Origin: Trueperaceae bacterium
GTDB taxonomy: Bacteria > Deinococcota > Deinococci > Deinococcales > Trueperaceae
DNA length: 64,000 bases
Direction of reading: 5' to 3'
NCBI GenBank assembly: GCA_034521815.1
Contig: JAXHLW010000013.1
Coordinates: 1,152,001-1,216,000 of the forward strand
The position numbers were made by a program, and so were the translations under genes. Numbering within the stretch: position 1 is the first letter of the stretch; the number at the start of each line of letters is the position of its first letter. A model generated the notes under the pieces. It searched no databases and was not told the origin of the DNA. It was given only the letters and a program-made list of their open reading frames with translations. Below, in pieces: positions 1 to 64,000 of the stretch.

Positions 1-1
1 A

Positions 2-769
2 GGCGCTCCGGGCCGCCACAGCTTCGCGGTCGTCTGGCGCGATCTCGGCCGCGTCACGGTGGACGGCGTCGAGCTGGTGCCTGCGTCATGGCTGGGGCTC
101 GAGCCCGACCCGGCCGCGATCCGGCGGCTGTCGGTCCGCGTGGAGGACACGGGATCGGTCCCAGGGGCGCGCTTTCGCGCGGAGTACCGCACCAGCCTCG
201 TGCCCCGCGGCGACGAGGTCGTTCGGCAGGGCACGAGGTTCGAGGCCACGCTCCGCCTGAGCGAGCGTCGCTTCGCGTCGGGCCTCGTCCGCGCCGCCGT
301 GGATGCCTTCGTCGACGTCCCGCTCCCGGACGACGGACAACCGACCGCCTATCTGCGGCGCGCCAACCTCCAGCTGGGCCTCGACGTCGCCGGCCGCGTC
401 GGCCTGCAGGGCACGTTCGGCTACCGTGGCAGCTACGACGTGACCACGGAATCGGTTCGGAGCGGTCGGCTGTCGTTCGAGGAGGTGTCGCTGGTCGTGC
501 GAGCGACGAACGAGCTGTACCTCGGCGCCACCCTCGACGACGTCTGGGAGATCGTCGACGACGATCCCGCCAGCGACCTGGCCCTGGACCCGAGGCCCAC
601 GCTGTTCGCGACCTGGGACCGCTGCTGCTGGGCGCTGTACACGAGCTGGGATACCCGCTCCGGCGAGGTCGTGCTCACCCTCGGCGCGCCAGGTAGGAGC
701 GAAGGACCCCAGTTCACGCTCGATCAGGGGCCCTCCATCCCCTGGGGCGAGGAAGGAGCGGCTCCATGA
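2..769 (+). CDS. C-terminal part of a large beta-rich envelope protein (possibly LptD/OstA-like); 5' end outside window
   Basis: Frame is open from base 2. Alternating beta-strand pattern and a 'WDRCCWALY' motif. The family assignment is tentative. Confidence 0.55.
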   Translation, partial: GAPGRHSFAVVWRDLGRVTVDGVELVPASWLGLEPDPAAIRRLSVRVEDTGSVPGARFRAEYRTSLVPRGDEVVRQGTRFEATLRLSERRFASGLVRAAVDAFVDVPLPDDGQPTAYLRRANLQLGLDVAGRVGLQGTFGYRGSYDVTTESVRSGRLSFEEVSLVVRATNELYLGATLDDVWEIVDDDPASDLALDPRPTLFATWDRCCWALYTSWDTRSGEVVLTLGAPGRSEGPQFTLDQGPSIPWGEEGAAP

Positions 770-2010
770 CGGGACGACCGCGGGCGCGTGCGAGCTCCGT
801 TCGGGCGCTTTCCTCGGCGCTGTGGCTGGCGCTGGGGCTGGGGCTGTGGCTGGCGCTGGGCGTCGGCTGCACCGGCACGCAGGAGAGCACCACCCCGGTC
901 GCCCTGGTCGTGGCGGGCAACGACGCCGACAGCGGCGAGGCGGTCGTGGGGCTGGTCGCGACCGGGCTTCCGCCCGATCCGACCGCCGACGATCCTCCTC
1001 TGACCTGGCTGCCGAGCTTCCGCCGCACGGTTCCGGGGACGATCATCGACGTCGCGGTCGCACGGGACGACCCGGAACGGCTGTACGTGCTGCACCGCGA
1101 CGGCAGCGACCTCTTGACGGTATTCGACGTCTCCGCGCTGGACGTGGACGACGCGACGACCTTCGAGGCGACGCGCACGATCGATCTCGGGGCGCGCGTG
1201 GAGGCCGCCGGCGTCGCGGACCTTCCGGACGCGAACAGCCTGTGCTCGCGAGGCGTCGTGGTAGCCGGCGACGGTCGCTGGGCTGGCGTCGTGCACGAAG
1301 CCGACGCCTGCGGAGCCGTCGACGACGCGCCCGCGGTGCTGTTGATCGAGCTCGAGCCCGACCCCGGCTCGCAAGCGCGCGTGTTCCCCGACGTCCCCTC
1401 CACCAACGACGCGCCCGGCACCCCCGTCATCGCTCCACGGGGCGGCGAGACGGTCCTGGCGTGGCCCACCCGTGGCGGCGCGGTGCTCGCTCGGGACCTC
1501 TCCGATCCCGGAGGCCCGCCCGACGAGCTCGCGTTCACGGACGGCCTCTCGGACGTGCTGTCGCTGGGACGAGGCGGCCAAGGACTCGTCCTCCTGAACG
1601 AGGACGCCCTGCTCGGCGTGTCGGTCGAGGACGACACCTCCACGCCGCTCTGGGAAGCCCCGGAAGGCACGACGCTGATCCGCGTCGTGGACGCGCACCT
1701 GCTGCCGGGCACGCCTGCGCTGGCGCTGGCCACGGACGGCCTCGTCGTCGTCGCGGACGTGGACGCGGACGTGGACGCGGACCCCGATAGCGTACCGCCC
1801 GTCCTGGCCCCGGTCGCCAGCCCTTCGGGCGCCGTCGTCGGCCCGTACGGCTACGCGTTCGTGACGGCGCAGGGGTCGGTGACGGTGGTCGACCTGCTCA
1901 CGTTCCTGGCCGATCCCGGCACGTCGATCCGGGGGGAAGCGGCCACGAGCCTGGAGGCCCTCAGCGACCCGGTCGCCGTCGACTGGCTGTTCGTCTCGCC
2001 CGCACCGTAA
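766..2010 (+). CDS. Putative lipoprotein, acidic and beta-propeller-like
   Basis: Basic N-terminus, hydrophobic stretch and lipobox LGVG-C. ATGA overlap with the upstream gene. Confidence 0.7.
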   Translation: MTGRPRARASSVRALSSALWLALGLGLWLALGVGCTGTQESTTPVALVVAGNDADSGEAVVGLVATGLPPDPTADDPPLTWLPSFRRTVPGTIIDVAVARDDPERLYVLHRDGSDLLTVFDVSALDVDDATTFEATRTIDLGARVEAAGVADLPDANSLCSRGVVVAGDGRWAGVVHEADACGAVDDAPAVLLIELEPDPGSQARVFPDVPSTNDAPGTPVIAPRGGETVLAWPTRGGAVLARDLSDPGGPPDELAFTDGLSDVLSLGRGGQGLVLLNEDALLGVSVEDDTSTPLWEAPEGTTLIRVVDAHLLPGTPALALATDGLVVVADVDADVDADPDSVPPVLAPVASPSGAVVGPYGYAFVTAQGSVTVVDLLTFLADPGTSIRGEAATSLEALSDPVAVDWLFVSPAP

Positions 2011-2031
2011 GCAGCCCCGGACGCGGACGCC

Positions 2032-3042
2032 TCAGGCCGAGCTCGCGGTGTCCTCGGCCAGCGTCGCGAGCTCGGTCGCGAGGCGGGGCACGAGCTCGTC
2101 TCGGACCGAGGCGTGCGCGAAGCGCAACGCGTTCCGGACCGCGCGCTGGTCGCTGCTGCCATGCCCGATGAACGCGGGCGCACCGACGCCCAGCAACGGC
2201 TGCGCACCGTAGGTCGAGGGGTCCAGCCGGTCGGCCACGCTGCGGAGCGCGGGACGCGCCAGCAGGCCTCCCACGCGACTGCGCAGGTTCGCCCCGAGCG
2301 CGTCGCGGATCCAGCCGAACAACACTCTCGCCTCCCCTTCGGCGAGCTTGAGAACGACGTTGCCCGTGAAGCCGTCGGTCACCACGACGTCGGTCGTGCC
2401 CATCAGCAGGTCGCGTCCTTCCACGTTGCCGTGGAAGCGGATCCCGGGCGTGGCCGCGAGCAGCGGATACGCGTCACGGACCAGCTCGTTGCCCTTCCCG
2501 GGCTCCTCGCCGATCGAGAGCAGACCGACGGAAGGATCGTCGATGCCGTGCACCAGGCGAGCGTAGACGCTGCCCATCACCGCGAACTGCTGCAGCATGC
2601 GGGGCCGGCAGTCGGCGTTCGCGCCGACGTCGAGAAGGGTGACCACCCCCGTCTTAGCAGGAATGTTCGCGACGATCGCCGGTCGCTCGACGCCGTCCAG
2701 GCGACCGAACCCCAGCAGGGCCGCTGCCATCGTCGCCCCGGAGTGCCCCATCGACACCAGGGCGGAGGCGTCGCCCTCCTTCACGAGACGAGCGGCGACG
2801 GTGACGCTGGCGTCGCTTCGCCGACGCACTTCGGCCGCCGCTTCGTGCATGCCGATGACGTCGCTGGCGTGCACGATGTCGAGCTCGGCTCCGCGGTCGT
2901 CCAACGCGGCCCTCAGGGTCGGCTCGTCGCCGACGAGGACGACCTCGACACCTTCCGCGACTGCCGCCAGGGCGCCGTCGATGGCGGCGTCCGGCATGCG
3001 GTCGCCTCCCATGGCGTCGAGTGCGATTCCAGGCTTCGTCAC
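2032..3042 (-). CDS. plsX: Phosphate acyltransferase PlsX
   Basis: IALDAMGGD, LLDVGANADC, VVVTDGFTGNVVLK and GHGSS motifs. Confidence 0.95.
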   Translation of the reverse strand: MTKPGIALDAMGGDRMPDAAIDGALAAVAEGVEVVLVGDEPTLRAALDDRGAELDIVHASDVIGMHEAAAEVRRRSDASVTVAARLVKEGDASALVSMGHSGATMAAALLGFGRLDGVERPAIVANIPAKTGVVTLLDVGANADCRPRMLQQFAVMGSVYARLVHGIDDPSVGLLSIGEEPGKGNELVRDAYPLLAATPGIRFHGNVEGRDLLMGTTDVVVTDGFTGNVVLKLAEGEARVLFGWIRDALGANLRSRVGGLLARPALRSVADRLDPSTYGAQPLLGVGAPAFIGHGSSDQRAVRNALRFAHASVRDELVPRLATELATLAEDTASSA

Positions 3043-3098
3043 GGCGAGAGTATAGCCCTACGATCCGGGGGTGACGAGCGTCGGCTAGACTCTGGCGC

Positions 3099-4037
<939 letters not shown>

Positions 4038-4080
4038 TCGGGCTGAGTTCCCGTACCGCTCCGCGAAGGTAGGTTGAGCC

Positions 4081-4719
4081 ATGTCTCCCGTTTGGCTGAT
4101 CGTCGTTCTGCTCGTCGTGATCGCTGCGCTGCTGGCCGCGTCCGCGGTCTCGGCGTTCCGCCGCCGGGCGGCCGCCAGCGGAAGCGTGGGGCTCCTCGTC
4201 GCGGTCCTGGTGCTCGCACTGGCCGGTGCGACCGGGGCGGCCGCGTGGTCGCTGGTGCGCTACGAGGCCTTGACGCGCGAGACGCTCGCGGCCGTGATTC
4301 GGGTCGAGCCGGCTGGTCCTGCCCGGTTCGTTGCGGAGCTGGAGGTTCCCGGCGGCGAGGTCCGTCGCTACGAGCTCAGGGGCGAGCAGATCTGGATCGA
4401 CGCGCAGATCGTCAAGTGGCATCCGTGGGCGAACGTGATCGGCCTTCACACCGCCTACCGCCTCGAACGGATCGGCGGCCGGTATCGCTCGGTCGACGAC
4501 GAGCGCACGCTGCCGCGGAGCGTCGAAGCGCTTCACGACGCCGACGACGGCTTCGGATCGGGCCTGTACGATTGGGTCGGTCGCCAGCCTTGGCTCCACG
4601 CGCTGGTCGACGCGCAGTACGGCTCTGGGAGCTTCGTCGCTGCCGACGCGCCCGCCACGATCGAGGTACGCGTGTCCAGCACGGGCCTGCTGATGCGCGA
4701 AGCCCCAGCCGCCCGTTGA
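4081..4719 (+). CDS. Hypothetical membrane protein (two N-terminal TM helices)
   Basis: Hydrophobic N-terminal segments, typical codon usage and an upstream purine-rich RBS. Confidence 0.7.
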   Translation: MSPVWLIVVLLVVIAALLAASAVSAFRRRAAASGSVGLLVAVLVLALAGATGAAAWSLVRYEALTRETLAAVIRVEPAGPARFVAELEVPGGEVRRYELRGEQIWIDAQIVKWHPWANVIGLHTAYRLERIGGRYRSVDDERTLPRSVEALHDADDGFGSGLYDWVGRQPWLHALVDAQYGSGSFVAADAPATIEVRVSSTGLLMREAPAAR

Positions 4720-4744
4720 CAGGCGCGGACTCCAGGAGGTCTCG

Positions 4745-6262
4745 ATGAGCCAGCTCGTTCTCGGTCTCGCACGCGCTCTGTGCGTGCTTCTGCCCGTCGC
4801 GCTGGGTTTGGCCAGCGCACAAGACGCACCGCCCCCGAGCCACGGTGGCGAGGTCGTCGTCGCGATCGCCGCCGATCCGCCGGGATGGGATCCGACCGTG
4901 TCCACGTCTCAGGAGATCCCGCGCGTCGTCTACCACAACGTGTTCGAGGGCCTCGTCCGGTTCGACCGGAACGGCGAGATCGTGCCCGCGCTGGCCGAGT
5001 CGTGGACGCTTTCAGGTGATGCCCTCTCGCTCACGTTTCACGTCCGTCGGGGCGTGCGTTTCCACGACGGGCGTCCGTTGACGCTGAACGACATCGTGGC
5101 GAAGTTCGACCGGGCGCGAGATCCGGACTCGGGTCATACCAACGCCGCCTACTACGAGACGATCGACGCCCTCGTCGTGGACGAGGAGGCGCACACGGTC
5201 ACGTTCCTCCTGTCCAGGCCCACGCGAAGCCTGCTCTACGACCTGGCCCGGCCCGACTCGGTCGTCTACCCCGCCGGCACCGAGACCAGCCAGCGAGGTC
5301 GGCCCGTAGGCACGGGCCCGTTCCGGTTCGTGGAGTATCGCGAGGGCTCGGAGGTGCGGCTGGAGCGGTTCGAGGACTACTATCTGGACGGCGTTCCGTA
5401 TCTCGACGCCGTCCGGTTCAGGATCATCGGCGATCCCAACACCCGCTACGCGGCGCTGCGTGCTGGGGACGTGGACCTGATCGGCACGTCGCTCGCGCCC
5501 GAGCAGTTCCTGCAAGCTCGGCAGGATCCTTCGCTCGTCGCCACGGAAGGCACCGCCACGACGGAGATCACGCTGGCGATGAACAACGCGCGTGCGCCGT
5601 TCGACGACGTTCGCGTTCGACAGGCGATCACGCACGCGATCGACAAGCGCGCCATCGTCGAGGGCGCCATGTTCGGGCTGGGGACCGTCATCGGGACCCA
5701 CATGAGCCCGGCCGAGCCGTACTACCTGGATCTGACGGACACCTACCCGTACGATCCCGATCGCGCCCGAGAGCTGTTGGCCGAGGCCGGCTACCCGGAT
5801 GGGTTCGACGTCGCCTTCGAGCTGCCCGAGCCGTACGCGCTCGAGCGCCGCAGCGGCCAGGTGATCGCCCAGCAGCTCGCCGAGGTGGGGATCGACGTGG
5901 AGCTGAGCGTGGTCGAGTGGGGGACGTGGATCCAGCGCATCTTCCTCGGCGCCGACTACGACATGACGATCATCGGTCATTCCGAGCCGCGGGACATCGA
6001 CGTCTACGCCGACCCGGAGTACTACTTCCAGTACGAGAACCCACGGGTCGCCACCCTCGTGACCGAGGCGGAGTCGGCCTCGACCCGAGAGGCCGAGATC
6101 GCCGCCTACCGCGAGATCGCTCGCATCATCGCCGACGATGCCGTCGCCGTCTGGGTCTTCAGCCCTCCGTACCTGGTCGCCGCGCGCGAGGACGTGCACG
6201 GCTTCTGGACCGACCAGCCGACACCGGCGATCGACATGACCGAGGTCCATCGGGGGCCCTGA
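4745..6262 (+). CDS. ABC transporter substrate-binding protein, family 5 (peptide/nickel)
   Basis: Signal peptide, PALAESW, FHDGRPLT and PVGTGPF motifs; AGGAGG RBS. Confidence 0.92.
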   Translation: MSQLVLGLARALCVLLPVALGLASAQDAPPPSHGGEVVVAIAADPPGWDPTVSTSQEIPRVVYHNVFEGLVRFDRNGEIVPALAESWTLSGDALSLTFHVRRGVRFHDGRPLTLNDIVAKFDRARDPDSGHTNAAYYETIDALVVDEEAHTVTFLLSRPTRSLLYDLARPDSVVYPAGTETSQRGRPVGTGPFRFVEYREGSEVRLERFEDYYLDGVPYLDAVRFRIIGDPNTRYAALRAGDVDLIGTSLAPEQFLQARQDPSLVATEGTATTEITLAMNNARAPFDDVRVRQAITHAIDKRAIVEGAMFGLGTVIGTHMSPAEPYYLDLTDTYPYDPDRARELLAEAGYPDGFDVAFELPEPYALERRSGQVIAQQLAEVGIDVELSVVEWGTWIQRIFLGADYDMTIIGHSEPRDIDVYADPEYYFQYENPRVATLVTEAESASTREAEIAAYREIARIIADDAVAVWVFSPPYLVAAREDVHGFWTDQPTPAIDMTEVHRGP

Positions 6263-6314
6263 CCCGGTCCACGCGAGCGCCGGGTCGTTCCAGCGCCGCT
6301 CCCGCATCCCGCTC

Positions 6315-7262
6315 ATGCTTCTCTACCTCGTCCGTCGCGCCCTGACCGCAGTGGTGAGCGTCGTGCTCGCGTCGCTGGTGGTGTTCTCGGCTCTGCTGGC
6401 GATCCCGGGCGATCCTGCCGAGATCATCCTCGGGCTGGACGCCTCGCCCGAGGCACGGACGGCGCTTCGAGACCAGCTCGGGCTGAACCGGCCCGCCCCC
6501 GTCAGGTATCTGACGTGGGTGGCCGGCGCGTTGCGGGGCGACCTGGGCGAGTCGATCGTCTACCAGCGCCCCGTGCGTGCCCTGATCGCGGATCGGCTGG
6601 GCGTTTCGGTTCCGCTGGCCTTGGGGGCCGCCCTGATCGCCGGCCTGATCGCGCTGCCGCTGGGCCTGCTCGCGGCGCTTCGTCGGGGCACCTGGGTCGA
6701 TCCCGTCGTGACCTCGGTCGCGCAGCTGGGAGCTGCCGTACCGTCGTTCTGGCTGGGCTTGCTGTTCGTCCTGCTGTTCGCCGTCGAGCTCGGGTGGCTG
6801 CCGGCTGGAGGCTTCTCGCCCTGGGCTCGCGATCCGGTCGCCAGCATGCGGAGTCTCGTTCTGCCGATGCTGGCGCTGGGCCTCGGCCAAGCAGCGGTCA
6901 TGACGCGCATGACGCGGTCGTCCATGATCGAAGCGTTGGCGCAGGATTACGTCCGGACGGCACGCGCCAAGGGGCTTCCACCGGCTCGCGTCACCTTCGG
7001 CCACGCGCTCCGGAACGCCCTGGTCACGCTGGTCACGATCCTCGGGCTGAGCCTCACCAACGTGTTCATCGGTTCGATCGTGATCGAACAGGTCTTCGCC
7101 CTTCCTGGGCTCGGGCAGCTGGCGCTCACGGCGATCGGCACGCGCGATCTGCCTCTCGTCCAGGGGGAGATTCTGCTCTACGCCACGACCATCATCGTGT
7201 TGAGCTTCCTGGTGGATGCGTCGTACGCGCTGCTCGACCCGCGGATTCGGTACGAGGCATGA
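6315..7262 (+). CDS. Peptide ABC transporter permease (DppB/OppB-like)
   Basis: PGDPA motif, EAA loop (DYVRTARAKGL) and EQVFALPGLG. Confidence 0.92.
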   Translation: MLLYLVRRALTAVVSVVLASLVVFSALLAIPGDPAEIILGLDASPEARTALRDQLGLNRPAPVRYLTWVAGALRGDLGESIVYQRPVRALIADRLGVSVPLALGAALIAGLIALPLGLLAALRRGTWVDPVVTSVAQLGAAVPSFWLGLLFVLLFAVELGWLPAGGFSPWARDPVASMRSLVLPMLALGLGQAAVMTRMTRSSMIEALAQDYVRTARAKGLPPARVTFGHALRNALVTLVTILGLSLTNVFIGSIVIEQVFALPGLGQLALTAIGTRDLPLVQGEILLYATTIIVLSFLVDASYALLDPRIRYEA

Positions 7263-8107
7263 GCACCACCTGGAGGTCGTCTTCGGCTGGGCGGCTGCTG
7301 CGGCGAGCGGGGCCGAGCTTCTGGATCGGGGGCGCCCTCATCGTCGTCGTCGTCGCCGCAGCGCTGGTCAGCTTCGTGTGGACGCCGTACCCGCCCAACG
7401 CTCTCGACTTCTCCGTGCAGCTGCAAGGTCCTAGCTGGAGCCATCCGCTGGGCACCGACCATTTCGGGCGCGACCTGCTCAGTCGCGTGCTGGTCGGGGC
7501 GCGCTCGACGCTGTACGTCGGGGTTCTGGCCGTCGGGCTCGCATTGGGCCTCGGCAGCACCGTCGGTCTCGTGTCGGGCTGGGTGGGCGGATGGGTCGAC
7601 GACGCCGTCATGAGGCTCGTGGACGTGCTTTACGCGTTTCCTGCGATTCTGATGGCGCTGCTCCTCGCCGCGGTGTACCGCCCTGGCACGTTTACGGCGA
7701 TGACGGCCATCGGCCTCGCGACCGTCCCGATCTTCGCCCGTATCGCGCGATCGTCGGCGTTGACTCTTCGTTCGGCACCGCACGTCGAGGCGGGTCGCGC
7801 CTTGGGGGCACGACCTCGCGAGGTGCTGCTGCGTCACGTCGTTCCTGGCGCGCTGTCTCCTCTCGTGATCCAGGCCAGCCTGAGCCTGTCGGTCGCCGTG
7901 CTGGCCGAGGCGGCCCTGAGCTTCCTGGGCCTGGGCACCCCGCCGGACGTGCCTAGCTGGGGCAACATGCTGCGCGAGGCTCAAGGGTTTCTCGCCATGA
8001 GTCCGTATCCGGCGCTCGTCCCCGGGTTGGCGATCGTCGCGACCGTGCTGGGATGGAGCCTTCTCGGTGACGGCCTCCGCGACCTGTTGGACCCTCGGCT
8101 CCGCTGA
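7259..8107 (+). CDS. Peptide ABC transporter permease (DppC/OppC-like)
   Basis: HPLGTDHFGRD, EAALSFLGLG and PSWGNML motifs; ATG at 7259 overlaps the upstream stop. Confidence 0.9.
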   Translation: MSTTWRSSSAGRLLRRAGPSFWIGGALIVVVVAAALVSFVWTPYPPNALDFSVQLQGPSWSHPLGTDHFGRDLLSRVLVGARSTLYVGVLAVGLALGLGSTVGLVSGWVGGWVDDAVMRLVDVLYAFPAILMALLLAAVYRPGTFTAMTAIGLATVPIFARIARSSALTLRSAPHVEAGRALGARPREVLLRHVVPGALSPLVIQASLSLSVAVLAEAALSFLGLGTPPDVPSWGNMLREAQGFLAMSPYPALVPGLAIVATVLGWSLLGDGLRDLLDPRLR

Positions 8108-8223
8108 CCTGTCCATCTGCGTCGTGGACGGGTCGGCAACAACGCTTGCGTACGGCAACCGGGATGCAACCCTCCTCGGACAACACTCCTCTTAGGCGGG
8201 AAACCAACCGGAGGAGGTTGTCG

Positions 8224-8778
8224 ATGTCGCAAAGCACGTTAGGCGTCCACGTCCACTCGTCGCATCCAGCGTTCCTGAGTCTGATCCAGGAGGTGATGGA
8301 GCGACCGGACGTGGAGCCCCACGGAACGGGAGAGTCGGGCGTCGCGCACGTCTTGCTCGACTTCCCGCTCACGTGGACTCTTTATCAGCTCGAGCGTCTC
8401 GATAGCATCGATCGTGCTCGCACCCTCATCGTCACGCAAGCGACGCATCCTGCCTACCTCGATTGCCTCGCGAGCTACCACGTCAGCGGCGTCGCGACGA
8501 CCACGGACTCTCACGGCATCATCGCCGGTCTCTACGCAGCGGCGTCAGCGCAGCGCAGCTACCATTACCGCTCACCGTTGACGTTCATGGAGCTCCGTGT
8601 GGTCCGCCTGCTTCTGATGGGGTACGACACGCAGCGCGCAGCGAAGGATCTGGGCGTCTCGTACAAGACGGTGAACGCGCACGTCTCGAACGCGCTCTGC
8701 AAGCTGGGTTACGACAACCGAGCCCAGCTCGTCGTCCACCTGATGGGCGTCGATCCCGACTCCGACATCTTCGGCTGA
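8224..8778 (+). CDS. NarL/LuxR-type HTH regulator with a degenerate receiver-like domain
   Basis: C-terminal LTFMELRVVRLLLMG...LGVSYKTVNAHVSNALCKLG LuxR HTH; GGAGGAGG RBS before ATG 8224. Confidence 0.85.
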   Translation: MSQSTLGVHVHSSHPAFLSLIQEVMERPDVEPHGTGESGVAHVLLDFPLTWTLYQLERLDSIDRARTLIVTQATHPAYLDCLASYHVSGVATTTDSHGIIAGLYAAASAQRSYHYRSPLTFMELRVVRLLLMGYDTQRAAKDLGVSYKTVNAHVSNALCKLGYDNRAQLVVHLMGVDPDSDIFG

Positions 8779-8779
8779 G

Positions 8780-11266
8780 TCAGAGCCCCCACTCTCCGCG
8801 AATCCGGCGTACACGAGCTCGAATGAGCGGGTACGCCGGATCATCTTTGGGCGTGAGGTCCTTGGCCGCTTCCCACAGCTCGAGGTCCTCCGGGAACTTC
8901 CGGGCCAAGCGCACCGCCAGGTCCGCCTCGCCCGCGTGCATCACAGCCTGTCGAACGGCTTCGTCGATACGCTCGCGCGCTCGAATCACACCCGGCGCCT
9001 CCGACTCGGGTAGCAACGGTCCCTTGTACAACTCCAGTGCCTGGCGGGTATCCCCCGCGGCAAGGCAGGTTTCGAGGTCGACGGCGTCAACGTAGGGAGC
9101 CACGGCAAACCTATAAGGAATTGACTGAATATCGATGATCTGTCGAGCCCGCGAGACTGTCGCCTTTAGGGTACTCATTTGGCCCATCTCACCGTAAAGC
9201 TCGTACAGGAGTGCCTCGCCATTCAACCCCTCTGGATGCATTGCCAGGATGACGAATAGCTCGGCAAATCGCAAACTCAACCTGCGGCGGTTTCCTTGCT
9301 CCTCGAGGAGGCGGCTTCCGAAAACATTCAGGCGCACACGGTGCCCTGAACCTGACCCCACTAGTCGTTGAAGGCGGTCTACGTCGGCGTCCGGAGGCGC
9401 GAGGAGCACCCAACCGCTCCGCCCTAGACCAATAAGCACCTCAGAGTGCCCCAGCAGAAGACTATGTGCCAGACGTTCATTGCCACTTCGGAGCTCGTTC
9501 GCTGCAGCAGCGATCGTCAACTCCGCACGGAGTACAGCATCCGAAGCCACGAGTTGCTCCGAGAGCAACTCGCTCACGACCCTACGGTCCAGAGAGCCTC
9601 GCGCGGCTTTGATGAGTACGTCGGCTGCTCGAAGCCCAATCTTCTCGCTTTCATCCGAATGCCCAGCTAGTTCCTCTGCCACGGCCAGAGCAGTCGCCGC
9701 CTCGTCGAAGCGCCTCTGATGCAACAAGCCACGGACGAAATGCCGAGCCGCATAGCCTGGTAGTTGCGAAGAAAACTGACGGTAGAGCGACTCGTAATAG
9801 CGAGTTGCTTCCGCCGGACGTCCATTGACTAGCGCGTAGTCACCAAAGGTCGATACCAGGCCCTCGAGGGTTGGGGGCAGACCCACATCAACGCTGATCT
9901 GCACCCGTTTCAGTTGCTCTTCGCCAGCCTCGATATCGCCCACGAGCAACTGTGCGTAGGTCAGAAGATTGATGCTGGACAGGCGAAGCAGTTCCTCGCG
10001 AATGTCCCACTTCCTCAAGTCTTCGAGACTCTTCCTCGCCCAAAGTATTGCTCGGCGATACTCACCCAATTGAACATAGACCGATCCGATGCTGTTTGAG
10101 AGCTGGATGGATCGATGGTGCCTTCGCGCTTTGCGATACCCGTCAAAAGCCTCCTTGAACAGCGAGATGCCTTGAGTCAGATCACCCATCACAACATTCA
10201 AAAATCCGACGGCCGCAACAGTCTCGGGTGTTCGCGCGACGCTCATCGCGCGTTGCGCAATGGACATCGCCTCTTTGGGCCGAACGACTGACGCATATGC
10301 GGCTGAAAGGGCTGGGGCTTCTCGAGCGTACTTTTCAAGATACGCAGCCACCTGGTCTTGGATTTCGCTCTGTTCACCGAGACCGGCGTACGCTTGGAAC
10401 CACCAGTATCTGGCAACGGGATGCCTTGGAAAATCAATAACAAGCCGCGTTAGGAGATGCTTGAATCTTAAGACCTGTCCCTGTGCGAAGTACGCTTCTC
10501 CCACGTCATCAAGCATCTCAAGCGATTGGCTGTTGCTGAGACGAACCGCATCCTCGAACGCATTCGTAAGCTCGGCTTGGGACAAAACCGGAGGTACGTC
10601 TTCGACCCGTCGGCGGGAAGACAATCGAGCTGCACGAGCATTTTCCGATTGACCGCGTAGGGACGAAAGGTTCATGCCGTCTGAGTGTGATTGTAAGAAA
10701 TGCTCGTATGGCACGCCTGCGACCGCCGCGTTGTCGCCCAAGAGCTGTTGATTAACCCCTTCGTCAGCACCTGTCATTTCACGAACCTCAGCTGGCGTGA
10801 CCTCAAGGTCTTTCTCGGTCATTACGTCACCTGAGAAATCAGCAACGAGGCTACGCCATTCCTTTGTCTCGCCTGACCCGGCGACTGCAACCTTCAATCT
10901 GAATCGAGATCTTATCGACGTGACAACGGCGGCTCGGCAAAAAGCTGCGTTGTGGTCGCCATCGTTTACAAGAAGGAATAGAGGCCCCAGTTCTTCTGAA
11001 AGGCCCACGAGGTAGTTCAGTGCATACGAGTAAGGCATGCCGGTGCCGAACAAGGTCGCGCCCACAGACTCACGGACGGCACGGCTCAACTTGTTGCCGA
11101 TGGCGACTGAATCATCGCCCGCTTCAAGGGTGATCCAGATGAACGACGTAGATGCACCAGCAATTTCCTCAAAGACATACGACAGACCAAACTCCGGACG
11201 AGCATCGACAATCGTTGACGTCGATCGGAACACAATGGCTTTCGTCTGTCTTTCAAACCAGCCCAA
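8780..11266 (-). CDS. Large MalT/STAND-like regulator: degenerate NTPase, TPR sensor, C-terminal wHTH/BTAD-like effector
   Basis: WITLEAGDDS, PLFLLVNDGDH and DLEVTPAEV resemble MalT N-terminal motifs. TPR-like helices follow, then C-terminal LKATVSRAR...ALELYKGPLLP. TTG start at 11266 lies after a GGGAGA RBS; the frame is open to 11323. Confidence 0.75.
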   Translation of the reverse strand: MGWFERQTKAIVFRSTSTIVDARPEFGLSYVFEEIAGASTSFIWITLEAGDDSVAIGNKLSRAVRESVGATLFGTGMPYSYALNYLVGLSEELGPLFLLVNDGDHNAAFCRAAVVTSIRSRFRLKVAVAGSGETKEWRSLVADFSGDVMTEKDLEVTPAEVREMTGADEGVNQQLLGDNAAVAGVPYEHFLQSHSDGMNLSSLRGQSENARAARLSSRRRVEDVPPVLSQAELTNAFEDAVRLSNSQSLEMLDDVGEAYFAQGQVLRFKHLLTRLVIDFPRHPVARYWWFQAYAGLGEQSEIQDQVAAYLEKYAREAPALSAAYASVVRPKEAMSIAQRAMSVARTPETVAAVGFLNVVMGDLTQGISLFKEAFDGYRKARRHHRSIQLSNSIGSVYVQLGEYRRAILWARKSLEDLRKWDIREELLRLSSINLLTYAQLLVGDIEAGEEQLKRVQISVDVGLPPTLEGLVSTFGDYALVNGRPAEATRYYESLYRQFSSQLPGYAARHFVRGLLHQRRFDEAATALAVAEELAGHSDESEKIGLRAADVLIKAARGSLDRRVVSELLSEQLVASDAVLRAELTIAAAANELRSGNERLAHSLLLGHSEVLIGLGRSGWVLLAPPDADVDRLQRLVGSGSGHRVRLNVFGSRLLEEQGNRRRLSLRFAELFVILAMHPEGLNGEALLYELYGEMGQMSTLKATVSRARQIIDIQSIPYRFAVAPYVDAVDLETCLAAGDTRQALELYKGPLLPESEAPGVIRARERIDEAVRQAVMHAGEADLAVRLARKFPEDLELWEAAKDLTPKDDPAYPLIRARVRRIRGEWGL

Positions 11267-11588
11267 TGCGATTCTCCCGTGTTGTCGGTGACACGAAGAG
11301 CCGGTCCACGTGGCCGACGGCAACTAGGATGTCGGCTACACATACGCCGGTTTCGTTCGACATGCTCGCCTTAAGTATATTTGCCAGCAAATGCAGGGTG
11401 AGCCACTCTAATGATTTGCCGACATGTTGTGCGATATGAACCCCGTGTCTCGAACACTGGCGCCGGCGAAAAACTTCATAATCGATCACATGGTCGCTGT
11501 GGAGCACCCATCTCGTACATCGAGCGTCAGACTGGGACAGATTGAAGCCTTCGTACAATGGGGTTCCGACACTCATGCTCACACAATT

Positions 11589-11619
11589 AAGCGGGCCCGC
11601 AATCAATGCGGACCCGCTC
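11589..11619 (-). terminator. Hairpin terminator downstream of the small peptide gene
   Basis: Minus-strand GAGCGGGTCCGCA-5nt-TGCGGGCCCGCTT followed by AATTGTGT. G.U wobbles favour the minus strand. The U-tract is modest. Confidence 0.65.
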
Positions 11620-11637
11620 AGTCAGTTTGCCGGAGAG

Positions 11638-11739
11638 TTAGCGCTGCGAAAGATGAACGCCCGCGAGAACCATCAACGGAACGTTAACAACAGCAACGAA
11701 GAGTGCAGTAGCGAAGATGCGCTTTCCAGTGTTCTTCAT
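11638..11739 (-). CDS. 33-aa hydrophobic peptide MKNTGKRIFATALFVAVVNVPLMVLAGVHLSQR
   Basis: Hand-translated, below the ORF-track cutoff. Upstream AAGAGGA RBS, basic N-terminus plus one hydrophobic helix, and a hairpin immediately after the stop. Confidence 0.6.
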   Translation of the reverse strand: MKNTGKRIFATALFVAVVNVPLMVLAGVHLSQR

Positions 11740-11783
11740 TTTGTCCCATCCTCTTCTTGCACCCAGTACAGGTGCACAAGCAC

Positions 11784-11983
11784 CGTCCCAGGCCTCCCAA
11801 CCTGTTCTCGGACGATGTTGTTGGGGTCTCCCAACCCCAACGCTCTGGGTGATTAAACACCCACTTCTGACCGGTTTTGCTTAGGTTGTGGCTATCGAAC
11901 CTCTCCCAAGCTCCCGATCTCTTCCGAATACGGCGGTGACAACCACCGTTACGTTGGGGGCCTCCCAACCCTTGTTCCAACGT
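11784..11983 (-). ncRNA. Structured leader/ncRNA with repeated hairpins exposing UUGGGAG(G/A) loops
   Basis: Four TTGGGAGR copies. Three close clean stems of different sequence (11784-11814, 11820-11841, 11951-11983). Two further hairpins at 11846-11863 and 11930-11949. Confidence 0.6.
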
Positions 11984-11989
11984 GATCGG

Positions 11990-12019
11990 AAAGTAGCACG
12001 CGATGCTTGAAAGCGTCAA
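11990..12019 (-). promoter_or_regulatory. Sigma70-type promoter for the leader/peptide transcript
   Basis: -35 TTGACG (12014-12019), 18-nt spacer, extended -10 TGcTACTTT (hexamer 11990-11995). The predicted TSS near 11983 is the first base of the first hairpin. Confidence 0.6.
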
Positions 12020-12070
12020 GAGAAAAAGCGAACAGGCTCAAGGCCGCCATTTTCTCCGCACCGAACCCGA

Positions 12071-12092
12071 GTCAACTCCGTTGACGTATCGT
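12071..12092 (+). promoter_or_regulatory. Palindrome GTCAAC-TCC-GTTGAC abutting the -10 box TATCGT of the leaderless TPR gene
   Basis: Perfect 6-bp inverted repeat at 12071-12085; TATCGT at 12087-12092 lies 7 nt before ATG 12100. Confidence 0.5.
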
Positions 12093-12099
12093 GTGCGGC

Positions 12100-13326
12100 A
12101 TGGCGGAGGACAGCCACATCAGAAGTCGCGTTGAAGAAGTTCACCCTGGAGCCATGCTTGAAAGCGTCGTCCAAGGGTGGGTATACCTCGAAGACTTCGA
12201 TAGAGGTATTGAAGCCTATCGCCACATTGAAACGCCGACAGCCGACGACGATCGATGGCTTGGCGTCTGTCATTTCCAACGCGTTGAAGATGCTCTTGCA
12301 CAGCAAGCATTCGAAAGAGCGATTACAAAAGGGCAGCAGGCGGCCAGAGTCAACCTCGCGCATCTGCTTAGAATGTCAGATCGTGCCGATCGCGCGACCG
12401 ATGAACTTCAGAATGTGGATTTCGCCCGGTTGACCCCATACGATCAGGTCTTTTTCCTTCGCGTGAAGAGTATCCACGAAGAGACAAACGGGAACCTTCG
12501 CGAAGCACTTCGCTTCTCTGAAGAGGCGTGGCGAAGGCTTCAAGGCATTCCAGAGTTCTCGATCCTCGCGCCATCCATTCTGTCTCAACTGGGAATTCTT
12601 CACGGGCGTATAGGTCGTGCCCAACGGGCCATATGGTTTCTCGAGCGAGGCATTCAACTGACCTCTGGCCTCCAACAACTCAAGGCTCGCATTCGTTGGG
12701 CAACGGTCTTGGTAGCGCAAGGTCGAACCGCTGATGCCACTGAGGCGCTGGCCAACGTAGATCCATCCATGATTCCGGAACCAATGACAGTCGAAGTCGA
12801 GTGGCTTAAGGCTGAAATCGCTTGGTTACTTGGAAACAGCGAAGACGCCCTGCAGCGCTACGCCGTCGCCATCGCCGTCGCTCAGCGCCATAATGTGGTC
12901 TACGAAGAGTTCCTTTGTCAGTTAGCCCTTTCAACCATCTTTGCGTTCCGGGGTGAAGATGCTTTGGCAACCGAGCACCTACAAAGAGCACAAGGGCTTG
13001 TAAGTGATCGCTCTGACCAACTGACGTATCGGTTTCGCGAGATACTCATCTTCTCGGCAATTGGGCTGTACAGAGACGATCATGCCATCCGAGAGTTGCT
13101 TGAGACCTCAGAAGCCTTTGGCGATATGGGCTTACTTCAAGAACAAGGATTCGTTCGCTTTCACATATGCCATCTCAAGAAACGAAGTGGCGACAGTTCC
13201 TATACAGAGGAGCTTGACGCTATATATCTACTCGCTAAGAGTCTTCAGAACCCAGCTTTTCTTGAACGTGAGCTTCGGCTCGTTCCCACGATGAAAGATG
13301 TCATCGAAATGGAGCTCCCAGCCTAG
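12100..13326 (+). CDS. Tetratricopeptide-repeat protein with no recognisable effector domain
   Basis: Repeated TPR-like helical pairs (WLGVCHF..., ARVNLAHLLR, SQLGILHGRIGRAQRAIWFLERG). Lower-GC codon usage. Confidence 0.8.
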   Translation: MAEDSHIRSRVEEVHPGAMLESVVQGWVYLEDFDRGIEAYRHIETPTADDDRWLGVCHFQRVEDALAQQAFERAITKGQQAARVNLAHLLRMSDRADRATDELQNVDFARLTPYDQVFFLRVKSIHEETNGNLREALRFSEEAWRRLQGIPEFSILAPSILSQLGILHGRIGRAQRAIWFLERGIQLTSGLQQLKARIRWATVLVAQGRTADATEALANVDPSMIPEPMTVEVEWLKAEIAWLLGNSEDALQRYAVAIAVAQRHNVVYEEFLCQLALSTIFAFRGEDALATEHLQRAQGLVSDRSDQLTYRFREILIFSAIGLYRDDHAIRELLETSEAFGDMGLLQEQGFVRFHICHLKKRSGDSSYTEELDAIYLLAKSLQNPAFLERELRLVPTMKDVIEMELPA

Positions 13327-13395
13327 CTCCGGTAGCACTACCCGTTACGTGGTCAGGGTAAGAACTTTGTAAGACCCCATCGATACACTCAAGTC

Positions 13396-13490
13396 GTGGA
13401 TTCGAGGTGACTCTCCCCTTGTCATCGCCTCGCTCCCATTCTCTTCCGAACGGCGGACCCCGTACCTCCCATACGGGGTTCGCGCCTTTT
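13396..13490 (+). ncRNA. Candidate ~95-nt sRNA with CU-rich (CUCCC) loops and an intrinsic terminator
   Basis: -10 TACACT at 13384-13389. Hairpin CGAGGTGA/TCGCCTCG (13403-13432) and terminal hairpin GCGGACCCCGTA-CCTCCCA-TACGGGGTTCGC followed by GCCTTTT. G.U wobbles favour the plus strand. Confidence 0.55.
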
Positions 13491-13652
13491 GTGCCACAGA
13501 CATGATTCTCGTGCCCGCCAGGTGTCGACGGGCCGCGCCGAGCCCAGGCTGGCCCTCGTCCGCCTCTCGGCCGCGTTCCTTGCGGTCGGGTCGCGATTTG
13601 TGGTTTAATCGATATTTGCGTAAGCATCCCACGCTAGGAGGACCCCCTTTTC

Positions 13653-15872
<2,220 letters not shown>

Positions 15873-16033
15873 GGCTCCTCGGGGCTTCCGAGCTCCCGTC
15901 GCAGCGAGGCTGACGGCCTCCGAGGCGACATCGCACGACCCGCACCGCAACGACCCGCACCGCAATGATGCGTCCCGCCGAAAGAATCGGCGGGACGCGT
16001 CGTTCACTCCATCGAGGGTCCGTGCGGCTCGCA

Positions 16034-16984
16034 TCACATCCGGCGCAAGCGATCGATCCTCTCCTGAATCGGTGGATGCGTCGACCACCACCCCGTGGCG
16101 TTCAAGCGAGCGATGGGATTGACGATGAACATGTGTCGTACGCCCTCGCTGGCCTGCAGCGGTGCGCCACCGTAGTCGCGGAGCTTCGTGAGCGCCCGCG
16201 CCAAACCTTCGGGATTCCGAGTGATGTAGGCGCCGGTCGCGTCGGCGAGGTACTCGCGTCGCCTGCTGACGGCGAAATGCAGCAGGGTCGCCATGATCGG
16301 CGCGACGACCATCAACACCAGGACGGCGATCATCGCGAACACCTGTCCACGTCCCCCTCCCGACGAACGCCGGCGACCGAAGCGCATCCAGCGCCAGACC
16401 AGGTCACGGAGAACCACGATCGCGCCGACGGTGGCCGCCAACAACGACATGAAGCGAATATCGTAGTTCCTGACGTGGGCCATCTCATGCGCCACCACGC
16501 CTTCGAGCTCCTGTCGATCCAACAGGTCGAGCAAACCCGTCGTCACAGCGATCGCAGCCTTCGAAGGATTCCGCCCGGTCGCGAACGCGTTCGGTGCCGG
16601 ATCGTCGATCACGAACACGCGGGGCGTCGGGACGCCCGCGCCGATCGCGACCGCCTCCGCGACGTTCACCAGGTAGCGCTGCTCCTCACGGCTCGCACGG
16701 CGCGCCCCGGCCGCCGCCAAGGCGATTCGGTCGCTGTACGCCCACGCCACGGCGCTTTGAACCCCCGCCACGCCCACGGCCACCGCCACGAACACGCCGG
16801 CCCCCGCCGGATCGAACGCGAGGGCCAGCAACCACCCGATCAGTGCGAGGATCGCCGCGAGCGCCAGGAACAGCAGCCACGATGCCCTCTGGTTCGCGGT
16901 CCGCGTCGCGTACAGGTCGATGCGACGCCCGGTCACGTGATCGGTGATCACGTCCGGGACGCGCGACGCTCCGGGCTTGGTCAC
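16034..16984 (-). CDS. htpX: M48 zinc metalloprotease HtpX
   Basis: PNAFATG, HEMAH, SRRREYLAD and STHPP motifs. Confidence 0.92.
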   Translation of the reverse strand: MTKPGASRVPDVITDHVTGRRIDLYATRTANQRASWLLFLALAAILALIGWLLALAFDPAGAGVFVAVAVGVAGVQSAVAWAYSDRIALAAAGARRASREEQRYLVNVAEAVAIGAGVPTPRVFVIDDPAPNAFATGRNPSKAAIAVTTGLLDLLDRQELEGVVAHEMAHVRNYDIRFMSLLAATVGAIVVLRDLVWRWMRFGRRRSSGGGRGQVFAMIAVLVLMVVAPIMATLLHFAVSRRREYLADATGAYITRNPEGLARALTKLRDYGGAPLQASEGVRHMFIVNPIARLNATGWWSTHPPIQERIDRLRRM

Positions 16985-16992
16985 GGCTCAGC

Positions 16993-17544
16993 TCAAGCGA
17001 ACGAGACCTGGGGCGTCTCGCGGTCGCCTTCGGCGATCTCCAGAAAGACGTGCTCCTTCTTGCCCATCGGACCCGCGATGAACACGCCGGGCACCGTCTC
17101 GATCGCATTGTTGAACTGAAGCACCGCGTCGTTGTAGAACTGCCTGGCGTACGCGATCTTGTTCTCCACCGCCGACAGCTCTTCCTGCAACAGCTTGAAG
17201 TTCTCGTTGGCCTTGAGATCCGGGTACGCCTCGCTGATCGCGAACAGCCGACCCAACGCCTGGCTCATCATGTTCGCCGCTTCGGCGCCCTCGTCGGGCG
17301 TCTGGGCGTTCATCATCGCTTGGCGCGAGCGCGCGACCTGCTCGAACACGCCTTTCTCGTGCGACGCGTAGCCTTTGACCGTCTCGACCAGGTTCGGAAC
17401 GAGGTCCGCCCGACGCTTGAGCTGGACGTCGATCTGGCTCCACGCGTTCTCGAACCGATTCTCCAGCGTGATGATTCGGTTGTAGATGGCGACGATGAAC
17501 GCGACGATCGCCGCCAGCACGACCAGTGTGATCAAGAATCCCAT
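16993..17544 (-). CDS. lemA: LemA family protein
   Basis: NAWSQIDVQLKRRADLVPNLVETVKGYA and EAYPDLKAN motifs. Confidence 0.95.
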   Translation of the reverse strand: MGFLITLVVLAAIVAFIVAIYNRIITLENRFENAWSQIDVQLKRRADLVPNLVETVKGYASHEKGVFEQVARSRQAMMNAQTPDEGAEAANMMSQALGRLFAISEAYPDLKANENFKLLQEELSAVENKIAYARQFYNDAVLQFNNAIETVPGVFIAGPMGKKEHVFLEIAEGDRETPQVSFA

Positions 17545-17646
17545 GACGACCTCCTGACCGACAGTCTATGACGTCGAGAGTCGACGCGGCTGTATGGATT
17601 CCTGCGCGAGCGAGCTCCGTCGGCAACGAGCTCCGTCAAGGGCGTC

Positions 17647-18780
17647 CTAGCGCGAGCGGTCCCGGATGACGCCGCCACCCAGGAGACGATCTCCGTCGTA
17701 GAGAACCAGCGACTGACCGATCGTGACCGCGAACTGCGGTGCGTCGAAGCGGACGGAAAGCGTGTCGCCCGCGAGCTCCAGCTCCGCCGGAACGGGGGCC
17801 TGCCGGTAGCGCACCTGCGCCATGACCCGCGTCGGCAGCTCGTCCGGATCGCACAGCAGGTTCACACGGTCAGCGCTCAAGGTCGACCAGGCGCACATCT
17901 CCCGGGGGCCGACGACGACCGTGTTCGTGTCCGGCTCGAGGTCGATCACGAAGCGTGGCTCGTGCGACTTGAACAGCCCCAAGCCGCGCTTCTGGCCGAT
18001 CGTATAGAACTGGACGCCGTCGTGACGCCCGACGACCTCGTTGTCGCGCGACGCGTCGACCACCGGTCCCGGTCTCGCTTCGCTGTTGCGCTGAAGGTGG
18101 TCCTGGACCGAGTCCGCGACGAAGCACAGTCCCGAAGAGCTCTTCTTGTACGCGGTAGCGAAGCCGCGCTCGGCCGCCATCCGACGGACCGCGGGCTTCG
18201 TCATCTCCCCCAGCGGAAAGAGCAGGTAGGGCAGCACCTCGCGCGGCAGCGCCCACAAGAAGTAGGTCTGATCCTTGTCGTCGTCCAGGCCGCGGTGCAG
18301 CTCCACGCCCCGGGCGCCGTCGACCCGGCGGACGAAATGGCCGGTCGCCAGGAACGACGCACCAAGCGCCTGCGCGCGAGCCGCCAGCCGACCGAACTTG
18401 ATCTCGCGGTTGCACCAGACGCACGGATTGGGCGTCTCGCCCGCCTCGTAGCTGGGTACGAACGGCTCGACGACCACCTTCTCGAACGTCTCGCGCGCGT
18501 CGAGCATGTAGAACGGGACGTCCAGACCGTCGGCGATGCGCCGCGCGTCGTACGCGGCTTGCGGACTGCAGCACAGGTCGTACGCACCCGCCTCGCGGTC
18601 GTCCGGCCAGAACCGCAGCATCGAGCCCACCACCTCGAACCCCTGGTCGTGCAGCAACGACGCCGCGACGGACGAGTCCACGCCTCCCGACATGGCGACG
18701 AGCACCTTCGGGCGGTCGGACGCGTCGGCCGACGAGGCGGAGCGTGAGGAGGCGGGGTCGGTGGGCACGTCGATCATCAC
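17647..18780 (-). CDS. mnmA: tRNA-specific 2-thiouridylase MnmA
   Basis: AMSGGVDSS, TPNPCVWCN, KDQTYFL and YTIGQKRGLG motifs. Confidence 0.95.
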   Translation of the reverse strand: MMIDVPTDPASSRSASSADASDRPKVLVAMSGGVDSSVAASLLHDQGFEVVGSMLRFWPDDREAGAYDLCCSPQAAYDARRIADGLDVPFYMLDARETFEKVVVEPFVPSYEAGETPNPCVWCNREIKFGRLAARAQALGASFLATGHFVRRVDGARGVELHRGLDDDKDQTYFLWALPREVLPYLLFPLGEMTKPAVRRMAAERGFATAYKKSSSGLCFVADSVQDHLQRNSEARPGPVVDASRDNEVVGRHDGVQFYTIGQKRGLGLFKSHEPRFVIDLEPDTNTVVVGPREMCAWSTLSADRVNLLCDPDELPTRVMAQVRYRQAPVPAELELAGDTLSVRFDAPQFAVTIGQSLVLYDGDRLLGGGVIRDRSR

Positions 18781-18871
18781 GGCCGCTCATGGTAGCCGAC
18801 ATGGCCCGGCGGTACGGGCGACGCAGGCGACGATGGCGACGAGGTTGGTATCCTCGCAGCGGAGGTCGAGC

Positions 18872-19249
18872 GTGAGGATCGTACGCATCGTTCAGATCGT
18901 GATCCTGATCATCGCCGTCGTGTACGTCGCGGTCGTGCAGAACGCCAATCCCGACGGGCTGTCGCTGCCGGGCTTGTTGCCGCTTCCGGTATGGCTCGTC
19001 GTAAGCCTGACCGCCATCGTCGCGTTCCTGGCCGGCTGGCTCCCCGCGACCGTGCGCGCATGGAGGCTCGGGCGGGACGTGAGCCGGCTCGAACGCCGGG
19101 TCGCCGATCTCGAGTCGCACGTCCCCAGCTACGATCGCGTGCGAAGCGCGCCCGTCATCCCGGATCGTGCCCCGCCGGCCATGACGGACGAAAGCGAAGG
19201 CCAGCGGAGAACCACGGACCCCGACGACGCCGAGCGTACGGACGGGTGA
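18872..19249 (+). CDS. LapA/DUF1049-like small membrane protein
   Basis: GGAGG RBS and GTG start; two TM helices with a 'VQN' linker followed by a coiled coil. Confidence 0.7.
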   Translation: MRIVRIVQIVILIIAVVYVAVVQNANPDGLSLPGLLPLPVWLVVSLTAIVAFLAGWLPATVRAWRLGRDVSRLERRVADLESHVPSYDRVRSAPVIPDRAPPAMTDESEGQRRTTDPDDAERTDG

Positions 19250-21481
19250 CGGCCGACGTCATCGGCGTTTCGCCGGCGGAGGTCGCTCATGAGACGCCGG
19301 ACCGGCCGCACGTTCGTTGGAGCGCACGCCCGGCGGCGCCCCCGGCCGACGTCGAGCGGATCGTCACCCGTTTGGGCGTCCCACCGCTGCTCGCCTCGGT
19401 GCTGTGGGCCCGCGGCCTCGCGGGGGACGAGGCGCAACGAGCGCTCGATGCTCCTCTCGCCCCGTCACGGATTCCGACGCTCGACGCCGCCGCCGATCGG
19501 CTGGCCCAGGCGCTCGAGCAGGGCGAGCGCGTCCTGGTGCACGGCGACTACGACGCCGACGGCATCACGGGCACCGCGATCCTGGTGCTCGGCTTGCGCG
19601 CGCTGGGTGGCCGCGTCGAGCCGTTCTTACCGAACCGTCTGACCCACGGCTACGGCGTCCATCCCGACCTCGTGGACCGTCACGCCCAACGGTGCGATCT
19701 GTTCATGACCGTCGACTGCGGCATCACCAACGTCGCCGAGGTCGCGCGTCTCGCCTCGAGCGCCACGGACGTGATCGTGACCGATCATCACACGCCCGGC
19801 GACCGACTCCCGGACGCCCTGATCGTTCATCCGCGACTATCTGCGGACGGCCGCGCCGGCCCGGCCACCGGCCCGGGCGAGCCGACCGGCGCCGGCGTCG
19901 CGTTTCACCTGTTGTGGCGGCTGCACACCCGCTTGGGGCTCGAGGACCCGCTGGCGTACGTGGATCTCGCCACGATCGGCACGGTGGCCGATGTGGCGCC
20001 GCTGCTGGGCGAAAACCGTGCTCTGGTGCGTGAAGGCCTGGCGCGGATGGAGGCGTCCGCGTGGCCGGGCGTTCGAGCGATGATGAAGCAATCCAAGGTG
20101 AAGGGGGCGCCGACCGCGCGAGACGTCGCGTTCACGCTCGCGCCCCGGCTGAACGCGGCAGGCCGACTGGGCGAGCCCGAACGCGGCCTGGAGCTTCTGA
20201 TCAGCGGTAGCGAACGAAAGGCGCGCGAGCTGGCCGTCTACCTCGACGCGCGCAACGACGAGCGCAGACGGATCCAGGACGAGATGTTCGAAGCGGCCCT
20301 TCGGCAGGTGGACGTCGCCGCTCCGGCGATCGTCGTGGCCGACGACGCGTGGCACCCCGGCGTGATGGGCATCGTCGCCAGCAAGCTGCTCGAGCGCTTC
20401 TACCGGCCGACGTTCATCATGGCGCGGGGGCAGGGCAGCGTGCGCAGCACGCCGGGCATCTCGGCCGTCGAAGCGCTGCGGTCGACCGCCGGCGAGCTCG
20501 TGCGCTACGGCGGTCACGAGGCCGCGGCCGGCTTCGCGATCCAGGCCGAGCGGATCTCGGCGTTTCGCGATGGAATCTACACGTTCGTCGCCGCCCATCC
20601 CCAGCCGACTCCGGAGATCACGGCAGACGCGCTTCTCAGCCCGCAGCAGGTCGACGAGGACCTGTGGCGGGCCGTTCAGCAGCTCGAGCCGTTCGGAGAG
20701 GGCCACCCCGCGCCACGCTTCGCGCTGTGCGACGTGCTCGAGGCCTCGCGGGCCGTGGGTCGCGACGGCCGCCACCTGCAGCTGCGGGTGCGCGACGTCA
20801 AAGGCGTGGCGTGGAACCTCGGCGACCGCGCGGCGGCGCTCCGACCCGGCATCGCGGTGCAAGCGGCCGCGACGCTGAGCGAGAACGTGTGGAACGATCG
20901 ACGCTCGATCGAGTTCGTTGCGGAGGACGTGCGCAGCGCAGCTCCGCTGCGTCTCACCGTCGGGCCGGGCGCGGCGCGTCAGCTGCAGCCGCCTGCCGGC
21001 CGGACGCATCGGATCGCACGGGGACGACCGGACGTGGCTGGCGCGGGCAAGGTGCTGTCGCGCCTGCCGCTGGGCGACGATCCGCTGCGGGCGCACGAGC
21101 CGCTCGCGCGGCTGCTGGCGGACGAGGCGCCCATCTGGTTCGATCTGGACGCCGACGCCCAAGCGGCGGTCGTGCGTGCCGCCCGTCGCTACCCGACCGT
21201 GCACGACGTCCGGCGTGCCTGGCTCGCGATTCGGGCCGGGCGGCCCCCCGGTCTCGGACCGTGACGCGACGGCTCTGGCGCAGCGGATCCTGAACGAGCT
21301 CGATCTGCTCGACGAGCGCGGCCGTGCCCGCGCGGGCGCTCGCCGCGATCCGTACGGCTCCAGCACACTGGTCGCGGGTCTGCTCCAGCGGTACCGGCTC
21401 GAGACCGTGCTGAACGCCTACCGTCACCTGGACGATGTGGGCTTCGCGCGGACGGTGACGACGCTCTACACGTCCTCCTGA
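19246..21481 (+). CDS. recJ: ssDNA exonuclease RecJ; C-terminal domain shifted by an extra base in the C6 run at 21244-21249
   Basis: HGDYDADG, TVDCG, TDHH, PRLNAAGRL and GGHEAAAG motifs. The main frame stops at 21264; protein-like sequence continues in another frame to 21481 (RRDPYGSSTL...RYRL). Confidence 0.9.
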
Positions 21482-21540
21482 CGACGCCGGCTCCTGGCGA
21501 CGCCTGCCGTGACGCTGAAACGCCGTGGCATACTGCCGCC

Positions 21541-24500
21541 ATGAACGCGAACGCTCGGACGTCACGGGATCCTTCGTCCCCTCTCGACGACGCTGCCTTG
21601 GCGGCCCTCGAGCGCGACCTGCGCGCCGAGGTTCGTGGCGAGGTGCGGTTCGACGACCGGGCACGGGCGCTGTACGCGACCGACGCCAGCCCGTACGAGA
21701 TCGCGCCGTTCGGGGTGGTGGTTCCTCTCGACCGCGACGACGTGATCGCCTGCGTGCGCGTCTGCGCGCGTCACCACGCGCCGGTGCTGCCCCGGGGCGG
21801 GGGCACGAGCCTGGCCGGGCAGGCGGTGGGTCGCGCCGTCGTGATCGACGTGAGCAAGCACCTCACCGGCATTCTCGAGGTGGACCCGGACGGCCGGACG
21901 GCGACGGTGGAGCCGGGCGTGATCCGCGACGCGCTGAACGACGCCGTGGCGGTGAACGGGCTGCAGTTCACCCCGGACGTGAGCACCACGAACCGCGCGG
22001 CGGTCGGCGGCATGGTCGCGAACAACTCCGCGGGCACGCGCTCGATCAAGTACGGCAAGTCGGTCGACCAGACGCTGGCGATGACCGTGGTGCTCGCCGA
22101 CGGCAGCGTCGTTCGGCTGGCCGAGCTGGACGACGCCAGCCTGGACGCGAAGTGCGCGCAGGACGATCTCGAGGGCGAGATCCACCGGACCGTGCGCCGG
22201 ATCGTGCGCGACCACGAGGACGAGATCCGCGCGCGCTACCCGAAGGTGATGCGGCGGGTGGGCGGATACAACCTCGACGAGTTCACCGCCGGACGGCCGT
22301 TCAACCTCGCGAAGCTGGTCGCAGGGTCGGAAGGCACGCTGGCCGTGATCCTGGACGTCACCGTCAAGCTCGATCCGGTGCCCAAGCGCCGGATGCTGGC
22401 GATGCTGCACTTCGCGAGCTTGAAGGCGTCGCTCGAAGCGGTTCCGTTCATCAATCGCCACGGGCCGTCGGCCGTGGAGCTCCTCGATCGCGGCCTGTTC
22501 GAGCTCGGTGGGCGGAACCCGTCGCTGAAGCCTCTGCTGGGGTGGCTCCAAGGCATGCCGGAAGCCGTGCTGATGGTCGAGTTCGACGGGGCGGACGAGG
22601 CCGAGGTGCGTCGCGGCCTCGAAGCGCTCCGCGCCGATCCCGAGATCGACCGGCGCGTCTACCACGTCCACGAAGCGTGGAGCGAGCCGGAACAGAAGCA
22701 GATCCTGCAGTTCCGCAAGGACGGCCTCGGGATCTACGCGACGGTGGAAGGTCGGCACAAGCCCACCCCGTTCATCGAGGACGCGGCCATCCCGCCAGAG
22801 CACCTCGCCGAGTACATCCCCGCCGTGCAGGCGCTCTGTCGCGATCTGGGGGTGGACACCGTGTTCTACGGGCACGCCTCGGTCGGCGTGATCCACACCC
22901 GTCCGCTCCTCGACCTCAAGACGGCGGAAGGGCTCGAGCTGTACGAACGGATCTCGGACGGCGCGTTCGCCCTGGTGCAACGGTACGGCGGCTCGTGGTC
23001 GGGGGAGCACGGCGACGGCCTGATCCGTAGTCAGAAGAACCGCGAGCTGTTCGGCGACCGGCTGTACGAGGCGTTCCGCGAGCTCAAGGCGGCGTTCGAT
23101 CCGCACGGGATCATGAACCCGGGCAAGATCACCGACGCGGCGCCGATGACGGAGAACCTGCGCTACGGCGCGGACTATCCGGCGGTGGCGCTCGACACCG
23201 TGTTCGACTTCGGCGAGGACGGTTTCCTGGGCGCCGTCGAGGCGTGCACCGGCGTCGGCGCCTGCCGCAAGGTGGACGTCGGCACGATGTGTCCGAGCTA
23301 CATGGCGACGCGGGACGAAGACCACTCGACCCGCGGCCGCGCGAACGTCCTGCGCGAGGCGCTGAACGGTCGGCTGCCCGGCGGGCTCACCTCGAAACAG
23401 GTGTACGACACCCTCGACCTCTGCCTCGAGTGCAAGGCGTGCAAGGCCGAGTGTCCCAGCAGCGTCGACATGGCGAAGCTGAAGTACGAGTTCCTGCAAC
23501 AGCACCACGACGTGCACGGCGTGCCGCTCGGGACGCTCGCGATCGCGAACGTCGCGCGCGTGGCTCCGGTCGGCCGAGCCCTCGCCCCGCTGGCCAACGC
23601 GCTGCTTCCCATGCCCGCCGTGCGCTGGATGATCGAGAAGGTCGTCGGTGTGGATCGTCGCCGCGAGCTGCCGGCGTACGCCGACGAGAGCCTGACGAGC
23701 TGGTTCCGTCGCCGAGGCGGCACGGCTTCGGCCCGGGGCGGCCGACGGAGCGACGACCCGGTCGCGGGCGACGGCCCGCGGCGGGTCGCGCTTTTCGCCG
23801 ACACGTGGACGATGTTCAACGACACCGGGCCGGGACGCGCCGCCGTCCGCGTGCTCGAAGCGCTGGGCTATCAGGTCGAGCTGGTGCCGTACGGCTGCTG
23901 TGGCCGACCCCAGATCAGCAAGGGGCTGTTGCGCGACGCGAAGCGCGCGGCCACCCGGAACGTGGAGCGTCTCGCGCCCTACGTCCGTGCAGGCGTTCCG
24001 GTCGTCGGACTCGAGCCGTCGTGCGTGACCGCCTTCACCGACGACTACCGCGACCTTCTGCCTGGCGACGACACGAACGCCGTCGCCGACCACGTCCGCA
24101 TGATCGACGTGTTCCTCGCCGGCGAGTGGACGCGCGGCCGCATCGACCCGGAGCAGGTGTTCCAGAAGTCCGACACCTCGCTGCTGTTCCACGGGCACTG
24201 TCAACAGAAGGCCGTCATGGGAACGGCTGCGGGGCGCGCCCTGCTGGGGTGGATCTCCGACGACGTCGAGGAGCTCGACGCAGGGTGTTGCGGCATGGCC
24301 GGAAGCTTCGGCTACGGCCACTACGACGTGTCGATGAAGATCGGGGAGCGACGGTTGTTCCCGGCCGTGCGCGAGCACGACGGCGAAACGGCGGCCAGTG
24401 GGTTCAGCTGCCGGCACCAGATCCACGACGGAGCGAACGTCCGGGCGCGTCACCTGATCGAGCTCTTGGCGGATGCGCTGATCGTGCCGGACCGACGCCC

Positions 24501-24594
24501 GCAGGCGGCGTCCGACGGGCACGGGCGGCGGTCAGGGGACCGGCAGGGCCTCAGCGCACCGGCGTCCGGGGGATCGCCGCCGGCAGTCGACTGA
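21541..24594 (+). CDS. FAD-linked oxidase fused to 4Fe-4S/CCG domains (GlcD-GlcF/YdiJ-like)
   Basis: PRGGGTSLAGQ, SGEHGDG, CLECKACKAECP, CCGRP and CCGMAGSFG motifs. Confidence 0.9.
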   Translation: MNANARTSRDPSSPLDDAALAALERDLRAEVRGEVRFDDRARALYATDASPYEIAPFGVVVPLDRDDVIACVRVCARHHAPVLPRGGGTSLAGQAVGRAVVIDVSKHLTGILEVDPDGRTATVEPGVIRDALNDAVAVNGLQFTPDVSTTNRAAVGGMVANNSAGTRSIKYGKSVDQTLAMTVVLADGSVVRLAELDDASLDAKCAQDDLEGEIHRTVRRIVRDHEDEIRARYPKVMRRVGGYNLDEFTAGRPFNLAKLVAGSEGTLAVILDVTVKLDPVPKRRMLAMLHFASLKASLEAVPFINRHGPSAVELLDRGLFELGGRNPSLKPLLGWLQGMPEAVLMVEFDGADEAEVRRGLEALRADPEIDRRVYHVHEAWSEPEQKQILQFRKDGLGIYATVEGRHKPTPFIEDAAIPPEHLAEYIPAVQALCRDLGVDTVFYGHASVGVIHTRPLLDLKTAEGLELYERISDGAFALVQRYGGSWSGEHGDGLIRSQKNRELFGDRLYEAFRELKAAFDPHGIMNPGKITDAAPMTENLRYGADYPAVALDTVFDFGEDGFLGAVEACTGVGACRKVDVGTMCPSYMATRDEDHSTRGRANVLREALNGRLPGGLTSKQVYDTLDLCLECKACKAECPSSVDMAKLKYEFLQQHHDVHGVPLGTLAIANVARVAPVGRALAPLANALLPMPAVRWMIEKVVGVDRRRELPAYADESLTSWFRRRGGTASARGGRRSDDPVAGDGPRRVALFADTWTMFNDTGPGRAAVRVLEALGYQVELVPYGCCGRPQISKGLLRDAKRAATRNVERLAPYVRAGVPVVGLEPSCVTAFTDDYRDLLPGDDTNAVADHVRMIDVFLAGEWTRGRIDPEQVFQKSDTSLLFHGHCQQKAVMGTAAGRALLGWISDDVEELDAGCCGMAGSFGYGHYDVSMKIGERRLFPAVREHDGETAASGFSCRHQIHDGANVRARHLIELLADALIVPDRRPQAASDGHGRRSGDRQGLSAPASGGSPPAVD

Positions 24595-25738
24595 CGAACT
24601 CGTTGTTCAGGGCGCTCGAGAACTCGGCGAACGACGCGACCGAGATGGCGTTGCGCTTCTGGCGTCCGACGAGCACCACCTCGTCGCCCACGTCCACGCC
24701 GGGAATGCCGGTCACGTCCACCATCGTGACGTTCATGTTCACGAGGCCCACGACGCGCGCCTTGCGTCCGCGGATCAGCACGTGGCCACGGTTGGACAGC
24801 GACCTGGGGTAGCCGTCGGAGTAGCCGACAGGCAGAACGGCGACGACGGTGTCGCGCGGCGCCTGGTAGGCGGTGCCGTAGCCGACGAACTCGCCGGCTG
24901 CGACGTGCTTCAGGTCCATCACGTCGGTCTTCCAGGTGAGCACCCGCTTGAGCGGGTTGTCGCGTTCCCTGCCGATCTGCGCCAGGTGCATGTTGTAGAC
25001 GTCGGGGCTGGGCCAGAACCCGTACAGGGCCGTCCCGACTCGAACCAGGTCGTACACCGTCTCCGGAAACCCCAGCGCTGCGGCCGAGCAGGCCGCGTGG
25101 CGCAGCTTCGGCTCGAGGCCCGCCGCCCTCGCTCGACGCTCGAACGCCTCGAAGCTCCGCTGCTGTCGCACGATCCGGAACTGATTCGCGAGCGACTCGA
25201 TGCCGGCGAAGTGGGTGGCGAGACCCTCGAACGACAAGGCGTCCGGATTCTCGCGGAGCAGGCGCACGGCCTGGTCGAACGGCTGGTCGGTCAGGCCGGT
25301 GCGATGGCCTCCCGTCTCGACCTCGAGGTGGACGCGGGCACGCTTTCCGACGGTCCGCGCGACGGCGAGCGCCTTGCGAAGCCGGCCTACGTCGAACACG
25401 TAGAAGTCGATCTCGTGACCGATCACCCACGGAAGGTCCTCGGGGTAGAGGATCCCCATGATCATGATTCGGCTCTCGTGCCCGCGCGCCTTCACGACCT
25501 CGAGCGCCTCCTTGCTGGAGGCCACCGAGAAGTGTCGAAGGCCGGCGCGCTCGGCCATCGGGACGAACACCGCGATGCCGTGGCCGAAGGCGTTCGCCTT
25601 CACGACCGAGCTGATGATGGGCGAGGGACCGATCTTGCGCCGAAGAAACCGGACGTTGGCGGCCAGCGCCGACTGGCTGAGCGTGATTCTGGACGAGTGG
25701 CGGGGAGCGGACGTCACGCCCACGTCGACCGGATCCAT
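24551..25738 (-). CDS. alr: Alanine racemase
   Basis: VVKANAFGHG PLP lysine, EVETGGHRTG, VGYGTAY and PVGYSDGYPR motifs. TAGCCT -10 box 7 nt before ATG 25738. Confidence 0.9.
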   Translation of the reverse strand: MDPVDVGVTSAPRHSSRITLSQSALAANVRFLRRKIGPSPIISSVVKANAFGHGIAVFVPMAERAGLRHFSVASSKEALEVVKARGHESRIMIMGILYPEDLPWVIGHEIDFYVFDVGRLRKALAVARTVGKRARVHLEVETGGHRTGLTDQPFDQAVRLLRENPDALSFEGLATHFAGIESLANQFRIVRQQRSFEAFERRARAAGLEPKLRHAACSAAALGFPETVYDLVRVGTALYGFWPSPDVYNMHLAQIGRERDNPLKRVLTWKTDVMDLKHVAAGEFVGYGTAYQAPRDTVVAVLPVGYSDGYPRSLSNRGHVLIRGRKARVVGLVNMNVTMVDVTGIPGVDVGDEVVLVGRQKRNAISVASFAEFSSALNNEFVSRLPAAIPRTPVR

Positions 25739-25758
25739 GCGCTGCAGGCTAGCACCGC

Positions 25759-27063
25759 TCACGTGCGTGCCAGGGGGACCGGTGCCGCGGGGCCGAGCAC
25801 CGCAAGCGTCTCGCCGGCGGCCCTGGCGGCGGCCAGCGCGGCGTCGCTGACGCGGAGCTCGGCCAGGTCGCCGGTATCGCGGATCCAGGCGACGCGCGCG
25901 CGCTTCGGATCGACGCCGCAGGTCGCGAGGGCGAGGCGCACGCAGGAAGCGGCGTCGGGCATGACGACGGGAAGGCGGGCCGAGGCCAGCGAGGTGCTGG
26001 TGATAGCGTTCGTCCAGGTGGCGACCGGGTCGATCGCGTCGGCGAACGAGCGGGGCACGACGTCGGCGTGACCCATGCCGATCGCGTTGCCCTCGCTCGC
26101 GTCGGTCAAGGAAAGCAGCGCGATCCGTGTGGGATCGGGCGGCTCGTGCAGGCCGGACGGATGGCGACCGGTGACGTTGGGGTCCATGCCCAGCCCGCTC
26201 ACGTCCTTGCCGGCGCGCTCGACGACGAGGAGGTCCAGCTTCTCGAACGGGAGGCGCGGCATGCGGCGCTTGGCGTCGCGGAGAAGCTCCGGCTCGCGCT
26301 CCGCGACCCACGCGCCGGGCACGGCCTCGATCCGGGCGGGTCGCCCCGAGGCGTCCTCGACCACGGCGACGCCGATCACGGGCGGATACGCGCGCAACAG
26401 CGCGTCACGCGCCTGCTCGAGCCGCGACGCGAACCCCTCGTACCCCTTCGCATGCAGCGCCGCGGCGCCGGGGCGCTTGCCGAGCCCGACGACCAGCATC
26501 TTCGTCAGCCCGGACTCGATTCGGCCTCGGAAGCCGGTGTGCGACTTCACCCGGTTCAGAACGACGATCGCGTCGGCCGAGAGCGCGACCTGCGAGGCGT
26601 GCAGCGCGGTTCCGTCCTCGAGTCGACCGATCACGGTCGTGGCGTCGTCGGCGTCGACGGTCGTCCCGGGCCGGACCAGCCCGTAATCGGTCAGGACGCG
26701 TGTCTGCCCTTCCGGCGTGCCGCCGCCGTGGCTGCCCATGGCGGGCATCAAGAACGGCGCCGCCCCCGCCGCGCGCAACGCCGAGAGGACGCCCGCCACC
26801 AGCTCCGGGTACGCTCCCAGGCCTCGACTTCCCAGCGCGACCGCCACGCGCGCGCCTGCGTCGAGGACCGTGTCCCTCAGCGCGTCGGCGACAGCGTTCG
26901 CTGCCGCCATCCCGGGATCGTGGAGCTCGGTGGGCACGACCGGCAGCCGCACGGGCGTCAGGTCGGGAACGTCGAGGTCGCGAATCGCGGCCGGAAGCAG
27001 GTCGTCAGGAACGACGACCTCGATGCGGCTGCGTCGGGGCGTCGCGGTCTCGTCAGCCGTCAT
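25759..27063 (-). CDS. Lactate-racemase (LarA)/DUF362-like protein
   Basis: VAVALGSRG, PAMGSHGG, NRVKSHTGFRG and GKDVSGLGMDPNVTGR motifs. Confidence 0.75.
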   Translation of the reverse strand: MTADETATPRRSRIEVVVPDDLLPAAIRDLDVPDLTPVRLPVVPTELHDPGMAAANAVADALRDTVLDAGARVAVALGSRGLGAYPELVAGVLSALRAAGAAPFLMPAMGSHGGGTPEGQTRVLTDYGLVRPGTTVDADDATTVIGRLEDGTALHASQVALSADAIVVLNRVKSHTGFRGRIESGLTKMLVVGLGKRPGAAALHAKGYEGFASRLEQARDALLRAYPPVIGVAVVEDASGRPARIEAVPGAWVAEREPELLRDAKRRMPRLPFEKLDLLVVERAGKDVSGLGMDPNVTGRHPSGLHEPPDPTRIALLSLTDASEGNAIGMGHADVVPRSFADAIDPVATWTNAITSTSLASARLPVVMPDAASCVRLALATCGVDPKRARVAWIRDTGDLAELRVSDAALAAARAAGETLAVLGPAAPVPLART

Positions 27064-27111
27064 GGCGGAAGCAAGACACGACACGCTCGGCCGTGTCAAG
27101 CGCAGCGCCGC

Positions 27112-28950
27112 TCACATCGCATCCGGCGCCTCGACGCCCAACAGGTCGAGGGTCGCTGCCAGCGTCCTTCGCACGGCGCCCACCAGCGCCAGTCGGGCCT
27201 CGCGCAGGCCGGGCGCCGCCCGGAGCACCGGGGTGTCGGGCCTGCCGTCGGGACCGCGGTGGTTGTAGTAGCCGTTCCAGGCGGTCGCCAGGTCCAGGGC
27301 GTACTGCGCGACCAGGTGCGGAGCGAGCTCGCGCGCGGCCTGCGCGCGCACCGCGGGGAGGCGCGCGATCTGACGGGCCAGGCGAAGCTCCAGCGGGCCC
27401 AGCTGCGAGAAGTCGGCCGCCGCCGCGTCCAGCTCGGCCTCGTCCGCCGCGCGGAGGATGCTGGCGGCACGAGCGTGCGCGTACTGGACGTAGGGGGCGC
27501 TGTCGCCCTGCAGATTGAGCGCCTGTTCCCAACGGAAGTCGATCACGCGCTTGGCCTCGCTCTTGAGCATCGCGAAGCGCAGCGCGCCCAGGCCGACCTG
27601 GCGCGCGATCTCGTCGGCCTCGTCGAGCTCGGGGTTCTTCTCGGCCATCACCGCACGCGCCCGGCGGGCGGCTTCGACGATGACCTCGTCGATCGCCAGC
27701 GTGATGCCCTTGCGGCCGCTCATCGGCCGTCCCTCGAGCGTGACGACCTCGTAGGCGAGATGCTTGCTGTTGCTGAACGCCTCCGCGCCTTCGGGCGTTC
27801 CGGACAGCGCCAACGCGGTCCGCACCAGCGTCTGGGGATGGCTCTGGCGCACGTCGATGACGTTGACGATCTCCTGGGCGTGGGCGAACGAGCGACCTGC
27901 GGGCCGAGGGTCGCCGCCTGGAGCGCTGGTCCAGAGGCGGTGACCGCTGGGCTGCTGGGCGAACTCGGCGTAGCCGAGTCCCTCGAAGATGCCCGCCTTC
28001 CAGAACTGGTAGCCGATGTCCTTCGCGACGTACATCGCGTTGCCGTCGCTGCGGACCAGCACGACCTGCGGCTCTTCGAGTCCCGGAATGAACTCGCCGA
28101 CGTCCATCACGAGCGCCCCGGCGAACTTCCCGTCGCTGGGGCGGTCGGTGTACGGACTGTTCTCCAACACCTCGAGTCCGCGTGCGAGGAAGCCGGCGGC
28201 GACGACGTCGGACTCCCAGACGAGCACGTCGTACTCGGCGCCGAGGCGCCAGAACGTCTGCAGCTGGGCGTGCACGATGGCGGACACGTCGTGACGCAGC
28301 TCACCGCGCTCGAGCCGGTGCATGGTCTCGCGCACGCCGGCCTCGATCTCCTCGGCGTTCTCTTCCTTGGCGTCCCCCAGCCGGACGTAGAGGCGGCCGT
28401 ACCAGTGGTCGAGCTTCTCCTCGCCGTTCCACGCCTCGCCGAAGTAGCGGGCCGCGAACAGGCTTTCGGCGGCTTGGCGGCCGGTGTCGTCGATGTAGTT
28501 CTGGACCTCGACGTCGTAGCCGTCGGCGCGCAGGATCCGGGCGACGGCGTCGCCGAGGACGATGTTGCGCAGGTGCCCGACGTGCGCCTCTTTGTTGGGA
28601 TTGACGCTGGTGTGCTCGACGACGACCTTGAGGTCGCGGCTCGGCGCGACCTGCCTGTCGGCGACGAGGTCGCGCACGAACGACGCGGGGTCGAGGAACA
28701 CGTTGATGTACGGGCCGACCGCTTCGGCGCGCAGCACGCCTGCGGGAGGCTCGAAGGCGGCGACGACGTCCTGGGCGATCTCGGCGGGCGACCTGCGAAG
28801 GATGCGCGCCAACGCGAACGCGATCGGCGTGCCGTAGTCGCCCGGCTTGTCGTCGGGGACCTCTTGGATCGGGACCTCCGGCGGCTCGCTGCCGAGGCGT
28901 CGGACGGCGGCCGCGAAGGCGGTAGCGAGGGCGTCTTGGACGTCGTTCAT
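27112..28950 (-). CDS. argS: Arginine--tRNA ligase
   Basis: EHTSVNPNKEAHVGHLRN (HIGH-like), MSGRKG and GDSAPYVQYAHARA motifs. Confidence 0.95.
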   Translation of the reverse strand: MNDVQDALATAFAAAVRRLGSEPPEVPIQEVPDDKPGDYGTPIAFALARILRRSPAEIAQDVVAAFEPPAGVLRAEAVGPYINVFLDPASFVRDLVADRQVAPSRDLKVVVEHTSVNPNKEAHVGHLRNIVLGDAVARILRADGYDVEVQNYIDDTGRQAAESLFAARYFGEAWNGEEKLDHWYGRLYVRLGDAKEENAEEIEAGVRETMHRLERGELRHDVSAIVHAQLQTFWRLGAEYDVLVWESDVVAAGFLARGLEVLENSPYTDRPSDGKFAGALVMDVGEFIPGLEEPQVVLVRSDGNAMYVAKDIGYQFWKAGIFEGLGYAEFAQQPSGHRLWTSAPGGDPRPAGRSFAHAQEIVNVIDVRQSHPQTLVRTALALSGTPEGAEAFSNSKHLAYEVVTLEGRPMSGRKGITLAIDEVIVEAARRARAVMAEKNPELDEADEIARQVGLGALRFAMLKSEAKRVIDFRWEQALNLQGDSAPYVQYAHARAASILRAADEAELDAAAADFSQLGPLELRLARQIARLPAVRAQAARELAPHLVAQYALDLATAWNGYYNHRGPDGRPDTPVLRAAPGLREARLALVGAVRRTLAATLDLLGVEAPDAM

Positions 28951-29100
28951 CGCCGCGAAGGGTAGCACGGGGGCGTCGCGGCGACGGCGGTGCGACCGGC
29001 ATCGGACGTCTATACTGTCCGGACGAGTCGGAGGCTCCCGCCCGCGTCGCGCCGTGGGCGCATGTGGTCCAGCTTCCGGCACCGAGGACGCACGGCCGTG

Positions 29101-29125
29101 TACACTTGATACGTGCTGACTCAGA
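29101..29125 (+). promoter_or_regulatory. lon promoter -10 (TACACT) overlapped by a HAIR-like inverted repeat
   Basis: CTTGATA-N7-ACTCAGA at 29105-29125 versus the HspR consensus CTTGAGT-N7-ACTCAAG. Confidence 0.45.
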
Positions 29126-29200
29126 TTTGTCGCAACGACACACTCACAGCGGTTCGGCCACACCTCACCGGTCCGCCTTGCCCGAACGAAGGAGCCCACC

Positions 29201-31666
29201 ATGCCTGACGCCCCGATCGAACAACGCTTCGACGCGCCGGTCCCGGTGTGCCCGGTCCGCGGCTCGGTTCTCTACCCCAGCATGGTCATGCCGATCGACG
29301 CCGGCCGCGCGATCAGCATCCGAGCGATCAACACCGCGCTGGATCGTGACCGCACCATCGTCATCGTGAGCCAGAAGGATCGCGAGACCGAGGAGCCCAC
29401 GCCGGCCGACCTGTTCGAGGTCGGGACCGTCTGCACGATCATGCGGATGAAGAAGAATCCCGACGGCAGCATCCAGATGCTGGTCCGGGCCATCGGACGG
29501 GTGCGCATCGACGCGTACCACGCCTCGGAGGGCCTGATCGAAGCGGACCTCTCGCCGTTCGAGGTCGACGACGGCGACGATACCGTCGTCGCCGCCAGCT
29601 TCCGCGAGCTCAAGGAGAAGTTCTCCGAGCTGCTCGAAACCGGCAGCCGCGGAATCCAGTCCGAAGTCGCCCAGTTCATCTTGAACCTCGAGGACCCCGG
29701 CCAGTTCGCCGACTACGTCGCCTACCACCTCGACTTCCGCCTCGACGACAAGCAGACGGTCCTCGAAGCGACCAGCATCGCCGAGCGGCTCCGCAAGGTG
29801 CTGGTCCTGATCGACACCGAGATCGAGCTCCAGGAGACGCAGCGGCGCCTCCAGCGCGAGGTCAAGGAGGAGATCGACCGGAACCAGCGCGAGTACTTCC
29901 TGCGCGAGCAGATCAAGGCGCTGCAGAAGGAGCTGTCCGGCAGCGACGAGGAAGAGGACGAGGTCGAGGGGTTCCGCGAGAAGCTCGAGGCGGCCGGCCT
30001 GCCGGACGACGTGATGAAGGAAGCGCAGCGCGAGCTGAACCGGCTCTCGCGGATGCATCCCGACAGCGCCGAGGCGTCGGTCATCCGGACCTACCTCACC
30101 ACCCTCGCCGAGCTGCCGTGGAACGTCCGCTCCGAAGACGAGCTGAACGTCGCCCGCGCCGGAGAGGTGCTGGAAGAGGACCACTACGGGCTCGAGAAGG
30201 TCAAGGACCGCGTGCTCGAGTACCTCGCCGTCCGCAACCTCAAGGCCCGCAAGGCGCAGGACGGGAAGCTGGACGAAAGCGAGGTCAACAAGGGCCCGAT
30301 CCTGCTCTTCGTCGGCCCTCCCGGCGTCGGCAAGACCTCGATCGCCCAGTCCGTCGCCAAGGCGCTGGGGCGTGAGTACGTCCGCATCAGCCTCGGAGGC
30401 GCTCGCGACGAGTCCGACATCCGCGGTCACCGCCGGACCTACATCGGCTCCATGCCCGGCCGCATCATCCAAGGAATCCGCACCGCAGGCACCAAGAACC
30501 CGGTGTTCCTGCTCGACGAGGTCGACAAGCTGGGCGCTTCCTACCAGGGCGACCCGTCCTCGGCGCTGCTCGAGGTTCTCGACCCCGCCCAGAATCAGAA
30601 CTTCGTCGACCACTACCTCGGCGTGCCGTTCGATCTCTCCGAGGTGCTGTTCGTCGCGACCGCGAACTACGCGCAGCAGATTCCCGAGGCGCTCATGGAC
30701 CGCATGGAGACGATCGAGTTCTCCAGCTACATCGAGCAGGAGAAGCTCGAGATCGGCAAGCGCTACCTGCTGCCGCGGCAGCTGCGCGAGAACGGCCTGG
30801 AGCCCAAGCAGCTCACGATCAGCGACAGCGCCGTCTCCAAGGTCATCTCGAGCTACACCCGCGAGGCCGGCGTCCGCACGCTCGAGCGCACGCTGGGCAC
30901 GCTGGCGCGCAAGGCCGCGCGGCGCATCGCCGAAGGCGACGCCAAGCGCGTCCGCATCACCGAGAGGAGCCTCGAGGGCTACCTCGGCGCGGAACGCTAC
31001 ACGCCCGAGTCGGAAGCCGAAGAGGACCTCGTGGGCGTGGCGACCGGCATGTACTTCACGCCCGTCGGCGGCGACATCCTCTTCGTCGAGACCAGCATCA
31101 CCCCCGGCAAGGGCGGTCTGGTCCTCACCGGTCAGCTCGGCGACGTGATGAAGGAGTCCGCCCGCGCCGCGTTGACGTACGCGAAGAGCAACGCCGCGCG
31201 CTTCGGGCTGGAGCCCAACGAGCTCGACGAGCACGAGATCCACATCCACGTTCCGGCCGGCGCCACCCCCAAGGAGGGACCGTCCGCAGGCGTCGCCCTC
31301 GCGACCAGCCTGATCAGCGCGGTCACCGGCGTGCCGGTGCGCAAGGACGTCTCGATGACCGGCGAGATCACGCTCCGCGGCCGGGTCCTCCCGATCGGCG
31401 GGCTGAAGGAGAAGATCCTGGGCGCCAAGCGAGCCGGAATCCAGCACGTGATCTATCCCGAGAAGAACGAGGCGGACGTCAAGGACATCGGCAGCCACCT
31501 GACGCGCGGAATCCGCATGCACCCCGCCGCGTCGCTGGACGACGTGCTCGAGCACGCGCTGGTCGGGGGCATCGCGGCCCTCGAGAGCCAGGGCGGAGGC
31601 CCGAGCCGAAAGAACGAGCGTCGGCCCCGAACGCCGAAGGCCGAGGTGCCGACGGCCCACGCCTGA
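29201..31666 (+). CDS. lon: ATP-dependent protease La
   Basis: LON N-domain, [23 protein letters not shown] and GGLKEK motifs. Confidence 0.96.
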
Positions 31667-31700
31667 GAGCTGGCGTCCACCGACAGCTCGACGCACCTGC

Positions 31701-31728
31701 AGGGCGGTCCATCTGGACCGCCCTTTTG
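31701..31728 (+). terminator. Intrinsic terminator after lon
   Basis: AGGGCGGTCCA-TC-TGGACCGCCCT followed by TTT. Confidence 0.75.
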
Positions 31729-31766
31729 CGTACGGAGGTCCTGAATCGCTGCGGTATCGTTGGAGC

Positions 31767-32525
31767 ATGCGTAGACCTTTGATCGCAGGAAACTGGAAGA
31801 TGCACAAGACGCCTACCGAAGCGCTCGAGTGGATCGGTGCGTTCCTCGCCGGGCTCGAGACGACGCCACACGCTGGCGTGGACGTCCTCCTGGGCGTGCC
31901 CGCCACCCACCTCCCCGCACTGGCCGCACGCGCCCGAGGCAGCGACGTCGCGCTGGCCGGGCAGGACCTCTCGGCGCACGACGAGGGCGCGTACACCGGC
32001 GAGATCTCGGGCGCGATGCTGGCCGACGCCGGGGCGAGCCACGTCATCGTGGGCCACTCCGAGCGCCGCGCCTACCACTTCGAGACCGACGACCTGGTCC
32101 GCGACAAGATCGCCGCCGCACGCCGCAACGGCCTCGTCCCGATCCTCTGCATCGGCGAACACGAGGAGGACCGGGACGCAGGCGACGCCGAAGCGGTCGT
32201 ATTGGCGCAGCTGCGTGCGGCCCTCGACGGCATCGAGCTGAGCGGGCCCGACGAGCTGGTCGTCGCGTACGAGCCGGTGTGGGCGATCGGCACCGGACGC
32301 ACCGCCACCGCGGACGACGCCCAAGCGATGTCGGCCGCGATCCGGGACGCCGTCCGAAACGACCGTCCCGAGCTCGCGGACGGTCTTCGCATCCTCTACG
32401 GCGGCAGCATGAAGCCCGGCAACGCCGCCGAGCTGCTGGGCCGTGACGACGTCGACGGCGGCCTGATCGGCGGCGCCAGCCTGGACGCCGACGCCCTGCT
32501 GGCGATCACCTCGGCAGCGACGTGA
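31767..32525 (+). CDS. tpiA: Triosephosphate isomerase
   Basis: IAGNWKM, GHSERR, AYEPVWAIGTG and LYGGS motifs. Confidence 0.97.
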   Translation: MRRPLIAGNWKMHKTPTEALEWIGAFLAGLETTPHAGVDVLLGVPATHLPALAARARGSDVALAGQDLSAHDEGAYTGEISGAMLADAGASHVIVGHSERRAYHFETDDLVRDKIAAARRNGLVPILCIGEHEEDRDAGDAEAVVLAQLRAALDGIELSGPDELVVAYEPVWAIGTGRTATADDAQAMSAAIRDAVRNDRPELADGLRILYGGSMKPGNAAELLGRDDVDGGLIGGASLDADALLAITSAAT

Positions 32526-33583
32526 CCGAACGGCTGCAGCGCGTCCGCGCGGCGATGGAGGAACGTTCGCTCTCCGCGATGCTGGTCACCACGCCGGCCA
32601 GCGTCCGTTGGCTCTCGGGCTTCACCTCCCCCGAGGACGCTCGTGTGCTCGTCACCCGGCACGACGCCTGGCTGCTGACCGACGGTCGCTACGTCGCTCA
32701 GGCCGACGACGAATCCCGCCTCGAGACGATCATCGAACGCGACTGGATGGGCGAGGTCGCCGCCCGCGTCCGCAGCGGCCCGTTGGGCGTCGAGGCCGAG
32801 CACCTGACCCTCGCCGCAGCGTCGACGCTGGCAGGCAAGCTGGGGCACGAGCCCGTCCGCACCGAGGGGCTCGTGTCGCGCCTCCGTCGCGTCAAGGACG
32901 CCACCGAGATCGACGCGATCCGTCGTGCGGCCACCCTGACCGACCGCGCGTACGAGCACGCGCTCGGCGCGCTGCGACCCGGCGTGCGCGAGGTCGAGAT
33001 CGCGCTCGAGATCGAGCGGTTCGTCCGCACGAACGGCGGCGACGGAATGGCGTTCGACGTCATCGTCGCCTCGGGACCCCGCAGCGCCATGCCGCACGGG
33101 ACGGCGTCCCCGAAACCGATCGAGGAGGGCGAGCTCGTCACGATCGACATGGGCGCTCGCGTCGACGGCTACTGCGCCGACATGACGCGCACCGTCGGCG
33201 TCGGCGAGGTCGCAAGCGCCCACCGCGAGCTGTTCGAGGCCGTTCTCGAAGCCGAGTGCGCCGCGTTGGCCGAGGTACGGCCCGGCGCCCACGGCAAGGA
33301 TCTCGACGCTGTCGCACGCGACGTTCTCACGGCTCACGGCCTCGGCGAGGCCTTCGCCCACTCGCTCGGCCACGGCGTGGGGCTCGACGTGCACGAAGGC
33401 CCTGCACTCTCCTCGAAATCGCAAGACGAGCTGGCCGCCGGCATGGTCGTCACCATCGAGCCCGGCGCGTACCACCCCGGCGATGCCGGCGTGCGGATCG
33501 AGGATCTCGCCGTCGTGACCGACGACGGCCACGAGGTCCTGTCGGCCTCCCCGAAGCAATGGCGCACCATCGAACCCGACTGA
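32522..33583 (+). CDS. Xaa-Pro aminopeptidase (M24 family)
   Basis: [23 protein letters not shown] and GVRIED motifs. Confidence 0.92.
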
Positions 33584-33647
33584 ACGGCACGACGGCCACG
33601 TTGTCGGCCTCCGCGCCCCCGCCCTCGGCTACCCGGAAGAGGTGTCC

Positions 33648-34638
33648 ATGAACGCACGAACCGTTTCGATCCTCGCCGCATCGCTCTTGCTCGTCCTGCT
33701 TCTCGCCGCTTGCGGCGATCCAGGTCGCGCCACCGCCCTCGAGGCGCAGCGCGACGAGCTCCAGGCGCGCGTGACCAGCCTCGAGTCGACGGTCCAGGAG
33801 CTCGAGACGTCCCTGTCCGACGCGCGAGCGACGGCCGACGAGGTCACGTCCGAGCGCGACGCGCTGCAAGACCAGGTGGATCGCTTGGAAACGGTCGCCT
33901 CCTCGCTCCGCGAAGGCCAGGAGAGCGATCTCGAGGCGCAGCTCGCGCTGATCGAGGGCCTGCTGTCGCGGGCGCAGCAGGACGTGACCGCGCTGACCGG
34001 TCGCCAAGGCGTCCTGCGCGACCGCCTCGGCCTGCCGGAGGCGACCGATGACGCTGGCGAGGCCGACACCGTGGATGCGGATCCGAGCGAGCCGACCGAG
34101 CGGGACTCCGAGCCCGACTCCGAGCCCGCCGAACCCGAATCCGAAACGGAATCCGACTCCGCCGCCGACTCGGCGCCCGCAAACGAGGACGTCCCCTCCG
34201 GCGGTGACGAGCAAGCCCCAGGTGACGAGCAAGCTCCGGGTGACGCGCCAGCGCAAGGCGACGACGTCGAGCCTGCCGAGGACGCTGCCGCGGAGGACGG
34301 CGCCGCGGAGGACGGCGCCGCAGAGGACGGTGCCGCAGAGGACGGTGCCACAGAGCCGGCGGAAGACGATGGCGACCTGCCCGCAGAGGATGGCGAGGCA
34401 GAGGATTCGACCGACGAGCCGACGACCGCGCCCACGACCGAGCCCACGACCGAACCCTCGACCGAACGCTCGACCGAAACGGCGGACGAGCCCACGGATG
34501 ACCACGGACGAGCCCACGGACGAACCCACGGACGAACCGACGGACGAGCCCGCCGACGAGTCGATCCAGGAGAACGAGCAGGACCAGGAACCCGCTCCCG
34601 GCGACGAGGAGTCCGAGACGGTGCCGATGGGCGCCTGA
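33648..34638 (+). CDS. Lipoprotein with coiled coil and acidic repeats; frameshifted near 34501
   Basis: Lipobox LAA-C, heptad region, then EDGAA and EPTD repeats. A 2-nt loss in one EPTD unit shifts the frame; the acidic tail continues to the stop at 34638. Confidence 0.7.
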
Positions 34639-34669
34639 CCGCTCGGCGGGGGACGGGTACGATGGCGTC

Positions 34670-35473
34670 ATGTCCCACGGCCCGCCTCACGCCACGCCTT
34701 CCGCACGGCTTCCCTGGATCGTGAAGTACGGCGGCAACGCCATGACCGACGACGCGACGCGGAAAGCCACCGCCGCGGCGCTAGGGCGGGCGCAGCGCGA
34801 TGGCGCCCGCATCATCGTGGTGCACGGTGGTGGCCCTGCCATCGCCGAGGCCTTGGCCGCGACAGGCATCGACAGTCGGTTCGTCCGCGGCCGCCGCGTG
34901 ACCGAGCTGGCCGCCATGCCCGTGGTCGAGGCCGCCCTCACCCTGCTGGGCAAACGCCTTGCCCAAGAGATCGGAAACGCCCTCGGCCTCACCGGCCGAG
35001 ACGCCGAGCTGCTCCGCGCCGAGGTGTCCGACCCCTCGCTCGGGCGGGTCGGACGCATGACCGGCGTGCGCACCGACGTGCTTCTCGATCTGCTCGCGGC
35101 CGGCATGACGCCGGTGCTGGCCTGCCTGGCCGTCGACGACGAAGGCGAGCCGCTCAACGTGAACGCCGACGAGGTGGCGGGGGCCGTCGCCGGCGCGATG
35201 GCGGCGCCCGTGGCCTACCTCACCGACGTCCCAGGGGTTCTCGACGATCCGGCCGACCCATCGACGGTGTTGCCGACCCTGGACGCCGACGAGGCGCGAG
35301 CTCGCATCGCCGACGGCCGCATCGGCGGCGGCATGATTCCGAAGGTCGAATCCGCTCTCGACGCCCTGGCGCAGGGAGCGCCATCGGCGTCCATTCTCGA
35401 CGGCCGACGTCCCGACCTCGTGCAAGACGCGATCGAAGGCCGTTCGGGCACGCGCCTCGTCCCGAGCGTCTGA
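34670..35473 (+). CDS. argB: Acetylglutamate kinase
   Basis: VKYGGNAM, VVHGGGP, NVNAD and GGMIPKV motifs. Confidence 0.93.
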   Translation: MSHGPPHATPSARLPWIVKYGGNAMTDDATRKATAAALGRAQRDGARIIVVHGGGPAIAEALAATGIDSRFVRGRRVTELAAMPVVEAALTLLGKRLAQEIGNALGLTGRDAELLRAEVSDPSLGRVGRMTGVRTDVLLDLLAAGMTPVLACLAVDDEGEPLNVNADEVAGAVAGAMAAPVAYLTDVPGVLDDPADPSTVLPTLDADEARARIADGRIGGGMIPKVESALDALAQGAPSASILDGRRPDLVQDAIEGRSGTRLVPSV

Positions 35474-35624
35474 GCGTCTCCCGAGCGTCCGGGCCTCTCC
35501 CGAGCCGGGCCCGGGGCACCGACGAGCCGCGCTGCACGCGATCTCCGTGTCGGTGACCGGTGTCACGGCGCATGGGAAGAAACTCCACAACGCATCCCTG
35601 TGACGTCTGATACACTGCTCGCCG

Positions 35625-36806
35625 ATGTGTCCTCGCCGATTCCTTCTCGTCGTAGCCACGATCCTCGCATCGGGGGCGGTCGCTGAGAGCGTGACGGTCC
35701 GCCCAGGCGACACGTTATGGGCGATCGCTCAACGCAACGGAACGACCGTGGACGCGCTCATGGCCGCGAACGGCCTCTCCCGCCCGGACCTTCGTCCGGG
35801 CGAAACGTTGGCGCTTCCCGGCGACGACGCGCCGGCACCGGAGATCTGGACCGTCTCCGCGGGCGACACGCTCTACGACATCGCCACGGCGACCGGCACC
35901 AGCGTCGACGAGCTCGTGGCGTGGAACGCTCTGAACGGTGCCACCATCCGTCCTGGGCAGGAGCTGCGCCTCGGCCCCTCCAACGCCGCAGCCGAGCTCC
36001 GACCGCTCACGGTCGAGGTGCGCCCCGGCGACAGCCTGTGGCGAATCGCCCGAAGCCACGACACGACGCCGGCCGCCATCGCGACGGCGAACGGCATCGA
36101 CGCAAGCGCGGTCCTTCAGCCCGGGGACCGGCTGGTCGTGCCGGGGGTGTACGCCCAGGCCGACTCGCCCAGCGACCAGGGCGGGTTCGCCGCTCCCACC
36201 ATCACCGTGGACCCAGGCGACACGCTCTGGGAGATCGCGCGGCGCTACGACACGACCGTGGCCGCGTTGATGGAGGCGAACGCGTTGAGCGATCCGGCGC
36301 TCCAGGCCGGCCAAGAGCTCGAGATCATCGGCGCCGATGGCATCGCCACGTCGGCATCGCCGACCGCGACGATCCCCCGGCCCGACCCGAGTCCGTCGCA
36401 GGCGGCCCCGACGACCATGATCTGGCCGCTTCGGGGACCGGTCACGTCGACGTTCGGCTGGCGCGCGCTCCGCATCGGTGGATCGAACATGCATTACGGC
36501 GTCGACATCGACGGGGTGACGGGCGACCCGATCGTCGCCGCGTCCGGCGGCACCGTGACGTACGCGGCGTGGATGGGCGGCTTCGGAAAGCTCGTGATCA
36601 TCGAGCAGGGCGACACCGAGTACTACTACGCGCACGCGTCGGAGATCCTCGTGCGCGAGGGGCAACAGGTCGAGACCGGTCAGCTGATCGCGCGGGTCGG
36701 GACGACCGGCCGCGTCACCGGATCGCACCTCCACTTCGAAATCCGTGTCGACGGCACACCGGTGGATCCGACGCCCATGCTCGCGACGCGGGCCGGCGTT
36801 CGCTGA
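35625..36806 (+). CDS. Secreted M23 peptidase with four LysM domains
   Basis: Four GD(T/S)L(W/Y)xIA repeats; HYGVD and HLHFE motifs. Confidence 0.92.
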   Translation: MCPRRFLLVVATILASGAVAESVTVRPGDTLWAIAQRNGTTVDALMAANGLSRPDLRPGETLALPGDDAPAPEIWTVSAGDTLYDIATATGTSVDELVAWNALNGATIRPGQELRLGPSNAAAELRPLTVEVRPGDSLWRIARSHDTTPAAIATANGIDASAVLQPGDRLVVPGVYAQADSPSDQGGFAAPTITVDPGDTLWEIARRYDTTVAALMEANALSDPALQAGQELEIIGADGIATSASPTATIPRPDPSPSQAAPTTMIWPLRGPVTSTFGWRALRIGGSNMHYGVDIDGVTGDPIVAASGGTVTYAAWMGGFGKLVIIEQGDTEYYYAHASEILVREGQQVETGQLIARVGTTGRVTGSHLHFEIRVDGTPVDPTPMLATRAGVR

Positions 36807-36818
36807 CCGGGCGACTTC

Positions 36819-37595
36819 GTGCGCATCGTCGTCATCGGAGATCTCCATACCCAAGAGGCCAAGCTCTGGCGGATGATGGACGAGGCGGGCTTACGAGCGC
36901 CCGACGGCGGCCCGGCCGACGACCTGCTCGAAGGACGGCTCAAGCTGGTCCTTCTCGGCGACCTGGTCCACGCGAAGTCACGCGAGCAGTACGCGTTTCT
37001 CGCCGGGGTGGAAACGTACGACGAGTTCGATCCGAGCCACCTCCGCCGCGCCGAGCGTAGTCAGGAGACGTTCCTACGGCGCGTCGCGGCCTTCCTCGCG
37101 CCCGTCCCCGACGGCATCGCGACGATCCTGCTGGGCAACCACGACTACAACGCCGTTTCGCGCACGCAAGGTCCGCTTCGAAGCGACGACGTGAGTCACC
37201 TCGAGTGGAAGCCCGGGTACGGCAGCGAGCTGCCGGAGGACCTGGCCGCCTGGATCGCCTCCTGGCCCCGTGAGATCGTGGTGGACGGCGTGCACTTCGC
37301 TCACGTCGGACCGAAGCCGGAGCACAACGTGTACGACACGTCGTTCTACCTCGAGAACCGTCGACGCTGGATCTACGACGACGTCGACGTGCTCGAGGGA
37401 ACGCCCTACCGCCTAGGCGTCTACGGACATACGCCGGTGCGTGGTGGATTGAATCTAGCCTCGCAAGGCCGCGCTCTGCTCCTCGACGGCAACGGCCACC
37501 AGGACGAGTACGTCTGGTGCGAGCTCGATACCGGCGCGGAAGGGATCCGCGTGCAGCTGCGCGGCCTGGTGTTCGACGAGACGCTGCCCAGCTGA
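36819..37595 (+). CDS. Calcineurin-like metallophosphoesterase
   Basis: GDLH, LGDLVH, GNHD and GHTP motifs. Confidence 0.88.
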   Translation: MRIVVIGDLHTQEAKLWRMMDEAGLRAPDGGPADDLLEGRLKLVLLGDLVHAKSREQYAFLAGVETYDEFDPSHLRRAERSQETFLRRVAAFLAPVPDGIATILLGNHDYNAVSRTQGPLRSDDVSHLEWKPGYGSELPEDLAAWIASWPREIVVDGVHFAHVGPKPEHNVYDTSFYLENRRRWIYDDVDVLEGTPYRLGVYGHTPVRGGLNLASQGRALLLDGNGHQDEYVWCELDTGAEGIRVQLRGLVFDETLPS

Positions 37596-37604
37596 CAGTC
37601 GACC

Positions 37605-39512
37605 TCAACGCAGCTCGACCGTCGCACCTTGCGGCACGAACGCCGCCCAGGTCACCAGCGCCTCGAGCGAGACGACGTTCCCGTCACCATCGGTGAACCG
37701 AAGCCCCCCGTCGACGCTCCAGCTCCCCTCCATCACGGCGCCCCGCCAGAGCAGCAGCGCCTCTCCGCCGCTCACCGGAATGTACAGACGACCAGCCGCG
37801 TCGTTCGGGATCGCGCGTGACGCGACGCGGGCGATCAGCACCGCTTCGACCTGCACCGCCGTGTCCGACGCCGACACGGCGTCTTCTCCGTTCCGGATCC
37901 AGCGGTAGCGGTCCTGGGCGTCCACGTACCTGAACCCGGAGTCGTACGCGCCGCTCCAGTCGATCGCGACGCCGCCCGCCCGCGGCACCTCCTCGGCCGG
38001 CGGCACCGGGCGGAATCCGGTCAGCAGCCGCTGCGCGTCGATGTTCATCGTCCGGATGGCGGCCCGAAGGGCCGAGCCTGCGCTGTACAGATCGTACGGG
38101 GCCGAGCGATCGGCCGCACGCTCGAACAGGTCGCCACGCCGGTACGAGTTCAGCGACGGCGCCATGCCCTGCTCGAGCGCGATGAGCGCGCTGGGCGACC
38201 CGCCGTCGTGCACGACGACGGCGTCGGCCCTGGCCGCGACTTCGACGAAGTAGTCGCGCGCGCTCCGGACCGGACCCACGCGAGCCGGCTCGCCCGCGTC
38301 GAAGAACGCCATCAGGCGGGTCGACCCGCCCTCGACCGGCATCTCGGCGATCCAGCTGGCTTGGGGGAGGCCGGCCTGCGGATAGCCGAGCGCGTTGTCG
38401 ATGATGACGGCGAGCGGCCGTGGACGCGTCTCGCGCAGCGGAGGCGGGGGCGCCGAGAACGAGCCTCCGCCGCCCTCCCGACCGTCCGGCGACGCGGCGC
38501 GACCCAGGGCGCCTGCAGCAGCGTCGTCCGGACCCCCAGGCTGACCGGACGTCGCCGCGTCGCCGCCTGCGGGGGCGTTCTCGTCCGGGACGTTCGCCGC
38601 CGCACCGGGACCGGGGTCGGGCGGTACCACCCGCACGGCCGCCTGGACCGCCGGCGACGGCAGGCGACGCAAGGCGCGGACACCCGCGTCGGGCGCGACA
38701 CCGAGCGCGCGGGCGTCCCCGGCGTCCGCACGGACGGTCGGCGCGACCAGGCTGCGGCCGTCCACCGCGCCCACGACGGCTTCCCTCACCGCGACCGAGC
38801 GCGCCTGAGGAGCGGTGGCGCTGGGCTCGGGGACGGTCAATCCACGTGACGCCAACGCCTGGACGCTGGCCGTGGGCCTGGCGAGGTCACGCGACTCCGC
38901 ACGGACCTCGGGCGCCGAACGGGACAGTGCGACGGCGCCTCCGGCGGGCCGTGCCGATGGCGATGGGATGGGCAGCGTCTCGGGCAACGGCCTGGGAGCG
39001 ATCTCGGGGCTCTCGATCTCCGGCACCGCCACGGTCACGTCGGGCGCCGGCGAGGGCAGGGTCGCTTCCGGAGGGCGCACGTTGGGGGTCGGGACGTCGA
39101 CCGGCGTGGTGGCGACGGGCGGCTCGGGCGTCTCGGGCTCGGCGACGTCCTCCTGCTCCGGTCGCGGCGGAGCGGGAGGCTCGGCCTCCGTCGTCGGCTC
39201 GGAGACGGGCTCGCCCCCGGTCGGCTCGTCGACCTGCGGCGTCCCCGGCACGGGCCTGCCCGCGACGTCGGCGGCGACCTCCGGCGCCGGGGCGTCGGCG
39301 GCCGGAGCGTCGTCCGCGGCAGCGGGCATCTCCACATCGGCCTCGGCGGGCGTGCCCAGGTCGATCACGAGGAACGACTCCTGCGGCTCCCTGTCGGGCA
39401 GATCCACGTCGACCCACAGCACGAGAACCAGGACCAGGACCGCATGCACCAACAGCGACAGCGCCGCCGCGCGTCGCTGGTCGGGATCGGCCCAGACCCG
39501 GCGGCGGCTCAT
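37605..39512 (-). CDS. TonB/TolA-like TM anchor and Pro-rich spacer fused to a DUF3048 (YerB-like) domain
   Basis: TM helix with S-x3-H (SLLVH), long Pro/Ala/Glu spacer, then PLAVIIDN, PQAGL, EMPVEGGSTR and GPVRSAR motifs. Confidence 0.75.
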   Translation of the reverse strand: MSRRRVWADPDQRRAAALSLLVHAVLVLVLVLWVDVDLPDREPQESFLVIDLGTPAEADVEMPAAADDAPAADAPAPEVAADVAGRPVPGTPQVDEPTGGEPVSEPTTEAEPPAPPRPEQEDVAEPETPEPPVATTPVDVPTPNVRPPEATLPSPAPDVTVAVPEIESPEIAPRPLPETLPIPSPSARPAGGAVALSRSAPEVRAESRDLARPTASVQALASRGLTVPEPSATAPQARSVAVREAVVGAVDGRSLVAPTVRADAGDARALGVAPDAGVRALRRLPSPAVQAAVRVVPPDPGPGAAANVPDENAPAGGDAATSGQPGGPDDAAAGALGRAASPDGREGGGGSFSAPPPPLRETRPRPLAVIIDNALGYPQAGLPQASWIAEMPVEGGSTRLMAFFDAGEPARVGPVRSARDYFVEVAARADAVVVHDGGSPSALIALEQGMAPSLNSYRRGDLFERAADRSAPYDLYSAGSALRAAIRTMNIDAQRLLTGFRPVPPAEEVPRAGGVAIDWSGAYDSGFRYVDAQDRYRWIRNGEDAVSASDTAVQVEAVLIARVASRAIPNDAAGRLYIPVSGGEALLLWRGAVMEGSWSVDGGLRFTDGDGNVVSLEALVTWAAFVPQGATVELR

Positions 39513-39515
39513 GGC

Positions 39516-39920
39516 TCAGCCGCCCGCTGCGATCGCCACGCGCGTCGCGCCGGCACGCTTGATCGCGTCCATGACCCGGACGGTCAGCCCGTGCGTGACG
39601 CTCTGATCGGCACGAAGCACGACCACGGCGGACTCCTGGTCACGCAGCAACGCCTGCAACGCAGGAACCAGCGACGACTCGTCGACCTCGGTCCCCGCGA
39701 GGTAGATCCTCTCGGACGCGTCGATCGTGACGGTCGGCAGACTCGTCGACTGCGCCTCCGCCGACGACGCTTGCGGCAGATCGACGGGAAGGCCCGTCTC
39801 GAGCGTGATGAAGGTGGTCGAGACCATGAAGAAGATGATCAGCAGGAACACCACGTCGACCATCGGCGTGAGGTCCAGGATCGGCGACAGCCGGGCACGG
39901 CGCGACCGACGCCCGCGCAT
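39516..39920 (-). CDS. exbD: ExbD/TolR biopolymer transport protein
   Basis: DLTPMVDVVFLLIIFFMV, VDLP and VVLRAD motifs. Confidence 0.9.
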   Translation of the reverse strand: MRGRRSRRARLSPILDLTPMVDVVFLLIIFFMVSTTFITLETGLPVDLPQASSAEAQSTSLPTVTIDASERIYLAGTEVDESSLVPALQALLRDQESAVVVLRADQSVTHGLTVRVMDAIKRAGATRVAIAAGG

Positions 39921-40588
39921 CAGCGCGGCTCCGCGACGTCCTCGGACGGAGCGGCGTCGCCGCGCCCGGTTCCCTCGCGCCGCGTCGCGACCGCTTGAAC
40001 GACCTCGCCCATCAGCTCCTCGCGACGGCGCTCGACCTCGAGCAGGATTCCGTCCACGCGACTCGAGAGCACGTTCTGGCCGATCAGCGCGGGGATCGCG
40101 ACGATCAGGCCGGCCGCGGTCGTGACCAGCGCCTGGCCGATCCCGTCGGCCAACGCCGCCGGATCGCCCGTGCCCTGCTGAGAGATTTCGGCGAAGGCGA
40201 TGATCATCCCTGTCACGGTACCGAGAAGGCCCATCAACGGCGCGATCTGGGCGACGGTCGCCAGCGGACGCAGCCCCCGAGCGAGCTCCTGCTCGAGCTC
40301 GAGGCTGGCCTCCTGGAACGCCGCCTCGACCGCGGAACGCCCGTACGGAAGACGCGTGAGGGCTGCGCCCAGGACGCGCGCGACCGGGCCGCCGTGGGCT
40401 TCGCACGCTGCGAGAGCGGTGTCGAGATCGCGCTCGCGCACCGCCGCGTTGACGCGGCTCATCAGCCGCTCGCTGTCGGTGCGCTCGCGCGACAGCTTGA
40501 TGAACCTCGCCAGGAACACGTAGAGCGCGTAGAGCGATACCGCCACGATCGCAACCAGGACGGGGCCGCCACTCAGGATCAGATCCAT
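39920..40588 (-). CDS. exbB: MotA/TolQ/ExbB proton channel
   Basis: APLMGLLGTVTGMI and GIGQALVTTAAGL motifs. Confidence 0.9.
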   Translation of the reverse strand: MDLILSGGPVLVAIVAVSLYALYVFLARFIKLSRERTDSERLMSRVNAAVRERDLDTALAACEAHGGPVARVLGAALTRLPYGRSAVEAAFQEASLELEQELARGLRPLATVAQIAPLMGLLGTVTGMIIAFAEISQQGTGDPAALADGIGQALVTTAAGLIVAIPALIGQNVLSSRVDGILLEVERRREELMGEVVQAVATRREGTGRGDAAPSEDVAEPR

Positions 40589-40646
40589 GCCTCTCCCCTC
40601 ACATAAGGAGCGTACGCGCGACCGGACTGAGCGGCATGAGAGCCGA

Positions 40647-43391
<2,745 letters not shown>

Positions 43392-43392
43392 C

Positions 43393-44178
43393 CTACCGCG
43401 GGTCGTCCGCGTCGCCCTCCTCGGTCCATTGGATGCGTCGGATCGTGCGCGCGCGGGCACCCTCGATCTCGATCGCGACGGCGCAGACCGTGGCCGGACC
43501 GTTGGCGGGGCGGAAGCGCTTGGGCGTCTTGCGTGTGAACCGGTGATGCACCTCTTCGAACCCCATGCCGATCGACGACGCCTGCACCCCCGTCATCCCC
43601 ACGTCGGTGATGTACGCCGTTCCCCGCAGGATCGTCTCGTCCGCCGTCTGCACGTGCGTGTGCGTCCCGATGGCCGCCGCCGCCCGACCCGCGGCGTGCC
43701 AACCGAGCACCTTCTTCTCGCTGGTCGCCTCGGCGTGCACGTCGATGATCACCGGATGATCGCTGCCCACACGCTCGAACAGATCGTCCATGGCGCGGAA
43801 CGGATCGTCGAGAGGGTCGATGAACACGCGGCCCATCACCTGCGCGACGGTGATCCTCTCCCCGCCAGGCAGCGTGAACGTAGCGGCGCCCAGACCCGGG
43901 GTTCCGGGCGGGTAGTTCAGCGGACGGATCAGGTGCTGGGTCTCCTCGAGCAGCTCCGCGGTCTCGGCCTGGTCGAAGGTGTGGTTCCCGAGCGTGACGA
44001 CGTCGGCACCGGCGTCCCGGAGCTGCTGGAAGTGCTTGCGCACGATGCCGAAGCCGCCGGCTGCGTTCTCGCCGTTGACGATCGCGAAGTCGTACTCGGC
44101 CCTCTTGGCGTGGAGGAACGCTCGCGCGGCCTTGAGGCCCGGGGTGGCGAAGACGTCGCCGACGAATAGAACGCGCAC
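43393..44178 (-). CDS. YmdB-like (TIGR00282) metallophosphoesterase
   Basis: FVGDV, NGENAAGG, TLGNH, HAEATSEK and GTHTHV motifs. Confidence 0.92.
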   Translation of the reverse strand: MRVLFVGDVFATPGLKAARAFLHAKRAEYDFAIVNGENAAGGFGIVRKHFQQLRDAGADVVTLGNHTFDQAETAELLEETQHLIRPLNYPPGTPGLGAATFTLPGGERITVAQVMGRVFIDPLDDPFRAMDDLFERVGSDHPVIIDVHAEATSEKKVLGWHAAGRAAAAIGTHTHVQTADETILRGTAYITDVGMTGVQASSIGMGFEEVHHRFTRKTPKRFRPANGPATVCAVAIEIEGARARTIRRIQWTEEGDADDPR

Positions 44179-44231
44179 GCTACGAAGCGTACCAGCCGCT
44201 TGCGCCCAGGAGCCGGGTGGTAGCGTCGGGC

Positions 44232-44723
44232 ATGGAACGCTTCGACGCGATCGACCGGCGCATCCTCGCGATCCTCCGCGAGAACGGCCGTGCATCCCAC
44301 GCGTACGTCGCCAAGCAGGTCGGCCTCTCCGCTCCCGCCGTGGGCGAGCGGATCCGCAAGCTCGAGCAGGCCGGTGTCGTGACGGGCTACCGGGCGGTGC
44401 TGGCGCCCGAAGCGCTGGGCCTGCCGATCTGCGCCTTCGTGGCCCTCGCGCCGCGGCCGGGGACGGTGGTCGCCGAGCTGGTCGAGCGGCTGCTGGAGCT
44501 GCCCGAGATCGAAGAGCTCCACTCCGTGGCGGGAACGTACAGCTACTTCGCGAAGGTCCGCGTCGCGAGTCCGGAGAAGCTCGACGAGTTCCTCGACCGG
44601 CTGATGATGATGGAAGGCGTCGAGAGGACCGAGACCACCATGGTGCTACGTACCAGTGCCGAGCGGCCGGTGCCGCTTCCGTTCGACGCCGCCGCCCAGA
44701 GCCCGACGACCGGCTCGTCATGA
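44232..44723 (+). CDS. Lrp/AsnC family regulator
   Basis: DAIDRRILAIL...VGLSAPAVGERIRKLEQAGVV motif. Confidence 0.93.
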   Translation: MERFDAIDRRILAILRENGRASHAYVAKQVGLSAPAVGERIRKLEQAGVVTGYRAVLAPEALGLPICAFVALAPRPGTVVAELVERLLELPEIEELHSVAGTYSYFAKVRVASPEKLDEFLDRLMMMEGVERTETTMVLRTSAERPVPLPFDAAAQSPTTGSS

Positions 44724-45919
44724 CACCCGTGCGGCCGCTCCTTCGCGGCGACGTCGACGACTATCTCCGGCTCAGACGCGCGTCGTTCGGCCTTCCTCGC
44801 GATCTGGTCGACGCCGAGGCGCGAGCGATCCTGACCTCGCGACTGCCGTACAGCCGCGGCGTGGACCACGGCGGCCAGCTCGTGGCGGCGTGCACCTGGT
44901 TCCCCTTCCCGGCCTGGATCGGAGGCGTGCGCGTCACCACCGGCGCGTTGGCGGCCGTGGTGTCGGCGCCCGAGTCGCGCCGCCGCGGCAACGTTCGGGA
45001 GCTGGTCCTGGACGGCTTGCGCGAGCTTCACGAAGCGGGCGTCGGCTGGTCGATCGAGTACCCGTTCGATCCCGCCTTCTACGCCAGACTGGGCTATCGA
45101 TCGTTTCCGAACGGCGTCGTGCTGGACCTGCCGATCGACCGACTCCCCGGCGACGTTCGCGACACGACGTTCGCGCCGGTGCCCGATCTCGACCCGGAGC
45201 TGCGCCGGATACGGACCGTGTTCGCTGCGGCGCACGGCTTCGGACTGGACCGCGACGAGCCGGGACCCGAGCCCGGAGAGGCCACCACGCTGCGCTGGCG
45301 CCGCATCTTCGAGGCGCCGACCGACGACGCCACGCCCGCGACGGCGTACCGGACGGAGGGTGGCTACGCGATCGTCGCGACCGAGGGGTTCGGTCCCGAC
45401 GGCGTGCTGCACGTGGTGGACGCGGCGTGGACGGACGGTGCCGCCCGCCGGCGGGTGTTGGCGATGTTGCGGGCGTGGCGGGGTCAGGTGGGGACGGTCC
45501 GCCTGGACCTGCCCCCGTACGACCCGCTGGCCCTGTCCGAAGCGCCCCGTCACGCTCGCGAGCGGACGGTGCTCCAGGGACGCATCGTCGACGTCGCCTC
45601 TGCGCTGGCCCCGCTACGGCCGGCGCGACCTCCGGGACGCGCCTCGGTGAGCTTCGAGCTGCACGATCCGCACTGTCCTTGGAACGAGGGCCGCTGGCGC
45701 GCCGAGCTGCACGCGGACGGCTGCGTCGTCGAGCGCCACGCCCGAGGAGACGCCGACGTGAGGCTGGCGGCGGATGCGCTGGCCGCCGTGCTCGCCGGCG
45801 TGCCACCGTCCGCGCTCCTGGCCACGGGCGAGGTGGAGGGCGACCTGGGCGCGCTGCACGCGTTGGCGGCGACGACGGCGGATCATCCGCCGTTCCAGGG
45901 GGTCGTGGACCACTTCTGA
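44720..45919 (+). CDS. Eis-like GNAT acetyltransferase
   Basis: VVSAPESRRRG, YPFDPAFYARLGY and C-terminal DPHCPWNEG SCP-like region. Confidence 0.85.
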   Translation: MTPVRPLLRGDVDDYLRLRRASFGLPRDLVDAEARAILTSRLPYSRGVDHGGQLVAACTWFPFPAWIGGVRVTTGALAAVVSAPESRRRGNVRELVLDGLRELHEAGVGWSIEYPFDPAFYARLGYRSFPNGVVLDLPIDRLPGDVRDTTFAPVPDLDPELRRIRTVFAAAHGFGLDRDEPGPEPGEATTLRWRRIFEAPTDDATPATAYRTEGGYAIVATEGFGPDGVLHVVDAAWTDGAARRRVLAMLRAWRGQVGTVRLDLPPYDPLALSEAPRHARERTVLQGRIVDVASALAPLRPARPPGRASVSFELHDPHCPWNEGRWRAELHADGCVVERHARGDADVRLAADALAAVLAGVPPSALLATGEVEGDLGALHALAATTADHPPFQGVVDHF

Positions 45920-47466
45920 GGCGCGTCGTGGACGACCGCCTCACGGAACCAGTCCGGAAGCCGATCGTGCTCGCGGCGTAGGAACGCGGGAAAGTCGGCG
46001 TCCAGCAGGTACGTCACCGCGTGATCGTCGGCGCTGCGGACGGTCCGTCCGTACGCCTGCACGACCGTCAGGCAGGTACGCCAGGCGTACCAGGACGGGT
46101 CGCGGGCACGTCTGGCGGCGACCTGGGGATCGCCGAGAAACGGCCAGGGGATCTTGCAGATCGCCTGCCAACGCGCGGCGTCGTCGGCGAGGTCCACGCC
46201 CTCCGTCATGCTGGGGGTGAGCAGCACCGTCGGCGCCTCGTCGCTCAGATGGGCGACGAGGGCGGCGTCGCGCCCAGCGGCGTCGGCATGGCTGCGAATC
46301 CTGCCGCGAAGGTCCTCCGGCAGACCGGCCTCGATCGCGCGGGCGATCCGATACGAGTGCGCGTGCACGACCCCCTTCTCGTGGGGGTGAAGACGCATCA
46401 GCTCCGCGACGGCGTCGGTCAGCTTGGGCAGCTCGGCGGCGAGGTAGTGCCGCGTGAGACGTGCCGCGGGCCGAAGGTGGATCGGCCGCCGCTCGGGCGG
46501 GAAGGTCGACGGTGCGCGGATCAGCGCCACCTCGTCCGGCTCGAGCCCCAGCGCCGCGAGGTAGGTGGCGGGGTCGAGAATCGTGGCGGACATGAGCAGG
46601 ACGCGCTTGCCCAATCGAAAGAGCAACGGCTCGGCGAAGGCGGCGACGTCGACGGGCCGAATCGACAGGATGCGTCCTGCGGCGTCGCGTCCCTCCTCGA
46701 CCACCCATTCCGCGTCGCCTTCGTCCATGCTCTCCGCCAGGAGCGAGAGGCCGCTCAGCGCGCCGTCCAGCCAGCGTTTCACGCGTAGCGCCTGCATCGC
46801 CGCCGCCGAGGTGTCGGGCAGCGTCTCGATCCGGGCCGTGACGTCGCGCAGTCGGGCATGCAGCGCGGGCACCAGGTCCAGAACGCTCTCGATGAGCCCC
46901 CACGGCTCGCTCCCCTGCGGCAGACCGTGCTCCACGCCGGCCCGGGCGAGCTCGGCATCGGAGAGCCGAACCTCGACGTAGCGCATCAGCGCTCCTTCGA
47001 TCCCGTGGGCTTCATCGAGCACCAGCAGCTCGCGGGGGCCGAAGCCGCCCGCATGGTTCGTCTCGGCCAGGGCGTAGGCGTAGTTCATCACCGTCTGGTC
47101 GGCGGCCACCGCCACGTCCTTGGCGCGAAAGTAGGGACAGTCGTCGCACTGCGGGAAGGTCCGTCCCACCAGGCACGGCGCGGCGGCGGCATGGGTGTCG
47201 ACGACCAGACAGTCGTAGTTCGAGCGGCCCTTCATCAGCGCCACGTCCGGGAAGTCGCGCAGGTACTGGTCCTGGAGGAGCTTCTGCGCTGTGAGCAGGT
47301 AGGCGCTGGCCGCCTCTCGGGCGAGAGCCACCGCGATCGCCGACTTTCCCGACCCGGTGGGCGCCTCGAGCACCACGAAGCGATGGCCCGCCTCGAACGC
47401 GTCCCGAACGGCCTCGAGCGCTTCGCGCTGACCACTGCGGAAGCGCGCGAACGGAAATGATGGCAC
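45883..47466 (-). CDS. DinG/XPD-family helicase with Fe-S cysteines
   Basis: EAPTGSGKS, DEAH, MSAT, EGVD and QAYGR motifs; four Cys after KGRSNY. Confidence 0.88.
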   Translation of the reverse strand: MPSFPFARFRSGQREALEAVRDAFEAGHRFVVLEAPTGSGKSAIAVALAREAASAYLLTAQKLLQDQYLRDFPDVALMKGRSNYDCLVVDTHAAAAPCLVGRTFPQCDDCPYFRAKDVAVAADQTVMNYAYALAETNHAGGFGPRELLVLDEAHGIEGALMRYVEVRLSDAELARAGVEHGLPQGSEPWGLIESVLDLVPALHARLRDVTARIETLPDTSAAAMQALRVKRWLDGALSGLSLLAESMDEGDAEWVVEEGRDAAGRILSIRPVDVAAFAEPLLFRLGKRVLLMSATILDPATYLAALGLEPDEVALIRAPSTFPPERRPIHLRPAARLTRHYLAAELPKLTDAVAELMRLHPHEKGVVHAHSYRIARAIEAGLPEDLRGRIRSHADAAGRDAALVAHLSDEAPTVLLTPSMTEGVDLADDAARWQAICKIPWPFLGDPQVAARRARDPSWYAWRTCLTVVQAYGRTVRSADDHAVTYLLDADFPAFLRREHDRLPDWFREAVVHDAPQKWSTTPWNGG

Positions 47467-47539
47467 GGCGCACGCTATCACGGCGGTCCGCTCGCGGCCG
47501 AACGAGAAGACGGACCGGCGCGAGCGCCGATCCGTGATC

Positions 47540-47627
47540 TGGTGCCGAGGATGGGACTCGAACCCACACGACCTAAGCGGTCACTAGCCCCTCAAGCTAG
47601 CGCGTCTACCAATTCCGCCACCTCGGC
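47540..47627 (-). tRNA. tRNA-Leu(GAG)
   Basis: Cloverleaf GCCGAGG...CCTCGGCACCA, anticodon arm CTAGC-TTGAGGG-GCTAG, long variable arm, GGTTCGAGTCC T-arm, encoded CCA. Confidence 0.96.
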
Positions 47628-47650
47628 GTGTCTTTCGGGACGCGAACGAA

Positions 47651-47679
47651 AGCGTACCGCCGGCCCGAGGGGGTGTCAA
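47651..47679 (-). promoter_or_regulatory. Sigma70 promoter of tRNA-Leu
   Basis: TTGACA, 17-nt spacer, TACGCT on the minus strand. Confidence 0.8.
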
Positions 47680-47711
47680 GACGAGTGCCCGCCTCGGGTA
47701 TCCTCGCAGCC

Positions 47712-48449
47712 ATGCCGACCGCCCGCCGCGCCGCCCGCGTGTTCGAGGTCCTCGCTCGCCGGCAGCCCGACCTGACGGTGCTGGCCGAGGACGTCTACAA
47801 GCCGCACAACCTGTCCGCCATGATCCGATCGTGCGACGCGGTCGGGATCGGCGCGGTGCACGCCGTCCGGCCGACGGGCGGCGTCCCGACCTACGGCGCG
47901 ACCAGCGCGTCGGCCGAGAAGTGGGTCGACGTCGTCGTCCATACCGCGGTCGACCGTGCGATCGACGAGCTGAAGGCGGACGGCATGCAGGTCCTCGCGG
48001 CCCACTTCTCCGCGCACGCGGTGGACTATCGAGACGTCGACTACGTCCGTCCCACCGCGATCCTGTTCGGAAACGAGCGCTCCGGGGTCTCCGGGCGCGC
48101 CGCCGCGCGGGCCGACGCGCACGTCGTGATTCCGATGCTGGGCATGGTCGAGTCGCTCAACGTGTCCGTCGCCACCGCCGTGATCCTGTTCGAGGCCCAG
48201 CGACAGCGGCGCGAGGCGGGGCGGTACCTCCGCCCCGCCCTGCCGGCTCGGGTTCGCAACGACGCGGCGTTCAGGTGGCTGTACCCGGCTCGCGCCGAAC
48301 AGCTCGACGCGGCGTTCGCCCCGATCCCATGGCTGGACGCGGACGGCGATCCGTGGCCCGCCGACGCCGACGGGCCTCCCCCCTGGGCACTCGAGGACGA
48401 GCCGTGGATCACGGACGAGCCCGGCGAGACACGCCACACTGACGTATGA
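47712..48449 (+). CDS. trmH: tRNA (guanosine-18 2'-O)-methyltransferase
   Basis: KPHNLSAMIRSCDAVG, FGNERSG and IPMLGMVESLNVSVA SpoU motifs. Confidence 0.92.
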   Translation: MPTARRAARVFEVLARRQPDLTVLAEDVYKPHNLSAMIRSCDAVGIGAVHAVRPTGGVPTYGATSASAEKWVDVVVHTAVDRAIDELKADGMQVLAAHFSAHAVDYRDVDYVRPTAILFGNERSGVSGRAAARADAHVVIPMLGMVESLNVSVATAVILFEAQRQRREAGRYLRPALPARVRNDAAFRWLYPARAEQLDAAFAPIPWLDADGDPWPADADGPPPWALEDEPWITDEPGETRHTDV

Positions 48450-49618
48450 CCACACAGCGCACCGTCCGCACCGTCCGCACCGATCGGTCGCGTCGCCTGC
48501 TCGGCGCGCTCGTCGTCTCCCTCGCCCTGACGCTGCCGACGGTGGCCGCCGCTCAATCCGCAGCGACGATCGGGTTCGAGACCGTCGCGTCCGGCTTCGA
48601 ACGGCCGCTGGGCGTGGTCGGGAACGGCGAGCTCCTCTACGTGCTGGAGCAGACCGGCAAGGTCCGAATCGTCGACGGCGGCGAGGTACGAGCCGAGCCG
48701 TTCCTCGACCTGTCGGGTCGGGTCTCGACCGGTGGCGAACGCGGCCTGCTGGGCCTCGCCCTCGGTCCGGTACCGGTCGGACCGGACGGTCCCGAGGAGG
48801 CGTTCGTCCACTACACCGACGAGGCGGGCGATACCGTCCTGACGCGCATGCCCATCCGCGAAGGACGCGCGGTCTTAGGCGCCGAGACCGTGATGCTTCG
48901 TCAGCCGCAGCCGTACGGGAACCACAACGGCGGTCAGCTGGCGTTCGGGCCGGACGGCATGCTCTACCTCGGCCTGGGCGACGGGGGGTCGGGCGGCGAT
49001 CCGCTGCGCGCCGGACAGGACCCGGACACGCTCCTCGGCAAGCTGCTGCGGCTGGACGTGAGCGGTGATCCGTACGCGATCCCCCACGACAACCCGTTCG
49101 CGGACGGCGGCGGCCAACCCGAGGTCTGGGCGCTGGGCCTCCGCAATCCGTGGCGGTTCTCGTTCGACGCGGCGACCGGCGATCTCTGGATCGCCGACGT
49201 GGGGCAGAACACCACCGAAGAGGTGGACCGGCTTCCCGCCGGCGCCGAGGGAGGCGCGAACTTCGGCTGGAGCGTGCTCGAGGGCGACCGCTGCTTCCGT
49301 CAGGACGAGTGCGACCGCTCCGGCACGGTTCCGCCCGTCGCCGTGTACGACCACGGCGACGGGCTGGGCCGCTCGGTGACCGGAGGTCACGTCTACCGGG
49401 GAACGGCGCTTCCCGCCCTGCAAGGGGCGTACGTGTTCGGCGACTTCGTGGGCGGCACCGTCATGGTCGTACGGCCGCTCGGCGGAGCCGGGCAGCCCGT
49501 CGCGCCCACGCTCCTGGCCCGGCCCGGCTTTCCGGTAGCCAGTTTCGGGCTCGACGCCGACGACGAGCTTCTGGTCGTCGACTACGGCGGCCGCCTGCTG
49601 CGCATGGTGGCTCCCTGA
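48446..49618 (+). CDS. PQQ-dependent sugar dehydrogenase (GSDH family), secreted
   Basis: GERGLLG, NHNGGQLAFGPDGMLY and GLRNPWRFSFD motifs. Confidence 0.9.
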   Translation: MTTQRTVRTVRTDRSRRLLGALVVSLALTLPTVAAAQSAATIGFETVASGFERPLGVVGNGELLYVLEQTGKVRIVDGGEVRAEPFLDLSGRVSTGGERGLLGLALGPVPVGPDGPEEAFVHYTDEAGDTVLTRMPIREGRAVLGAETVMLRQPQPYGNHNGGQLAFGPDGMLYLGLGDGGSGGDPLRAGQDPDTLLGKLLRLDVSGDPYAIPHDNPFADGGGQPEVWALGLRNPWRFSFDAATGDLWIADVGQNTTEEVDRLPAGAEGGANFGWSVLEGDRCFRQDECDRSGTVPPVAVYDHGDGLGRSVTGGHVYRGTALPALQGAYVFGDFVGGTVMVVRPLGGAGQPVAPTLLARPGFPVASFGLDADDELLVVDYGGRLLRMVAP

Positions 49619-49634
49619 GCCCGCCGGCCGCTGA

Positions 49635-51355
<1,721 letters not shown>

Positions 51356-51375
51356 GAACACGACGAATCGTCGAC

Positions 51376-51921
51376 TCAGGCTTCGTCCTGCTGAGCCAGG
51401 TACGCCTCGCGCGCCTCGAGGATCATCGCGTGGGTCTCCTCCATCCCGTGCCAACCCTCGACCTGGACCTTCTTGCCCTCGAGCTCCTTGTAGATGTCGA
51501 AGAAGTGCTCGATCTCGTTCAGGCGGTGCGGACTGACCGACGAGATGTGTCGGTTGCTTTCGTAGCGCGGATCGTCGACCGGCACGGCGAGCACCTTCTG
51601 GTCGCGTCCCTTCTCGTCCGACATCTCGAGGAAGGCGAGCGGCCTGGCGCGGAGCACGATCCCGGGGTAGGTCGGGTAGTTCGTGAGCACCAGCACGTCC
51701 ACCGGGTCGCCGTCCTCGGCCAAGGTACCGGGCAGGAAGCCGTAGTCGCCCGGATAGTGCATCGCGCTGTACAGCACCCGGTCCAGGACGAACAGCTCAC
51801 GCTCGGGATCGTACTCGATCTTGTTGGTACTGTTCCGCGGCACCTCGATCACGCAGGTCACCGTTTCCGGCGCGTCGGCGCCGAGGTCGAGATGGTAGAG
51901 GTTCATCGTGTGCGTCTCCAT
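51376..51921 (-). CDS. ppa: Inorganic pyrophosphatase
   Basis: YPGDYG, DGDPVDVLV and HFFDIYKELE motifs. Confidence 0.95.
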   Translation of the reverse strand: METHTMNLYHLDLGADAPETVTCVIEVPRNSTNKIEYDPERELFVLDRVLYSAMHYPGDYGFLPGTLAEDGDPVDVLVLTNYPTYPGIVLRARPLAFLEMSDEKGRDQKVLAVPVDDPRYESNRHISSVSPHRLNEIEHFFDIYKELEGKKVQVEGWHGMEETHAMILEAREAYLAQQDEA

Positions 51922-51984
51922 TCCGGGCCTGTCGAGCCGCTGGGCGTGACCCGGACGGCAGGCTACCGCCGAGAGGGCATCCGG

Positions 51985-52593
51985 TCAATTCACGGGCCGC
52001 TCGGAGTCGTGCTTCGGGCCTGACGACCGCGCGCAGCGGTCCAGGAACAGCGCGTGCATCCGGTCGTCGCCGGACAGCTCGGGATGGAACACGGTGGCCA
52101 TCACCCGGCCGTGCGCCACCGCGACCGGCTCTCCGGCGTGACGCGCCAGCACCTCGACGTCGTCGTCCACGGCGACGATTCGAGGAGCGCGGATGAACAC
52201 CGCGCGGAAGGAACGGTCCAGACCCGTGACGCCCAAGTCGGCTTCGAACGATGCGATCTGCCGGCCGTACGCGTTCCTGGCGACCTCGATCGGCAGGAGT
52301 CCGAGACGAGGCTGCTCCGGGCGTCCCACGATGTCGCGAGCCACGAGGATCGCGCCGGCGCACGTTCCCCAGACGGCGCCTCCTTCGTCGTGAAACGCTG
52401 CGATCGCCCGGTCCAGTCCGTACGCCAGCATCAGCTTCGCCATGGTGGTGGACTCGCCACCCGGCACGACCAGCGCCCCGACGCCGTCGAGATGCGCAGG
52501 AAGCCTCACCTCGCGCACCTGGGTTCCCAGCCGCTCGAACGCACGCCGGTGCTCACGGAACGCGCCTTGCAACGCGAGGATGCCGACGATCAT
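51985..52593 (-). CDS. pdxT: PLP synthase glutaminase subunit
   Basis: GILALQGAFREH, PGGESTT, GTCAG, FIRAP and FHPEL motifs. Confidence 0.95.
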   Translation of the reverse strand: MIVGILALQGAFREHRRAFERLGTQVREVRLPAHLDGVGALVVPGGESTTMAKLMLAYGLDRAIAAFHDEGGAVWGTCAGAILVARDIVGRPEQPRLGLLPIEVARNAYGRQIASFEADLGVTGLDRSFRAVFIRAPRIVAVDDDVEVLARHAGEPVAVAHGRVMATVFHPELSGDDRMHALFLDRCARSSGPKHDSERPVN

Positions 52594-53552
52594 GCCCGCC
52601 CTTCCGCGCCCGCACGCGCACCGGCACGTGCACCCGCTCGTGCACCCGCTCGTGCACCCTGCAGCAACGCCGCGGCGACGACCTCCTGCACCGCCGACCC
52701 CAGCAACGCGGCCGGGATCGGCTCGGCGTCGCCGGCGGACAGCACGAAGACCGCATCGCCGTCGTGCGCCGTGTGCGACGGGCGGGTGACGCGCGCGATG
52801 CCGGCGTGACCCGCGACGGCCAGCGCGCGGCAACCCGCCTTGTCGAGCGTGGCGTCGGTGGCGACGACCACCAGGCTCGTGTTCGTGCCCTGGAACGAGA
52901 ACAGCTCGGCCGCCTCCGCCGCCGTGACCTCCTCGCCCGCGACCGCGCGTCCGGTCGAGGGGTCCACCAGACAGCCGACGGCGTTGCTGACCGCGAGCGC
53001 GGCGACGGTGGCGTTCCCGATCCGCATCGATACGCTTCCGACGCCGGAGACGACGGCCCGGTCGAACCCGCGCATCTTGCCGACGGTCGCCCCCGTCCCG
53101 ACGCCCACGGCTCCGCACGCGACGGGGCCGTCGTTCGCGTCCTGGGCGGCGGCGGCGCCGGCCTCGGCGTCGGGGCGCACGTCCGAACGCCCGACCCCGA
53201 GGTCGTACAGGACGGCGGCGGGAACGATCGGCACCCGGGCGAACGGCGTCTCGAGCCCGACGTTTCGCTGCTCCAGCCAGCGGACCACGCCCGACGCGGC
53301 GTCCAAGCCGAACGCGCTACCGCCCGTCAGGACGATCGCGTGGGCCTGGCGAACGGACTTGTCCGGCTCGAGCAGCGCCGTCTCGCGCGTTCCGGGGGCC
53401 GCACCGAGCACCAGCCCCGACACCGTCCAGCCGGCGTCGGGCGTGAGCACGACCGTGCACCCCGTCCGCGCGTCGACGTCCGTCCAGTGGCCCACCCGCA
53501 GACCCGAGACCGCGGTGAGTCCACGGTCCACGCCCGGGGCCGCCGAGCTCAT
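52590..53552 (-). CDS. P1/S58 (DmpA-like) peptidase
   Basis: GAAPGTRET, LTGGSAFGL, NTSL and DGDAVF motifs; C-terminal (GARA)n tail. Confidence 0.85.
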   Translation of the reverse strand: MSSAAPGVDRGLTAVSGLRVGHWTDVDARTGCTVVLTPDAGWTVSGLVLGAAPGTRETALLEPDKSVRQAHAIVLTGGSAFGLDAASGVVRWLEQRNVGLETPFARVPIVPAAVLYDLGVGRSDVRPDAEAGAAAAQDANDGPVACGAVGVGTGATVGKMRGFDRAVVSGVGSVSMRIGNATVAALAVSNAVGCLVDPSTGRAVAGEEVTAAEAAELFSFQGTNTSLVVVATDATLDKAGCRALAVAGHAGIARVTRPSHTAHDGDAVFVLSAGDAEPIPAALLGSAVQEVVAAALLQGARAGARAGARAGARAGAEGRA

Positions 53553-55747
53553 GGCTGTTCGACGGGCGCTTGGTAGCGCGCGATCTCCGAGGGGCCGACG
53601 CGGACGATCTCGATGCGTTCGAGCGGCGTCTCCGCCGTGGCCTGCAGACCGGTCGCCGTGTCGATGGGCAGCTCGATCTCGAGCGCCGAGGCGAAGCCGC
53701 GATCGGGAAGCTCGGTGCCGACGGGGAACGCGCCCAGCGTGCCGCTCGGATCGGCCGCACCGGTGGCCCGGTCGAAGCGGAGAAACTCGATGCCCTCGGG
53801 AACGGGGAACCCGTCGGGCGAGGCCGGTCGGCCGCGCAGCGCAGCCTCGACGAACGCCTTCCAGACGTAGATCGGCTGCCGCGACGAGTTCACGAGATCG
53901 GTGCTGCCGTCGGCCAGCGTCATCGTCCGCGGAAGCGAGCGCCCCTGGTCGTAGCCGATCCATACCGCCGCGGTGATCTCGGGCGTCGTCCCGACGAACC
54001 AGATGTCCTTCTCGTCGTTCGTCGTGCCGGTCTTCCCCGCCACCCAGCGACCGTCGATGTCCGCTCGCCAGCTGAACGCGGTCGGCCCGCGGTCGGTCAC
54101 GTTGCCGTGCAGCAGGTCCAGGACCATGTAGGCGGTCTGCTCGGTCCAGACCTGGCTGCGCCTGGGCCTGGCCTCGTACAGCACGTTTCCTTCGGCGTCT
54201 TCGATGCGCGAGACGAAGTGCGGCTCGATCTGCACCCCCTCGTTCGCGAACGCGGTGAAGGCGCTGGCGTGCTGCAAGGGCGTCACCTCGAACGAGCCGA
54301 GCGCCAGCGAGTAGTACGGCTCGACGTCGTAGCCCAGCTCGCGCGCCCGCTCGGCGACGGCTTCGGGCGACGCGGCCTCGAGCGCCTTGACGGCGGGGAT
54401 GTTCCGCGACAGGTTCAGGTGCGCGCGGACGGTGGCGGCTCCGACGAAGGTCTCGTCGTGGTTGCCGGGCGCGTACGGCTGCTGGCCCCGCTGCTGAAAC
54501 TCGGTCTCCTCGTCCACCAGCACGGTCGCCTGCGTGAAGCCGGCCTCTTCGATCGCCGTGGCGTACGCGATCGGCTTGAACGAGCTGCCGGGCTGCCGCA
54601 GCGCCTGCGTGACGCGGTTGAACTCGCCCTCGCGAATCCCGGGCTGCAGCTTCTCGCCCACCATGGCCAATACGGCGCCGGTCTCGGGATCCAAGCCGAC
54701 GATCGCGAGCTGTGCGCCATCGGGAATCTCGGCGTCCAGCGACGCCTGGTTCGCGGCGGCCTGGGCCTGGACGTCGATCGTCGTCGTGACGCGGAGGCCT
54801 CCCCGGCCGAACACCGCCGCCTCGCCGAAGCGGTCGATCAGCCAGTTGCGGACGGCCACGACCACGTGCCAGTTCAGCTCGGAGCTGATCGATTCCTGAA
54901 CGACGACGCTCTCGCCGGTCGGCTCGGCGGACACGAGACCGCCCGCGCCATCGTAGGCGACGTTCCAGCCCCGCGGCTCGAGCGGATAGCGCCAGGCCCG
55001 CTCGGCCGCCTCTTCGCTGACGGTTCCCTGCCGAACCATCTTGTCCAGCACGTTGCGCATCGACGCCCGGGTCGTGGCGAAGTCGTCGTGGCGGGCGTTG
55101 GGCGCTGGGATCAGGCGGGCCAGGTAGAGTCCCTCGGCGAGGTTCAGCTCGATCGGATCCTTGCCGAAGTAGGTCTGCGCCGCGGCGCGGATGCCGTACA
55201 CGTTCCCGCCCCAGAACACCACGTTCACGTAGCGCTGAAGGATCTCGGCCTTCGTCAAACGGCGCTCGAGCTCGATCGCCAGCAACAGCTCCTTGGCCTT
55301 GCGCTCCAGCGAGCGCTCGTCGCGGATGTGCGACAGAACGGTGTTCTTGATGACCTGGGTGGTGATCGACGATCCGCCGCGCTCGCCACTGCCGAAGAAC
55401 TCCTCGTAGAACGCGCGGCCGATGGCGGGGAGATCGAAGCCGAAGTGCTCGAAGTAGCGATCGTCCTCGTACGCGACGATCGCCTGCAAGGCGGCCGGGC
55501 TGATCTCGTCCAGACCGACCGGAATCCGATTCGTCGACGCGCGGTCCTCGCCGGTGACGGGAACGATCAGACCGATCCGGCTACCGTCGCGCGCGTACAC
55601 CTCGCTGGTCGCGGTGAACTCGAGCGCCAGCACGGGCGCGAGATCGGGCAGCTCCTGCGACCACTCGAGCGCCGCGACGGCGAACCACGACCCGAGCGAG
55701 AGGACCGCGGCGAGCACCAGCAGGAACGATCCCTGGACGATCTTCAC
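53549..55747 (-). CDS. Class A penicillin-binding protein (PBP1A-like)
   Basis: EDDRYFEH, GGSSITTQ, RKAKE, PGSSFK, SRN and KTGT motifs. Confidence 0.92.
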   Translation of the reverse strand: MKIVQGSFLLVLAAVLSLGSWFAVAALEWSQELPDLAPVLALEFTATSEVYARDGSRIGLIVPVTGEDRASTNRIPVGLDEISPAALQAIVAYEDDRYFEHFGFDLPAIGRAFYEEFFGSGERGGSSITTQVIKNTVLSHIRDERSLERKAKELLLAIELERRLTKAEILQRYVNVVFWGGNVYGIRAAAQTYFGKDPIELNLAEGLYLARLIPAPNARHDDFATTRASMRNVLDKMVRQGTVSEEAAERAWRYPLEPRGWNVAYDGAGGLVSAEPTGESVVVQESISSELNWHVVVAVRNWLIDRFGEAAVFGRGGLRVTTTIDVQAQAAANQASLDAEIPDGAQLAIVGLDPETGAVLAMVGEKLQPGIREGEFNRVTQALRQPGSSFKPIAYATAIEEAGFTQATVLVDEETEFQQRGQQPYAPGNHDETFVGAATVRAHLNLSRNIPAVKALEAASPEAVAERARELGYDVEPYYSLALGSFEVTPLQHASAFTAFANEGVQIEPHFVSRIEDAEGNVLYEARPRRSQVWTEQTAYMVLDLLHGNVTDRGPTAFSWRADIDGRWVAGKTGTTNDEKDIWFVGTTPEITAAVWIGYDQGRSLPRTMTLADGSTDLVNSSRQPIYVWKAFVEAALRGRPASPDGFPVPEGIEFLRFDRATGAADPSGTLGAFPVGTELPDRGFASALEIELPIDTATGLQATAETPLERIEIVRVGPSEIARYQAPVEQP

Positions 55748-55802
55748 GGCGGCTACTGTACCAGCAGCATGCGTGTACCCGGCCGGGTCAGGCGGCGATC
55801 GG

Positions 55803-56744
<942 letters not shown>

Positions 56745-56855
56745 GGATACAGCCTCCCGGTTCGTGCTCGCTCTTCCATCATGCCGCTCCTGACCGCCCG
56801 CGTGCACCCTCGCAAGACACGAAGACGGGCCGGACCGGCCGTGCGCGCGTCGCGA

Positions 56856-57902
56856 TCAGCCCCGGCTGAACGCCACGTACCGCTCCAGCGTCCTCAGGCC
56901 CGCCCCATCGTCCAACAGCTCGCCGGCGCGCTCGACGCCCTCGGCGACGCTGCCCGCCAGATCGGCCAGGTACAGCGCGGCTCCGGCGTTGAACTGCACC
57001 ACGTCACGTTGCGGGCCTCTGCGCTCGCCGGACAGGATGGCGCGGGCCGCGACCGCGTTGTCGGCCGGGTCTCCGCCCAGCAGGGTCGCTCGCGGGGCAC
57101 GCTCCAAGCCGACGTCCTCGGGAACCAGCGAGTGCTCGACGATCTCGCCGTCCGGGCGGAGCTCGGACACGAACGTCTCGCCACTGATCGTGAAGTCGTC
57201 GAGACCGTCGCCGTGCACCACCAGGGCGCGCTCGAGCCCCAGGCCGCGCAGCACCTCCGCGAGCGTCCGGGTCAGTGCGGGGCTGTACACCCCCATCAGC
57301 TGACGCGACGCGCCTGCCGGGTTCGTGAGCGGGCCCAAGTTGTTGAAGATCGTGCGGGCCTTCAGGTCGGCGCGGATCGGGGCGACGAACCGCATCGCCG
57401 GGTGGTGCCTCCGTGCGAACAGGAAGGCGAGCCCGATCTCCTCGATCGCGCGCGACAGCCGATCTGGATCCAGATCGAGGCCGACGCCGAGGGCCTCGAG
57501 CACGTCCGCGGAGCCGCTCCGCTTCGTGACCCCGCGGTTGCCGTGCTTCGCGAGGCGGGCGCCACCGGCCGCAGCGACGAACGCCGCCGTCGTGCTGACG
57601 TTGATCGTGCTGACGCCGGTCCCGCCCGTGCCGCAGATGTCCAGCAGCGGGCCGTCGTCAGCGACCGGGACGCGGATCGACCGTTCGCGCATGGCCTCGG
57701 CGAACCCGATGATCTCGTCGACGGTTTCGCCTCGCGTGCGCAGCGCGGCGAGGAGGGCGGCGGCCTGCATCTGCGACAGCTCGCCGTCCATCAGCATGCC
57801 CATCACCTCGCGAGCCCGCTCGCGCGTCAGCGTGCGGCCCTCGAAGATGGTGGAGAGGGTGGTGGCGACGTCGAACGTGGACGATTCCGGTGCGTCGGTC
57901 AT
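56856..57902 (-). CDS. trpD: Anthranilate phosphoribosyltransferase
   Basis: DICGTGG, NVST, KHGNR, SGSADVLE and GPLTNP motifs. Confidence 0.95.
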   Translation of the reverse strand: MTDAPESSTFDVATTLSTIFEGRTLTRERAREVMGMLMDGELSQMQAAALLAALRTRGETVDEIIGFAEAMRERSIRVPVADDGPLLDICGTGGTGVSTINVSTTAAFVAAAGGARLAKHGNRGVTKRSGSADVLEALGVGLDLDPDRLSRAIEEIGLAFLFARRHHPAMRFVAPIRADLKARTIFNNLGPLTNPAGASRQLMGVYSPALTRTLAEVLRGLGLERALVVHGDGLDDFTISGETFVSELRPDGEIVEHSLVPEDVGLERAPRATLLGGDPADNAVAARAILSGERRGPQRDVVQFNAGAALYLADLAGSVAEGVERAGELLDDGAGLRTLERYVAFSRG

Positions 57903-58848
57903 GGCGTCTCCTTTTCACTGTCGATCTCGCCTCGCGGATCGCCCGACGACGGGGCGTCCGCCGCGCCTCGGGCGTCATCGCTGTTCCTTGCCTCGTCCCG
58001 TGCTCCTCGAGCGTACGCGCGCTCGTACGCGACGACGTCCGCGTCGATCCAGCGGGTCCACGGACCCGCCCACCAGATCCGTTTCGCCGCCAGCAGCACC
58101 GGATGCACGCCCAGCCACCAGGCGGTCGCGGCGTCGGCGCGGCGGCGGGCCAGACGACGGTGCGCGCGCCCTGCCCAGTACGCCTTGCCGGAATCGTCCC
58201 AGACGCGCCCGTGATGCTGGGCCCCACCACCGGGAACGTGCCGGAACACGGCACCGGCGTCGCGCAGTCGCAACGCCAGCTCCGGGTCCTCGCCACCGTA
58301 GCCGGTCCAGGCGGGATCGTACCCTCCGACCGCCTCGAACAACGCGCGCGGCACGCTCGTGTTCGCGCCGGTAGCGTTCATCCAATGCGCCCGACCGAAC
58401 GTCGTCCAGGTGCGCTCGAACGGCTCGCGGCGCCCACCGGTCCGCAGCTCGCCGGGGAGACGCAGCGTGCCGACGCCCACGGCCGTACGCACCGTGGCAT
58501 GAAGCGTCAGGTGCGCTGCGAGCGCGGTCGGATCGTGCGTACAGTCGTCGTCGCTGAGGAGGAGGACGTCTGCCCGCGAGTGCGCCGCCGCGAGGTTCCG
58601 CGCGCGCCCGACCGGCTGGTCCGAGCCGCCCGACACGTGCAGGGCGAACGGCAGAGCGGCTCGCTCGAGGCTGGCGCGTTGCCGCGCGGTCTCCTCCGGC
58701 GTCTCGTTCAGCCAGATGCGCCACTCGAAACGGTCGGGCGAAAGCGTCTGATCCCGAAGGCTCTCGGCCTTCAGGCGCAGCGCGTCGATACGCCCGCGAC
58801 TCGCGGTCACCACCGAGAGCTCGGGTCGCGCGGCACCGGGCCCGTCGC

Positions 58849-58852
<4 letters not shown>
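57899..58852 (-). CDS. Family 2 glycosyltransferase
   Basis: LSVV, ARNLAA, LLSDDDC (DXD) and GGYD...YGGEDPEL motifs; overlaps both neighbours by 4 nt. Confidence 0.85.
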
Positions 58853-59444
<592 letters not shown>

Positions 59445-59445
<1 letters not shown>

Positions 59446-60872
59446 CAGGCCAGTCCCTCGGTCGCCATCTCGACGGCGCGACGCAACGCGGCGAGCTTGT
59501 TGAGGCTCTCCTGGTACTCCGCCTCGGGATCGCTGTCCGCCACCACGCCACCGCCGGCCTGCAGGTGCAGGCGGCCGTTCGCCACGACCATGGTGCGCAG
59601 CGTGAGCGCCATGTCCATCGCCCCGTCCACCGACAGGTAGCCGAACGCGCCGGCGTACGGACCGCGCCGCGTCGGCTCGAGCTCGTCGATGATCTCCATG
59701 GCGCGGATCTTCGGCGCACCGCTGGCCGTGCCCATCGGCAGCGTCGCAGCCAGAGCGTCGAGCGGGGTCTTGCCTTCGGCCAGCTCCCCCTCGACGGTCG
59801 AGACGAGGTGCATCACGTGGCTGTAGCGCTCCACCCGCATCAGATCGCTGACCTGGACGGTGCCGTGGCGGCAGACCCGGCCCAGGTCGTTCCGACCCAG
59901 GTCGACGAGCATGACGTGCTCTGCGCGCTCCTTGTCGTCCGCCAAGAGATCGTCGGCCAGCTCGGCGTCCTCGGCGGGCGTGGCTCCCCGCTTGCGCGTG
60001 CCGGCGATCGGAAGCGTCTCGACCCGGCGGCCGTCGCTGCGGACGAGGCTCTCCGGGCTCGACGCCACCAGGGTGACCGGCCCGAGGTCCAGGTAGCCGA
60101 GGTACGGGCTCGGGTTGATCGCCCGGAGCGCCCGGTACACCGCGAACGGATGCACCCCCAGCTCGGCCGACATCCGCTGGCTGGGCACGACCTGGAACAC
60201 GTCGCCGGCATGGACGTACTCGACCGCCCGCCGCACCGCGTCCTTGTACGCCTCGCGGCTCATGTTCGGCTCGAACGCCGTCCGGCGACCGGCCCGGTCG
60301 CCGGGAACGCCGGGAAGCGGGGCTCGCAAGCGCGCGTGCGCCTCCTCGACCAGGCGTCGCGCTCGGGCCTCGTCCTCTTCGTCGCCGCTGGTCGCCGGCG
60401 CGACCAGGAACAGGCGGCGGCGTAGGTGGTCGAACACGACGACGACCTCGGGCTCGACGAACAGCATGTCGGGCACGCCCAGCTCGTCGGGGTTCGCGTC
60501 GGGCAGACGCTCGTAGCGACGCACCAGGTCGTACGCCGCATACCCCACCGCTCCGGCCCAGAACGGCGGAAGCTCGTCGGGCCGGATCGAGGGCCTTACG
60601 ACGCGGTCCCACAAGAGCTGGAGCGGATCGCCGCCGCGCACCGTCCTCGCACCGCTCGCGGTGGTGACGACGGTCTCGTCGCCGCGCGTCTCGATCCGGG
60701 CGCGCTGGCCGACGCCGATGAACGAGTAGCGCGCGATTCGCTCGCCCTGCTCCGCGGATTCGAGCAGGAACGACGGCGGGCCAGCGAGCTTCAGGTAGGC
60801 GGTGAGGGGGGTTTCGAGGTCGGCGAGGACCTCCTTGAAGATCGGTCGGACGGGGGGCATGGCCTCGGCCAC
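59445..60872 (-). CDS. trpE: Anthranilate synthase component I
   Basis: LLES, NPSPY, PIAGT, EHVMLVDLGRND and SGAPK motifs. Confidence 0.95.
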
Positions 60873-61064
60873 GGGAACCTCCAGGCGTGCTGAGCGGTCG
60901 GAGCGCGCCGGGCGCGCCGTGCGCGCCTCAGCGGGGCGTGGGGCGGTCGGTTCCGCGCCATCGCCCCCGCACGCCGGTCCACGCCTGCGTCCGCACGGCC
61001 GCGCCGACGAGGCTGCACCCGAGGGCGCCGCCTCGTGCCTGACGCGCGGCCGTGCGGAGGCCGG

Positions 61065-61866
61065 TCACTGAGGAGGCGTCCGATCCCCGAGGAACATGCC
61101 GATCGCGTGGAACCCGGCGTCGACGTGGACCGTCTCGCCCGTCACGCCGCCCGACAGGTCGGTCACGAGCGCGAACCCCATCCGGCCGACCTCGTCGGTG
61201 GTGATGTTGCGCTTCAGCATCGACTGCTTGCCGGCTTCGCCGTACATGTCGCCGAAGCCCGGCGATCGAGCGGGCGGCGACCGTTCGGACGGGACCGGCG
61301 CTGAGGGCGTTGACGCGGACCCCGGCCGGGCCCAGGTCGTACGCCAGGTAGCGCACGGACGCCTCGAGCGCGGCCTTGGCGACGCCCATCATGTTGTAGT
61401 GCGGCACGACCCGTTCGCCGGCCAGGTACGACATCGTCACGATCGCTCCGCCGTCGTCCATCAGCTCGGCGGCCCGGTTCGCGACGGCCACCAGCGAGTA
61501 CGCCGAGACGTCCATCGCCAGGCGCCAGTCGTCCCGGCTCGTCTGGCGGAACGGCTCGGAAAACGTGCTCGCCGGAGCGTACGCGATGGCGTGCACGACG
61601 AAGTCGAGGCGGCCGAGCTCGCGCTTCAGGCGTGCGAAGAGAGCGTCGAGCTGCGCGTCGTCGGTGACGTCGCACTCGGCCAGGATCGGATCGTTCATGT
61701 CCTTGGTCAGATCGTCCAGGGTCGGTTTCAGACGCTCGCCCTGGTAGCTGAACGCCAGGCGTGCGCCGGCGTCGGCGAGCGGTCGAGCGATCGACCAGGC
61801 GATCGAGCGCTGGTTCGTCACGCCCATCACCAGGCCGGTCTTGCCGCGCAGATCGATGGTGAACAC
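61065..61866 (-). CDS. fabI: Enoyl-ACP reductase FabI, frameshifted near 61258-61260
   Basis: GVTNQRSIAW and YNMMGVAKAALE motifs. The C-terminus (MY...LKRNIT..GETVHVDAG) lies in another frame ending at 61065. Confidence 0.92.
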
Positions 61867-61921
61867 GTCGTTACCTCCAGAATCGGGTCCGGTGGGGAGT
61901 GTACCGCAGGCGGCCGAAGCG

Positions 61922-62971
61922 TCAGCCGTCGCGCATGATTCGGTCGAACCGCTCGAGCGCGTCTCGAGCCTGGCCGGGCTCGCCCCGTTCCCGCCAGACC
62001 CGCGCCAGTCCTTCCCAGCCGGCCTCGCTGTACGGCTCGTGCTCGGTCATCCGCTGATACATGCCGGTGGCGGTCACCAGATCGCTGCCCTCGAGCGCCG
62101 CCTCGGCCGCACTTTCGAGAAGGGTGAGCTGCTCGCCCTGCAATACCGCGCGGAGGCTCTCGATCCACGACGACTCGAACTGCGCCAGGAACGGCCCCCG
62201 GTACAGATCGATCGCACGCAGGTAGTCCTCGTGGCGGCCGGTCGCTCTCGCCTGCTGCGCCAACGACCGGTAGCGGTCGACGTCGTAGTCGATGCTGAAC
62301 TTGTCGTGGAGGTAGTACCGGCGGTTGGCGGACTCGACCATCTCTCCGCCCATCACCTTGCGGAGACGGTAGAGCGTCGTGTGGAAGCTCGACGAGGCGC
62401 GGGACTCGGACTTGCCCGGCCAGAGCGCCTCGGCCACCTCGAACGTACCGACGCCGCTGCGATGCTCCAGCAGGTAGAACAGGAGCTCGAGCGCCTTGAG
62501 CGAGTCCCAGTCGAGGCGCTCGCCGTCCCGCTCGACGATCGGATGCCCGAAGCCGCGGGCCGTGACGGCGCCCTCGAGCGGTCGGCGAAGCTCGGCGACC
62601 CGGCGAAGACGGACCTCGACCGCCTCGGCGAGCTCCTCGCGGGCGAACGGCTTCGTCAGGTAGTCGTCCGCGCCCAGGCTCATCCCGCGACGCATCGTCC
62701 CGCGATCGTCGTGCGCGGTGAGGAACAGGAACGGGACCGACCTGAGCTCGGGCACCTCGCGAACGGCGGCGTAGAACTCGAACCCGTCGAGCGTCGGCAT
62801 GGTGATGTCGGACACGATCACGTCCGGCCGGAGCCCGCCGCGAAGCTCGTCCAGAGCGTCGCGCGGGTCGTCGAACGCCACCACCTCGTACCCCGACGAG
62901 GTCAGAGCGATCTCGGTCAGCTTGAGCATGCCGGGCTCGTCGTCGACGGCGAGCACGAGGGTCGAGGTCAC
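61922..62971 (-). CDS. Response regulator: receiver, winged HTH and BTAD-like domain
   Basis: VDDE, SDITMP, FLTA and KPF motifs, then FHTTLYRLRK and LYRGPFL...W. Confidence 0.88.
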   Translation of the reverse strand: MTSTLVLAVDDEPGMLKLTEIALTSSGYEVVAFDDPRDALDELRGGLRPDVIVSDITMPTLDGFEFYAAVREVPELRSVPFLFLTAHDDRGTMRRGMSLGADDYLTKPFAREELAEAVEVRLRRVAELRRPLEGAVTARGFGHPIVERDGERLDWDSLKALELLFYLLEHRSGVGTFEVAEALWPGKSESRASSSFHTTLYRLRKVMGGEMVESANRRYYLHDKFSIDYDVDRYRSLAQQARATGRHEDYLRAIDLYRGPFLAQFESSWIESLRAVLQGEQLTLLESAAEAALEGSDLVTATGMYQRMTEHEPYSEAGWEGLARVWRERGEPGQARDALERFDRIMRDG

Positions 62972-63028
62972 GGAGCGAGTCTACCCAGTCGAGGCGCTTC
63001 CGTGCACCTGCCGGCTGGCGTGCCCCTC

Positions 63029-63090
63029 GCGTCAGCCCCGCGTCAGCCCGCGTCAGCGCGTCAGCCCCGCGTCAGCAGAGCGTCAGCCCC
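63029..63090. repeat. Six tandem GCGTCAGC units
   Basis: Copies start at 63029, 63040, 63050, 63058, 63069 and 63080. Confidence 0.85.
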
Positions 63091-63274
63091 ACGTCTCGGT
63101 CGTCTGGAGATGGACGAGCGCGCTGAACTGGATCGCGCCGGAGGGAAGCGCGGTGGTGTCGAACCCCACCTCGACCACGACGGCGTCGGCGGGAAGCGTC
63201 TGGAGCGTGCGGGCGAGCCGCTCCTCGAACAGCGACACCTCGTTGGCGGTGACGACCTTCATCTCATGTCTCAT
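63083..63274 (-). CDS. Small hypothetical protein (63 aa)
   Basis: AAGGA RBS, overlap with the upstream gene and a globular-looking sequence. Confidence 0.65.
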   Translation of the reverse strand: MRHEMKVVTANEVSLFEERLARTLQTLPADAVVVEVGFDTTALPSGAIQFSALVHLQTTETWG

Positions 63275-63989
63275 GCCGGGGTTCCTTTCCGTGACGAGCG
63301 AGGACCGTCGGATCGTCGCCGATCAGCCCGCCGACGCCTGCTCGCGCGAGCTCCTCCATCCGGCCAGGATCGTTCACGGTCCAGACGTGGACGGGGAGGC
63401 CGCGCTCGCGGCAGCGAGCCAGGAGCGGGGCGGTCGCCTGGCGATCCTCGGGATGCAGTGCGTCGACGTGGAGCCAGCGGGCCGCGCGTCCCGAGCGCAG
63501 GCCGCGCGGCGCGTCGGGCGTGGTCAGCAGCGCGGTCCTCAGCCTGGGCGCGGACAGGCGGACCCGCGCCAGCGCGAGGGGGTCGAAGCTGGACACCAGC
63601 ACGCGATCGTCGAGCCCGCTGGCGCGCACCGCGGCCACCAGCTCGCGCTCCAGCGACCAGGAGCGGAACCAGGACGGAACGCTCTTGATCTCGAGGTTCA
63701 GCAACGTGCCCGGATGATCGCGGGCGATCCGGAACAGCTCCTGGACCGTCGCCATCCGCGGCTCCTGCCGACGCAGGCTCTCGAACGAGCTGGCTCGCAC
63801 CTCGCGTCCAGCGACGTCGAAATCGTGCCAGATCACCAGCACCCCGTCGGCCGAGCGCTGCACGTCCGTCTCGATGCCGTCGACGAGCGTCAGCGCGAGC
63901 TCGAACGCCTCGGCCGTGTTCTCCTCCCGCGGACCGCGCGCGCCGCGATGCCCGATCGCCCACGGCCGCTGACGCCGGACGCCCGGCAC
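63264..63989 (-). CDS. Glycerophosphodiester phosphodiesterase (start may lie outside window)
   Basis: GHRG, ENT, IETDVQ, NLEIK, SSFD and WTVND motifs. Confidence 0.9.
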   Translation of the reverse strand: MPGVRRQRPWAIGHRGARGPREENTAEAFELALTLVDGIETDVQRSADGVLVIWHDFDVAGREVRASSFESLRRQEPRMATVQELFRIARDHPGTLLNLEIKSVPSWFRSWSLERELVAAVRASGLDDRVLVSSFDPLALARVRLSAPRLRTALLTTPDAPRGLRSGRAARWLHVDALHPEDRQATAPLLARCRERGLPVHVWTVNDPGRMEELARAGVGGLIGDDPTVLARHGKEPRHET

Positions 63990-64000
63990 CGCACGAGGCC

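Follow-up and report, generated by a model that had tools for sequence, protein, structure and literature searches.

What does a bacterium gain from a gene of 33 codons lying between two large regulators? The question is raised by an open reading frame (ORF) on the minus strand of a Trueperaceae genome (11739-11638; positions refer to the window, the whole 64,000-nt stretch of DNA that was analysed). The original prediction, made from the letters alone, had described a hydrophobic peptide with its own ribosome-binding site (RBS) and terminator, either a membrane type I toxin or the signal-peptide-like precursor of a pheromone. We ask here whether the ORF is a gene, how it is expressed, what its neighbours are and which kind of product best accounts for them.

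The 33-codon reading frame and its peptide

The sequence quoted in that prediction is present, and its translation divides into a basic N-terminus (MKNTGKRIF), a hydrophobic core with an N-x-P motif, the residues V-L-A followed by G, and the tail VHLSQR before the stop. Relatives share its start and its stop: when 41 genomes (G000 and 40 relatives) were searched at the DNA level, eight relatives from five genera had matches starting at the RBS or the ATG, each with an ORF of exactly 33 codons. Profile searches located the ORF in 24 of 53 Trueperaceae genomes and in none of the 147 genomes from the order's four other families, while in a second sample 48 of 128 Trueperaceae genomes had it, representing 14 of 36 genera (two of the listed matches are weak). 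From a species collection, 456 pattern matches led to 44 confirmed loci, the ORF being read in 42, and a search of 1.84 billion representative proteins returned 47 matches to the peptide at E <= 0.001, almost all sharing the stop position and many called with over-long N-termini. The peptide gene is single-copy and, as far as these sequence collections reach, its 33-residue form is specific to one bacterial family, the Trueperaceae.

A few matches from these searches stand apart. One extra weak profile match lies inside a 473-aa frame and is probably false, and two partial loci from Firmicutes at the end of the species-collection list are probably due to chance. Some ORF-bearing contigs are labelled Bacteroidales, Thiopseudomonas and others, which we take as binning errors.

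Indels elsewhere in the window had led the original prediction to advise caution about the C-terminus. That doubt is now removed: the ORF is 33 aa long in every locus read but two (32 and 35 aa), and its stop position is occupied by any of the three stop codons (TAA 29, TGA 11 and TAG 9 in 49 distinct coding sequences). Contigs from two public DNA runs span the ORF without an indel, and none occurs in it in any of the four runs compared below. The 74 coding sequences collected comprise 49 distinct nucleotide sequences and 45 distinct peptides. Invariant residues are encoded by several synonymous codons (four each for G5 and A26, five for R33), and pairwise Nei-Gojobori comparison of the 49 distinct coding sequences gives a dN/dS of 0.21 over the whole ORF, the check on relatives that had been proposed for selection at the protein level. 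By region, dN/dS is lowest in residues 2-9 (0.013), higher in residues 31-33 (0.19) and the hydrophobic core (0.29), and highest in residues 28-30 (0.52), with synonymous sites near saturation all along the ORF (pS 0.59-0.74). Low dN/dS and varied synonymous codons together indicate that the ORF is a real gene, translated and selected as protein. RNA-level constraint as the source of the N-terminal conservation was considered and ruled out, since pS is 0.66 in residues 2-9 and the constraint there must act on the protein.

The consensus peptide is MKNTGKRIF, about 17 uncharged residues with N/S-L/M-P at positions 19-21, [V/A/G/S]-x-A-G, three variable residues and S-Q-R. Positive charges in the N-region are K2, K6 and R7. 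Position 26 (-1 relative to the putative cleavage site) is A in 49 of 49 distinct sequences, position 24 (-3) is V in 35, A in 10, G in three and S in one, position 25 (-2) is free, and P21 (-6) is present in 37 of 49. Judged by inspection, the small residues at -3 and -1, the free -2 and the proline at -6 follow the pattern of a signal peptidase I site, and the n-h-c layout with A at -1 likewise recurs in all 49 sequences. The uncharged stretch (residues 8-26) is 19 aa, more than is usual in a signal peptide and equally compatible with a membrane anchor.

One genus, represented by genomes G013 and G147, has at the position of the 33-aa ORF one of 43 aa with a textbook signal peptide ending in A-F-A or T-F-A, and the leader before it bears the motifs seen in the other genera. 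The tail of this ORF contains a duplicated hexapeptide (AGLEHR in one genome, SGAERR in the other), whose copies in any one genome are the same in protein and differ at synonymous sites (four differences in G013, two in G147), and between the genomes both copies differ at the same three of six residues. Identity in protein, divergence at synonymous sites and concerted change between species make the tail look like a processed unit; we see no ready explanation for the duplication except selection on a released hexapeptide unit, and it is the strongest single argument that the sequences offer for a processed peptide. Two further genomes with c0 lack the 33-aa frame: behind the leader in G255 there is only a 12-codon ORF, and at the c0 locus (see below) of G150 no ORF was found within 1.2 kb.

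Putative promoter, leader and a probable C-rich small RNA

The whole locus lies in a stretch of 54-59% G+C (about 9000-14000) within a genome of 71% G+C. The predicted RBS, AAGAGGA, is located at 11755-11749 on the minus strand, 9 nt 5' of the ATG, and is followed by UGGGA (11748-11744); this region (11744..11755) consists of invariant columns in 25 aligned leaders, and the consensus of the block just 5' of the ATG in relatives is cGGAAGGAUGGGA. Upstream, a putative promoter (11990..12019, minus strand) combines TTGACG (12019-12014), an 18-nt spacer and an extended -10 element, TGcTACTTT (11998-11990). The aligned leaders of relatives share the arrangement TTGAC..TGnTAnnnT; a consensus scan called no promoter at the ORF, the -10 element being weak. 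A TATACG-like motif near the locus is part of palindromic hairpins in a subset of loci.

A hairpin downstream of the ORF had also been predicted, with 13 bp starting about 20 nt after the stop. It is present and folds strongly, and only its details differ: 14 pairs including G-U, a 5-nt loop and then AAUUGUGUG, beginning 17 nt past the stop (11588..11620, minus strand). The 66-nt hairpin region folds at -31 kcal/mol (z = -4.6), and none of 200 shuffles folds as well. A simple terminator scan did not call the hairpin at 11620-11588 because its T-run is short. Among relatives, all 42 distinct downstream regions form a hairpin of -12 kcal/mol or better, followed in 25 of the 42 by at least four T in 10 nt; given a strong hairpin in every region, the gene is therefore monocistronic.

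Between promoter and start codon lies a structured 5' leader of ~245 nt (11740..11983, minus strand), about 150-250 nt long in relatives, with two to six hairpins bearing UGGGAG six-base loops. In the window these hexaloops are at 11967-11962, 11833-11828 and 11799-11794, a single-stranded G-rich block is at 11928-11900, and a further hairpin (11776-11758) stands directly 5' of the Shine-Dalgarno (SD) sequence, all on the minus strand. Of 152 UGGGAG copies, 121 fall in the loop of a stem with three or more pairs; the stems vary by genus and the loops are constant. The structure covaries: in the 25 aligned leaders 91.4% of cells are paired, vs 77.3% in shuffles (0 of 500 as high), pairing falls to 31-55% when the partners are slid, and compensatory changes occur at 12 of 17 pairs. 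Closing pairs alternate between U-G and U-A, as expected for an RNA read on the sense strand. A single-stranded leader block, UUCGGAAGAG..UGGGAGGAG, nearly repeats the RBS block; single-sequence folds pair it with a CUCC element further downstream. When the 5' module was modelled, each of 25 genomes had one match, beside the peptide gene (E below 1e-7). Rfam had nothing for the leader beyond a weak flg-Rhizobiales match (21.6 bits, E 0.15; gathering score 55).

Two other ideas about the leader were discarded. CsrA-type control of this GGA-rich RNA is ruled out, PF02599 being found in none of 41 Deinococcales genomes (G000 included) by a search that was positive in its controls (E. coli, B. subtilis and T. 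maritima). Nor was there any sign of a regulon of UGGGAG hairpins across the genome: G000 has 14, a share of 0.019, like other permutations of the loop.

Public sequencing runs holding at least part of the stretch number 20, among them two metatranscriptomes of one study. We compared two RNA and two DNA runs over 10800-12800. The RNA contigs cover only 11659-11946, that is, leader and ORF, while the DNA-run contigs also cover the flanking genes c1 and c0, which the RNA contigs do not include; as contigs of one study, carrying no strand information, they give a hint of abundant leader-ORF RNA.

Weak extra matches of the leader model brought to light a second element, located beyond c0 and, in the window, between c0 and rpsA. 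Searched for with its own model (~130 nt), the element turns up one to five times per genome in 84 of the 128 Trueperaceae genomes; these belong to 26 of 36 genera, some of which have no peptide or c0. Helix 1 of the element covaries, one pair being A-U in 15 sequences and G-C in 15. Read on the minus strand its mismatches are five A-C or C-A and no G-U, and a T-run directly follows the hairpin on the opposite, plus strand in 27 of 32 copies and on the other side in none of 32. Because of these mismatch types and T-runs, the element is most likely transcribed on the plus strand of the window (13345..13485) as a small RNA (sRNA) of ~140 nt ending in a terminator hairpin with a CCUCCCA loop and a T-run. 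The same two features speak against a minus-strand reading of the element as a leader mimic. An ORF of ~27 aa past the motif (at about 13430, minus strand) was likewise rejected as a gene, since it has no ATG in G005. Neighbours of the element include the S1 gene in 14 of 30 loci and c0 in nine of 30, and Rfam had no match at 13200-13750.

The complementary sRNA gene lies 1.6 kb from the ORF. Its CCUCCCA-loop terminator is preceded by a CCUCCUCCCAUCCUCUUCCGA-like sequence that complements the leader's G-rich block and, over a shorter length, the peptide RBS; a hand count in the window gives 13 contiguous pairs, one of them G-U. Duplexes between sRNA and RBS are 0.2 to 4.3 sd below mononucleotide shuffles in energy (12 genome pairs). 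Complementarity of this kind suggests that sRNA and leader may pair. A comparable arrangement is found in C-rich sRNAs of the RsaE/RoxS type and in target or sponge RNAs with several sites; here CUCCCA motifs, both looped and single-stranded, complement SD-like UGGGAG loops and the RBS. The phylum, however, is another one, the sRNA has no Rfam match, and it is sequence complementarity that suggests the pairing. Leader and sRNA add two structured RNAs without an Rfam family, and the sRNA, with its 84 of 128 genomes, may be a general regulator of translation initiation in Trueperaceae.

The divergent TPR protein c0 and other neighbours

Genes at 43 loci, the window included, were grouped into clusters of our own (c0, c1 and so on). 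The most constant neighbour is c0, in the window an all-TPR protein of 411 aa and the candidate receptor (12091..13326, plus strand), which is divergent from the ORF and lies 300-450 bp upstream of it in 38 of 43 loci; among the other five, two are cut by contig ends and two are rearranged. Among 128 Trueperaceae genomes, c0 is matched strongly (E <= 1e-100) in 50, and the peptide is present in 46 of those; the four without it are G013, G147, G255 and G150. Mean pairwise identity is 51% for c0 and 33% for c1. A correlation between tail identity and c0 identity (rho 0.82; 0.40 for c1) was not used, as it is confounded by common descent.

An AF2 model of c0 (pLDDT 93.9) predicts an all-helical superhelix, the TPR-type fold that would be expected of the receptor in an RRNPP pair; TPR matches in Pfam are below the cut-off, and by eye we noticed no signal peptide or membrane segment. 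In Foldseek the only full-length matches of high TM to this model are peptide-bound Rap proteins, namely RapJ-PhrC (TM 0.65-0.68/0.74-0.76, rmsd about 4) and phi3T Rap with pheromone (0.62-0.64/0.69-0.74), whereas other TPR proteins align at an rmsd of 9 or more. By VIA-align, eight of the nine best matches are Rap or NprR (Z 25.9-28.6 over about 330 residues, rmsd about 4), with Z-scores of 28.6 for RapF-PhrF, 28.3-28.5 for phi3T Rap with pheromones, 27.7 for RapJ, and 27.7 and 25.9 for NprR. Outside Rap and NprR the scores are 28.1 for MalT domain III, about 25 for APC subunits and about 22 for AimR, so the lead of Rap and NprR over unrelated TPR folds is small, only about 3 Z units. Searches of Pfam and NCBIfam assigned c0 to no RRNPP-specific family (Rap, NprR, PlcR, PrgX, Rgg or AimR homology), and phmmer against PDB sequences gave nothing below E 0.1. 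Because that lead is small and there is no sequence match, what we claim from the model is likeness of mechanism, not membership: c0 would be an RRNPP analogue or a very remote relative.

The c0 of most genera is longer (about 560 aa), and the model of its additional 150 C-terminal residues (pLDDT 79) shows a beta-sheet followed by three helices and a wing. This domain matches the DNA-binding domains of AfsR, SaeR, YycF, PhoP and EmbR at a Foldseek probability of about 1, with weak E-values of 5e-3 and above. In the window's genus c0 lacks the winged helix, is TPR-only, and is therefore Rap-like.

Downstream of the ORF lies c1 (8780..11323, minus strand), an 847-aa protein with TPR repeats and a C-terminal region like a SARP winged helix and BTAD (the BTAD match is below the cut-off). 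Proteins of this type, 820-857 aa with a SARP-like C-terminus, follow the ORF at 26 of the 43 loci, 25 of them with both genes on one strand. Immediately after the ORF, 13 of 43 loci have an HD-GYP protein, and a LuxR/GerE-type regulator is near the ORF in 10 of 43; that of the window (8146..8778, plus strand, 210 aa; GerE, 1.6e-11) adjoins c1. An Opp/Dpp-type importer module (4745..8107, plus strand) is located 3.4 kb from the ORF; it comprises a solute-binding protein of family 5 (4745-6262) and two permeases (6315-7262 and about 7260-8107), and no gene for an ATPase was noticed next to it. Its adjacency, found only in the window's genus (four loci), is circumstantial support for re-import of a peptide.

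A proposed exported signal and the alternatives

The reading that we favour, at a probability of roughly one half, is that the ORF encodes the exported propeptide of an RRNPP-like signalling pair and that the peptide is sensed by c0. Residues 1-26 would form a Sec-type signal peptide with a basic n-region, a hydrophobic core and an N-x-P helix breaker at -8 to -6, and cleavage after A26 would release a heptapeptide, in the window GVHLSQR, whose C-terminal S-Q-R is conserved and whose three middle residues vary by lineage. The divergent c0 would sense this peptide, most simply after re-import as in RRNPP systems, acting in most genera as a transcription factor (TPR plus a C-terminal winged helix of OmpR/SARP type) and here as a TPR-only protein like Rap. 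Output would probably pass through c0, through the large TPR-SARP protein c1 and, in some genera, through the HD-GYP phosphodiesterase. Synthesis of the peptide may itself be under post-transcriptional control, the UGGGAG hexaloops of the leader and its copy of the RBS block being complementary to the C-rich sRNA. Export, the cleavage site, binding of the peptide by c0 and re-import are steps that we infer. Of the two products originally suggested, the pheromone precursor is thus the better supported, by the signal layout, the duplicated tail unit and a TPR neighbour with a Rap/NprR-like predicted fold.

Several features of known RRNPP pairs (Rap-Phr, NprR-NprX, PlcR-PapR, PrgX-PrgQ and AimR-AimP) recur here. 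Each couples a small propeptide gene with a cytoplasmic TPR receptor; in our case the 33-aa ORF, which by inspection has the layout of an export signal, adjoins c0, whose modelled fold is closest to peptide-bound Rap and NprR. Arbitrium and Phr peptides have a conserved end and variable middle residues, as does the tail, the prgX and prgQ genes are divergent, as are c0 and the ORF, and Rap has no DNA-binding domain, as in the c0 of the window's genus. The differences are that the phylum is Deinococcota, not Firmicutes, that c0 has no sequence match to the RRNPP families, that the DNA-binding domain of RRNPP receptors is an N-terminal XRE-type HTH whereas in the c0 of other genera a C-terminal OmpR/SARP winged helix is found, and that the propeptide is encoded behind a long structured leader with a putative sRNA partner. 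Precursors of the Rgg/SHP and PrgQ type are likewise very short (about 20-35 aa), hydrophobic and basic at the N-terminus, with the active part C-terminal and the gene often divergent from that of the receptor. Their released part is hydrophobic and cut by Eep-type proteases, whereas the tail here is polar and basic and follows an AxA-type site, and the predicted receptor fold is a TPR of Rap/NprR type. MalT/LAL regulators resemble c0 through MalT domain III (Z 28.1), and SARPs such as AfsR through the winged helices of the C-terminal domains of c0 and c1; c0, however, has no NTPase domain, its DNA-binding domain is C-terminal where that of SARPs is N-terminal, and no MalT/LAL or SARP regulator is known to be paired with a small secreted peptide gene.

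Two observations sit less easily with an exported signal. The near-invariant MKNTGKRIF (dN/dS 0.013) is not accounted for by a generic signal peptide, and a conserved receptor (c0, 51% identity) might want a conserved ligand, whereas residues 28-30 of the tail vary (dN/dS 0.52). The first of these, set beside the high conservation of c0, is what a fixed contact would produce, and so the peptide could be an uncleaved single-pass membrane protein (N-in, C-out) whose MKNTGKRIF sits in the groove of the TPR protein c0 or c1, holding that regulator at the membrane or modulating it there, and whose outer tail reports a signal from outside. The 19-residue uncharged stretch is as long as a membrane helix, and proteins of 33 aa leave the ribosome before co-translational targeting is possible. 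This is the serious rival, though we hold it to be doubtful: an anchor that stays uncleaved does not readily account for a tail that is doubled and changes in concert in G013 and G147, the residues at -3 and -1 and the proline at -6 follow the pattern of a cleavage site, and the small ORFs beside c0-like genes elsewhere have ordinary cleavable signal peptides with shorter cores. Export without signalling to c0, for instance of an antimicrobial or RiPP-like peptide produced under the control of the neighbouring regulators, would suit the signal-like layout, the variable tail and the regulators on both sides of the ORF. It is improbable, given that the 43 loci have no modifying enzyme, immunity gene or dedicated exporter in common and that their variable neighbours are the HD-GYP protein, a methyltransferase and LuxR; moreover, an unmodified seven-residue peptide is short for an antimicrobial, and a universal neighbour with a Rap/NprR-like predicted fold suggests a ligand and its receptor.

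The type I toxin of the original prediction fares worse still. A membrane-damaging peptide whose translation is blocked by the leader and by the C-rich sRNA as antitoxin would have in common with hok, tisB and aapA1 a small hydrophobic ORF, a long folded 5' UTR with SD-like and anti-SD-like elements and a complementary small RNA, here trans-encoded and complementary to the RBS, besides its own terminator. Yet the spread of type I toxin systems is patchy and multi-copy, whereas this gene is single-copy and keeps one syntenic place, beside regulators, across 14 genera. No antisense gene was detected overlapping the ORF. The sRNA does not overlap it either and occurs in 84 of 128 genomes against 48 with the ORF, hence is no dedicated antitoxin, and the polar tail is conserved and, in one genus, duplicated; the toxin is a poor fit and very improbable. 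Scarcely credible, finally, is an incidental ORF on a transcript that works as RNA, serving the C-rich sRNA as sponge or target. The leader is indeed more elaborate than the ORF and has three to six copies of the sRNA-complementary motif, but a dN/dS of 0.21 at saturated synonymous sites, the fixed length and the interchangeable stops speak for the protein. A dual function of RNA and protein is possible and forms part of our main reading, the exported signal.

Signalling by peptides through cytoplasmic TPR proteins has been described mainly in Firmicutes so far and is treated as a trait of that phylum and its mobile elements. If our reading is true, a pair in Deinococcota means that such logic arose or spread outside Firmicutes, or that the receptor fold is much older than thought. 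In the literature we found nothing relevant on RRNPP or peptide-TPR signalling in Deinococcus or on peptide quorum sensing in Trueperaceae, and a large published RRNPP survey is described, in the available part of its text, as a scan of Firmicutes and viruses only (PMC10075063).

More tentatively, we propose a Deinococcales class of cassettes, plausible rather than probable, in which a Rap/NprR-like TPR receptor with a C-terminal OmpR/SARP winged helix is combined with a divergent gene for a Sec-exported propeptide of 33-47 aa, the propeptide mRNA of Trueperaceae being wired to the family-wide C-rich sRNA through UGGGAG hexaloops and a decoy copy of the RBS. Such wiring would couple cell-cell signalling to a global RNA regulator, and the class would carry RRNPP-type communication beyond Firmicutes. 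Proteins like c0, nearly full length and often in several copies, are present in other Deinococcales families (44 of 112, five of 62 and nine of 10 genomes sampled). The pair of ORF and c0 looks like one instance of a wider cassette type because divergent signal-peptide ORFs also occur at other c0-like loci: six of 12 such loci from other families have a divergent ORF of 34-47 aa with a signal peptide and a short Gly/Pro-rich tail. Under a stricter filter five are left, and unrelated control loci (32.2 kb) gave no match with the same filter.

Variant peptide genes and related cassettes

The 33-aa ORF (11739-11638, minus strand) is conserved in the Trueperaceae. Some genomes that carry c0, the divergent TPR protein and candidate peptide receptor, do so without the standard peptide. 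Two of these, G013 and G147, belong to one genus and encode instead a variant propeptide of 43 aa (minus strand, ~620-790 of the reversed loci L090 and L091), in which a hexapeptide of the tail occurs twice. The two copies specify the same protein sequence while differing at synonymous sites, and both have changed between the two species. In another, G255 (contamination of the genome, 9%), the leader with five UGGGAG motifs is followed only by a 12-codon ORF that is devoid of the hydrophobic part (~660-700 of the reversed locus L093) and may be a decayed copy. The 33-aa module also forms the N-terminus of a 146-aa database protein, P0031, where it precedes a HEAT-repeat domain (HEAT_2, 3e-9); this is either a natural fusion, with the module as export signal or anchor, or an artefact of read-through or assembly.

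In other Deinococcales families, divergent ORFs of 34-47 aa lie beside c0-like genes that combine TPR and winged-helix parts (L095, L096, L097, L101, L102 and L103), and these ORFs are predicted to encode Sec-type signal peptides followed by short Gly/Pro-rich tails, suggesting a wider class of peptide-receptor cassettes that includes the Deinococcus-rich family f2. The c0 proteins of other Trueperaceae genera have a C-terminal winged-helix domain of ~150 aa which, by alignment, is absent from the window's genus, where c0 (12091-13326, plus strand) stops at ~411 aa.

A C-rich sRNA-like gene downstream of c0

The space 3′ of this c0 is occupied in the window by a C-rich sRNA-like gene of ~140 nt (13345-13485, plus strand, with a T-run to ~13495), which ends in a terminator hairpin with the loop CCUCCCA. 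No match to this gene was found in Rfam. Of 128 Trueperaceae genomes, 84 carry one to five copies each, sometimes arranged in tandem, as in G020. Its complementarity to SD-like sequences raises the possibility that the sRNA regulates translation initiation in general. Elsewhere in the same genome, beyond the window (contig C13, ~1136855, minus strand), a PAS-domain gene is preceded at ~50 nt by a single hairpin with a UGGGAG loop, which may be a further target of the sRNA or a chance occurrence.

Sequence features and neighbours of the locus

Seven loci (L056, L057, L065, L068, L069, L083 and L085) contain a second long palindromic hairpin with a TTTATRCG-like sequence, ~70-110 nt past the peptide stop, between the peptide gene and the downstream HD-GYP gene; this hairpin may serve as an operator or as an additional terminator. 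In some loci, similar sequence also precedes the ORF, at a distance of ~315-385 nt.

The G+C content of the window falls to 54-59% over ~9000-14000, compared with 71% for the genome, along a stretch that reaches from c1 (the 847-aa TPR/SARP-like protein; 8780-11323, minus strand) through the peptide gene and c0 into the beginning of rpsA; the region may have been transferred, or its composition may reflect its regulatory character and richness in RNA elements. Beside the LuxR gene (8146-8778, plus strand), an Opp/Dpp-type gene set (4745-8107, plus strand) for two permeases and a solute-binding protein of family 5, with no adjoining ATPase gene seen, neighbours the peptide locus only in the window's genus.
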